Below the pieces are notes generated by a model that saw nothing but the letters and a program-made list of their open reading frames with translations, was not told where the DNA came from and ran no database searches. The position numbers and the translations under genes were made by a program. Positions 1 through 47,930 of a stretch of DNA of 47,930 bases are shown in pieces. Position 1 is the stretch's first letter; each line of letters opens with the position of its first letter. Origin of the DNA: Patescibacteria group bacterium (GTDB lineage Bacteria > Patescibacteriota > Patescibacteriia > Patescibacteriales > UBA12075); contig JAYENK010000019.1 in NCBI GenBank assembly GCA_034722035.1, forward strand, positions 1 through 47,930, given 5' to 3'.

Positions 1-1666
1 TATTATCAAATTTATCAGTTTCAATCTGATATTTATAAAATTGCTCTTTCTCAATTTTGACTCTTATTTTTTTTATATCTGATTTTGTTTTAGCGCTTTT
101 CAACTCTCTGATATATTTATTATTCCATTCAAGAAGCTCAGTATAAACAAAACTGCCACCGCCTTTCCAGTCAACATCTTTGGAAATACCAGTTTTGTCG
201 CCATTAATTACATTAATTAATCTTGCTTCCGGTAATTCATGAATATAGTCCATTTGTTCAATTAGTATATACCTTCTATTCATTTTGTGTGCAACTGCTC
301 CCGTTGTTCCAGTTCCTGCATGATAATCAAGAACTAAATCATTTTCACTAGTTGAAATATTCATAATTCTTCTAAGTAAAGATTCGGGTTTTTGTCCATC
401 AAATATTAACCTCTCTTTATCGTTTGCAGAAATAATTTTTACCTCCTCATCACTCCATAAATCTGATAAAGGATTACCATCCTTTTCGTCTAGATATCTC
501 TTAACTCTTGGAATACCATTCTTAGTAAAAATAATTTTACCATCTTTTATTCCTTTACTAATTTTTTCTTGGTCCCAAATCCAATGTTTACCTTTCGGAG
601 GTGTGAGTAATTTACTTTTAAAGACTCTTGGTTCACCCTGTCCTTTTTGAGTAAAATCAAAAGATCCATACTTTCTTTTTGTTTTTTCCTCCAGGTATGG
701 ATAATTTTTTAAATCTTGTGCCTCCTCCGCTTTTATAAATACCTTGTTTATATTAAATTCTTTAGTCTTAGAATAAACAAGAATATGTTCTGTAATATTT
801 GATAAATCAAAACTTTGTTTTTTTGCGCTTAATAATTTACGCCATATTATATTATTTCGAAAATTATCGTATCCAAAAATTTCATCCATTAAAACTTTTA
901 AATATGAGTGTTCATTATTGTCAATTTGAATAAAAATACACCCTTCATTTATCAACAATTCCCTGGCAATCTCCAACCTATTCTTCATAAATGTCAACCA
1001 ACTAGAATGGTTAAAAGAATCATTATATTTAAATTCATCATTGCCGGTATTATAGGGCGGATCAATATAAATCAATTTTACTTTATTTCTATAATTTTGA
1101 AGTAAGGAATAAAGAGCTAAGAGATTGTTTCCTTTAATTATTAAATTATCATTTTGAGAAATTTCTTTTAATTTTTGCTGACCATTTTTATCAAATTTTT
1201 TCCAGTTAGTTAAAACTTTTGGTTCCTTTAGTCTGTCTATCTCATCAGGAGCAAGAACAGTATTATAAAAAATCTCATTTCTTCCAACATCTTCCTTGTC
1301 TTGCCCGCCCTCTAAAATACAATCTTTATGAGGAAATACTAAAGAAACATCATCTTGAGCAGAAATAAATTTTTTATTATCTGTTAGTCCGATACTTACT
1401 TCAAATGCCGTAAATGAATCCGGTAAAAATTCATTCATCGTAACCAACTGTAAAAAATTCTCTTTTTGAAAAATTGTCAATTTGCCGACTTTTTTAAAAA
1501 ATCTCTTTTCAACTTCCTTGCTCGTTGCTAGTAACTCTAACAATTTCTCATCATCTTTTGTTATCAATGAAATAAGTTCGCCTTTCAAAAGTTTATTATC
1601 ATCTTTAGAAAAAAGCCTTTTATCTTTTTTTAAAATTTTTGTAATTTCTGCAAGGAATTTATTCAT
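1..1666 (-). CDS. mod: Type III restriction-modification DNA adenine methyltransferase (Mod), 3' end outside window
   Basis: Missing from the ORF track; translated manually from ATG at 1666 (MNKFLAEITKILKKDKRLF...). Contains NLIIKGNNLLAL, LIYIDPPYNTG (DPPY at 1052-1063), QKPESLLRRI, LVLDYHAGTGTTGAVAHKMNRRYILIEQ and WKGGGSFVYTEL, in beta-class order. Open to the window edge. Confidence 0.92.
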   Translation of the reverse strand, partial: MNKFLAEITKILKKDKRLFSKDDNKLLKGELISLITKDDEKLLELLATSKEVEKRFFKKVGKLTIFQKENFLQLVTMNEFLPDSFTAFEVSIGLTDNKKFISAQDDVSLVFPHKDCILEGGQDKEDVGRNEIFYNTVLAPDEIDRLKEPKVLTNWKKFDKNGQQKLKEISQNDNLIIKGNNLLALYSLLQNYRNKVKLIYIDPPYNTGNDEFKYNDSFNHSSWLTFMKNRLEIARELLINEGCIFIQIDNNEHSYLKVLMDEIFGYDNFRNNIIWRKLLSAKKQSFDLSNITEHILVYSKTKEFNINKVFIKAEEAQDLKNYPYLEEKTKRKYGSFDFTQKGQGEPRVFKSKLLTPPKGKHWIWDQEKISKGIKDGKIIFTKNGIPRVKRYLDEKDGNPLSDLWSDEEVKIISANDKERLIFDGQKPESLLRRIMNISTSENDLVLDYHAGTGTTGAVAHKMNRRYILIEQMDYIHELPEARLINVINGDKTGISKDVDWKGGGSFVYTELLEWNNKYIRELKSAKTKSDIKKIRVKIEKEQFYKYQIETDKFDN

Positions 1667-1810
1667 ATAATTATTGCTAAATAGTATAATATTTAAAAAT
1701 AAAATAATTGTTAACTTATATAAAATATACCATTTTTTACATCGAAATTCAATTTTTGCTCAAATCAGTTTTTTTCTAAAAATTTATTTTTTATTATTTT
1801 TCACAACTGT

Positions 1811-1839
1811 TTGACTTTTGCTAATTTTTATTGTATTCT
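1811..1839 (+). promoter_or_regulatory. sigma70-type promoter for tRNA-Gln
   Basis: TTGACT (1811-1816), 17-nt spacer, TATTCT (1834-1839), just upstream of the tRNA. Confidence 0.65.
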
Positions 1840-1872
1840 CATATTAGCCGGAGAAGAGCCGGCATTTTTAAT

Positions 1873-1943
1873 TCGGAGGTCGTCTAACGGTAGGACAGCT
1901 GGTTTTGGTCCAGTCAATGGGGGTTCGATTCCCTCCCTCCGAG
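1873..1943 (+). tRNA. tRNA-Gln (TTG)
   Basis: Acceptor stem TCGGAGG/CCTCCGA, D arm GTC-TAACGGTAG-GAC, anticodon arm GCTGG-TTTTGGT-CCAGT, T loop GGTTCGATTCC, discriminator G. CCA is not encoded. Confidence 0.96.
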
Positions 1944-1947
1944 CAAT

Positions 1948-1982
1948 AAAAAAAGTCCCGAATTCTTTCGGGACTTTTTTTT
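1948..1982. terminator. Bidirectional intrinsic terminator between tRNA-Gln and murF
   Basis: A-tract, GTCCCGAA-ttct-TTCGGGAC, T-tract, between convergent genes. Confidence 0.88.
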
Positions 1983-1997
1983 ATTGGTTAATATAAC

Positions 1998-3293
1998 TTA
2001 TTTTTTTATCCACTCTCTACTATGCCGTACCAACAATTCTTCAGCTCGAAGTGGTTCTGCCATGAGTTCCTTAACAATTTTTTCCATCCGCGCTCCCTGT
2101 GATCCTTTTACCAGGAGCATGTCATTTTCTCTTATCCTGTCTTGTAAAAACAAACCAGCCTCAGCGGAAAATGGAAAACAAAAAATGTTGTCAACTTTCA
2201 TGCCTGCCTCCTCGGCACTACGGGCAATATCACGTGCTCTCTCCCCTACCACAATTAATTTATCTATTCCAGCTTTGTGTACGATTTTACCGATATTTTG
2301 ATGCAACTCAACTGATTGATCGCCCAACTCCAATATATCGCCTAAAACCGCAAATTTTCTTGCCCCCTCTGCACTTGGGATATTCTTAAAAGTGTTTAGA
2401 GCGGTTCTCATTGACTCCGGTTCAGCATTATAAGTGTCATCAATTATGACTGTATTTTTGATTCCTTCCACCACTCTCATTCTTCCTTTTGGTGATTTAT
2501 ATTCCTTTAGGCCGGCTGATATTTCTTTTAAGCTAAGCCCTAGCGCTAAACCAACCCCTGCCGCCCCTAAGGCCGAATAAAGTGCCGGAGCACCCAAAAC
2601 ATCCGGTAATTTCACCAAAAATTCTTTGTTTTTAAATTCAAGGATAAAGCTAATACCGGTTAAATTTCGACTATTTTTTTCACTAATATAATGATTTCTA
2701 ATTTTACTCGCTCGCAAATCCGCCCCCTCATCAAGCCCGTAGCTAATCTTCTGAGTTTTAATCTCAGATAAACCTTCCTGAGTATTTTTATTATCATAAT
2801 TTATTACCGCACTCGCGTTCTCAGACAAGCTATCTATTAATTTCATCTTTTCCTTAATCAATTCACCATGATTTTTAAAATATTCTACATGCACTGTGCC
2901 GATGTAAGTCAGCACGCCCACGTCACATTTTACAATATCAAGTAAATAGTCCATATCCCCCGGACGATCAACCCCCATTTCCAAAACCAAAAGTTCAGGG
3001 TAATTTTTATCAGTAAATATTATCAACCTGAAAGCACGCAAAAAAACCAGAGTCCAAGCAAAAATATTACGTCCATGCGCTTTTTCCCCAATGATAGTAA
3101 GAGGCAGACCAAGTTCATTATTATAATTTTTTATACTCCGACGTACTCGATATTTATTTTTGAGCACCGCATAAACCGCTTCCTTGGTACTGGTTTTGCC
3201 AATACTACCGGTAATACCAATAATCTTGGGCTGATATTTCTTTAGAATTAACTTTGCTAATATTTTTAATTTTAGTTCTATTATTTTCCCCAT
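1998..3293 (-). CDS. murF: UDP-N-acetylmuramoyl-tripeptide--D-Ala-D-Ala ligase
   Basis: GITGSIGKTSTKE P-loop, NYNNELGLPLT, VLEMG, IIDDTYNAEP, VLGDILELG, LVKGSQG. Confidence 0.92.
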   Translation of the reverse strand: MGKIIELKLKILAKLILKKYQPKIIGITGSIGKTSTKEAVYAVLKNKYRVRRSIKNYNNELGLPLTIIGEKAHGRNIFAWTLVFLRAFRLIIFTDKNYPELLVLEMGVDRPGDMDYLLDIVKCDVGVLTYIGTVHVEYFKNHGELIKEKMKLIDSLSENASAVINYDNKNTQEGLSEIKTQKISYGLDEGADLRASKIRNHYISEKNSRNLTGISFILEFKNKEFLVKLPDVLGAPALYSALGAAGVGLALGLSLKEISAGLKEYKSPKGRMRVVEGIKNTVIIDDTYNAEPESMRTALNTFKNIPSAEGARKFAVLGDILELGDQSVELHQNIGKIVHKAGIDKLIVVGERARDIARSAEEAGMKVDNIFCFPFSAEAGLFLQDRIRENDMLLVKGSQGARMEKIVKELMAEPLRAEELLVRHSREWIKK

Positions 3294-3378
3294 ATAATTT
3301 ATAATAAAAAATACTATTATTACTTATAATAATAGCATTTTTTGTATATATATCAATATAAAAAATTTCTAATTGAAT

Positions 3379-5295
3379 TCATCTCTCTTTCGGTACTTGG
3401 TAATAATTCAAAATAAAATCTGCGATTTTGCTAAAAAGTGGAGCGGCGGTGGAGGCGGAATATTTTGCATTTCTGGGGCGATCCAGCTTAATCAGCATCA
3501 CAAAACGCGGATCTTCCGCCGGGACAAACCCAACAAAAGAATGAATAGTTTCTTTTTCTAAATATCCTCCCCGTTCTTGATCTGAAACCTGAGCCGTACC
3601 GGTTTTGCCGGCCGCGTAATACCCCTTAACTCCGGCCAACTTAGCATGACCGCCATCTATTACATGAACCATCATGCCAGACAAAAGGAAAGAATTTTTT
3701 TCTTGAATTACTCGCCTAAGTTGCTGTGGATTAGTCTGATGAATCGTGCCGTCCGGCTCAATTATTTTTTCCACCAAATATGGCTTCATCAAAATTCCAC
3801 CATTAGCAATCGCACTAAAAGCAGTCACCAATTGAATCGGCGTAGCCGTAATCCCTTGGCCGAATGACGCTGTAGCGGCTTCGACCGGACGAATCCGATT
3901 CCGCTCCAAATTAACAATATTACTCAACCCTTCTGTCTCAAGTTCTATCCCGGTTTTCTCGCCAAAGCCAAAATCTTTAACGTATTCGGCAAAATTCTTT
4001 GCACCAACTTTTTCCTGAACAAAAATTGAACCGGTATTTAAAGATTCGGCTAAAACCGTTATCATATTAACCGTGCCGTGTCCGCCCCTAATTTCATAAT
4101 CAGAATTTTTAATCGGCTTATGCCAGCCTTCAATCATAATTTGCCCCTCATCGCGGTACTTGCTTTGTGGCGTTATCACTCCCTGATCCAATCCGGCTGC
4201 CATGGTTATTGCTTTAAAAATTGAACCGGGTTCATAAGCATCAAATATAGCCGGATTATTATATGCTCTAACGTTTTCAACTTCATTATAATAATTCGGA
4301 TCATAGCTTGGCTGGGAACACATCGCCATGATTGCTCCAGTGTTTGGATTCATAATTATTATCGTACCGGACAAAGCATCATACTGTTCTATGCTCTCTT
4401 GCAATTTTTGACAAGTAAAATATTGAATGGAACGATTAATACTCAAATATAAATCACTACCATCTTCTGCCTGGCTATATTCCCAATCATTAATAATTAA
4501 TTCACCTCCCAAGGCTGATTTTTCCGCTTTTACCCGTCCTCTTTCTCCGGACAACTCTTCGTTAAAAAATCCTTCCAGCCCATAACGTCCAGCTAATTCA
4601 TCGTTGCCATAACCAACAAAACCAAGTATATGCGCTCCAATCTCCTTATCCGGATAATAACGATGTTTTTCCATAATATGATAAACTCCGGATATTTCCA
4701 AATCAAGCAACTTATTTAAAATCTCTTTATCGACTTTTCTTTTAATTGGCTCATATGGATCAAATTTCTTTTCCAGTTTTTTTAAGTAAGCATTTATTAT
4801 CTCTTCTTTTTTATTTTTTAGCTCAAGCTCAAACTTTATTTCCCGAAATTCTTGTCGCTCTTTCTTCTCATCAGCACTTAAGTCACCTTCTCTTAATTCT
4901 TTAAAAAATACATCTTTATTCAAAATTTCGTTAATTTCTGTTCGCACTTCCTTTTCATCAAATAATTTATAGAACACTTCAGCCGTACTTTGAGCATCTT
5001 CAATTTCGTATGGCACAACATAAACTAAAGCCAAGTCCTTATTCATTGCTACCGGAAAACTAACTTCTTTACCATCTTTTTTTTCCTGAACCAATATCTG
5101 CCCTCTTTCCGGTTTAAGCTCATTTAGAACCTGATGCTGTGAGGAAGCTAAAACAGAATAATAGTCATGTTGCCATACTTGTAACAAGATTAAACGATAA
5201 CACAGAGCTAGACCCAATAAAAAAATAATCGCCAAAAGAAAATTTAAGCGATTGTTAGCAGCTGTTTTTTTAATTTTTCGCATTCTTCGCCTCAT
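3379..5295 (-). CDS. ftsI: Class B penicillin-binding protein (FtsI/PBP3-like)
   Basis: N-terminal TM, ERGQI, RYYP, EPGSIFK (SxxK), SLN (SxN), GKTGT; dcw position. Confidence 0.88.
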   Translation of the reverse strand: MRRRMRKIKKTAANNRLNFLLAIIFLLGLALCYRLILLQVWQHDYYSVLASSQHQVLNELKPERGQILVQEKKDGKEVSFPVAMNKDLALVYVVPYEIEDAQSTAEVFYKLFDEKEVRTEINEILNKDVFFKELREGDLSADEKKERQEFREIKFELELKNKKEEIINAYLKKLEKKFDPYEPIKRKVDKEILNKLLDLEISGVYHIMEKHRYYPDKEIGAHILGFVGYGNDELAGRYGLEGFFNEELSGERGRVKAEKSALGGELIINDWEYSQAEDGSDLYLSINRSIQYFTCQKLQESIEQYDALSGTIIIMNPNTGAIMAMCSQPSYDPNYYNEVENVRAYNNPAIFDAYEPGSIFKAITMAAGLDQGVITPQSKYRDEGQIMIEGWHKPIKNSDYEIRGGHGTVNMITVLAESLNTGSIFVQEKVGAKNFAEYVKDFGFGEKTGIELETEGLSNIVNLERNRIRPVEAATASFGQGITATPIQLVTAFSAIANGGILMKPYLVEKIIEPDGTIHQTNPQQLRRVIQEKNSFLLSGMMVHVIDGGHAKLAGVKGYYAAGKTGTAQVSDQERGGYLEKETIHSFVGFVPAEDPRFVMLIKLDRPRNAKYSASTAAPLFSKIADFILNYYQVPKER

Positions 5296-5317
5296 ACCTT
5301 CATGTGTTTTTGTTCTA

Positions 5318-5650
5318 CTACTTTAAAGCCACCCCCAAATCATTAGCATCAATATATTCTATTGTGTCCACTTTAACCATTTTTAAGTTTTTGGCTCTCT
5401 CTTCAATATTCTCCATTGATTGCATGTTCAAGCTAAGTATTTTTAATTCCTCTTGCTTTTTTTGTTCTTCCTTAAGTTGAATATTAAAATCGGACAAAAC
5501 AAAACCTTTTATGGAAATATCATTGGCCAAAGCCATATAAAACACTCCGCAGATTACAATCAAGCATAACAAAAAGCGATTAAGAATCGGCAAACGAAAA
5601 AACTTTTCTTTTTTCGGTATCTTCCATGTTTTTGTTTTGGTTTTTGTCAT
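5318..5650 (-). CDS. ftsL: FtsL-like cell division protein
   Basis: Basic N-terminus, one TM, coiled coil, IEERAKNLKMV; lies between rsmH and ftsI. Confidence 0.65.
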   Translation of the reverse strand: MTKTKTKTWKIPKKEKFFRLPILNRFLLCLIVICGVFYMALANDISIKGFVLSDFNIQLKEEQKKQEELKILSLNMQSMENIEERAKNLKMVKVDTIEYIDANDLGVALK

Positions 5651-5658
5651 TTTTTTCT

Positions 5659-6615
5659 TTAAATTTTTTCGACTGCTCTTAGCTTAGCGCTACGACTTCT
5701 TTTGTTATTTTTTATTTCCTCCAAACTAGGCGTAATAATTTTTTTGTTTAATATTTTTACTCTTTTTGTATGACCACAACGACAAGTGGGTAATTCTTTT
5801 GGACAAAGACAGTGCTTACTTTCATCTCTAAAAAAATTCTTGACGATTCTATCCTCCAGACTATGAAAAGAAAGCACTACAATTTTTCCACCTTTTTTGA
5901 TATTATCAAGTCCACTTTTCAAAGCTGTCTTTAAAGCATTTAATTCATCATTAGTCTCAATCCGAAGCGCCTGAAAAGTTTTAGTGGCAAAATGAATTTT
6001 GGCATGACGATATTTTCCGGGAACAGCTTCGGCAATAATATCTACTAACTCTTTAGTAGTTTTTATTTCTTCCTCTTCTCTTGCTCTAATTATCGCTTTA
6101 CTAATAGAATTGGCGTATCTTTCTTCGCCATAGTCCCTTATTACTCTGAACAATTCTTTAAACTTATATTTATTGACTATCTCGGTAGTAGCTACAACAT
6201 TATCTACATCCTTGGAAAAAGCCATGTCTAGCGGAGCATCCAGCTGAAAAGAGAATCCACGACGCCGGTCGGCAAGCTGATTCGATGATAGCCCCAGATC
6301 AAAAACAATGCCAGATATTTTTTTGCCTATTGTAAATATCTCCTCTTTTTTAAAAATATTTGATAAATTTTGAAAATTTTCATGATAAAGAACGATATTT
6401 TTAATCTTCTTTTTATTTATTATAACTTGATTATACTTAATTGCTTTCTCATCAGCATCAAGCGCGATTACAAGACCTTTTGCTCCTACTTTTTTCGCAA
6501 TGTCGTAGGTGTAGGCGCCGCCGCCAAGAGTGCAATCAATAATAATTTGCCCTTTCTCCGGACGCAAAAATTCCAAAACCACGTCAAGCATAACCGGAAC
6601 ATGCTGGTTTTCCAT
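5659..6615 (-). CDS. rsmH: 16S rRNA m4C1402 methyltransferase
   Basis: HVPVML, DCTLGGG, FDLGLSS, FQALRIETNDEL, SFHSLEDRIVK, RSRSAKLR. ATG at 6615 preferred over the track start at 6627. Confidence 0.96.
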   Translation of the reverse strand: MENQHVPVMLDVVLEFLRPEKGQIIIDCTLGGGAYTYDIAKKVGAKGLVIALDADEKAIKYNQVIINKKKIKNIVLYHENFQNLSNIFKKEEIFTIGKKISGIVFDLGLSSNQLADRRRGFSFQLDAPLDMAFSKDVDNVVATTEIVNKYKFKELFRVIRDYGEERYANSISKAIIRAREEEEIKTTKELVDIIAEAVPGKYRHAKIHFATKTFQALRIETNDELNALKTALKSGLDNIKKGGKIVVLSFHSLEDRIVKNFFRDESKHCLCPKELPTCRCGHTKRVKILNKKIITPSLEEIKNNKRSRSAKLRAVEKI

Positions 6616-6855
6616 ATTATAAAACAAGCGCTCGTGAACGCATTAAAACTACGCTCTTAAGTTCTTCGTTGTTAACAAATGGCGCTTTGATAATCCTTAC
6701 TCTTAGTTTTTCGATTATTTTTTGGTTTTTGGTTTTTGGTTTCACTTTGATCATTTTATATTTTTATTTTTATTTTTGGTGAGAAGCCATTTTGGCAAAA
6801 CCATTCTGACGCCAAGAACTAAATAATTTTTCTTCTATATTTGCCTTCTTATAAC
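6616..6855 (-). ncRNA. Candidate structured cis-RNA between mraZ and rsmH
   Basis: Nested long-range pairings 6843-6855/6616-6629, 6814-6820/6660-6666 and 6809-6813/6681-6685, plus local hairpin 6636-6656; G-U pairs work on the minus strand. Confidence 0.4.
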
Positions 6856-6934
6856 TCATTTGAAACAATGAACTAATAATAAAATATTATAAATAATAGT
6901 AATATAAACACCTTCATTCTTAATTCTTAATTGA

Positions 6935-7366
6935 CTACACTCCAAACTCCCCCAAACCTTCTGCAATAGAGTTTGATTCTTTTTCACTACTTTCTTTGTA
7001 GTTATTCCATTTGTCTTCATCCCAAAGCTCCAAGCGGTCGTACAAGCCGGCTACTACCAGTTTTTTTTTCATGCCGGAAAAATTACGCAAGTATTCGGGA
7101 AGCATAACTCGTCCTTGCGAATCTAAATTGAGATCCATGGCTCCGGCTAACATGTGTCTGGCATAAGCTCTTGCCTTGGCTTGACTTTTCGGTAGCTGGG
7201 CGTACTTTTTAGCTTCTTCTGCAAATTCTTCTTTTGGATACAAAAACAAACAGTTGTCTAGCCCTTTGGTTACAACTGCTCCTTGCTTAAGTTGAGCGCG
7301 AAACTTAACCGGAATCGCAACTCGCCCCTTATCGTCAATATTATGATGATATTCTCCGATAAACAT
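6935..7366 (-). CDS. mraZ: Division/cell wall cluster transcriptional repressor MraZ
   Basis: MFIGEYHHNIDDKGRVAIP, GLDNCLFLYP, LDSQGRVMLP, RLELWD. Confidence 0.97.
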   Translation of the reverse strand: MFIGEYHHNIDDKGRVAIPVKFRAQLKQGAVVTKGLDNCLFLYPKEEFAEEAKKYAQLPKSQAKARAYARHMLAGAMDLNLDSQGRVMLPEYLRNFSGMKKKLVVAGLYDRLELWDEDKWNNYKESSEKESNSIAEGLGEFGV

Positions 7367-7797
7367 ACGTTATCACGCTTCGCGTGAGCCCCTCTACGAA
7401 CAGGGCACATGCGAATGATTATTATAAACCACAAACGCAGATGTTGGGAACATCTGCGCATGGGGGTTCTAATGTTAAATGCTTATACATTAAGCACGAC
7501 AAGCATGGTAACTAATAATTTGATTTTTCACTAAGACTCAAGAGGAGACTGATCGACCGCTCGTTTTAAAAGCTAGTGATCAAACCCCTTCTTCGCCTTA
7601 ATTGTAAGAATGCATCCCCATGCATTTATTTTTGTTTTTGTTTTTGTTTTTGCAACTAGCGCGAATTGTCTTGGCTAGTTATTTTTTATTTTTGTTTAAT
7701 TTTGTTTTTTGTTTTTAAATTTATATAAAAATATAAACTTCAATTTTACATTCGCATGTCCCGTATTCGTAGTGTGGGTCGGCGTAGCCGATAACAC
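7367..7797 (-). ncRNA. Large structured RNA (or inverted-repeat-bounded element) filling the mraZ 5' leader
   Basis: ~50-nt imperfect terminal inverted repeats including a perfect 11 bp (7749-7759/7407-7417), at least six internal hairpins, G-U bias to the minus strand, no credible ORF. Confidence 0.65.
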
Positions 7798-7858
7798 CAC
7801 TTTTCCCCACTTATCACCAATCTAACTTCATTATACTCCACATTCTACCATAAGTCAA
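7797..7858 (-). promoter_or_regulatory. mraZ/dcw promoter with MraZ-type GTGG boxes
   Basis: Minus strand TTGACT (7853-7858), 17 nt, TATAAT (7830-7835). 10-nt periodic boxes ATGGtagaat-GTGGagtata inside the promoter and TTGGtgataa-GTGGggaaaa-GTGG downstream, matching known MraZ operator architecture. Confidence 0.85.
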
Positions 7859-7907
7859 CACCTCTCTGCCCATTATTTAATAACTAATATTAAAAAAATT
7901 ATTAAAT

Positions 7908-7939
7908 AAAAAAACCTGATAATACTATTATCAAGTTTT
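7908..7939 (-). terminator. Probable intrinsic terminator after tsaB
   Basis: Minus strand AAAACTTGATAAT-agt-ATTATCAGGTTTT followed by further T. Confidence 0.6.
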
Positions 7940-7998
7940 CTGTTAATAAACTATATAAATTGATGTGTAAAACTCACTATTTTATAAAAGTCGGACTT

Positions 7999-8373
7999 CT
8001 ACAAAATATCGTTCTTGGCCACTGTTATATTTGGCTCTTTGTCGTAAAATGGCTTAATTAATTCTCCGTTACTAAATTTTAAGGTCTTGCCCTTAGTCCC
8101 TTTAATTGGAATATTTTTGGCATAAGATAAGGCATTGGCAATGCTAACCACTAATCTTAACGCAGAAAAGCTGATTCCGGTATTATTAACTTGAATTTCG
8201 GTAATATCATCTAAACCAAGCTTATTTTTCTTTAAAATCTTATCCACAGCCGGTAAAAATTGCTCTGCTTGTTCACGTAAAGCCTTAAATTCGATTTTAT
8301 CAATTATTTTATTATTATTTTTTAATTGAATAATAATTTGCTCTTCATCCGGAGCCGATAAATATAAAATCAT
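7999..8373 (-). CDS. tsaB: Short TsaB-like t6A biosynthesis protein (N-terminal domain only)
   Basis: QAEQFLPAVDKIL...LDDITEIQVNNTGISFSALRLVVSIANALS resembles the TsaB GPGSFTGLRIG region; only 124 aa. Confidence 0.72.
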   Translation of the reverse strand: MILYLSAPDEEQIIIQLKNNNKIIDKIEFKALREQAEQFLPAVDKILKKNKLGLDDITEIQVNNTGISFSALRLVVSIANALSYAKNIPIKGTKGKTLKFSNGELIKPFYDKEPNITVAKNDIL

Positions 8374-8383
8374 ATATAAAAAT

Positions 8384-8674
8384 CTATTCGTCTAATAAAT
8401 TTGTTCTAAATGAGCTGGATTGCAAACGCAAAATCATCGCCTGCTGAGAATCCAATTTTTTATTTGTCTGCGCTTGCTCATTAATTAATCTTAAATTCTG
8501 AATTTCAAGGCCAGTTATTTGATTGCTTGTCTCTTCAATTTTGGAAAAAATAAAACTAGCGTACACACTCGACGCTAGCACTAAAAATAAAACCACTAAT
8601 TGCAACCAAAGCATTAAAGCAATGTGTTGATTTTTAAATAAAAAACGCTTGCTTAATTTTGAAAATAATCGCAT
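8384..8674 (-). CDS. Hypothetical single-TM coiled-coil protein
   Basis: 96 aa, hydrophobic segment ~19-42, then Q/L-rich heptads. Confidence 0.65.
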   Translation of the reverse strand: MRLFSKLSKRFLFKNQHIALMLWLQLVVLFLVLASSVYASFIFSKIEETSNQITGLEIQNLRLINEQAQTNKKLDSQQAMILRLQSSSFRTNLLDE

Positions 8675-8722
8675 GGGGATAAGTTAATATCTATTATTTT
8701 ATATTATACAATATTTACTAAG

Positions 8723-9910
8723 CTATTTCAACTCATCTAAAATAATTTCAATTTCAATGTTTTTATCCCCTCTTTCAATAAAGAAACTAAGCTCATCGCC
8801 GGGGAGTTTATTGTTAATTTCCGCGCTTAGATTTTTTCCGTCTTTTAACTCTACATTATTTACCGCTAAAATAATATCCCCGATTTCCAAACCATAAACA
8901 TCAGCCGGACTACCGGTTTGGATTGCTTTTTTGCCGAGACCGACAGTAATCAAAGCACCAAATTTACTCTCTGCTAAACCGATTTTGGTATAATTGCTTA
9001 AATCAACATAGCTTAGACCCAGACTGGGACGCACGATAAAATTGTTGTCCAATAAGCAATTAAGGCAGGGTAAAAAATTATCAATTGGCAATACCTCTCC
9101 TTGATTATTGATAATCGCCATTAAGCTGTTATCCAGAGCGAATAAAAAAGAGCCGTAAAAAGATTCCGGTGGAGCTTGTTCTAAAATATAAAGGTTTTGA
9201 TAAAAATCACTGGATTTAATTTTATTTTTTATTCTTGACTCATGCCCTAGCATGGTCGTAAGCCAGGCCTGTTTTTTTAAATTAGCGGCAAGCACTAATT
9301 GTCCGCTACGTGCGCTCTCCAGATTAATAAAGTTTTTTACCGGTAAATTTTCCGAAATAATATGATAAAAACTAACTTGACTAATAGGATCATAAATAAT
9401 TTTATCAACTAACAAAACTTTTTTATTACTGTTTATTATGACGTAGTTTTGTGCTATTTTATCCACACTTGTACTGGCAAAATTACGCGCTCGCCTGTTT
9501 ATTGCCTCTAGCGGTGAAAACGAAGAAACCAACCAACCATCACTGGTAATAATAAAGCCTTGCCCCAGAGTTTCATCAATGTCATACCAATTATCAAGAT
9601 TTATTTTTGTATCAAGCTTTGTTATTTTGCTAGAACTCGCTTTCTTTTTGTATATGCCGACAATATTGCTTTCAACCGCGGACAAGGCATCATAAGCTTT
9701 TGTATCTTGTGTCACCACGACATTACGCGCCCCACTGATTATTACATCCGGCCGCTCTAAAGGATTTTGTGAAAAATCAATATCACCGAACAAAGGAACC
9801 TCTAAAAGACTCTCAAATAAATAAATCCGTGCAAACAAAGAACCAAGCGCTCCGCTAAAAATTCCCAATGCAATTATTAATAATATTATTATAATTTTAT
9901 TTTTAATCAT
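8723..9910 (-). CDS. HtrA/DegP-like protein with PDZ domain, catalytic triad apparently lost
   Basis: N-terminal TM, LGQGFIITSDGWLV, PDZ motifs RPSLGLSY and GSPADVYGLEIGDIILAVN; no TNxH or GNSGG. Confidence 0.82.
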   Translation of the reverse strand: MIKNKIIIILLIIALGIFSGALGSLFARIYLFESLLEVPLFGDIDFSQNPLERPDVIISGARNVVVTQDTKAYDALSAVESNIVGIYKKKASSSKITKLDTKINLDNWYDIDETLGQGFIITSDGWLVSSFSPLEAINRRARNFASTSVDKIAQNYVIINSNKKVLLVDKIIYDPISQVSFYHIISENLPVKNFINLESARSGQLVLAANLKKQAWLTTMLGHESRIKNKIKSSDFYQNLYILEQAPPESFYGSFLFALDNSLMAIINNQGEVLPIDNFLPCLNCLLDNNFIVRPSLGLSYVDLSNYTKIGLAESKFGALITVGLGKKAIQTGSPADVYGLEIGDIILAVNNVELKDGKNLSAEINNKLPGDELSFFIERGDKNIEIEIILDELK

Positions 9911-9925
9911 TATAAATATCCATAT

Positions 9926-10696
9926 TTAATTATAAGAAATCCAATTGGCGGTAAACAAAACCAGAATTACGCTAGCAATGCCAAGGCTCAGATAAGCTTT
10001 GATTATTCTTGCATTTAAAGTACCTAGCAAATAAAATCTGGTTAGCCCAATAATTGTATAATAAAAAATCGCTAAAATCAAGCCTAAAACATAATAATTA
10101 AGCGTCATAAAAGATATTGCCCAAGCCAACTCGACAATCATCAAAGAAAGCACCAATATATAAAAAAATCTAGCCTGATTATCAACTTGATTAACCCAAA
10201 ATACCTCATACACTATAGCGATAGTAACAAAAAGTAAAAAAATTATCAAACGCCAAATCTCTATATTCAGAAAAACTTGTAAACCATATATTGATGAAGC
10301 AATAAAATAAAATCCTAAAAAATTACCATAAGAAGAAATATTTTCCAAACTGTTTGCCTGATATTTCTTCGGATTTATCAGGTAATAATATATAGTACTA
10401 AAATAAACATAATTAAATAATGAGTTTATCAAAAAAAATACCTGCACTAAAGGATTAAAAGGCAAAAGTGTGCTAAAAATTATAAGCCCAAGTGAAAAAA
10501 CCAAGGGCAAAATAATAAAACACCACCATTTTTCATCACGCTTACTAACAATTAAAAATTGCCTAATCACAAAAAAATCAAGTAGAATCAAAAACACAAT
10601 TATTACGAACAGCATTTTAGGGAAAAACAATATTAATTCCAATAAAGCCAAATGACTAACAGCGATTATAATCGGCAAAAATCTATTAAAAAACAT
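9926..10696 (-). CDS. Polytopic membrane protein
   Basis: About 8-9 hydrophobic helices; ATG at 10696 avoids overlap with the upstream gene. Confidence 0.75.
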   Translation of the reverse strand: MFFNRFLPIIIAVSHLALLELILFFPKMLFVIIVFLILLDFFVIRQFLIVSKRDEKWWCFIILPLVFSLGLIIFSTLLPFNPLVQVFFLINSLFNYVYFSTIYYYLINPKKYQANSLENISSYGNFLGFYFIASSIYGLQVFLNIEIWRLIIFLLFVTIAIVYEVFWVNQVDNQARFFYILVLSLMIVELAWAISFMTLNYYVLGLILAIFYYTIIGLTRFYLLGTLNARIIKAYLSLGIASVILVLFTANWISYN

Positions 10697-10709
10697 AATT
10701 GCGGTAAAC

Positions 10710-11156
10710 TTATAAGATATCTTCTCGTAAATCCAGTAATGATTGATAATTTTTTTGATAAGTCTCTTGATTATTGTCAAGTAGCGACTTCTTTAAATCA
10801 TCAATTATCATTACAAAAGACAGATGCGCGTCACGCTTATTTTCCGGTACACGCAAATCCATTGCTCTAAGTTTTATTTTTATCAAAGAGTCAGTAATGC
10901 TTTCCGCTAAAGTGTCTAGTTCATTAAAATTTTCCCGCGCGGTTGATGATGCCAAAAAAGAAGCTTCTATAAAGATTGGCCATATCTCTTTTTGATAATT
11001 ACTGCTTATCTCTTCTTGGCTTATCGGCTTGGGCGCCTCTACGCGTTCACTATTGTCTGTTTGAATTTCTACTGCTTGAAAATTAAGCAGTAAATACAAT
11101 AAAGGAATACAAGCGACTATTCCAAAAATAATTAAAATTAAATTAATTTTTTTCAT
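10710..11156 (-). CDS. Hypothetical membrane-anchored helical protein
   Basis: 148 aa, N-terminal TM, operonic spacing. Confidence 0.7.
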   Translation of the reverse strand: MKKINLILIIFGIVACIPLLYLLLNFQAVEIQTDNSERVEAPKPISQEEISSNYQKEIWPIFIEASFLASSTARENFNELDTLAESITDSLIKIKLRAMDLRVPENKRDAHLSFVMIIDDLKKSLLDNNQETYQKNYQSLLDLREDIL

Positions 11157-11186
11157 ATTATAAATTTTATGATATTAAAATTATAT

Positions 11187-13433
11187 TTAATTAACTATTT
11201 CAAAATCATCTCCACTGCTTTTACTTATTTTTAATTTTAATGTTTTTACTTCCTCTAGATCACTAATCTTATTCATCATAATATAATTATTGGAAAAGGT
11301 GTAGAGCGTGTCGTCAATGTAAAGACAACGCCTAACTGTATTGTCATAATAATTGTATCCACGCCAATAATCAGACTCACTCCCTTGCCCGCCATCAGAA
11401 TGGTCAATTTTTCCTTTAAGCTCAAAACCATTTTCCCGACTCAAGGTAAATACGACTGCACCGCTAAAACTTAATTCGCCCCAACCGCGCTCTTTTAAAT
11501 CTTCGCGAATTGAAACCGGAATTGCCAATATATTTTTCTCTTTATCAAAAAGAAAAGCCTTATGATCGTTTAATGCAATTGAATTGCTACCAGCGCCCCC
11601 CATAATGTAAGTATCAAGCTCTTTAGGGTTTGTTACATCTTTGACATCAAACAAAGATAATTTAAGTCCCTTTTGACGTACTCCGCCCCACTCAGTTTCA
11701 CTTGTATCCTTGCCCAAACCGATTAAAGTATTTTCATCATAAGGGTGTAAATAATTAGAAAATCCTGGAATCTTTAATTCACCTAGCACTTTTGGTGCCG
11801 TCGGGTCGCTAAGATCAATGACAAATAATGGATCAATTTGTTTGAAAGTCACCATATAAGCCCGACCTTGCATAAAACGTACCGAATAAATGCGCTCGTC
11901 TTCGGCCAACCCTTCAATTGCACCGACTTGCTTTAAATCGCTGTCCAAAACATAAAGATTGTTATAAGACTTACGCCGCTCTTCTTCGTAACGCGACCAA
12001 GTTCTATTTTTAGTTGTGGCAATACGAAAATAGCCGTCATTTTCGTCCATGGAAAATTGATTCAAAACATGTCCTGTCACCTCACCATTAGTTTTATATT
12101 CTAATTTACCTTTATTAATTACGATTTTATGAATGATTGTTTTTTCCAGTTCTTTGGAAATATCTTCATATTTTTGTTTCATAGCAGATTCCAACTTGAC
12201 TTGAAATTCATCAATCTCATCATCGCCTAGTATTTTGACCCAGCTTTCAATAATCCGCTGAATCTTTCTTTGTTTTTCTTCTTTATTTAAAATATAATTC
12301 TCCACTGATTCAATCTTAACAATTTTTTCTTGCTTACTCGCGCTAAGATGCGGATAAATCAACTCTCGCATTACCTCCATTTCCAATTGGTATTCACTTA
12401 TATGTTTTGTGTAGGTTATATATAAATTCTGCGGTGACATATACATATTTTGCACATGAGACATCAGATAATGCTCTTGCTCTATCTCGGCATTAATGTT
12501 ATTAAGGTTGATTGAGCTGACAACCGTGAAATTATATGAATTATAAGGGATATCAAAATAATAAATATCCGGCATCACGCAATCAGTTTTGTCACTGGCG
12601 CAAGCCAAGGCAATTTCTTCTCCATCGTCCAAAAGGCGAGGTAAGACCGGTTCACCGTCAATATGATAATAATTATTGGTAGTAGTAATAAAATATACAT
12701 AATCCCCGATCATGCGTGAATTGGTATAGTACCCCTCAAAATCAAGGTCTCTAAGCTGTGCCGGATTTTGGGGATCACTAATATCAAAAATCTTAAAAAA
12801 AGTATACTGACTCCGTCGTTTCCAGCGCTTATAGCCATCATAAGTATTTATCTGATTATCTCGGCCAAATATTATTAATTTATTATCATTGATATACAAA
12901 TCATTGGGACGGGATTTAAAACTAATCTTACTTAAAACTTTTGCGTTTTCCGCCGGATAAGCTTTTAAAATATACAAATCATTTTTAACTAAAGCGTAAA
13001 TATTTTTCCCATCAGTTTTAATAATGTCGGCCTCATCCACTCCTTCGACCTGGACATTAGTTTTGGAAAAATCATCCGGACCAGCACTATCTTGTACGAC
13101 TTGGTTAGCTAAACCAGATGAAACAGTTTTTGCCATTGGCATGGCCTCGTCAAATGCCATATCAATCGCCATCTCTCTCGTGCCATAACCAGTACTAAAA
13201 CCAATGTCAGTATTTTCGATAAACTCATTTAATTCTTCTAGGGAAGCAAATTTTTTAATCTTAGACTGATCTTTTAATTGCTCTGTAACTGACTCTTTGT
13301 TATTTTCTTTTGGCTGATTTTTTCCTGGCTTAAGTGACACTGGCTTCTGTCCAGTCAAAAACGGCAAAGAACAACCAGTTATCAAAAAAGAAATAACTAA
13401 AGGTGTTACAATAATTTTAATTAGACTTTTCAT
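11187..13433 (-). CDS. Beta-propeller domain lipoprotein (Beta_propel-like family)
   Basis: Lipobox LITG-C, FSKTNVQVEGVDEADIIKTDG, LNQFSMDE, ERIYSVRF, DPLFVIDL, GELKIPGFSNYLHP. Confidence 0.88.
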   Translation of the reverse strand: MKSLIKIIVTPLVISFLITGCSLPFLTGQKPVSLKPGKNQPKENNKESVTEQLKDQSKIKKFASLEELNEFIENTDIGFSTGYGTREMAIDMAFDEAMPMAKTVSSGLANQVVQDSAGPDDFSKTNVQVEGVDEADIIKTDGKNIYALVKNDLYILKAYPAENAKVLSKISFKSRPNDLYINDNKLIIFGRDNQINTYDGYKRWKRRSQYTFFKIFDISDPQNPAQLRDLDFEGYYTNSRMIGDYVYFITTTNNYYHIDGEPVLPRLLDDGEEIALACASDKTDCVMPDIYYFDIPYNSYNFTVVSSINLNNINAEIEQEHYLMSHVQNMYMSPQNLYITYTKHISEYQLEMEVMRELIYPHLSASKQEKIVKIESVENYILNKEEKQRKIQRIIESWVKILGDDEIDEFQVKLESAMKQKYEDISKELEKTIIHKIVINKGKLEYKTNGEVTGHVLNQFSMDENDGYFRIATTKNRTWSRYEEERRKSYNNLYVLDSDLKQVGAIEGLAEDERIYSVRFMQGRAYMVTFKQIDPLFVIDLSDPTAPKVLGELKIPGFSNYLHPYDENTLIGLGKDTSETEWGGVRQKGLKLSLFDVKDVTNPKELDTYIMGGAGSNSIALNDHKAFLFDKEKNILAIPVSIREDLKERGWGELSFSGAVVFTLSRENGFELKGKIDHSDGGQGSESDYWRGYNYYDNTVRRCLYIDDTLYTFSNNYIMMNKISDLEEVKTLKLKISKSSGDDFEIVN

Positions 13434-13481
13434 AGTGATATAAATCTTAATTTTTAATTCTTAATTTTTAATTGATAATCA

Positions 13482-13817
13482 TTAATTGCCATCATCAAAC
13501 ATGTTTCCATCAATTTCATCCCAATCTTCCTTGTCTTCGTCCCATTTATAAGCCATGAGCTGATGGCTTTTTTTATCCTCCGAATAAACATAAGTAACTT
13601 GCGTCTCCGATCCAATTCGACGGGTATAATTGGTTTTTTTATCAATTATTACCGGCTTAACTACATACTCCAAGCGCATTCGCCCCAAAGGACCATCAAA
13701 TTCAATATATTTAATGTCAATTCCCCCTTCATCGTCAATATGGCTTTCCCCCTCGTCATGAACCGGAAAAGAATCTTTAACATTCCCGATTATTTTTTCC
13801 CATTTCTCACTAGTCAT
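13482..13817 (-). CDS. Acidic hypothetical protein
   Basis: Ungapped ORF with operonic spacing; ATG at 13817 preferred. Confidence 0.72.
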   Translation of the reverse strand: MTSEKWEKIIGNVKDSFPVHDEGESHIDDEGGIDIKYIEFDGPLGRMRLEYVVKPVIIDKKTNYTRRIGSETQVTYVYSEDKKSHQLMAYKWDEDKEDWDEIDGNMFDDGN

Positions 13818-13856
13818 AGGCTTGCGCAATTTATAAATTAATAATATACGTAAATA

Positions 13857-14900
13857 CTAATAGTATACCGCCTTTGTTTCCAAGTCTCTCTTTCTGTTCT
13901 TGGCTACTTGCTGAGTAATAAAACCACAGGCTAACAGACGGTCAATCGCGCGATTCATTGTTATCATCCCCTCAGAAGCACCGGTTTGCATTGATGAAAT
14001 AATCTGCTCATATTGACCATTCCGGATTAAATTTGAAACCGCAGTATTATTTATCATAATTTCCCGAGCCACCACCAAACCGCCATCCTTTCTGGGTAAA
14101 AGCTGTTGCGTGACAACAGCTCGCAATAAAGACGCTAATTGGTGCGCAATCTGATGTTGATTGTTTACGGGAAAATAATCGACTATTCTTTCAATCGTTT
14201 CCGCGGCTGTCGTTGTGTGCAAGGTAGACAAAACCAAGTGTCCGGTCTTAGCAGCAGTAAGTGCCGCCTGCACGGTTTCCAGATCCCTCATCTCCCCTAC
14301 CATTATCACATTTGGATCTTGCCTAAGCGCGTATTTAAGGGCAGAGGCAAAACTTTTAGTGTCGCGCCCAAGCTGGCGCTGTTCGATAATTGATTGCTTT
14401 TCTTTAAAAGTATATTCAATCGGATCTTCTACGGTAATAATATGCGAACGTCTTTCTGCATTAATCATGTCAAGCATCACCGCCAAGGTGGTGGATTTAC
14501 CAGTCCCGGAGGGACCTGTGACCAAAATCAAACCGTCTTTTAAATGAGTAAAACGATAAATTACCTCATCAAAACCGATATCATCCGGCTTTGGTATTTC
14601 CTTTGGCACCAAACGTGCCGCTAAACCAATCTTACCTTCTTGCAGATGCAAATTAACCCGAAAACGATTGTCAAAAAACTCCATTGACAAATCAATATCC
14701 TTATCTTCCCGGAATTTGCTGACAATATCTTTATCAAGCTCCTTGAACAAAGAATATTTAAGCTCGCCAAAAGGAATTATCGCCTCATTAAACTTAACCA
14801 AGTCCCCGGAAATCCGAAGACAAGGCGTCTGTCCTTCCACCAGATGCAAATCAGACGCCTCACGTTTAATCGCCTCTTTAAAATAATAAGAAATATCCAT
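13857..14900 (-). CDS. pilT: Type IV pilus retraction ATPase PilT family
   Basis: ASDLHL, GPSGTGKSTT, TVEDPIE, ALRQDPNVIMVGEMRD, TGHLVLSTLH, AVSNLIR; ATG at 14900. Confidence 0.92.
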   Translation of the reverse strand: MDISYYFKEAIKREASDLHLVEGQTPCLRISGDLVKFNEAIIPFGELKYSLFKELDKDIVSKFREDKDIDLSMEFFDNRFRVNLHLQEGKIGLAARLVPKEIPKPDDIGFDEVIYRFTHLKDGLILVTGPSGTGKSTTLAVMLDMINAERRSHIITVEDPIEYTFKEKQSIIEQRQLGRDTKSFASALKYALRQDPNVIMVGEMRDLETVQAALTAAKTGHLVLSTLHTTTAAETIERIVDYFPVNNQHQIAHQLASLLRAVVTQQLLPRKDGGLVVAREIMINNTAVSNLIRNGQYEQIISSMQTGASEGMITMNRAIDRLLACGFITQQVAKNRKRDLETKAVYY

Positions 14901-15085
14901 AAACAATACAATACTACATATATTATAGCACAAAAAACCATATAAATTCAATGCGCATACTTTAGTTCCGCATCGAAAATTCACAACCGCAATAATTCTG
15001 ACGATACAAATTTAATTCCTTTGAAATGACACAAGCTTTTTTGAATCCGTCCTTTTTTTTAAAATCCCTATCAAAAAATTTTGCT

Positions 15086-15448
15086 TTATTTTTTGTCTTT
15101 AACATAAGGAACTATTATAAACATTAAAACACCAACAAAACCGGCCCAAAAATCCAAATAACTCGGGTTGCGTCCGGGAACGAAATATTGAAAAAATTCA
15201 ATTATAATTGAGAAAATAACACTAACAAAAATAGTTGTTGCAACTCTTTTTAATCTTGAAAAACTTAAATTTAAATATAATAAATAAGAAAATATTCCAA
15301 ACAAAAAAAGATGAACAATTTTATCGTAATAATTTTCTGTTTCAATGCCAATGTCCGGCACTGGCATCAAAGTTAAAAACAGAATAAAAATTGTCCAAAC
15401 TATCAATAAATGAAATTTGAATCTATTTATCACCTTTTTCCCTGTCAA
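15086..15448 (-). CDS. VanZ-like membrane protein
   Basis: DKIVHLFLFG, IEFFQYFVPGRNPSYLDF. Confidence 0.85.
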   Translation of the reverse strand: MTGKKVINRFKFHLLIVWTIFILFLTLMPVPDIGIETENYYDKIVHLFLFGIFSYLLYLNLSFSRLKRVATTIFVSVIFSIIIEFFQYFVPGRNPSYLDFWAGFVGVLMFIIVPYVKDKK

Positions 15449-16508
15449 TTTTATTTATACTAATAACAAAAACAAACATTAATATCAAAAGCAGGGCTAG
15501 CGCGAGAATCTTTCCTCTGCTTTGCAAAAACAAAGCGCTTACTCCAAAAGTAAAGGCAAAAAAATAATAAAATAAAACGGCCTGAGCTTGACTCAAACCA
15601 ATATCGAGTAAACGGAAATGTAAATGCTTCCGGTCGGCATGTTTAAAAGGATTCTTACCTTCTCTTATTCTCTGAATAATTATCCAAGCTAAATCCAAAA
15701 TCGGCAACCCCATTACAAGAAGCGCAATCGCGATTTTACCGCCCGAAATAATAGACAATACTCCAAGGGAGTAGCCCAAAAACAAAGAACCGCCCTCGCC
15801 CAAAAATATTTTAGCCGGACGCCAATTGAAAAACAAAAATCCCAGAATCGAAAAAAATAAAATAAAAGCAGCCAAACTAATATCCGGCTGATAGTACTTA
15901 CCCGAAAAAGTGAACAAAGTAATAATCAAAGCGCCAATCGCGCTCACTCCGCCCACAAGACCGTCTAGGCCGTCAAGGATTTTGGTCGTATACATCATGC
16001 CCATCAGCCAAGCAAATATTATCAAGGCAGACACAATCGAAAAAGTTCCGGCATTGCCCAAACAAGAACAAAAATTAAAAGAAAACTTATCCAAATAAAT
16101 AAACCCACCAAAAGGATTGCTGATTTTCTCAATACTAACTCCTCCCAAAATAACAAAAATAGCGGCAAACGAAGGAAATATTACCTGTTCTCTAGGTTTA
16201 AGGCTATATTTATCATCAATAACTCCACCCAAAATAATTGTAAATCCTCCCAGAAAGAAAAATAACCAATGAGATAAATTCAAGTCTCCGGCGGTTAATT
16301 TATCAATAAACAAAAAAATAAATACAAAAAAACATAAAAAAATCGCAACTCCGCCGAGAAGCGGGACGACTCGTTTATGTTGCTTTCTTCTCTCGTTTGG
16401 CTGATCATTAATATCAAATCTAATCGCCACTTTCCGCACAATCCAAGTCAGCAATAAAGAAAAAAAGAATATTAAAATCGCTAAAATATAAACATTAAAT
16501 CCAATCAT
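15423..16508 (-). CDS. WecA/TagO-like undecaprenyl-phosphate GlcNAc-1-phosphate transferase (MraY superfamily)
   Basis: RKQHKRVVPLLGGVAI, GVIDD, LDGLDGL, NWRPAKIFLGEGGS, ADRKHLHFRL. Confidence 0.88.
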   Translation of the reverse strand: MIGFNVYILAILIFFFSLLLTWIVRKVAIRFDINDQPNERRKQHKRVVPLLGGVAIFLCFFVFIFLFIDKLTAGDLNLSHWLFFFLGGFTIILGGVIDDKYSLKPREQVIFPSFAAIFVILGGVSIEKISNPFGGFIYLDKFSFNFCSCLGNAGTFSIVSALIIFAWLMGMMYTTKILDGLDGLVGGVSAIGALIITLFTFSGKYYQPDISLAAFILFFSILGFLFFNWRPAKIFLGEGGSLFLGYSLGVLSIISGGKIAIALLVMGLPILDLAWIIIQRIREGKNPFKHADRKHLHFRLLDIGLSQAQAVLFYYFFAFTFGVSALFLQSRGKILALALLLILMFVFVISINKIDREKGDK

Positions 16509-16522
16509 GCCCTAACTAATAT

Positions 16523-19273
16523 TTAATCTAATAATTTCTTTGCTTTTTTAATTTCTATACTTGCTTCTTCATTAATTACTACTGTATCTCGCCTTTTTAA
16601 ATTATCCATCAAAATCAAATTAGCAATTTCATCCTCAATCTTATCTTGAAGCAAACGTCTAAGTGGTCGCGCCCCGTATCTTGAATCAAAACCTTCTTTG
16701 GCCAATATGCGAAGTCCCGCCTCGTCAACTTCAAAACCAATTCCTTTCTGTTCAAGCATATTTCTGATTTTATTTAACATTAGACGGGCGATTTCAACCA
16801 CATTTTCCATTGACAAAGGCTCGAACACAATAATACCATCAAAACGATTAATCAGCTCCGGCCGCATTGCCCTTACCAGATATTTATTAATCAAGTCTTC
16901 CTTGATGTCAAGGCCAGTCTTACCAGCAAGCACTTGTTCCTGGATAAAGAGCGCACCAACATTAGAAGTTGCGATTACAATACTATTGGTAAAATCAACA
17001 GTGCGCCCTTGTCCGTCAGTCAAACGACCGTCGTCCATAACTTGCAAAAATAGATTAAGAATATCCGGATGCGCTTTTTCAATTTCATCCAAAAGAATCA
17101 AAGTAAAGGGTTGCTTGCGTACTGCCTCGGTCAAATGTCCTTTGTTTCCACTCGCATCACCAATCATTTTCTTTATGCTGTCCTGATGCTGAAATTCGCT
17201 CATGTCAATTCTAACCATATAGTCTTCATCGCCAAAATAAATTTCTGAAACTGACTTAGCCAACTCGGTTTTACCGACACCGGTGGAACCAAGAAAAAGA
17301 AAACTCGCAATCGGACGATTGTCCTCCCTGAGTTGAGCGCGGGCGCGACGCAAACTGGCTGAAACACGGTGAACCGCTTCTTTTTGATTGATCATTCGCT
17401 CATGAATCTTGTCTTCCAGATGCAAAAGCGATTCTCCTTCGGCCACGCCAATTTTTGTCACTGGAATTTTGGTTTGTTCACTAATTATCGCAGCGATATC
17501 CTCTTTATTTATTAATGAATTTTCACCTCTCTCCTTGGCGACTCGCACTGCCACTAGCTCCAATAGCTTTATCGCTTTTTCCGGCAAATATTTATCATGA
17601 ATATATTGACTGCTTAATTTTATCACACTCTCAATCGCATTATATGAAAAATATACTTTATATTTGCTTTCATAGTACGCAATTTTACTTTCAATTATTT
17701 GAATTGCCTGATTATCTTTGGGCTCCTCTACTTTTATTACCGCCATTATCTCTCCCAGAGACTTTCCCTCAATAAACTTAGTGTAATTATCCTGACTCGC
17801 TCTGGCCAAACAAAAAATTGTTCTCCGCTCAAGAGCACTCGCCAAAACCTCGGAAAGATCAAGGCTCTCTTCCTCTCCGCTGGTAATACCAATCATATTT
17901 TCAATATCGCTGATATAAAGAATAATATTACCGGCACGAATAACCTCGTCAATCACGGTAAGTAAACGCCCTTGCGCTTGTGCCGGAGACACACCGCTAA
18001 TCAAGCGAGTAGCATCTATCTCGATTAAACGCTTATCCTGAAAAAACTCCGGCACATCTTCACGTACCATTAGCTGTGCAATACCGTCAATGATAGTCTT
18101 TTTTCCAACTCCGCCCGGACCGGTCAAAATAACGCCACTGGCACCGGATTCAAATTGTTGCCAAATTTGATTTATTTCCTGCCCTCTAGCCACACAAAAC
18201 TCCAATTTATTAAACTTAGCCGCCACAGTCAAATCATACGCAATCTGATCCAAAGTTGGCGTTGCCAAAGAAGTAAAGGCTCGATTCATATTGCCACTCG
18301 GTTTATATTGCGCCAATTTGCGATACTTACGATAAGCTGATACTTGTTTTTCGTTTATAATAAACCACAAAATAACATTAAATAATTTTTGTTCATCTAT
18401 TTCCAGTTCATAGAGCAACTCTTTAATGATATTGTCATTATGGATTATTGGAATAATAAAATTTTTGGCTGAAACTTTATGCTGCCCTTTATTTAATGCT
18501 CCTAAATAAGCTTCAATTAAAACCTTTTTTAAAGTTTTGGAAATAACCGTTTTTTGTTCACTTTCCTTAAAATTAGCAATCCTTTTTTTAATTAATTCCA
18601 AAAGATCCTTAGCATCAACATTCAAACGAGAAAACATTGCTGCCACTTCTTTATCAGATAAAGCGATATAGAATAAGTGAGCCGGAGTCACGTATGAATG
18701 ATTTAATTTATCTGCCAAAAGATAAGCTTCTTCAATAACAGCTTGAGCCTCAACGCTATATCCGCTGGAAACGTCTAGTTTGTATTTTTTGCTTGCTTTT
18801 TTTAATTCCTCCCAATTCTCCGGACTAGTCTTAATTTGTATTTTACCTTCAAAACTCGCCGGAATTATTACATGTTGCCGCTTCTCTTCTTCGGACAAAC
18901 GATAATAAATAAACATATCAGCCAAAAGACCAAGCCAAAAGAAAAATATCAGAGGGTCAGACAAAGTCCAAAATGAAAATGCCATAATATCATTGGTGCT
19001 TTGCGCCACTCTATATATCCATAGAGCCAAAGACAAAATTCCACCAAGCCCAACAACAAAAGCAATAATATTGACAAGCGCTTGAAATTTTTTGCGCAGA
19101 TACGCCAATTCAATCACAGCTCGCCCCAATTGCGGTCCCCAATAATAAAAACGCTTGCGTAAAAAATTACCCAGTGCCATCCCGCCACAATTAGGACAAG
19201 ACAAACCAAAATCGGTTTTACCGATTCCTTCGCAAACAGGACAAATATAGTATTCAATTTTTTTATCAAGCAT
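16523..19273 (-). CDS. Membrane-anchored Clp/Hsp100-like AAA+ ATPase with N-terminal zinc finger
   Basis: CPVCEGIG...CPNCGG, two TM helices, Clp-N repeat, NBD1 GPGGVGKK (degenerate), NBD2 GSTGVGKT, LLDEIEKAH, GRLTDGQG, RPELINRFD, YGARPLRR. Confidence 0.9.
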   Translation of the reverse strand: MLDKKIEYYICPVCEGIGKTDFGLSCPNCGGMALGNFLRKRFYYWGPQLGRAVIELAYLRKKFQALVNIIAFVVGLGGILSLALWIYRVAQSTNDIMAFSFWTLSDPLIFFFWLGLLADMFIYYRLSEEEKRQHVIIPASFEGKIQIKTSPENWEELKKASKKYKLDVSSGYSVEAQAVIEEAYLLADKLNHSYVTPAHLFYIALSDKEVAAMFSRLNVDAKDLLELIKKRIANFKESEQKTVISKTLKKVLIEAYLGALNKGQHKVSAKNFIIPIIHNDNIIKELLYELEIDEQKLFNVILWFIINEKQVSAYRKYRKLAQYKPSGNMNRAFTSLATPTLDQIAYDLTVAAKFNKLEFCVARGQEINQIWQQFESGASGVILTGPGGVGKKTIIDGIAQLMVREDVPEFFQDKRLIEIDATRLISGVSPAQAQGRLLTVIDEVIRAGNIILYISDIENMIGITSGEEESLDLSEVLASALERRTIFCLARASQDNYTKFIEGKSLGEIMAVIKVEEPKDNQAIQIIESKIAYYESKYKVYFSYNAIESVIKLSSQYIHDKYLPEKAIKLLELVAVRVAKERGENSLINKEDIAAIISEQTKIPVTKIGVAEGESLLHLEDKIHERMINQKEAVHRVSASLRRARAQLREDNRPIASFLFLGSTGVGKTELAKSVSEIYFGDEDYMVRIDMSEFQHQDSIKKMIGDASGNKGHLTEAVRKQPFTLILLDEIEKAHPDILNLFLQVMDDGRLTDGQGRTVDFTNSIVIATSNVGALFIQEQVLAGKTGLDIKEDLINKYLVRAMRPELINRFDGIIVFEPLSMENVVEIARLMLNKIRNMLEQKGIGFEVDEAGLRILAKEGFDSRYGARPLRRLLQDKIEDEIANLILMDNLKRRDTVVINEEASIEIKKAKKLLD

Positions 19274-19637
19274 AAAATTGAAATATCAATTCAAAAACAA
19301 CCAAAATCGGTAAAATTAACCATATTATAAATACGCCGATACTTATAATCAGCCAAAAAATTAAAATCAAACCGCGAAAAATTATCATCATCAAGCGCAT
19401 CCCCATACTTATCAAGCGTCCTTGCCAATCCGACTGACCATACATTGGCTTAAAAAAGTTCTTTACCCAAACAAAAAAAGCCAAACCTTTTTCCCGGTTC
19501 GACATAAATTGAATTAAAGATTTTACTGTTTGAATCAAACCACGCGAATACCACCAAATTGGGAAAAACACAATATCACGTAAAGTTTCAGTTAAAAGCT
19601 TTAAACTATATAGATAAAAATTATTGTGCAACATCAT
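19266..19637 (-). CDS. Small membrane protein overlapping the Clp-like ATPase start
   Basis: FFPIWWYSRG, KNFFKPMYG, C-terminal hydrophobic stretch; 8-nt overlap with the downstream gene. Confidence 0.78.
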   Translation of the reverse strand: MMLHNNFYLYSLKLLTETLRDIVFFPIWWYSRGLIQTVKSLIQFMSNREKGLAFFVWVKNFFKPMYGQSDWQGRLISMGMRLMMIIFRGLILIFWLIISIGVFIIWLILPILVVFELIFQFYA

Positions 19638-19746
19638 GGTCAATTAAGAATTAAATATCTTGCGGGTAGAAAATTATTTACTTAATTTTATATTATTATA
19701 CCATATTATTCCATTTAGAAGCAAATTTTGGTGCTAATTTTACGCC

Positions 19747-19775
19747 TTGACATTTACTTATTCATTTGTTATATT
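19747..19775 (+). promoter_or_regulatory. rpmA promoter
   Basis: TTGACA, 17 nt, TATATT with TGn extension. Confidence 0.75.
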
Positions 19776-19911
19776 AATACCACTGCCCATCCCAAGGGAA
19801 TCATTTCGGGAATTGGGCATATTTATTTTAATATTAAACCATAAAATTAAATTTAAGCTATTATTTATTAATTGTTAATTGTTAATTCTTAATTTTTAAT
19901 TGAACATTAAG

Positions 19912-20193
19912 ATGGCGCATAAAAAAGCCGGCGGAAGTGCCGGAAATCTCAAAGACTCCAAAGGACGAAGACTTGGAGTCAAACTTTCAGACGGACAAGC
20001 AACTAAATCTGGCTCAATTATCATTCGTCAACGTGGCAGCAAATACCGAGCTGGACAAAACGTCAAACAAGGCAAGGATGACACCTTATTTGCGACTACC
20101 AAAGGAATTGTTAAATTTACTGCCAAAAAAATAAAAAAATTCAATTCTCAAATAAGGGTTGCTAAGATTGTAAACGTTGTAACAGGAAAATAA
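19912..20193 (+). CDS. rpmA: 50S ribosomal protein L27
   Basis: MAHKKAGGS...[10 protein letters not shown]...GSIIIRQRG...GKDDTLFA. Confidence 0.97.
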
Positions 20194-20205
20194 AAATTTT
20201 TACAT

Positions 20206-20243
20206 AAAAAAAGAAATGTATTAAAACAAACATTTCTTTTTTT
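20206..20243. terminator. Bidirectional terminator between rpmA and pyrG
   Basis: AAAAAAAGAAATGT...ACATTTCTTTTTTT between convergent genes. Confidence 0.7.
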
Positions 20244-20254
20244 ATATATTTTTT

Positions 20255-21913
20255 TTATTTTTTCTGACAAACTTTTACAAATTCCATAAACAGCGGATGT
20301 GGGTCTAGTGGACGAGAAATATATTCTGGATGAAATTGAGTAGCAATAAAGAAAGGGTGATCGCTAATCTCAACGGCCTCAACGATCTTATTGTCCGGTG
20401 AAGTACCAGCCACAATAAGCCCCAATTTTTCAAATTCTTCCCGGTAATAATTGTTAAATTCATAGCGATGACGATGACGCTCAAAAATTGGACCATTAAT
20501 TTTACCGAGCTTTTTTTTATAAATTTTGTACAGGTGGGTACCTTTTACCAATTTGCAAGGCCAAGCACCAAGACGGATTGTCCCGCCAAATTGTTTTTTG
20601 GCCAAAAGCGCTTTTTGCTCCGACATAATATGTATTACTGGGTATGGTGTTTTCTTATTCACCTCTTCACTATTCGCCTTGATCTTTTTGGCTACATTGC
20701 GCGCAAATTCAATTACGCACATCTGCATACCATAACAAAGTCCAAAATAAGCTTTATTATTTTCCCGGCAATATTTAATTGTCTTAATTTTCCCTTCACT
20801 CCCCCGGCTTCCCCAGCCCTGAGGAACAATAATTCCATCATATTTTTTAAGACTCCTAGTACCATTCTTTTCAATTTCGGAAGTATTGATCCAATTAATC
20901 TCCGGTTTTACCCCTTGCGCGTATGAAGCATGTTTAATTGCTTCAATTACGCTAATATATGAATCGGACAAACAAAAATCTCCAGTTGCAAAATATTTAC
21001 CAACAATCCCAATATTGACCGTTTTTTTGCTAGACCGCATCTTCTTGACCATTTTAAGCCAATCCTGACCATTTTTTTGCTTTGTCTTAAGACCAAACTT
21101 ATCCAAAATTCTCTGACCAAGCTCGTCTTTTTCAAAATTAAGCGGCACATCATAGATTGAATCAACATCAGGAGCGGAAATTACATCCTCCTGTTTAACA
21201 TTACAATGAATAGCAATTTTTTTTCTTCTTGGCTCGTCAATCGATGCGCGCGAACGAGCAATAATAAAATTCGGCACAATCCCGGCCGCATTTAAATTTC
21301 GAACCGCATGCTGAGTCGGTTTTGTTTTCATCTCCCCTACTTTGGCCGGAATCGGCAAATAAGAAACCATCACAAACAAAACATCATCCGGATATTCCAT
21401 TTTCATAAATCGAGCTGCTTCCAAGAATAATAAATTTTCATATTCACCGGCAGTTCCTCCAATTTCAATAATCATAATATCCACCTTGGTTTTTTCGACT
21501 GCTTTTTCAATTCGTTCACGTATTTCCATTGGAACGTGCGGTACCACCTGAACGCATTTGCCTTTATATTCCAAATTTCGCTCTTTTTGAATCACACTCT
21601 GATAAACCCGACCGGTTGTCATATAATTTTCTCGGTAAATATTTTTGTTCAAAAATCGTTCATAATTTCCAATGTCCTGATCGGTCTCGTCCCCGTCTTC
21701 GGTAACAAAAACCTCGCCATGTTCGATTGGATTCATTGTGCCAGCATCTACATTGACGTAAGGATCAACCTTCATACAACTAACATTATAACCTTTGTTT
21801 TGCAAAATTCGCCCGATTGACGAAGCGGTTATGCCTTTACCTACACCAGACATTACTCCTCCAACCACAAAAATATATTTTGCTTTTGATGCTTGTTTCT
21901 TGTTTTTACTCAT
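20255..21913 (-). CDS. pyrG: CTP synthase
   Basis: KYIFVVGGVMSGVGKG, DPYVNVDAGTM, EIGGT, KTKPTQH, GLCYGMQ, ERHRHRYE, QFHPE. Confidence 0.98.
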   Translation of the reverse strand: MSKNKKQASKAKYIFVVGGVMSGVGKGITASSIGRILQNKGYNVSCMKVDPYVNVDAGTMNPIEHGEVFVTEDGDETDQDIGNYERFLNKNIYRENYMTTGRVYQSVIQKERNLEYKGKCVQVVPHVPMEIRERIEKAVEKTKVDIMIIEIGGTAGEYENLLFLEAARFMKMEYPDDVLFVMVSYLPIPAKVGEMKTKPTQHAVRNLNAAGIVPNFIIARSRASIDEPRRKKIAIHCNVKQEDVISAPDVDSIYDVPLNFEKDELGQRILDKFGLKTKQKNGQDWLKMVKKMRSSKKTVNIGIVGKYFATGDFCLSDSYISVIEAIKHASYAQGVKPEINWINTSEIEKNGTRSLKKYDGIIVPQGWGSRGSEGKIKTIKYCRENNKAYFGLCYGMQMCVIEFARNVAKKIKANSEEVNKKTPYPVIHIMSEQKALLAKKQFGGTIRLGAWPCKLVKGTHLYKIYKKKLGKINGPIFERHRHRYEFNNYYREEFEKLGLIVAGTSPDNKIVEAVEISDHPFFIATQFHPEYISRPLDPHPLFMEFVKVCQKK

Positions 21914-21937
21914 AGGGACGCGTATTTTAAATATAAA

Positions 21938-22393
21938 TTATTCTTTTTTAAGATCATCGCTTTTAATTTCAAGCTTTATAACTGCTTTATTCTTGCCCAA
22001 TTTTAATTCGAGCGTATACTTACCAATTTTTTTAATGCTGCTCTTTAGTTTAATTTCGTTAGCTTCAATGTCATATCCTTGTGCTTTCATTTCCTTGGCA
22101 ATCGCTTTTTTCCCGAGTCCGGCATAAAGCGTGCCTGCTTCGTCAGTTTTTACCTTGACCGTTATTCGTTTTCGATTAATTTCCTTGGCCATTTTGTTTT
22201 TATCCTTTTTTACTGTTGTTTTCAGTTTTTCCTGCTTGGCCTTTTGTACCTTTATTCTATCCTGAGTATGCTTGGTCAAAATATCAGCTAGCCCTCCTGG
22301 AATCAAAAAATTCCGCGCATATCCATTAGAAACCTCCTTAATTTCCCCTTTATGCCCCAACTTTTTCACTTCTTTTAATAATATCACTTTCAT
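21938..22393 (-). CDS. rplI: 50S ribosomal protein L9
   Basis: [32 protein letters not shown]. Confidence 0.97.
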
Positions 22394-22408
22394 ATTTTTT
22401 ATTTTCTT

Positions 22409-22439
22409 GCCCCGTGTGAGCGTAGCGATTTTACGGGGT
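22409..22439. repeat. REP-like GC-rich palindrome
   Basis: GCCCCGTG...GCGTAGC...TACGGGGT in an AT-rich spacer. Confidence 0.6.
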
Positions 22440-22445
22440 TAATTC

Positions 22446-23777
22446 TTAATTTTTAATTGAATTCTCCTCACTACTAGTTGCGATCGCCTCGGTACTACTT
22501 GCCAAAAACGCGCTTATGTCATTGCCCAATAAATATTCAATAGCCGCATCGAATTGAGGATCACGAAAATTATCATAATCATCACGAGTAAACTCAACTT
22601 CATAGTCAGGCATAATGCCATCGTCGTTAATACTTCTTCCATTTGGAGTCAACCATTTGGCAACTGTTATTTTAATAGAAGAACCATCGGCAAATTTATT
22701 AAGCGTTTGTACCGAGCCTTTACCAAAAGTTTTTTTGCCGATAATAATCGCTTTCTCATGATCCCGCAAGGCTCCGGACACAATTTCTGACGCTGAAGCT
22801 GAACCCTGATTTACCAAAACCACTGTTTTGAAATCAGCCAAACGAGCTCGCCCGCGAGCCAAATGCTCAATCAATCTCTCTTCACTGTATTTTTCTACCA
22901 CTACAATCTTATCATCCACCCACTCACTTGCCATTTCAATTGCCGTATCCAAATATCCTCCCGGATTATTTCTCAAATCAACGATTATTCCCGCTACATC
23001 ATTATCTAATACCTCGTGTACAGCTTCGCTAAACAAACGTTCGGTATCATTGTTAAAATTCGTAATTTTTATACTAAGAATATTATCTTCAGTAATTTTT
23101 GTATTAATGCTTTTTACAAAAATCTGCCCGCGCGTAATCGTAATATCAAAAAGCTCTTCTTCGCCGTCGCGTCGAATAGTCAAAACTACATCAGTATCTT
23201 TTGATCCACGAATTTTATTAACAGCCGAATCAATCGAGATACCGGCGGTAATTTCACCGTCAATCGCAAACACCTTGTCGCCAGCCATAAGACCAGCCTT
23301 TTCTGCCGGCATATCCGGCAAAGGCGCAATAATGGTAAGCACATCATTTTTAATACCAATCTCCGCTCCAATCCCCTCAAAAGTACCTTTTAGGTCATCA
23401 TTAAACTCTTTGGCAATAATCGGATTCATAAAAACAGTATAAGGGTCGCCAACAGCCGACACCATTCCGCGCAAAGCGCCATAAAATAATTCCTTTTCTT
23501 CCAGCTTGTCTCGGTCAACATAAGTTGAATATATTGTATCCCAAACTTCCCAAAATTGTTCAAAATTTACATCTTGAATTAATCTACCCTCTGGCGATTC
23601 TTGATATTTACCGGTAACGTTGCCGATAAAAACCGCTTCCTCATCTGCTAAATCCGCCAAAACACGTTCTTGTCCGGAAAAATAAAGACCAGCGCCAAAA
23701 CTTAGCCAAAGCAATATTATTCCCCCAAATATATATACTACTTTTTTAATATTTTTATATTTTTTGTTTGTTTCCAT
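22446..23777 (-). CDS. ctpA: S41 C-terminal processing protease
   Basis: GDPYT, GIGAEI (PDZ), DLRNNPGG, SASASEI, TFGKGSVQ, WLTPNG. Confidence 0.95.
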   Translation of the reverse strand: METNKKYKNIKKVVYIFGGIILLWLSFGAGLYFSGQERVLADLADEEAVFIGNVTGKYQESPEGRLIQDVNFEQFWEVWDTIYSTYVDRDKLEEKELFYGALRGMVSAVGDPYTVFMNPIIAKEFNDDLKGTFEGIGAEIGIKNDVLTIIAPLPDMPAEKAGLMAGDKVFAIDGEITAGISIDSAVNKIRGSKDTDVVLTIRRDGEEELFDITITRGQIFVKSINTKITEDNILSIKITNFNNDTERLFSEAVHEVLDNDVAGIIVDLRNNPGGYLDTAIEMASEWVDDKIVVVEKYSEERLIEHLARGRARLADFKTVVLVNQGSASASEIVSGALRDHEKAIIIGKKTFGKGSVQTLNKFADGSSIKITVAKWLTPNGRSINDDGIMPDYEVEFTRDDYDNFRDPQFDAAIEYLLGNDISAFLASSTEAIATSSEENSIKN

Positions 23778-23973
23778 TATAAAAAATAATAAGCAAGCAA
23801 ATCACTTATTAATATAAATAATTATTATTAACATTTTTAATTTTATCACATTTTAACACTTTATAGCAACTAGCCTTAATCCTTTTTAGCATCCTGCCTC
23901 CAGTTTATTGATTTTTACTTGAATATAAGTTAATATTAATATAATCATATAAAAAATTTATATTAAAAATAAT

Positions 23974-25284
23974 ATGGCTAATTTTATAATAAATGGCGGG
24001 AAAAAGTTAAGCGGGAAAATTGCTACCAATTCAGCCAAAAATGCCTCGGTCGCGATTCTTTGTGCTTGCACCATGATTAAAGGTAAAACTGTTTTAAAAG
24101 ATGTCCCGGTTATTGAAGAGGTAAAAAGAATTATCGAACTGTTAAAATCGCTTGGGCTAGAAATTGAATGGACAAAAAAGCATGAACTGACAATCAATAA
24201 TCCAAAAAATTTAAATCTGAATAATTTGGATAAAAAAGCTTTTCAGAAAACCCGCTCCGGTCTGCTGCTAATGGGCGCGCTTTTATCTCGCTTTGATGCT
24301 TTTGATCTACCACTCCCCTCCGGATGTAAACTGGGCGAACGTACAGTCAACCCTTATTCACTCGCACTTAAACATCTAGGCGTAAAAGTTTCTTGTAATC
24401 AAAATGGTTACAACATCAAAAAAGAAAATTTTAAAGGGGCGGAATTTACTATGTATGAGACAGGAGACACTGCTACCGAAAATACCATCATGGCAGCCGT
24501 CTTCGCGCCCGGTCAAACCACAATCCATCTTGCTGCTTCCAATTATATGGTACAAGACCTTTGTTGGTTTCTTAAAAGAGCCGGTGCCAAAATTAAAAAT
24601 ATTGGCACTAGCACCTTAATAATTAAAGGCATAAAAGAATTAAAACCACTTAAATACCCAATTATGCCAGACCCGATTGAATCAATGGCTTTTATTTCGG
24701 TCGCTATTACTACCGAATCAAAATTAACTATCACAAAATGTCCGATTGATTTTCTTCGCTTGGAATTGGAAAAACTAAGTATTATGGGACAAAAATATAC
24801 TATTGATAAACAACACAAATCCGGTAATAGAAAATTTAATCTGGTTGACATTACAATTTACCCGTCAAAGCTAAAAGCCCTGCCGGACAAAATCCATCCT
24901 CTCCCCTATCCCGGACTCAATATTGATAATCTGCCCCTGTTTCTGCCAATTCTGACTAAAGCCAAAGGCACAACCTTGGTTTATGATTGGATTTATGAAA
25001 ATAGAGCAATCTATTATACCGAATTAAACAAGCTTGGAGCCAATATCTTATTACTCGACCCGCATCGTGTTACTGTAAAGGGACCAAGCAAATTAAAAAA
25101 CAATGAAATAATTTGCCCACCAGCGCTTCGTCCTTCAATCAATCTGCTAATTTGCATGTTAGCCGCTCCGGGTCGTTCTATCTTAAGAAATTCATATTCA
25201 ATCGATCGTGGCTATGAAAATATAGTCAAACGTCTAAACACAATCGGCGCCGACATTACCGCCATCGAAAAACTTAATTTTTAA
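23974..25284 (+). CDS. murA: UDP-N-acetylglucosamine 1-carboxyvinyltransferase
   Basis: AKNA, LPSGCKLGER (catalytic Cys kept), ATEN, PDPIE, YPG, YENR, IDRGYE. Confidence 0.93.
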   Translation: MANFIINGGKKLSGKIATNSAKNASVAILCACTMIKGKTVLKDVPVIEEVKRIIELLKSLGLEIEWTKKHELTINNPKNLNLNNLDKKAFQKTRSGLLLMGALLSRFDAFDLPLPSGCKLGERTVNPYSLALKHLGVKVSCNQNGYNIKKENFKGAEFTMYETGDTATENTIMAAVFAPGQTTIHLAASNYMVQDLCWFLKRAGAKIKNIGTSTLIIKGIKELKPLKYPIMPDPIESMAFISVAITTESKLTITKCPIDFLRLELEKLSIMGQKYTIDKQHKSGNRKFNLVDITIYPSKLKALPDKIHPLPYPGLNIDNLPLFLPILTKAKGTTLVYDWIYENRAIYYTELNKLGANILLLDPHRVTVKGPSKLKNNEIICPPALRPSINLLICMLAAPGRSILRNSYSIDRGYENIVKRLNTIGADITAIEKLNF

Positions 25285-25292
25285 TCAAGAAA

Positions 25293-26633
25293 ATGTCTTT
25301 AAAACAACGTCGCCTGCTCTATATCACTTTTATCTTATTATTTATAACAATCACTCCGTTTTTCTGGCTCTATGCAGCCGGATATAAATTGGGGAGTGGT
25401 TTTAAATTTGAAAAAACCGGTATTTTCATCATTGATTCCGAGCCAAGAAAAGCCAAAATATATTTGAATAATAAACTGCAAAAACAAAATATTGTCGGCA
25501 TTATACCACGCCCAAACAAAACCATTACTACGCCAGCCAAAATAAAAAACCTCTTGCCCGGTGAATATTCAGTTAGACTGGAAATAGAGAATTACTGGCC
25601 TTGGGAAAAAAAACTCAAAATTAATTCGGGAAAATCCACCTTTGCCGAAGATATTATTCTATTTCGTAATGAACTTCCTTTTAAACTGCTTGATGGTAAA
25701 TACAACTCAATTATTACTACCCTCGACTCAAATTTAGCCCTAACCTACAATAGTAAACAAGTTGCTATTATTGATATTAAAAAAAGCCAAGTCATTTCTC
25801 GTCTTAGTCAAGCAAGCAGTAGCCAATATTGGGTATGGTCAAAAGATAAAAAATATATTAGCAATGGAGAAAAAATTTTTGAAGCAAAAAATTTAAATAC
25901 AAATAATAATTTACCAATAATTTTTAAAAGTATAAAAAAACCGCTTATCTGGCATAATGAAAATAAAATTTTCGCAATCAGCGATGATAATATTATCAGC
26001 TATGAACCAAAAAGCGGAAAAATACAAATTTTTTCTCAATTCAATGAATTAATCGAGCTAAAGTCCGATACAAATAATTTATACGCGATAAAAAAAAATA
26101 AAAATAACTCGATCATTTCGATTATTAATCCTGATAACGGCGAAAATAAAAAAAATATTAATTTACCATTATCCAGCTACAAATTCCTTAATCAATCGCC
26201 CTTCCTGTTGGATATCTATGATACCAAACATAATATTTTGTACTTAATTGATCCAAGCTCTACCTATAAACCACTAATCGAAACAGTGGTTGACGCAAAA
26301 AATATTAATTGGATCAATCAAAGCCAATTTGTCTATACCAATGGCCATGAGATACGGTTAATAGACCTGACTAACAAGCAAAAAATATTAATTGCCCGCT
26401 ATAGCCAAAAAATTAATAACATTTTTTGGCATCCGAGCCGTAATTATATTATATTCTCAACTAATGAATATATCGCCACGATTGAATTGGACAAACGGGA
26501 TAGATATAATGTCACTCGTCTAATTGACCAACAAAAAATCAGGCACACCTCTCTAAGCAAAGATGGCAGTCGACTTCTGCTCGTTGGCGCGATTGGGCAA
26601 AACGAAGGAGTTTATGAGTTAATATTACAATAA
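25293..26633 (+). CDS. Membrane-anchored PEGA-domain protein with probable beta-propeller
   Basis: TM, YAAGY, TGIFIIDSEPRKAKIYLN, TPAKIKNLLPGEYSVRLE (PEGA); W-containing blade-like repeats. Confidence 0.82.
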   Translation: MSLKQRRLLYITFILLFITITPFFWLYAAGYKLGSGFKFEKTGIFIIDSEPRKAKIYLNNKLQKQNIVGIIPRPNKTITTPAKIKNLLPGEYSVRLEIENYWPWEKKLKINSGKSTFAEDIILFRNELPFKLLDGKYNSIITTLDSNLALTYNSKQVAIIDIKKSQVISRLSQASSSQYWVWSKDKKYISNGEKIFEAKNLNTNNNLPIIFKSIKKPLIWHNENKIFAISDDNIISYEPKSGKIQIFSQFNELIELKSDTNNLYAIKKNKNNSIISIINPDNGENKKNINLPLSSYKFLNQSPFLLDIYDTKHNILYLIDPSSTYKPLIETVVDAKNINWINQSQFVYTNGHEIRLIDLTNKQKILIARYSQKINNIFWHPSRNYIIFSTNEYIATIELDKRDRYNVTRLIDQQKIRHTSLSKDGSRLLLVGAIGQNEGVYELILQ

Positions 26634-27487
26634 TTATCTTGAAAATAATTTTTAAGCTCGTCCCTGAGATCCTCTCTGTCCATTGCATATTTAAGGATTG
26701 TTTTAATTAAATTAAGAGGATCACCGGTAGTAAGCCACTCACCATCTTCTACTTTTTTAGCATAAAAATCTCCTCCTTTTTTAATATATTTTCTAATAGC
26801 ATCTACAAGTTGTAATTCGTTATTTTTTCCTAGCGGAAGATCTCTTAAAATATTTATTATATCTTGATTTAATATCATTCTTCCAAAATCAGCTAGATTA
26901 CCAGGAGAATTTTCTGTACTTGGTTTTTCTATAATGTCTATAATTTTATTTGTATTTAATTTTAATTTTACAATCCCGAATTTACTAACTTCATTCATGG
27001 GAACTTCTTGCACACCTATCATTAAATGTTGGCTTTTTTCATAGTCTTTTATCATTTGTTTGGTAAAAGATGTTTTTGATTTTACTAAATCATCTCCCCA
27101 GGCAAAAACAAACGGCTCATCCTTAACTAAATTAGACGCAGCAAGAGCTGGTGTTCCGCTTCCATAAGGCCCTTTTTGTCTTACATATATAAAATTTGCA
27201 AGATTAGAAATTCTTTTTATTTCTTTTAATCTTTTAATTTTAGCTCCTTTTTCTAGTTCATTTTCCAGCGCCCAGCTTTTATCAAAATGATCTTCAAGCG
27301 GTTTTTTGTCCCATTTTGTCACCAAAATTATATCTTCAATTCCAGCCTCGACTAATTCTTCAACCACTAATTGAATTACCGGTTTATCTACAATTGGCAG
27401 CATCTCTTTTGGCATGGCTTTGGTCGCCGGCAAAAGTCTGGTACCGGACCCAGCCACCGCAACTATAGCTTTTTTAATTTTTTTCAT
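26612..27487 (-). CDS. galU: UTP--glucose-1-phosphate uridylyltransferase-like
   Basis: KAIVAVAGSGTRLLPATKAMPKEMLPIVDKP, EDHFD, IEKP, ELQLVDAI. Confidence 0.85.
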   Translation of the reverse strand: MKKIKKAIVAVAGSGTRLLPATKAMPKEMLPIVDKPVIQLVVEELVEAGIEDIILVTKWDKKPLEDHFDKSWALENELEKGAKIKRLKEIKRISNLANFIYVRQKGPYGSGTPALAASNLVKDEPFVFAWGDDLVKSKTSFTKQMIKDYEKSQHLMIGVQEVPMNEVSKFGIVKLKLNTNKIIDIIEKPSTENSPGNLADFGRMILNQDIINILRDLPLGKNNELQLVDAIRKYIKKGGDFYAKKVEDGEWLTTGDPLNLIKTILKYAMDREDLRDELKNYFQDNYCNINS

Positions 27488-27502
27488 AAATTTTTAATTT
27501 AA

Positions 27503-28294
27503 TTATATTTTTCTCCATTTATAAAAATATTTTAACCAACTTTTAATATGTTCACGCGCTAGGCGATTTGTAAAGGGTGCTATAAACCAAGCTTGTTTTT
27601 TGCTGCCGCGTCCGTGATCATGAATGACGCGTGCTTTGGGATAATAAATAACTTTGTATCCGGCCTGCCATAAACTCCTAGCCATATCCACATCTTCAAA
27701 ATACATAAAATATCTTTCATCAAAACCACCGCCGATTTTGTCTATGGCTTCACGCCGAATCAACAAACAAGAGCCCATCACCCAGTCCACTTCCAAAGGT
27801 AGGCGTTCGGACTGATCTTGGACCAAAAAAGCATTTACTTTTGATTTAAAAAACCGGCCGATAAATGTTCGCCGATAAAGTGGCATCAAAAACGAAGGAA
27901 AACGAAAACAAGAGTCCTGATGCTTTTTGTCTGGATAAACCAACTCAGGCGCAAGCATGCCAACTGCCGGCCAACTCTTGACCAAACGATACAGCTCTTT
28001 AATAGTACTATTCTCTACTCTAGTGTCGGCATTCAAAATCAAAATAAATTTACCACTGGATATCTTTACGCCCAAATTATTTCCGGCTCCCATGCCGATA
28101 TTTTTATCATTTTGAATAAACTTAACAAAGTCAAACCGATCCTGAATCACTGCTTCTATCCCATCATTAGAATTATTGTCTACTACAATGATTTCGGTTT
28201 TAATTCCCTCTAAATCGGAAACCAAAACTGACTCCAAACAAATCAATGTCTTTACTTTTGATTTATAGTTTAAAATTATTATGCTTATATCCAT
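27503..28294 (-). CDS. GT2 glycosyltransferase (WbbL-like)
   Basis: VVDNNS, LNADT, DWVMGSCL, FDERYFMYFEDVD. Confidence 0.9.
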   Translation of the reverse strand: MDISIIILNYKSKVKTLICLESVLVSDLEGIKTEIIVVDNNSNDGIEAVIQDRFDFVKFIQNDKNIGMGAGNNLGVKISSGKFILILNADTRVENSTIKELYRLVKSWPAVGMLAPELVYPDKKHQDSCFRFPSFLMPLYRRTFIGRFFKSKVNAFLVQDQSERLPLEVDWVMGSCLLIRREAIDKIGGGFDERYFMYFEDVDMARSLWQAGYKVIYYPKARVIHDHGRGSKKQAWFIAPFTNRLAREHIKSWLKYFYKWRKI

Positions 28295-28300
28295 ATATTT

Positions 28301-29353
28301 TTACCAAAACATTACTTTTTGGCACATCTTCCAATAAAAATTAAAAAATGGATTTATAAATCTTAATTTCCAATCATCTACTTCCTGATACCATATTTTA
28401 CCACTCATTAATTTGGCAATTTTTCTGTCACTGACTCTTCTTAAATTCTGATTTCTTTTTCTTGCTCGAATAATATACTGCCAATTTCCAATACTAAAAA
28501 AATACGCCCAGACCCGCATTTTCTCCTTAAACCAACCGGATTTTAATGAAAATAAAATTAACCCTATTTCCATTATAACAAAAACGGGGAAAATTAAAAT
28601 CAAAGTAGCTACTTTATAACACTGAAGGATTGCCAAGATCCGATTCCGATCCATGTAATAAAATTGTTTAATTGATTTAGCAAATTCATACTTATGATAT
28701 ATAACGGCTTTTGGTGCTAATACAACCCTATAACCAGCTAGCCAGGCACGCCAACCGATCTCTTGGTCCTCATTATACATCCAGTATGTTTCATCAAACA
28801 ATCCAATACATTCTAATACTTCCCGTTTAAAAATAATTGCAACACCACTTGGGTAATGGATCCTACTCAAATCACTTCTTTCCCTATATTCATCACGATA
28901 AGCAATTGAATATCCAAAACCTAAAAAATGTGAAATGTTGCCCAGACTATTTACTTTTTCTTTATTATCATAAAGCATCACTCGGGCTTGAACCACTCCA
29001 ATCTTATCATCAAACTCTATCGCACTAACCATTTCTGACACACATGATTGATCCACAACTGTATCCATATTAAATAATACAATATACTCATATCCTTGCC
29101 GCAAAGCTTCGCGCATGCAATCATTGTTTCCTTTAGCAAAGCCATCATTTGTGTTGTTGAGAATTAATTCTAGCTCTGGCGCGATCTTTCTAATAAATTC
29201 AACACTTTCCATACTAGTCTCGTTGTCAGTAAGAAATATTTTTATCTCGCCGGCATAATCCTGCGCGCGAATACTTTCTATGCACTCAAGTAAATACTTC
29301 TTGGCATAGTCCTTGTAATTTGGCGATATGATTATAGCAAGTGATTTTTCCAT
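28301..29353 (-). CDS. GT2 glycosyltransferase
   Basis: GFAKGNN, FNMDT, GLFDETYWMYNED. Confidence 0.9.
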   Translation of the reverse strand: MEKSLAIIISPNYKDYAKKYLLECIESIRAQDYAGEIKIFLTDNETSMESVEFIRKIAPELELILNNTNDGFAKGNNDCMREALRQGYEYIVLFNMDTVVDQSCVSEMVSAIEFDDKIGVVQARVMLYDNKEKVNSLGNISHFLGFGYSIAYRDEYRERSDLSRIHYPSGVAIIFKREVLECIGLFDETYWMYNEDQEIGWRAWLAGYRVVLAPKAVIYHKYEFAKSIKQFYYMDRNRILAILQCYKVATLILIFPVFVIMEIGLILFSLKSGWFKEKMRVWAYFFSIGNWQYIIRARKRNQNLRRVSDRKIAKLMSGKIWYQEVDDWKLRFINPFFNFYWKMCQKVMFW

Positions 29354-29354
29354 A

Positions 29355-30239
29355 CTAAGTTTTAGCTCTTGGCTTTATGCCGAATTTATCAATAACGCCG
29401 GTGATAATTTTTCCAATCGGCCAGGTTAATTTTAATAACAACCATTGCCAACTTGAATGCCATTTTTTAAAGTATTTTAGCATTGAGTCAGCCATATATT
29501 TTTGCGTGGCACCGCGTGATACCTGTTTGAAGCTTTGGCCAATCAAATCAACACATTCGGCAACGTTCGTATACCAAACCTCTCCCCCTCCTCGCTGAAC
29601 TTGCTTGCAATAATCAACTTCTTCAAACCAAAGAAAATATCTCTCGTCCATATAAGGCAGGGTTGAATTTCGGAATAATTCAAGTTCGCGCGCTACTTCC
29701 AAATTAATCATAAAAAACGCACCTCGAACTGAATCAACTTGAGCGGTTTTGTTATAATCAAAATCCACTCTTAAATATTTATTTAAAATATTTGTAAACA
29801 AATGCGGAAGCTTCAATACAATTAAAAGCTGATCAAAAATTTGTGGAAAACGACGAACATGTCTGATTATGTCCCCTTCTTTGCTTAATAAACGACAAGA
29901 GGCAAGCGAAGCTTGTTGATTCTCTTCCATCCAAGTAAGCATATTCTGAATCGTATCAAATCTTATTTTCATGTCCGGATTTAAAAGCAAAGCGTATTTA
30001 CTTTCAATCTGCTTTAAGGCAATATTATTTGCTTTGGCAAAACCAAAATTGGCTTCATTTTTTACAATAGAAACACCTTTAAAGTCTTGCTCTACCATTA
30101 GAGCGCTACCATCTTCAGAATTATTGTCTACCACAATTATTTCAAAATCAAAATCAGTCTTGCTCTTAAGCAAGGCTTCCAGATTTTCTCTTAATTTTTC
30201 TTTAACATTCCAAGAGACGATTATAATGGATAACTTCAT
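29355..30239 (-). CDS. GT2 glycosyltransferase (WbbL-like)
   Basis: SIIIVSWN, VVDNNSEDGS, GFAKANN, LLNPD, DERYFLWFEEVD. Confidence 0.9.
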   Translation of the reverse strand: MKLSIIIVSWNVKEKLRENLEALLKSKTDFDFEIIVVDNNSEDGSALMVEQDFKGVSIVKNEANFGFAKANNIALKQIESKYALLLNPDMKIRFDTIQNMLTWMEENQQASLASCRLLSKEGDIIRHVRRFPQIFDQLLIVLKLPHLFTNILNKYLRVDFDYNKTAQVDSVRGAFFMINLEVARELELFRNSTLPYMDERYFLWFEEVDYCKQVQRGGGEVWYTNVAECVDLIGQSFKQVSRGATQKYMADSMLKYFKKWHSSWQWLLLKLTWPIGKIITGVIDKFGIKPRAKT

Positions 30240-31153
30240 AATGTTTTATAATTTTTCAACAAATATTGCTCAAATAATAATGCATAAACAAACATTTTAA
30301 ACGCAAAATAAACTACTTCAATCTTTCTTTTTAAATTTAGACTCTTCCAGTGTTTTTTGAATATTATATGTTGATTTTTGTAGGACCAGCTCTTTACTTG
30401 CTTGCTTTTATTTTTGCGATTTAACGCAACTACAAGATCAGTCTCGCCCACCCCCACTGCTGTTCTGTCATGATACACAATTGCATCTTTAACAAGTTTT
30501 GATCCATATCCGGCCAACTTAAGGCGATATGCCAAATCACAATCTTCTTTGTACATAAACATCCGCTCATCAAAATACCCATATTCATCTTTGACTTTTT
30601 CAAGTGCGATTACTCGATATAACGCTGTAGCCCCGCTTGGTCCAAGTATTTCCGTATCATCATGCTGATTTTTATCAATTTTACCCTGTCCAATATCAAT
30701 AAATCTCAAAGCGCTTATTTCTTTAATTCCGCAAGTATCGATAATATTTGTTTTCTTATTATCAATAAAATTCCATTTCAAAATTTTAGGCGCGGCCGAA
30801 GCTATATCCTTATCTTTTTCCATTGTTTTTATTAATTTTTCAACCATATCCGACTCTAAAATCATATCCGGATTTAAAAATAAAATATATTCTGCCTTAA
30901 AATCAATTGCTCTTTTTATTGTTTTGTTATTCGCCCGGGCAAAGCCAATATTTTCTCCGGAATAATTAAACTCAATATCAAAACTATTGTTATTTTCTAT
31001 TATTTTTTTATTTTCATTATTTTTAATATCAGAATTATCCTGAACAATAATTTTAAAATCTTTAAACGACTGCGTTTCCAAACTACTCAAAAAATACGGC
31101 AAATATTTTGCCGTAGATTTATTATAAGTAATAACTCCGATTACTAATTTCAT
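30236..31153 (-). CDS. GT2 glycosyltransferase
   Basis: NIGFARANN, FLNPD, FDERMFMYKEDCDL. Confidence 0.9.
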   Translation of the reverse strand: MKLVIGVITYNKSTAKYLPYFLSSLETQSFKDFKIIVQDNSDIKNNENKKIIENNNSFDIEFNYSGENIGFARANNKTIKRAIDFKAEYILFLNPDMILESDMVEKLIKTMEKDKDIASAAPKILKWNFIDNKKTNIIDTCGIKEISALRFIDIGQGKIDKNQHDDTEILGPSGATALYRVIALEKVKDEYGYFDERMFMYKEDCDLAYRLKLAGYGSKLVKDAIVYHDRTAVGVGETDLVVALNRKNKSKQVKSWSYKNQHIIFKKHWKSLNLKRKIEVVYFAFKMFVYALLFEQYLLKNYKTL

Positions 31154-31947
31154 GATAATCTTTTTTTTGCTAAACTTTTTGTTTGAAAATTAAACTCTTC
31201 AATTACTTTATTGATAATCGGATCAAAATTTTCACTAATTTTTTTATCCTTCACAACATTATTTGCTTCAAGCAGTGAATCAAAAGTTCCAGCGTCCAAC
31301 CAAGCACCACACACCATTCCCACATTAAGTTCCCCTTTTTTAAGATACCAATTATGCAGATCAACAATCTCTACTTCACCCCTATCGCTTGGCTTTACTT
31401 TCTTTGCTATCTTCACTACTCGGCTATCATAAATATAAAGCCCCGGTATTATATAATCACTAATCCATTCTTTCGGCTTTTCCACAATTTTTATTGCTTT
31501 CATCTTGTCATCGAACTTAACTACACCTGATCGTTCCGGGTCCGGAACTTTTACCGCAAAAACCTTGGCTCCTTTTTTAAAGTTTTTAATATCTTCGCTA
31601 AAATCATCCTCAAAAATATTATCCCCAAGAATCATTGTCACATCATCATTACCGATAAATTCTGCGCCGACGACAAAAGCATCAGCCAAACCGCGCGGAA
31701 CTGTCTGCACCTTAAATTCTATTCTAACATCAGATTTATCAAAAATTGAACCAAGCAAATTTAAAAAACTACCGGAAAAATCAGGTGAAACTATTATTAA
31801 AATTTCTTTGATTCCAGCTTTAATAAGCAAATTTAAAGGATAAAAAATCATCTGCCGGTCATAAACCGGCAATAACTGCTTTGAGGTTGTTAGCGTAAGC
31901 GGAAACAAACGCGTCGCCGTTCCACCCGCCAATATTATTCCTTTCAT
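31150..31947 (-). CDS. rmlA: Glucose-1-phosphate thymidylyltransferase
   Basis: MKGIILAGGTATRLFPLT, SKQLLPVYD, GLADAF, ILGDNIF, EKP, WLDAGT. Confidence 0.9.
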   Translation of the reverse strand: MKGIILAGGTATRLFPLTLTTSKQLLPVYDRQMIFYPLNLLIKAGIKEILIIVSPDFSGSFLNLLGSIFDKSDVRIEFKVQTVPRGLADAFVVGAEFIGNDDVTMILGDNIFEDDFSEDIKNFKKGAKVFAVKVPDPERSGVVKFDDKMKAIKIVEKPKEWISDYIIPGLYIYDSRVVKIAKKVKPSDRGEVEIVDLHNWYLKKGELNVGMVCGAWLDAGTFDSLLEANNVVKDKKISENFDPIINKVIEEFNFQTKSLAKKRLS

Positions 31948-31948
31948 A

Positions 31949-32815
31949 TTATTTTAAATTTTCCAAATATTCCTTAAGTGCTTCTTTGTAATTTCTTAAT
32001 TTTTTGGTCTTTGTGTTAAGTAAAACCGAATAAGCCGGACGAGCTGCCGGACGAGGAAATTTATCAGATAAAACCGGAATTAACTTTGTATCAATCTTTT
32101 TAAGTTCAAATAAAGTTTTAGTAGCACTGTACCAAGTAACCGCACCCTCATTAATTAAATGATAAATGCCATATGGATTTAAGTCTTCCAGCAGGTCAAG
32201 CGTAGCCCAAGCCAAATCCGGCGTATAGGTAAAACAACTCATTTCAGCGTCAACCACTTCTATCCTCTCTTTTTTTTTAGCTTTTTCCAACATTATATCA
32301 AAAAAACTCGGCTTAGCATTTTCGCTTGTCGCACTACTGCCAAATAATTTTGAAGTTCGAATCAAGTGATATTTTAGACCCTGACTAGCTAGCGCCAAGA
32401 CTGACTGCTCTCCCAAAAGTTTGGTAAAACCGTATTTATTAATCGGGAGAGGCTTATCATCTTCTTTATATCCTTCTTTTTTCTGTCCATCAAAAATATA
32501 ATCAGAAACATAATGCACAAAAACCGCATCTAATTCCAAAGATATTTCTGCCAGTTTTTTTACAGCTTCACCATTAAGTTCCCGCGCTTTTTCCAGTTCA
32601 ATCTCACTCTCTTCACATTTATCAACCGCGTTATAAGCAACCGTATTAATAATAATATCCGGCTCCACATTAGTAATGCTTTTTTCCAATTTTTTATATT
32701 CTGTAATATCAATTTCATCCCGATCCCAGCCAATCACTTCATAATCATAGGAAAAAACCTCCATCAACTCACTCCCAAGATTCCCGCGTGAACCTAATAT
32801 TAAAACCCTAAACAT
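31949..32815 (-). CDS. rmlD: dTDP-4-dehydrorhamnose reductase
   Basis: GSRGNLG, AYNAVDKCE, SDYIFDG, YGFTK, PRPAARPAYSVL. Confidence 0.92.
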   Translation of the reverse strand: MFRVLILGSRGNLGSELMEVFSYDYEVIGWDRDEIDITEYKKLEKSITNVEPDIIINTVAYNAVDKCEESEIELEKARELNGEAVKKLAEISLELDAVFVHYVSDYIFDGQKKEGYKEDDKPLPINKYGFTKLLGEQSVLALASQGLKYHLIRTSKLFGSSATSENAKPSFFDIMLEKAKKKERIEVVDAEMSCFTYTPDLAWATLDLLEDLNPYGIYHLINEGAVTWYSATKTLFELKKIDTKLIPVLSDKFPRPAARPAYSVLLNTKTKKLRNYKEALKEYLENLK

Positions 32816-32820
32816 GAAAA

Positions 32821-32896
32821 TAGTATTAAGTATAAAGTATTAAGTATAAAGTAATTAAAAAAATACCTAATACTTAATACTAGATACTTAATACTA
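32821..32896. repeat. 76-bp palindrome built from heptamer repeats
   Basis: 33-nt arms (29/33 complementary) made of AAGTATT/AAGTATA units, 10-nt spacer. Confidence 0.85.
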
Positions 32897-32904
32897 ACCT
32901 TAAT

Positions 32905-33858
32905 TTACCTTAAAAAGCACTGTTTGTCAAAAAAAATTTCTCTAATATTATCAAGTGTGTTTACCCTAATTAATCTTTCTCTCAACTTTTTGGCTCCAGT
33001 TAACCCTTTAACGTACCAGGATAGATGTTTGCGCATTTCAATAATCCCCTGTTCTCCTTTTAATTTATAAGCTAATTCAGCATGCTTAAGCGCAATATCA
33101 AAAATAAACGCTTTTGTTTTTGGCTTTGTATTTTTTATCTTAATTTCTTCAAATATCCAGGGACGGCCAAAAGCACCTTGGCCAATAGCAACACCGTCCG
33201 CCTCAGACTTATTTAATAAATCTTGCGCGTCATTACGATTGTAAACTCCGCCATTAGCGATAATCTTTCCACCAAAGTAATTACGCGCTTTTTTGATAAT
33301 TTTTGCGTCAACAGGGCCGGAAAATCCGGCATTACCGGCTCGACCATGAATCATGATTGCGCTCACATCCAGATCACTGATATTATCAAGAAATTTCAAA
33401 ACATCAACGTCTTCTACTTGACTACGGGTTTTTATCGATACCGGCAAATCAGTCGCCTCAAGTGTCGCTTTGATTACCGCTCTTGCTTGCTTTAAATCCT
33501 GAAAAAGCGTTATCCCCGCTCCTTGCTTTATCACCTTGGTGACAGGACAGCCAAAATTAATATCAATCCCCGCTGGCTTGATATTTTTTATTATAAATTC
33601 TATCGCAACTTTAAAATGCTCTGTCTCATTACCAAACAATTGAATTATATATACCCCTTCTTTACAATCAAAGTTCATTAATTCAATTGTCTTTTTGCCG
33701 CTATAAAACAAAGCGGTCGCGCTCACCATTTCCGAATACAAAATATCCGCGCCAAATTGCTTGCACATCTGCCGAAAGGCACTGTCGCTAATGCCAGCCA
33801 AAGGAGCTAACACATAAGCCGGATTATCATTATGAAATTGTTTCCAAAAATCACTCAT
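32905..33858 (-). CDS. dusB: tRNA-dihydrouridine synthase
   Basis: LAPLAGISDSAFR, QLFG, IDINFGCP, PVSIKTR, IHGR, IANGG, GRPWIF, EMRKH. Confidence 0.92.
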   Translation of the reverse strand: MSDFWKQFHNDNPAYVLAPLAGISDSAFRQMCKQFGADILYSEMVSATALFYSGKKTIELMNFDCKEGVYIIQLFGNETEHFKVAIEFIIKNIKPAGIDINFGCPVTKVIKQGAGITLFQDLKQARAVIKATLEATDLPVSIKTRSQVEDVDVLKFLDNISDLDVSAIMIHGRAGNAGFSGPVDAKIIKKARNYFGGKIIANGGVYNRNDAQDLLNKSEADGVAIGQGAFGRPWIFEEIKIKNTKPKTKAFIFDIALKHAELAYKLKGEQGIIEMRKHLSWYVKGLTGAKKLRERLIRVNTLDNIREIFFDKQCFLR

Positions 33859-33912
33859 TTGAAAAAAATAACGCCTACCAAGGCAGGCGCCTAATTTGAT
33901 AAAAAATTATAT

Positions 33913-34809
33913 CTATATACAAAAAAGGTCTGTGCTTAAATATTTTTCTCCTCTATCCGGAAAAATTGTTATAATATTTCCTGATTTAATTTTTTCGGAT
34001 ACTTTTTTGACTGCCAACATCGCCGCCCCCGCGCTCATTCCAACAAAAATCCCCTCCTTTCTTATAATCTCTCGACTCATTGCATAAGCCTCCTTGGTTT
34101 CAATCATAATTATATCATCTAATTTACTTTTATCATATATTGTCGGAACCAAAGCCTCTTTCATATTCTTAAGTCCTTGGATATAATGACCTTCAACCGG
34201 CTCAGCCGAAACGATTTTTATATTAGGATTAAATTTCTTTAAATATTGCCCCACTCCCATCAAAGTACCGGAAGTGCCGATAGCGGCTACAAAATAATCA
34301 ATCTCTCCGTTGCTTTGTTGTCGAATTTCTCTGGCAGTATTTTCATAATGCGCCAAAATATTAGAATGATTAGAAAACTGATCGGTATGATAATATTTAT
34401 TCGGTTCGGTTTTTATTATCTCATCGACTTTTTTGCGCGCTCCATCGGTTCCATCTTCTTTTGCTGTCAAAATGATTTCTGCGCCAAAAGCGGCGATCAT
34501 TTTTCTTCGTTCCACCGACACTCCTTCACTCATCACAATCTTGACTGTATAACCTTTAATCGCGCCGATCATAGCCAAAGCAATGCCGGTGTTTCCACTA
34601 CTAGCTTCAATAATAGTCTTGCCGGTTTTAAGCTCGCCCTTAGCTTCGGCTGACTCTAGCATTCTAAGAGCAATTCTGTCTTTAATCGAACCAGCTGGAT
34701 TGATTCCCTCTATCTTTGCATACACTTTTATATCTTTATTCTTAATAATATTATTAATTTTAATTAAAGGCGTGTTACCGATTGTTTGTAAAATATTCTG
34801 ATAAATCAT
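33913..34809 (-). CDS. cysK: Cysteine synthase (CysK/CysM family, PLP-dependent)
   Basis: IGNTPL, NPAGSIKDR, EASSGNTGIA, GTSGT, IQGL, FPDRGEKYLST. Confidence 0.9.
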   Translation of the reverse strand: MIYQNILQTIGNTPLIKINNIIKNKDIKVYAKIEGINPAGSIKDRIALRMLESAEAKGELKTGKTIIEASSGNTGIALAMIGAIKGYTVKIVMSEGVSVERRKMIAAFGAEIILTAKEDGTDGARKKVDEIIKTEPNKYYHTDQFSNHSNILAHYENTAREIRQQSNGEIDYFVAAIGTSGTLMGVGQYLKKFNPNIKIVSAEPVEGHYIQGLKNMKEALVPTIYDKSKLDDIIMIETKEAYAMSREIIRKEGIFVGMSAGAAMLAVKKVSEKIKSGNIITIFPDRGEKYLSTDLFCI

Positions 34810-34961
34810 ATATTTTAAATTATTTATTATATTATAACCCTTAGAAGTGTAAACCCCTTTGTTGCAATGTTAACAATAATTTTCCAAAAAAACACCCTTA
34901 TCTGATAAAATAATTAAATCCGTTAATTATTAATCGAAAAACAAAGATGACAAAGGAAAAA

Positions 34962-36233
34962 TTATTCAGCTCTAAGAGCCTCAACCGGTTGAAGCTTGGC
35001 GGCTTTTCTGGCTGGGTATAAGCCAAAAGCTAATCCAAAAAAAGTAGAAAACCCAAGAGCTACGACGAATGACTCAAGCGGGATGGCGAACTCCCAATCG
35101 AAGCCAGCGTAGTTGGCGCCATATGATAACAACCAAGACAAAATCACGCCAAGAATAACTCCAAAAATACCGCCTAAAATTGTAATCAAAACTGATTCAA
35201 GCAAAAATTGAGATATTATATCCCGATAAGTCGCGCCAACCGCTTTACGCAGACCAATTTCAGCCGTGCGTTCGCTTACGACAACATACATTATATTCAA
35301 AATTCCCACTCCGCCTACCACCAAAGATATCGCCACAATTGCCAATAGCAACAAAGTAATAGCCCCTGTTACAGTACCAAGCAAATCCATCATTTCAATC
35401 ATGGTGGCTACGCGAAAATCATCTTTATGAAAATCATCCTCATCTTCAACGCTGATATCATGCCGATCACGCAAAATCATTCTCATTTCATTGGCAGTAT
35501 CTTCGGCATAGTTCATATCATTTACTTCGCTCAAAAAATACATCAAATAATCAATGCCCATAATTCGTTTTTGCAAAGATCGCACCGGCAAATAAATAAA
35601 ATCATCAAAATCCATTCCCATAATCGCGCCCCGCTCTTCCATCACGCCGATAACTCTAAATTTTGTTTTCCTTATTTTTATCATCTTCCCCAGAGTATCT
35701 GATTCACCGAATAATTTTTCCTTCATTTTGTATCCCAAAACGGCAACTCGAGCCAAGCTCTTGTCTTCTTCTTTGGTAAAAAACCGACCTTCTTTAATCT
35801 CGCTTTTATCAATCTCAATATAAGAGGCGCTGGTTCCCAGGATAAAAGCCTTTTTCTGTTCTCTTAAGTAAGTAACCGCCTCCTGACTCATAACACCGGC
35901 ATAGGCATCTTTAATATTGGGTAATTCTTTAATTTCATTCATGTCGTCCAAAGTCAAAGTGGTAATTTGCACACCTTGAACAATGTCGCTTACACCGGTA
36001 GTCGAGGTATTGGAAATTTTTTTATTGGTAGGAACCTTTATTTCTGTTTGAATTACGTTTGTCCCAAAAGACTCTACCTGCCCGACAATTAAACGCTCAA
36101 TCCCGTGCCCGGCCGAATACACAATAATGACACTGCTTATTCCAATTACAACCCCAAGCACAGTCAAAATTGTCCGCGTCTTATTAGCCAACATCGAAAT
36201 CAAAGCTGATTTAACTGAAGAAACTATAATCAT
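34962..36233 (-). CDS. MacB/FtsX-family ABC permease
   Basis: RTILTVLGVVIG, GGVGILNIMYVVVSERTAEIGLRKAVGA, PVEALR. Confidence 0.93.
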   Translation of the reverse strand: MIIVSSVKSALISMLANKTRTILTVLGVVIGISSVIIVYSAGHGIERLIVGQVESFGTNVIQTEIKVPTNKKISNTSTTGVSDIVQGVQITTLTLDDMNEIKELPNIKDAYAGVMSQEAVTYLREQKKAFILGTSASYIEIDKSEIKEGRFFTKEEDKSLARVAVLGYKMKEKLFGESDTLGKMIKIRKTKFRVIGVMEERGAIMGMDFDDFIYLPVRSLQKRIMGIDYLMYFLSEVNDMNYAEDTANEMRMILRDRHDISVEDEDDFHKDDFRVATMIEMMDLLGTVTGAITLLLLAIVAISLVVGGVGILNIMYVVVSERTAEIGLRKAVGATYRDIISQFLLESVLITILGGIFGVILGVILSWLLSYGANYAGFDWEFAIPLESFVVALGFSTFFGLAFGLYPARKAAKLQPVEALRAE

Positions 36234-36273
36234 TTAAAAAATAATATTTATTAAGGCAAAATTTTTAATTGAT

Positions 36274-37527
36274 TTACTCATATCTAAGCGCCTCTACCGG
36301 TTGCAAACGACTAGCCTTATAAGCCGGAAAGACACCAAAAATAAGACCAACCATCATTGAAACAGCCATGGCCAATAAAATCGAAAACAAAGACACATGA
36401 AAAACCCAGTCATATCCCAGATAATTTGCGATTATTGCGACCAAGTACGCCAAAATCGCTCCGCCAATAATCCCGATTAAACCGCCAATCATTGTAACCG
36501 TGACTGATTCAATTAAAAATTGACTTAAAATATTTAACTTGTTCGCTCCCAAGGCTTTTCTAAGGCCGATTTCACGAGTACGCTCTGTAACGCTCACCAG
36601 CATAATATTCATAATGCCGATTCCGCCCACAATCAATGATATAGCTGCCATGGCAGCTAAAAAATATTTAAGCGCGTCAGTAATGGTTGTAATCATGTCT
36701 AGCGCTTGAGCCGCGCTTCTGACTGTAAAATCATCATTGGCTCCGCTTTGATCACTAATATCATGTCGCTCGCGCAAAGTTATCTTCATGTCAGCAAGTA
36801 CCTGATCGGTATTTTCTGCCAAGTCAACTTTAGCCCGAATCATACTGACATAATTAACTCCAAGAATTCTTTTTTGCATTGTTTTGATCGGCAAAAGAGC
36901 AATATTGTCATAATCCTGAAAGGCAACCATTCCCCGCTCTGCCATAACACCAATTACTTCAAAACTATTTTTTTGAACTTTAATTCTTTGTCCAAGCGCA
37001 TGCGAATCACCAAAAAGCTCCCGCTTAACAGTGTGCCCCAAAACAATTACGCGCGACAAATTAGTTTCTTCGTTTTTTGTAAAAAACCGCCCTTCAGCAA
37101 GCTCTCCACCCTCAACTTCCAAATAACCGACCGTACACCCTTTTAGACTGCTTTGATAATTATTTCGACGCCACTCTAAGTTGGCATTACCGTCGGAATA
37201 AGCAACAATATCGGTAATATTAGGCACATTGCTTGGTTTGGCCAGAGCTATGGCATCGTCGTATGTCAAAGTGGTAATAACTATGCCCATAGCTGAGGAG
37301 GGCGGCTTATCTTTACCGGAATTACCGGGAAGCACGCCTACGATATTTGACCCCAAAGATTCAACCTGAGCCAAAATCAAACTCTGTGCCCCCGCTCCCA
37401 AGGCTACAATTAAAATAACCGCGCCCACACCGATTATAATCCCCAGCATAGTCAAAAAACTCCGCCCTTTATTAGCGAGCAGAGCAGTTGTTGCCGTATG
37501 AATGGATTGTTTTATGGATTCAAACAT
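36274..37527 (-). CDS. MacB/FtsX-family ABC permease
   Basis: RSFLTMLGIIIG, GGIGIMNIMLVSVTERTREIGLRKALGA, PVEALRYE. Confidence 0.93.
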   Translation of the reverse strand: MFESIKQSIHTATTALLANKGRSFLTMLGIIIGVGAVILIVALGAGAQSLILAQVESLGSNIVGVLPGNSGKDKPPSSAMGIVITTLTYDDAIALAKPSNVPNITDIVAYSDGNANLEWRRNNYQSSLKGCTVGYLEVEGGELAEGRFFTKNEETNLSRVIVLGHTVKRELFGDSHALGQRIKVQKNSFEVIGVMAERGMVAFQDYDNIALLPIKTMQKRILGVNYVSMIRAKVDLAENTDQVLADMKITLRERHDISDQSGANDDFTVRSAAQALDMITTITDALKYFLAAMAAISLIVGGIGIMNIMLVSVTERTREIGLRKALGANKLNILSQFLIESVTVTMIGGLIGIIGGAILAYLVAIIANYLGYDWVFHVSLFSILLAMAVSMMVGLIFGVFPAYKASRLQPVEALRYE

Positions 37528-37530
37528 TAT

Positions 37531-38244
37531 TTATTTCAGCTTATCTCCATCATGCGCAATCTTCCTATTCTGTACCGGTTTATCGCTTTCAATTAAGCCA
37601 TCGCACATAGCGATAATGCGCTTGGCGTGTTCGGCCGTATAGGTTTCGTGCGTAACAAGAATGATTGTATTGCCCAGTTCGTTTAATTTCTGCAAAATCT
37701 CCATAATCTGTACCCCGGACTTGGAGTCAAGATTACCGGTAGGCTCATCCGCAAAAACAACCGAGGGCTTATTAACCAAAGCGCGCGCAATCGCGACCCG
37801 TTGTTTTTCACCGCCGGAAATTTGATTGGTAAAATAATCCAATCTGTGCCCAAGCCCGACATCCTCCAATACTCGCTTGGCTCTTTCGTCTAAATTATTT
37901 TTATCCTTAGAATAAGTAAGGGGTAATTTTACATTATCCAAAACAGTGGTGCGTGGCAAAAGATTAAAAGCTTGAAAAACAAAACCAATTTTTTGATTGC
38001 GCAAAGCCGCTAAATTATTATCGTCAAATTCATTAACATTATTCTTGGCAAAAAAATAATTCCCCTCGCTTGCCCGATCCAAAAGTCCAAGAATATGCAT
38101 CAATGTCGATTTACCTGATCCGGAGGGGCCCATGATTGCAACAAATTCACCCTCTTCAATATCAAAAGAAAGACCATGAAGCACTTTTGTCACCAGACCC
38201 TCGTTTTCAAATTGCTTATGAAGATTTTCTACTTTTATCAACAT
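37531..38244 (-). CDS. ABC transporter ATP-binding protein (MacB/LolD type)
   Basis: GPSGSGKST, GFVFQ, ISGGEKQR, ADEPTGNLD, VTHE. Confidence 0.96.
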   Translation of the reverse strand: MLIKVENLHKQFENEGLVTKVLHGLSFDIEEGEFVAIMGPSGSGKSTLMHILGLLDRASEGNYFFAKNNVNEFDDNNLAALRNQKIGFVFQAFNLLPRTTVLDNVKLPLTYSKDKNNLDERAKRVLEDVGLGHRLDYFTNQISGGEKQRVAIARALVNKPSVVFADEPTGNLDSKSGVQIMEILQKLNELGNTIILVTHETYTAEHAKRIIAMCDGLIESDKPVQNRKIAHDGDKLK

Positions 38245-38247
38245 ATA

Positions 38248-40146
38248 TTATTTTCCCGTCTTAATCGAAGTCACAACAACATCTCCCGCTTTGACTCCTT
38301 CCAAGACCTCAATCATACCTCCGTCTCCACGCAAACCAAGCGTAACATGGCGCTCTTCCACCTGATTATTATTTAGAATACGAACAATTTTGCCTGAGCC
38401 GTTTTTTTGAATTACCGCTCGACTGGGAATGAGCAATATTTCTTTTTTCTCAGCCGTAGTAATATTGGCATTAGCCGTCATGCCGGACTTAATCTGATAA
38501 TCCAAAGAATCAAAACTTAATTTAAGTTTGTAATAAACCACATCCTGCACTTCGGTTTCAGCCGGTTCAATAAAAAATATTTCTCCGGGAAAAAATATGT
38601 CCTCACCATAAGCATCCAAAGTAATTTCCGCTATATCGCCAATTTCAATTTTGGCAATATCCGCTTCCGAAACAAGCAGCTCAATTTCATAACCACTTTG
38701 CCCCAACATGGATATTACTGACGAACCGCCCGCCATAACCGGCTCGCCAATTTGATATTCGATCGAAGTGATAGTACCACTGATTGGAGCAAATATTTTT
38801 GATTTTTCAATTTGATTTTCGATTGACTCAAACGCGGCCTCGGCCTGTCTAAGCTGAGCTTCTTTTAAACTAACATCATGCTCATCAGCCGAAGCCAAAA
38901 CTTTGTCCAATTGAGCCTGAGCCAAAAACCAGGCTTTGTAAGTGGTATTAACCTTAGATTCGGCGACGGTTTTTTGCTTTTCACCGCTCAATTTAGCAAT
39001 ACTCAAATTATTTCTGGCATCAATCAGAGCCTGCTCATAATTTGTCTGGGCGCTCAAATAAGCCTCTTCATATTCAGATGTTTTACTATTATAATTTAAT
39101 ATCGCTGTATTTATTGCCTGCTCCTTAGATTGAACCAAGGCAATCGCGACTGCTATCAAAGTTTGCTGAGAGCTAATACCGGTTTTGAAAGCATCCAGCT
39201 CAGTTTCGGTCAAACGATAGGAAGTATTAGTATTTTCCAAACCGTTAAAACAACTATTAAGCGCGGCAAAAACCATATTCAAATAATCATACGACTCTTC
39301 TACCGCAATCAAAACCTCATCAATGGATGAACTTGCCTGAACAAGCTCCAAAGCGCTTTTAGCCAACACTGCCTGGGCTTTGGCCTTGTCATAATTTGAA
39401 TTGGTCGCGGTAATATATTGCGGATCTTGTTTGCTAAAAGCCGTATCCGCATCATCATCTGTCAACACTTGATTAATCGCGTCTAAGGCACTGTCACTGG
39501 AAGCGTTTTTGTCTTCAATCGTGGTGAGCGCATCTGCCCGGGCATCATCAATCGCATTCTGGTAAGTATTTTTAATATTAATCAAATTTGTCTTAGCGCT
39601 GGCTACAGCCTGCTCTTTGGGCGTTAGGGTTAGACTGGAACTAGACTCCAAATCAGCCAAAGTTTTTTCAGCTTGCTTAATAGTTTCGGTGTTTGTTTCA
39701 TTTATTGTCTTCAATTCTTGCTTGGCCGCCTCATAGGCAACCCGGCTTTGCTCAAGCCCGGCTTTGGATACGGCAATATCATTTTCAGCCGCACCGGCCA
39801 ATAATTTATTCAAATTACTACGCGCCACATCAATGTTCGCAGCAAACTCCGAACACTTAATCTCCAAATTATCATAATCCAATTCTGCCAAAATATCTCC
39901 CTGTTTAACTTCATTCCCGATTTTGGTATGCAGTTTTGCAATATGACCTGAATTTAAAAAATTAAGGTCAAGCTCGCTTTCGGCTTTAACTGCGCCAGTT
40001 TCGGAAACAGTTTGAACTAAATTACCAATCTCGGCCACAGTGGTGACATAAGTTATTTCCGGCTTTTTATTCATACCAAAAAATACTATTACCGAACCGA
40101 TTATAGCGAGTACCAATAAAATAATTATCGCTTTTTTTGGATGCAT
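38248..40146 (-). CDS. MacA/HlyD-family membrane fusion protein with long helical insert
   Basis: TM, VKQGDILAEL, IFAPISGTIT, VSEADIAKI, IKSGMTA, VTLGLRG; 632 aa. Confidence 0.9.
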   Translation of the reverse strand: MHPKKAIIILLVLAIIGSVIVFFGMNKKPEITYVTTVAEIGNLVQTVSETGAVKAESELDLNFLNSGHIAKLHTKIGNEVKQGDILAELDYDNLEIKCSEFAANIDVARSNLNKLLAGAAENDIAVSKAGLEQSRVAYEAAKQELKTINETNTETIKQAEKTLADLESSSSLTLTPKEQAVASAKTNLINIKNTYQNAIDDARADALTTIEDKNASSDSALDAINQVLTDDDADTAFSKQDPQYITATNSNYDKAKAQAVLAKSALELVQASSSIDEVLIAVEESYDYLNMVFAALNSCFNGLENTNTSYRLTETELDAFKTGISSQQTLIAVAIALVQSKEQAINTAILNYNSKTSEYEEAYLSAQTNYEQALIDARNNLSIAKLSGEKQKTVAESKVNTTYKAWFLAQAQLDKVLASADEHDVSLKEAQLRQAEAAFESIENQIEKSKIFAPISGTITSIEYQIGEPVMAGGSSVISMLGQSGYEIELLVSEADIAKIEIGDIAEITLDAYGEDIFFPGEIFFIEPAETEVQDVVYYKLKLSFDSLDYQIKSGMTANANITTAEKKEILLIPSRAVIQKNGSGKIVRILNNNQVEERHVTLGLRGDGGMIEVLEGVKAGDVVVTSIKTGK

Positions 40147-40157
40147 ATTTTTAATCG

Positions 40158-40550
40158 TTAATTAATTTTATTATTATTTTGAATAATTTTATCTACCTTT
40201 TCAACAAAATCCTTTATGCTAAAATCGTTTTTAATAAAATAATAATTAGCACCCAGACGATTACAACGTTCCTTAACATCTTCTTCGCTAAAATTGGAAA
40301 ATATTATTACCGAAATATTACTAATCTCATCGTCCGACTTCAAACGAGAAAGTACCTGAAAACCGTCAGTTGTGGGTAAAACAAGATCAAGGATTATATA
40401 GTCCGGGTTGTAAAGCTTTATCGAAATTATAATATTAATAATCTCGTCATTGCCGTCATGCGCGTCAACATCATAGTCTTTATCAACCAACATAGCTTTA
40501 AGTCCAGTTCGAATCACATGATCATCTTCTATAATTTGAATTTTTGTCAT
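40158..40550 (-). CDS. Single-domain response regulator (receiver)
   Basis: IIEDD, PDYIILDLVLP..DG, FSN, YFIK. Confidence 0.9.
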   Translation of the reverse strand: MTKIQIIEDDHVIRTGLKAMLVDKDYDVDAHDGNDEIINIIISIKLYNPDYIILDLVLPTTDGFQVLSRLKSDDEISNISVIIFSNFSEEDVKERCNRLGANYYFIKNDFSIKDFVEKVDKIIQNNNKIN

Positions 40551-40571
40551 GCTATTTCTTAAAACAAAACT

Positions 40572-41165
40572 TTAGTTTTTGTATATTATTCTTATAATAT
40601 CATCACAGCCATAAGCTCCCGTAGCAGTACTAACCGGCTTACCGGCCATGTCCTGTCCGTAAGAACCAAGCACAACAGCGTCTACACACCCACCGGCGCC
40701 ACAACCACAAGGTTCATTATTTATATCAAGCGAATAATCGGTATCAAAAAAATATTCATTACCCCAAGGGTCTATTGGCATTGAATTCACATAAGGCCCT
40801 TGCCAATTACCATAATTACCATTTGTTGCCAGTAAACCGGAAATACCGGCTGACAATGTTCGCGCGCCACAATCCTCGCTGTTTACATCTTCACCGCAAA
40901 TCTCATTATTTGGAGCGCTAGAAACCGTATCTACCGCTTGCTCGCCTGGCCAAAGATTTGTGTCATTAACAAGCGTTGACATTGCATCATTTATAACTTT
41001 AAGATCATTCAAAACTACCGCTTCTTTGGCTTTGTATCTAGCATTGTTAACCGCGACAACGGCAATTGTTGTTAAAAGCCCTACAATTGCAATAACTACT
41101 AATAATTCTATCAATGAAAATCCAGATATTTTTTTGTTTTTATTTTTTAAAAATTTTGTAAACAT
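40572..41165 (-). CDS. GspG-like type IV prepilin/pseudopilin
   Basis: G|FSLIELLVVIAIVGLL prepilin motif, WQGPYVNSMPIDPWGNEY, SYGQD; ATG at 41165. Confidence 0.9.
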   Translation of the reverse strand: MFTKFLKNKNKKISGFSLIELLVVIAIVGLLTTIAVVAVNNARYKAKEAVVLNDLKVINDAMSTLVNDTNLWPGEQAVDTVSSAPNNEICGEDVNSEDCGARTLSAGISGLLATNGNYGNWQGPYVNSMPIDPWGNEYFFDTDYSLDINNEPCGCGAGGCVDAVVLGSYGQDMAGKPVSTATGAYGCDDIIRIIYKN

Positions 41166-41235
41166 TGATTTATTTATTATTACTATAATAAATAAATTAT
41201 ACCATACTTTACTATTATTCTCCAAATAAAAATAT

Positions 41236-41847
41236 TTACGCAAATTTTCGTATCACCCCCCGCACAATTCCCTGGATCAAAGGATCTTTGGAATAAATTG
41301 GCTTCATGGCGGCATTGGCCGGTTGCAGGCGAATACGAGTTTTTTCACGATAAAACTTTTTCAAAGTAGCATAAGCATTATTAAGCAAAGCCACAACAAC
41401 ATCGCCATTTTGGGGCGAAGGGTTACGCTCAACTATCACATAGTCCCCACTCAATATTCCCTCCTCAATCATAGACTCACCCTTAACGCGCAAAACATAA
41501 CTATCAACTGTATCACGAACAAAATCTGCCGGCACGGCAATGGTTTCTTTGTCTTCAATTGCTTCAATCGGTTCACCCGCGGTAATTAAACCAACCAAAG
41601 GTAATTCCAAGACTTCGTACCATTTGGCTTTAACCGGTTTTAATTCAATTGAACGCGATTCGTTGTAAGAAGTTTCAAGAAAACCCTTAGCTTTTAAATT
41701 CTCGACATGGGCATGTACGGTTGCCGGAGAAGACAAATCAAAATAATCGCCAATTTCACGCAAACTGGGCGCATAGCCGTTCTCTTTGGAAAAATCAGTA
41801 ATAAAATCCAAAATTTGGCGTTGGCGTTTTGTTAAATTTTTTCCCAT
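41236..41847 (-). CDS. lexA: SOS repressor LexA
   Basis: LTKRQRQILDFI, GYAPSLREI, ITAG (Ala-Gly cleavage), GESM (Ser), ATLKK (Lys). Confidence 0.97.
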   Translation of the reverse strand: MGKNLTKRQRQILDFITDFSKENGYAPSLREIGDYFDLSSPATVHAHVENLKAKGFLETSYNESRSIELKPVKAKWYEVLELPLVGLITAGEPIEAIEDKETIAVPADFVRDTVDSYVLRVKGESMIEEGILSGDYVIVERNPSPQNGDVVVALLNNAYATLKKFYREKTRIRLQPANAAMKPIYSKDPLIQGIVRGVIRKFA

Positions 41848-42008
41848 AGGTTTTTTTAATTAAAAATTAAAAAAATATATAAAAATAATAATTTATTGAC
41901 CAGCCTGTTGAATTTTTTTAACAACAGGCGGGGAATTTTTTGTTTTTTTGATTACTTAATTAATTGCGGAATTAAACTTATCCACATATTAAAATGAACT
42001 CTATATAT

Positions 42009-42037
42009 ATTGTACACGAACAAATAACGAAAGTCAA
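42009..42037 (-). promoter_or_regulatory. lexA promoter with candidate LexA operator
   Basis: Minus strand TTGACT, 17 nt, TACAAT; the spacer holds TTCGT-N6-TTCGT. Confidence 0.75.
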
Positions 42038-42066
42038 GACTTATTTATATTCATTAATTTAGTTCA

Positions 42067-42095
42067 TTGTTTTATACTACCAAATATACTATAAT
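42067..42095 (+). promoter_or_regulatory. Promoter of the divergent secreted-protein gene
   Basis: TTGTTT, 17 nt, TATAAT, 37 nt before ATG 42133. Confidence 0.5.
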
Positions 42096-42132
42096 TAACT
42101 TATTAATAATAAAAACTAAAATATTATCCCCT

Positions 42133-43674
42133 ATGAAAATTTCTAAGTTAGCTTATTTTTTAGCTTTACCGTTTTTATTTGTCTTGGGTGGCACTAGTGC
42201 GCAGGCCGTCACTTTTAATCCGAATAACATCATCTCTAACGCGGAAATGCTTGATTCGAGCTCAATGAGCCTGGCCGAAATCACGGCTTTTTTAAATTCT
42301 AAAAACGGCTATATCTCTAAACATAAATTTCCCAATTATGCCAGTGAAATAAAATCTGCCGCTGAAATAATATATGAAGCAGCGAACAACTATGACTGTG
42401 AAGATACTAGCTATGGACCGGAAACATCGCGCGCTACGCAAATGCGCTATTGCACCCCGACAACGATTAACCCAAAAGCATTATTGGTGCTGTTGCAAAA
42501 AGAACAAAGCTTGATTGAAGAAGTGTCGCCCAGACAAAGCCAGCTGGATTGGGCCATGGGCTACGGGTGCCCAGACGGGGGTGGTTGTAATGATCGCTGG
42601 AAAGGTTTTGGCAAACAAGTAAATTCGGCCGGATTGCAGTTTTATAATTATATGATGAATCCAAATCACTACAGCTATCGACCCAACAATACCTATAATG
42701 TTTCCAATACCGGTCGACCAGACTCAACAGTACATATCGAAAACAAAGCAACAGCCGCACTCTACAATTATACTCCACATGTGTATAATGGTAACTTTAA
42801 TTTTTTTAAACTGTGGATACGCTATTTTACCATGAATTATCCGGATAATACTCTAATGCAAGTTACCGGTGAGCCGGGCGTTTGGCTGATCCAAAACGGT
42901 TATCGCCGTCCCTTTCATTCTAGAGGGGCATTAACTTCGCGCTATAATCTTAATAAGATAATTCAGGTATCAAAATCCGATCTGGAGCGTTATCCCCTGG
43001 GCAACCCGATTAAATTTTCTCAATACTCTTTAGTTCGTTCTCCGCGCGGTACGGTTTATTTATTGATCGATGATATGCGTCGTGGTTTTGCCAGCAGTGA
43101 GGCCCTGCGCAAGGTTGGAATTAATCCGGAAGAAATAATTGACGCCTCTTGGCAAGATATCAATCTCTACACCGAAGCCAAGCCGATTACGGCGACAACC
43201 AGTTATCCAACCGGAGCGTTGCTTCAAGACAAAAGTACTGGCGGTATTTACTTCGTTTCCAATGGTACCAAAGCTCCGCTTTGGGACGCAATTCTACTCA
43301 AAACAAAATTCCGTAATCAAGTTATTATCGCGGAAACTCCTGAAAAACTTTCAAGTTACAAAACGGTCGAACCGGCTATTTTTAATGATGGTGAATTAAT
43401 AAAAACCTCAACCGGTCCGGGTGTGTTTGTAATCGACAAAGGAACACGTCGTGCTTTTACCAGTGGGGATATATTTGAAGAATTGGGCTACAGGTGGAAC
43501 AATATCATCACTGTTCCAAAAAAGATATTTGACCTTTATCCCGAAGGTGAACCGATCGCGCAAATTTATTCGGAAGAAGATATCGAAATAGTAGATCCTG
43601 AAATAGCTGATGAGCTTGCGAGCACCAGTGATGAAGAGCTTTTGGAGGAGATTGAAGATATTTTGAATCCATAA
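42133..43674 (+). CDS. Secreted protein: putative lysozyme-like ('hemagglutinin'-annotated family) N-domain plus four C-terminal repeats
   Basis: Signal peptide ending AQA; FNPNNIIS, INPKALLVLLQKEQSL, AMGYGCPD, ATAALYNYTPH; four ~60-aa repeats; acidic tail. Confidence 0.75.
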   Translation: MKISKLAYFLALPFLFVLGGTSAQAVTFNPNNIISNAEMLDSSSMSLAEITAFLNSKNGYISKHKFPNYASEIKSAAEIIYEAANNYDCEDTSYGPETSRATQMRYCTPTTINPKALLVLLQKEQSLIEEVSPRQSQLDWAMGYGCPDGGGCNDRWKGFGKQVNSAGLQFYNYMMNPNHYSYRPNNTYNVSNTGRPDSTVHIENKATAALYNYTPHVYNGNFNFFKLWIRYFTMNYPDNTLMQVTGEPGVWLIQNGYRRPFHSRGALTSRYNLNKIIQVSKSDLERYPLGNPIKFSQYSLVRSPRGTVYLLIDDMRRGFASSEALRKVGINPEEIIDASWQDINLYTEAKPITATTSYPTGALLQDKSTGGIYFVSNGTKAPLWDAILLKTKFRNQVIIAETPEKLSSYKTVEPAIFNDGELIKTSTGPGVFVIDKGTRRAFTSGDIFEELGYRWNNIITVPKKIFDLYPEGEPIAQIYSEEDIEIVDPEIADELASTSDEELLEEIEDILNP

Positions 43675-43678
43675 AAAT

Positions 43679-44464
43679 ATGATAACATTCGCCGCGCTTG
43701 TCCCCCATCCGCCAATTTTGATTCCGGAAATTGGGAAGGAAAATACCGAGCGCTTAAAAAAAACAATTACATCGTACAAAAAATTAGAGCTTGCGCTAAA
43801 AGAAAGTCAAGCGACTACTATTTTTATTATTTCTCCGCATGGTGAAACTTTTCACAATACAATGCTAATAAACCAAAACATCGCTTATCGGGCGGATTTT
43901 TCCGAATTTGGCTATTTAGGCGCCAAAAAAGAATGGAGAGGCAACATGAAATTGACGCAAATAATAAAATCGGCTTGCGAAAAAGACAACAATCTTCGTC
44001 TCTACACTAGTAATACGCTCGATCATAGTACGGCCATCCCCCTGCTCCTGCTCACACCAAATATTAGCAATCTCAAAATAATTCCTCTGTCTTATTCTCA
44101 ACTAAACAATAAAAAGCACTTTGAATTTGGCCAAAGTATTGGCAAAATTCTTGCGAACACAGACGAAAGGGTGGCAATCATCGCTTCGGGAGATTTGTCG
44201 CATTGCCTAAACAAAGATGCTCCGGCCGAATATTCGCCCAAAGGCGCCAAGTTTGATGGCAAATTAAAGGAATTATTAAAAAATAAAAAAACAGCCGATA
44301 TTTTAGCTTTACCGCCTGATTTTATCGAGAGCGCCTGCGAAAGTGGACTACGTTCAATCTTAATTTTACTCGGAATTATTAATAATTTTAATTATCAGCC
44401 GGAAATACTTTCCTATGAAGCTCCATTTGGAGTAGGTTATCTTTCAATGGAGTTTAAATTATGA
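43679..44464 (+). CDS. MEMO1/LigB-like (AmmeMemoRadiSam-related) protein
   Basis: VPHPPILIPEIG, IISPH, LDHST, IASGDLSH, SYEAPFGVGY. Confidence 0.85.
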   Translation: MITFAALVPHPPILIPEIGKENTERLKKTITSYKKLELALKESQATTIFIISPHGETFHNTMLINQNIAYRADFSEFGYLGAKKEWRGNMKLTQIIKSACEKDNNLRLYTSNTLDHSTAIPLLLLTPNISNLKIIPLSYSQLNNKKHFEFGQSIGKILANTDERVAIIASGDLSHCLNKDAPAEYSPKGAKFDGKLKELLKNKKTADILALPPDFIESACESGLRSILILLGIINNFNYQPEILSYEAPFGVGYLSMEFKL

Positions 44465-44498
44465 ATAGCACATTCCATGGAATATTCTATAGAATGTG

Positions 44499-44741
44499 CT
44501 ACGACTGTAAAATTTTAAAAAAATATTTCCATTTGTCTCCTGTTTCACATAATTCCTTGGTATCGTTCATTGCGTTTAAAATTGTTTGCTTGGAATTATT
44601 CTTGCAAACTTTAAAAACCGATCCCCGCTTAAAGCCGGGAATTTTTAATTCCTTTATTACTTGAAGCGCCAAATCTTGCCACTCATATGCCGGTGGTTTC
44701 TTTGTTGTTTTGCTTTTTATTATTTTATTTATTGTGTCCAT
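44499..44741 (-). CDS. Small helical hypothetical protein
   Basis: 80 aa; start 1 nt after the upstream stop. Confidence 0.72.
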   Translation of the reverse strand: MDTINKIIKSKTTKKPPAYEWQDLALQVIKELKIPGFKRGSVFKVCKNNSKQTILNAMNDTKELCETGDKWKYFFKILQS

Positions 44742-44742
44742 C

Positions 44743-45624
44743 TTATTTTTTGTTTAATAAGTCCTGCGCTTCAGCCCGTAATTCTTCAGAGTATTTAATG
44801 ATAAATTCGAGTTCATTCCGGCTTGGGCTTTGGTTTTTTAATTTTTCCCAAGCCTCATCCCGATGCGAAGGAATATCCTTGATAATAAAACAAAGATCAT
44901 CATTATCTGGTCCTTGCTCAATTAGCTTAAGCCAAGCTTCACCGCTTAAAGCTTTGATATTTTTCATAATATAGCGCAAATCTTTATTGGAAACATCACG
45001 CTTAAATAACTCGGCCCAAGCTTCGTCTCGCAATTCTTTAATGTCTTTAATAATTATACAAAGATCGTTATTGCTCGCGCCCAAACGCAAAAACTCTTCC
45101 CAAGCCTCTTTGCGCAAACTTTCTACGTTTACTATAATGCGCCGATACCAGTCAATACTGGGCTTGCTTTTTTTCATTTCTTCCCATGCCAAAGCACGCA
45201 AGGCCGGCATCACTTTCATAATATCCAAGAAATCTCCTCGCTCTGGCTTTGCCTTAAGAAAACGTTTCCAGGCTTTTTCTTGTAAATCCGGAACAAAACG
45301 AGCAATATATAAATAATCCGATTGTTTGGGCTTGGATTTTTTTAATTTTTTCCAGGCTTGTTGTGAAAGCTCCGGTACGTAACGAATAATATTTCTAAGG
45401 TCCAAAGAGATATATTTTTTACGCTTAAACAACTCCCAGGCCTCTTGGCTGTATTTGGGAGCATATTCAATAATATTTTTTAATTCATTTATATCCAAAT
45501 CCCGTTTTTTCAGTATTTGCCAGGCTTCCTGGCTATATTCCGGGATATTTTCAATAATAAAACGCAAATCCTTGTTACTGGGATTTTCTTCTTCTAGTAC
45601 TTCTTGTGCTCCGTTCTTATCCAT
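44743..45624 (-). CDS. 28-aa tandem repeat protein (alpha-solenoid)
   Basis: About 10 repeats with AW recurring every 28 aa. Confidence 0.85.
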   Translation of the reverse strand: MDKNGAQEVLEEENPSNKDLRFIIENIPEYSQEAWQILKKRDLDINELKNIIEYAPKYSQEAWELFKRKKYISLDLRNIIRYVPELSQQAWKKLKKSKPKQSDYLYIARFVPDLQEKAWKRFLKAKPERGDFLDIMKVMPALRALAWEEMKKSKPSIDWYRRIIVNVESLRKEAWEEFLRLGASNNDLCIIIKDIKELRDEAWAELFKRDVSNKDLRYIMKNIKALSGEAWLKLIEQGPDNDDLCFIIKDIPSHRDEAWEKLKNQSPSRNELEFIIKYSEELRAEAQDLLNKK

Positions 45625-45896
45625 GTCTTTATTCTAACAAATTATTTATTTTTATCAAAGTAATGTCAATAACTTAAAAAATTATTGTTATTCACTCCTA
45701 AGTGCGTCAACCGGATTACATTACATTCCTAAACATTGCCATAAATTTTCCATTTTATTAGAACTGGCATATTTTGTCGGTGAATTTTTTAAATATTAAA
45801 TATATTAAAACACATTAACTGGAGGTACATAATAATGTCGACTCAAAATAAGTCAAATTTAAAAGATAAAAACTATAATCAATAAAGAAAAGAAAA

Positions 45897-45931
45897 AATA
45901 AAAATAAAACTCCTTATGGAGTTTTATTTTT
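45897..45931 (-). terminator. Intrinsic terminator after the surface protein gene
   Basis: AAAAATAAAACTCC-ttat-GGAGTTTTATTTTT. Confidence 0.75.
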
Positions 45932-45949
45932 ATATAGAGTATTAATCGT

Positions 45950-47155
45950 TTAATATTGGGCTAAAATATCATCATCAACATTGTTTATCAACTGTCCAGC
46001 ATATTTCCTAAGTTCGTTTAAACTGGCAATATGACTCTTTTTTCCATTCTTAATAACATACACTTTCATATCACCACCTCTGATCAATACGCCATCTCCA
46101 AATTTTTGAATTCCCAAAACCGATACTTCCGCATATTGCTCAACGACATCATCCGCAACATCGGTAATCGGCTGGCCCGCATATTGTCTAAGTTGAGCCA
46201 TTGTTTTAATATGAAGACGCGTGTTATTTTCAATCAGGTATATTCTATGCTTTTGATCGCGAATCAATTGACTTTCTTCGTTTGTATTTGATCCGTCGTA
46301 TTGGTTTAAAGTATTTTCGTCAACATCAATAATCGGAGTTCCGGCGTACTGTCTTAGTTGAGCTAAAGTTTTAATATGCTGTCTAGCACCATTCTTGATC
46401 ACATAAACCTTCTTGTCAGTTCCGCGCAATAGAGCACCGTCTTTATAGTCCATATTATCTAAAACAACTATTTCGTCATCATTCTTTTTATTATTTTTAG
46501 CTTCAGTTTGTTCCTGCCTTGGTTCTTTAGTGACTACAATTTCATCCGCTCCGTCTCCGTTAATTATAGAAAAAGCCGTTAAGTGCTTAACCGTAATAGT
46601 CGTCTTGCCTATAGCTGGATCAAAAATAGCTCCAGGAACAAGAATCCATTCTCCTTCAGCACTATTAAACCAATAAACTCCCAAACCACTAACATCCGCA
46701 GGTAACTCTGGCAATGTAAATGAGATCGTTAAATTTTTATCAAAATCTGTAACGTTATTTTTATTTATATCAGTAGCCTCAATGTGGAAAATTCTATCTC
46801 CAACCATAAACGCACCATCACTTGTATCCAGTCTTTGATTAGCATTAGCGACACTCATATGAATTTTAAAGGTAGTCTCGCCACTGACTGCATTCTTTGG
46901 TACTTCAACGTTCACTGATCCTTGCTGACCAAAATCATGAACTGCCGTACCCTCTTGAATCGGAAGAATTGTCATAGGTGAATTAATTGATGTGATAGTA
47001 CTTGAAACTGGTGTTCCTCCACTTACACCTCCGCCTCCACCATAGCCAAAGGCGGCTTTAATGCCGAATAATTCTCCATTACCGAGTTGTCCTGAAATAA
47101 TAATTACCAAGGATAAACCGATAATAATTGCACTGTTTTTAAAAATTTTACGCAT
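45950..47155 (-). CDS. Secreted surface/S-layer-like protein with three C-terminal repeats
   Basis: Signal/TM, poly-Gly linker, beta-rich domain (VEVPKNAV...VYWFN..W...HLTAFSI), three ~50-aa repeats. Confidence 0.8.
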   Translation of the reverse strand: MRKIFKNSAIIIGLSLVIIISGQLGNGELFGIKAAFGYGGGGGVSGGTPVSSTITSINSPMTILPIQEGTAVHDFGQQGSVNVEVPKNAVSGETTFKIHMSVANANQRLDTSDGAFMVGDRIFHIEATDINKNNVTDFDKNLTISFTLPELPADVSGLGVYWFNSAEGEWILVPGAIFDPAIGKTTITVKHLTAFSIINGDGADEIVVTKEPRQEQTEAKNNKKNDDEIVVLDNMDYKDGALLRGTDKKVYVIKNGARQHIKTLAQLRQYAGTPIIDVDENTLNQYDGSNTNEESQLIRDQKHRIYLIENNTRLHIKTMAQLRQYAGQPITDVADDVVEQYAEVSVLGIQKFGDGVLIRGGDMKVYVIKNGKKSHIASLNELRKYAGQLINNVDDDILAQY

Positions 47156-47242
47156 AAATTTCTTATAAATTTCTTAAATAAAATTTATTAGCCTAATATT
47201 GAGCTAATAATAAATATAATTAATGTTTTATTAAATATATAT

Positions 47243-47929
47243 TTATTTTACTCTAATTTCAAATAATGTCAAGCCCATATACTCAGTTTTTAATAAATTC
47301 GGTGAGTTCAAAAAATTATACTGAATATAATCTTTATTTGTTAAATTTTTGTAATTAATAATATACTTGATATTATTGTCCACTAAAAAGCCTAAAACCG
47401 CTTCTGGCGACTGTTTTTCATTCAAAATCGCCCTTTCTATGTCCATATATGCAGAATCAGCCGATTGACTAAAAATATATCCTATTTCCATATTTTCCCC
47501 CTGGATTATGTGTTTATCAAAAAATGAACGTGCCGGGTTAATTGATATGAGATAATTATTAAAATCTAAAGATAAATATTGATGCCAGGGCAAAAACAAA
47601 ACTTTAAAATCATCGCTATCGCTATTCAAAATTTCATTTACCTGATGCCATTCTTCCGGATACCAAACCGGTTGAATCTGCCGGGCGAATCCTCCCCAAA
47701 CGGTGTATGTAAATATGATCGGAAAAACAAAGATCGCCGTCCTAGCATATGGCCATATTTTAAAATTAAATACCATTACCTTTTCTATAAATGCGTATGC
47801 ACCAAATGTTGCGAAATAGGCATAGGAAAGAACCAGTAGTCCGCTCCATTTCTGACTGTCGCGAAAGCCGGACCAGAAACCTATGTGAGCAAATAGCCAA
47901 TCATTAATCGGCTTGAATATCGTATCAGC
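47243..47929 (-). CDS. C-terminal part of a GT-C-like polytopic membrane protein (5' end outside window)
   Basis: Frame stays open from 47776 to the window edge (ADTIFKPINDWLFAHIGFWSGFRDSQKWSGLL...); YPEEW, KVLFLPW, NIKYII. Confidence 0.65.
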   Translation of the reverse strand, partial: ADTIFKPINDWLFAHIGFWSGFRDSQKWSGLLVLSYAYFATFGAYAFIEKVMVFNFKIWPYARTAIFVFPIIFTYTVWGGFARQIQPVWYPEEWHQVNEILNSDSDDFKVLFLPWHQYLSLDFNNYLISINPARSFFDKHIIQGENMEIGYIFSQSADSAYMDIERAILNEKQSPEAVLGFLVDNNIKYIINYKNLTNKDYIQYNFLNSPNLLKTEYMGLTLFEIRVK

Positions 47930-47930
47930 T

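Follow-up and report, generated by a model that had tools for sequence, protein, structure and literature searches.

In the window, by which the whole stretch of 47,930 nucleotides of Patescibacteria DNA analysed here is meant, a near-consensus promoter is separated from the start codon of mraZ by several hundred nucleotides of strongly structured sequence, and the question is what this intervening region represents. The initial annotation had proposed an undescribed large RNA, cis-regulatory or excised, forming a 430-nt unit closed by its own ends. From the results described below, an undescribed, structured and conserved RNA between the distal promoter and mraZ can be retained, whereas the closed 430-nt unit cannot. 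With a probability of roughly three in four, two unrelated components are combined in the region, namely a conserved mraZ leader RNA and two recently inserted copies of a dispersed repeat. The locus comprises the following features.

5659-6627, minus strand: rsmH/mraW, next after mraZ (Pfam MraW PF01795, 341.2 bits)
6935-7366, minus strand: mraZ (Pfam MraZ PF02381, 125.5 bits)
7795-7820, minus strand: three MraZ-box-like direct repeats, TTGGTGATAA / GTGGGGAAAA / GTGGTG, at 10-nt spacing directly 3' of the -10 element
7830-7858, minus strand: sigma-70-type promoter TTGACT-17-TATAAT (score 11/12)
7999-8373, minus strand: next upstream gene, ending at 7999 (124 aa; only a partial TsaD family profile match, 29.9 bits)

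The ATG of mraZ is located at 7366-7364 in minus-strand reading. Within 6800-8500, TTGACT-17-TATAAT at 7858-7830 is the top-scoring promoter-like site, such sites as a class not being enriched in this interval (8 found versus 7.0 expected). As noted initially, a credible ORF is missing between this promoter and mraZ: the longest one has 63 aa, and coding potential of the leader was dismissed, as an ORF starting from an AUG inside hairpin B (described below) would show no conserved length on reading the alignment. Promoter and boxes are kept 5' of the leader RNA in relatives (blastn, query positions 13-76), and a regular expression for promoter and boxes matches 35 of 41 leaders. The repeats at 7795-7820, also kept in relatives, form an array of direct repeats with helical spacing at the mraZ promoter and thus have the appearance of an operator. 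They resemble the direct repeats AAAGTG[T/G] constituting the MraZ site in Mollicutes, so that a putative MraZ site can be predicted; MraZ boxes are also described for E. coli (PMC8475190). The likeness consists in three GTGG[T/G]-type direct repeats at about 10-nt spacing in the promoter of the mraZ operon; the difference is a gene lying about 430 nt downstream with a structured leader in between. MraZ operators had initially been remarked to be usually close to the gene; here, the boxes are near the distal promoter and the gene is about 430 nt further downstream. Their position directly after the distal -10 element fits this promoter being the operon's own. The upstream gene at 7999-8373 (minus strand) may perhaps encode a short TsaB-like protein.

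On the mRNA strand, the ends of the region pair as initially described, with GTGTTA (7797-7792) facing TAACGT (7372-7367) directly 5' of the ATG and, further inward on the minus strand, CTACGAATA (7772-7764) facing TGTTCGTAG (7402-7394) and ACATGCGAATG (7759-7749) facing CATTCGCATGT (7417-7407). Local hairpins at 7779-7791 and 7373-7387 are likewise present, as are interior hairpins at 7654-7680, 7609-7626, 7532-7600, about 7481-7495 and 7435-7459. The four-way junction assigned to the ends is not recovered: in the minimum-energy fold, about 42 pairs join them into a single long, imperfect rod, and the two local hairpins represent an alternative fold to this rod. Folding of 7364-7800 against shuffles gave -139.3 kcal/mol (z -10.35) for the mRNA strand versus -123.4 kcal/mol (z -5.38) for the opposite strand, none of 100 shuffles being as good on either strand. 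A strand signature of G-U pairs in the mRNA corresponding to A-C mismatches on the other strand had been noted for the mismatches checked initially. A strand bias is located in the interior, where the mRNA strand reaches -83.5 kcal/mol (z -5.8) and the other strand -69.1 kcal/mol (z -2.3). The end-joining duplex, however, shows no such asymmetry (-55.9 kcal/mol with two G-U pairs on the mRNA strand versus -55.0 kcal/mol with one on the other), so that the strand argument fails for the ends.

Conserved structure and covariation in relatives were borne out for the interior, at about 7420-7750, in which the following modules can be distinguished.

7681-7749, minus strand: A/U-rich hairpin and A-rich linker with CAAAAA-type runs (predicted fold)
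7654-7680, minus strand: hairpin A, CUAGCC AAGACAAUUCGC GCUAG, with conserved loop (helix 1 of the covariation test)
7609-7626, minus strand: hairpin B with near-invariant core GCAUGGGGAUGC (alignments)
7528-7603, minus strand: rod with a purine-rich, near-invariant 5' strand UUAAGGCGAAGAAGGGGUUUGAUC and a pyrimidine-rich 3' strand (helices 3 and 4)
7494-7504, minus strand: GCUUGUCGUGC motif, kept in part of the family (regular expression matching 21 of 41 leaders)
7425-7466, minus strand: terminator-like hairpin GCGCAGAUGUU-CCC-AACAUCUGCGU followed by UUGUGGUUU and preceded by CCCCAUGC (flagged by the site scan)

In an initial DNA search, the interior together with the promoter and its boxes was matched in many relatives, with a MraZ homologue following in 15 of these loci. 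A covariance model of the interior (R1; 173 positions, 29 pairs) matches the window at 7525-7684 with 128.7 bits and finds one locus per genome in all 25 genomes of the family; within the order, 64 of 151 sampled genomes from 16 of 26 families are matched, and among 147 genomes from other orders of the class there is no match. MraZ is encoded directly downstream of all 46 R1 loci inspected (41 genomes), i.e., the RNA occupies the constant position of a cis-regulatory leader. Across 48 leader sequences, 95.3% of the cells are paired versus at most 52% with slid partners, 19 of the 29 pairs have changed on both sides and none of 500 shuffles reaches any of the five measures, these counts coming from alignments fitted to the models' own structures (as also for the repeat described below); in an independent MAFFT alignment of 16 sequences, seven compensated pairs are already found. 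All seven stem pairs of hairpin A have changed on both sides in the 48 sequences, and in rod helices 3 and 4 this holds for 9 of 18 pairs, with 96% of the cells paired. The order of modules common to the leaders is promoter with boxes, A-rich linkers, hairpin A, hairpin B, often a variable hairpin, and the rod. The exact string CATGGGGATG from hairpin B occurs in 27 of 41 leaders, and the 5' strand of the rod (UUAAGGCGAAGAAGGGGUCUGAU) is nearly invariant, the rod tip being variable. A-rich linkers recur in relatives; the sequence of 7681-7749 itself is not conserved. Eleven genomes carry a tandem pair of leader motifs before one mraZ (G004, G005, G006, G008, G018, G029, G041, G043, G048, G053, and G060).

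When scanning one genome per GTDB species with a 20-nt rod pattern, 92 stretches were obtained and 80 of these were fetched. R1 matches 43 of the latter, with titles referring to Candidatus Falkowbacteria (12), Parcubacteria (7), Patescibacteria group (10), an unnamed bacterium (3) and uncultured Gammaproteobacteria (11), and the remaining 37, distributed over many phyla, show no R1 match and fit chance. The 11 R1-matching entries designated as uncultured Gammaproteobacteria are L154, L160, L164, L171, L182, L193, L196, L200, L203, L211, and L216; several of them share identical bit scores with genomes of the order, for which reason their titles look wrong. In the literature searched, supplements aside, no mraZ leader RNA was found to be described for these bacteria; the motif lists of comparative-genomics papers are placed largely in such supplements. 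On the basis of comparative sequence data, the conserved leader qualifies as a credible, good candidate for a new family of cis-regulatory RNAs confined to a single Patescibacteria order.

Downstream of the rod, the leaders diverge. Homologs of the terminator-like hairpin with changed stems are present in six other leaders from about four further genera; in these, the GCUUGUCGUGC motif is followed by a hairpin of the form GCGCAGAU-loop-AUCUGCGY and a U/G-rich tail, the stem tops varying by genome. Between rod and ATG, terminator-like sites were detected in 10 of 35 leaders compared to 1.9 expected from shuffles. In other lineages, the rod ends 16-35 nt 5' of the start codon. The 8 nt directly 5' of the terminator-like hairpin (CCCCAUGC) are complementary to GCAUGGGG of hairpin B, both sides being invariant, and when the interior is folded without the repeat copies at its ends, the best predicted fold makes use of this long-range helix. 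A conserved sensor-like core combined with an output that varies is typical of riboswitches and of leaders that bind proteins, which supports cis-regulation. A second promoter-like site, TTCCCA-18-TATAAT (7450-7421, minus strand, 10/12), overlaps the terminator-like hairpin, and a start from it would fall at the edge of the 3' repeat copy. Judging from its sequence, this site could provide mraZ with a start of its own, the upstream RNA then being a separate transcript.

The ends of the region are of different nature. A DNA search of the bacterium's own genome revealed that both arms of the end-joining duplex, and nothing else of the element, recur on many contigs.

7750-7795, minus strand: 5' arm, short-stem copy of a 47-nt dispersed repeat, forward in the mRNA (nhmmer E 5.3e-12; covariance model R2, 43.6 bits, L085)
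7369-7416, plus strand: 3' arm, long-stem copy of the repeat, reverse-complement in the mRNA (nhmmer E 1.4e-13; R2, 76.2 bits)

In the repeat unit of 46-48 nt, GTTAT is followed by a stem of 5-6 bp carrying a TTC loop, by a second stem of 4 bp enclosing CTACRAAT, and by ACATGCGAAT. The two arms belong to different subtypes, with a short stem in the 5' arm and a long stem in the 3' arm, the latter ending 2 nt 5' of the mraZ ATG. Arm-to-arm complementarity amounts to only 78%, in contrast to 92% identity of the 5' arm to the copy at C29:9778-9826 and 93% identity of the 3' arm to the one at C10:7140-7193. Hence, the ends are complementary far above chance because they are inverted copies of one repeat family. 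In the own genome, iterated nhmmer searches give 20-21 matches, 16 of them near full length, and covariance model R2 gives 18. Across 41 related genomes, the copy number found with R2 ranges from 0 to 125, with 10, 125 and 23 copies within one genus and 31, 1, 5 and 2 within another; such a patchy, expansion-prone distribution is typical of the spread of a selfish or mobile repeat. The stems of the repeat covary as well (97.1% of cells paired versus at most 66% with slid partners, 8 of 10 pairs changed on both sides; 49 copies from 24 genomes). As short imperfect palindromes with many dispersed intergenic copies of variable number, the arms show the characteristics of REP/REPIN-type elements. 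As far as our searches show, this family is apparently undescribed in these genomes, the literature search not having covered the repeat.

Among the 41 related mraZ leaders, copies of the repeat are present in five and the inverted pair only in the present one. Assemblies from sequencing run X4 and its companion runs (DNA contigs from a single study, one run possibly being the window's own source) include a 676-nt contig which, at 16 differences over 304 aligned letters 5' of the arm, is about 95% identical to the window and in which 7741-7796, comprising the 5' arm, is replaced by 19 unrelated letters before the leader continues. Other X4 contigs cover the 3' arm, and contigs of other repeat copies break off at 7369 and 7416, leaving loose ends there. 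A second joint in run X4, connecting 7366 to 7578, was discarded because its evidence is too weak (side of 26 letters, depth 3.2). In all four runs, contig depth within the A-rich linker at 7679-7719 is in the thousands; the linker is of low complexity and common to many organisms, which renders depth there meaningless. The proposed 430-nt unit closed end to end is consequently not a conserved entity; 40 of the 41 related leaders do not contain the inverted arm pair. At the level of the strain, the 430-nt loop-out is a side effect of the repeats having inserted.

From this composite, the following course of events may be proposed. The leader core, made up of hairpin A, hairpin B and the purine-rich rod, would be transcribed from the distal MraZ-box promoter, and its most likely role is the control in cis of expression of mraZ and the division operon behind it, with a sensor domain and an output that varies between lineages. 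In the present genome and the nearest genera, the output would be the hairpin with U-rich tail, able to trade pairing with hairpin B, as in attenuation. Of the two repeat copies, inserted in opposite orientation, one would have entered directly 3' of the MraZ boxes and the other at 2 nt from the ATG on its 5' side; the resulting helix would connect transcript position +28 (approximately) with position -3 relative to the start codon, so that the entire leader is enclosed. For this arm duplex of about 42 bp in the transcript, a neutral or mildly modulatory effect is probable. The genome encodes RNase III at C5:24423-25082 (TIGR02191, 240.7 bits versus a cut-off of 166), and the 42 intermolecular pairs predicted for the arms exceed the duplex length of at least about 20 bp typical of its substrates. 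The arm duplex is thus a possible RNase III target; if cut, the leader would be released and only a very short 5' end would remain on mraZ.

An alternative is that the whole 430-nt structure including the closing helix represents one evolved unit, cis-regulatory or excised. The stability of the helix (-55.9 kcal/mol) and the z score of -10.35 for the whole fold would be accounted for, as would the presence of RNase III and the location of all three inverted repeat pairs of the genome directly upstream of a start codon. It is nevertheless very unlikely, and largely refuted as far as a conserved unit is concerned, as the arms derive from a family with 0-125 copies per genome, are closer to copies elsewhere than to each other and lack a strand bias, the pair is found in no other of the 41 leaders, and a contig about 95% identical exists without the 5' arm. 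Still less credible, with a chance close to nil, is a miniature inverted-repeat transposable element (MITE) spanning all 430 nt and carrying the interior as cargo: terminal inverted repeats of about 47 nt and GT on both outer flanks, a possible 2-bp target duplication, are compatible with such an element, but the interior is single-copy in the genome and orthologous to armless leaders at the same locus in all relatives, only the 5' arm is absent from the X4 contig, and solo arms are the commoner form of the repeat in this genome.

The reading as a stand-alone small RNA, trans-acting or housekeeping, which would extend from the MraZ-box promoter to the hairpin at 7435-7459 and leave mraZ to a proximal promoter, is improbable but the one to be taken most seriously among these alternatives. 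The terminator-like hairpins in 10 of 35 leaders and the promoter-like site at 7450-7421 argue for it, and in the absence of a 6S or SRP match to Rfam in the genome one housekeeping RNA is unaccounted for. In several lineages, however, the rod approaches the ATG to within 16-35 nt, leaving no room for terminator and promoter, and the presence of MraZ boxes identifies the promoter as that of the operon itself. Moreover, the variable rod tip does not provide a conserved apical loop, RNase P RNA and tmRNA are encoded elsewhere in the genome, and the 87 of 151 genomes of the order without a motif match also lack an SRP match, so that there is no complementary pattern.

The search for known RNAs agrees with the initial failure to assign the element to an established family. 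In a scan of the window with Rfam 15, only a tRNA (1873-1943) reached the gathering score, and at E<=10 the section 7200-8100 yielded four weak matches, all below half of the respective family's gathering score. RNase P RNA has been located upstream of mraZ in Pelagibacter, according to a table in PMC2704228, for which reason this identity was tested here; it was rejected, since RNase P RNA is found at C33:8041-8497 and likewise elsewhere in four relatives. The tmRNA, at C40:450-845, can be dismissed in the same manner. For 6S RNA and for small- and large-type SRP RNA, no Rfam match was obtained in the own genome (G000), and the small bacterial SRP model matched none of the 25 family genomes and none of the order's 151 genomes, 114 of which are of high quality. 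As this applies to genomes with or without the leader motif, it does not point to an SRP RNA identity of the leader; in this order, SRP RNA is either very divergent or missed by the first-look filter. Owing to the lacking complementary pattern and the variable rod tip, an SRP or 6S identity of the leader was set aside and kept as a low-odds rival only.

Two bolder readings are both quite unlikely, namely that the leader senses ribosome state and that the 47-nt units are mobile cassettes selected or targeted to sit directly before start codons. With respect to the former, the leader could report free 30S or the status of the 16S 3' end to an operon encoding the 16S methyltransferase RsmH and division genes. 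The near-invariant purine strand of the rod (AAGAAGGGGUCUGAU) is complementary to the anti-Shine-Dalgarno tail, and the opposite strand (GAUCAGCCUCCUCUU) imitates this tail within the family, its anti-Shine-Dalgarno-like sequence not being conserved outside it. The 16S rRNA of the bacterium (C30, minus strand) keeps the canonical anti-Shine-Dalgarno tail. In G000, the Shine-Dalgarno core motif is present at -18 to -5 of 26 of 450 ORFs (>=250 aa) versus 21 of 450 in a control zone, and G is depleted and A enriched before starts. A mimic of 16S helix 45 was rejected, as the own 16S 3' region is unlike hairpin B and the tail-like strand of the rod is not kept beyond the family.

Concerning placement of the repeat, all three inverted pairs in the genome are built alike, with a short-stem copy upstream and, after 45, 80 or 333 nt, a long-stem copy abutting a start codon. 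In relatives, an ORF of at least 60 aa starts no more than 8 nt from the GTTAT end in 6 of 27 copies, versus 2 of 27 at the other end. A forward copy directly 3' of MraZ boxes is also present in three genomes of another family. The uniform layout of the three pairs and these forward copies suggest that placement is perhaps not random. A role of the repeat combining a Shine-Dalgarno sequence with a bridging hairpin is weakened by the genome showing no Shine-Dalgarno use. A link to RAYT/Y1 transposases was rejected as well: Y1 transposase (PF01797) is present in four of five high-copy and three of five zero-copy genomes and absent from the own genome, only 2 of 13 Y1 loci have repeats nearby, and no correlation results, although incomplete assemblies could conceal such a gene. 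A UUCG tetraloop as strand marker of the repeat was given up, since the loop is a 3-nt UUC/GAA and therefore uninformative; G-U versus A-C patterns among the copies, as read by eye, are mixed.

With regard to known systems, orphan candidate leader motifs of riboswitch or protein-binding type have been collected by comparative genomics (PMC5737381 and related work). The mraZ leader shares with these a covarying structure on the coding strand upstream of one gene family, a lineage-variable downstream part and tandem duplicates in some genomes; it differs in having no Rfam family and in lying behind a promoter with the operon's own repressor boxes, an arrangement that would give two control layers. 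In most bacteria, the gene cluster for division and cell wall starts with the mraZ promoter, whose control, to our knowledge, has so far been ascribed to MraZ binding to DNA. A conserved structured RNA of 150-250 nt between promoter and mraZ in a Patescibacteria order (Candidatus Falkowbacteria and Parcubacteria titles) points to a second, RNA-level control step of cell division in tiny genomes with few regulators. The mraW RNA motif of Actinobacteria, an Rfam family, is likewise a structured RNA at the start of a division and cell-wall gene cluster, from which the leader is set apart by lineage and by the lack of a match here despite the presence of that family in the library scanned.

As for the arms, the REP/BIME and REPIN elements of proteobacteria are short imperfect palindromes, intergenic, single or in inverted pairs and also found inside operons. 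The arms are similar in being dispersed short palindromes with very different copy number between close relatives; they differ in the two-hairpin unit, in the Y1 (RAYT-type) link not being found and in the position of many copies at start codons instead of gene ends. Correia elements of Neisseria are inverted-repeat elements contained in transcripts and cut by RNase III. Inverted repeats beside genes and a long co-transcribed duplex of predicted RNase III type are common to both cases, but in the present case 333 nt of resident conserved RNA lie between two 47-nt units that are separate from each other. For readings made from sequence alone, the locus is a caution in that two small mobile-repeat copies can yield a strong long-range helix with a z score near -10. 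The frequent location of the repeat against start codons of housekeeping genes leaves targeting and selection as alternative causes.

The mraZ leader seems to be an insertion hot spot. In leaders L060 and L062, several hundred nucleotides with an ORF are inserted between leader RNA and mraZ, flanked by inverted AAGAAT/ATTCTT-rich arrays, and L061 and L068 contain short tandem arrays of ACGAAT and GAATTAT type in inverted blocks. In G000, copies of the 47-nt repeat filling intergenic spacers are C42:25675-25722, C36:57021-57066, C9:8802-8849, C10:7142-7189, C29:9870-9917, C1:21237-21283, and C29:15589-15652. Among these, copies reach to within 0-2 nt of the start codon in the case of secF, typA/bipA, an HIT gene, infB, and rpsL, and further ones are situated 1-2 nt 3' of the groEL and rpsJ stops. 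The copy at C30:7444-7490 is upstream of the 16S rRNA gene, placed on this contig only by its 3' end and a spurious antisense ORF, and may belong to the rRNA leader. On contig C14 (24012-24458 and 24884-25057), an ORF for a LAGLIDADG endonuclease (Pfam, 44.5 bits) and one of the inverted repeat pairs are about 430 nt apart.
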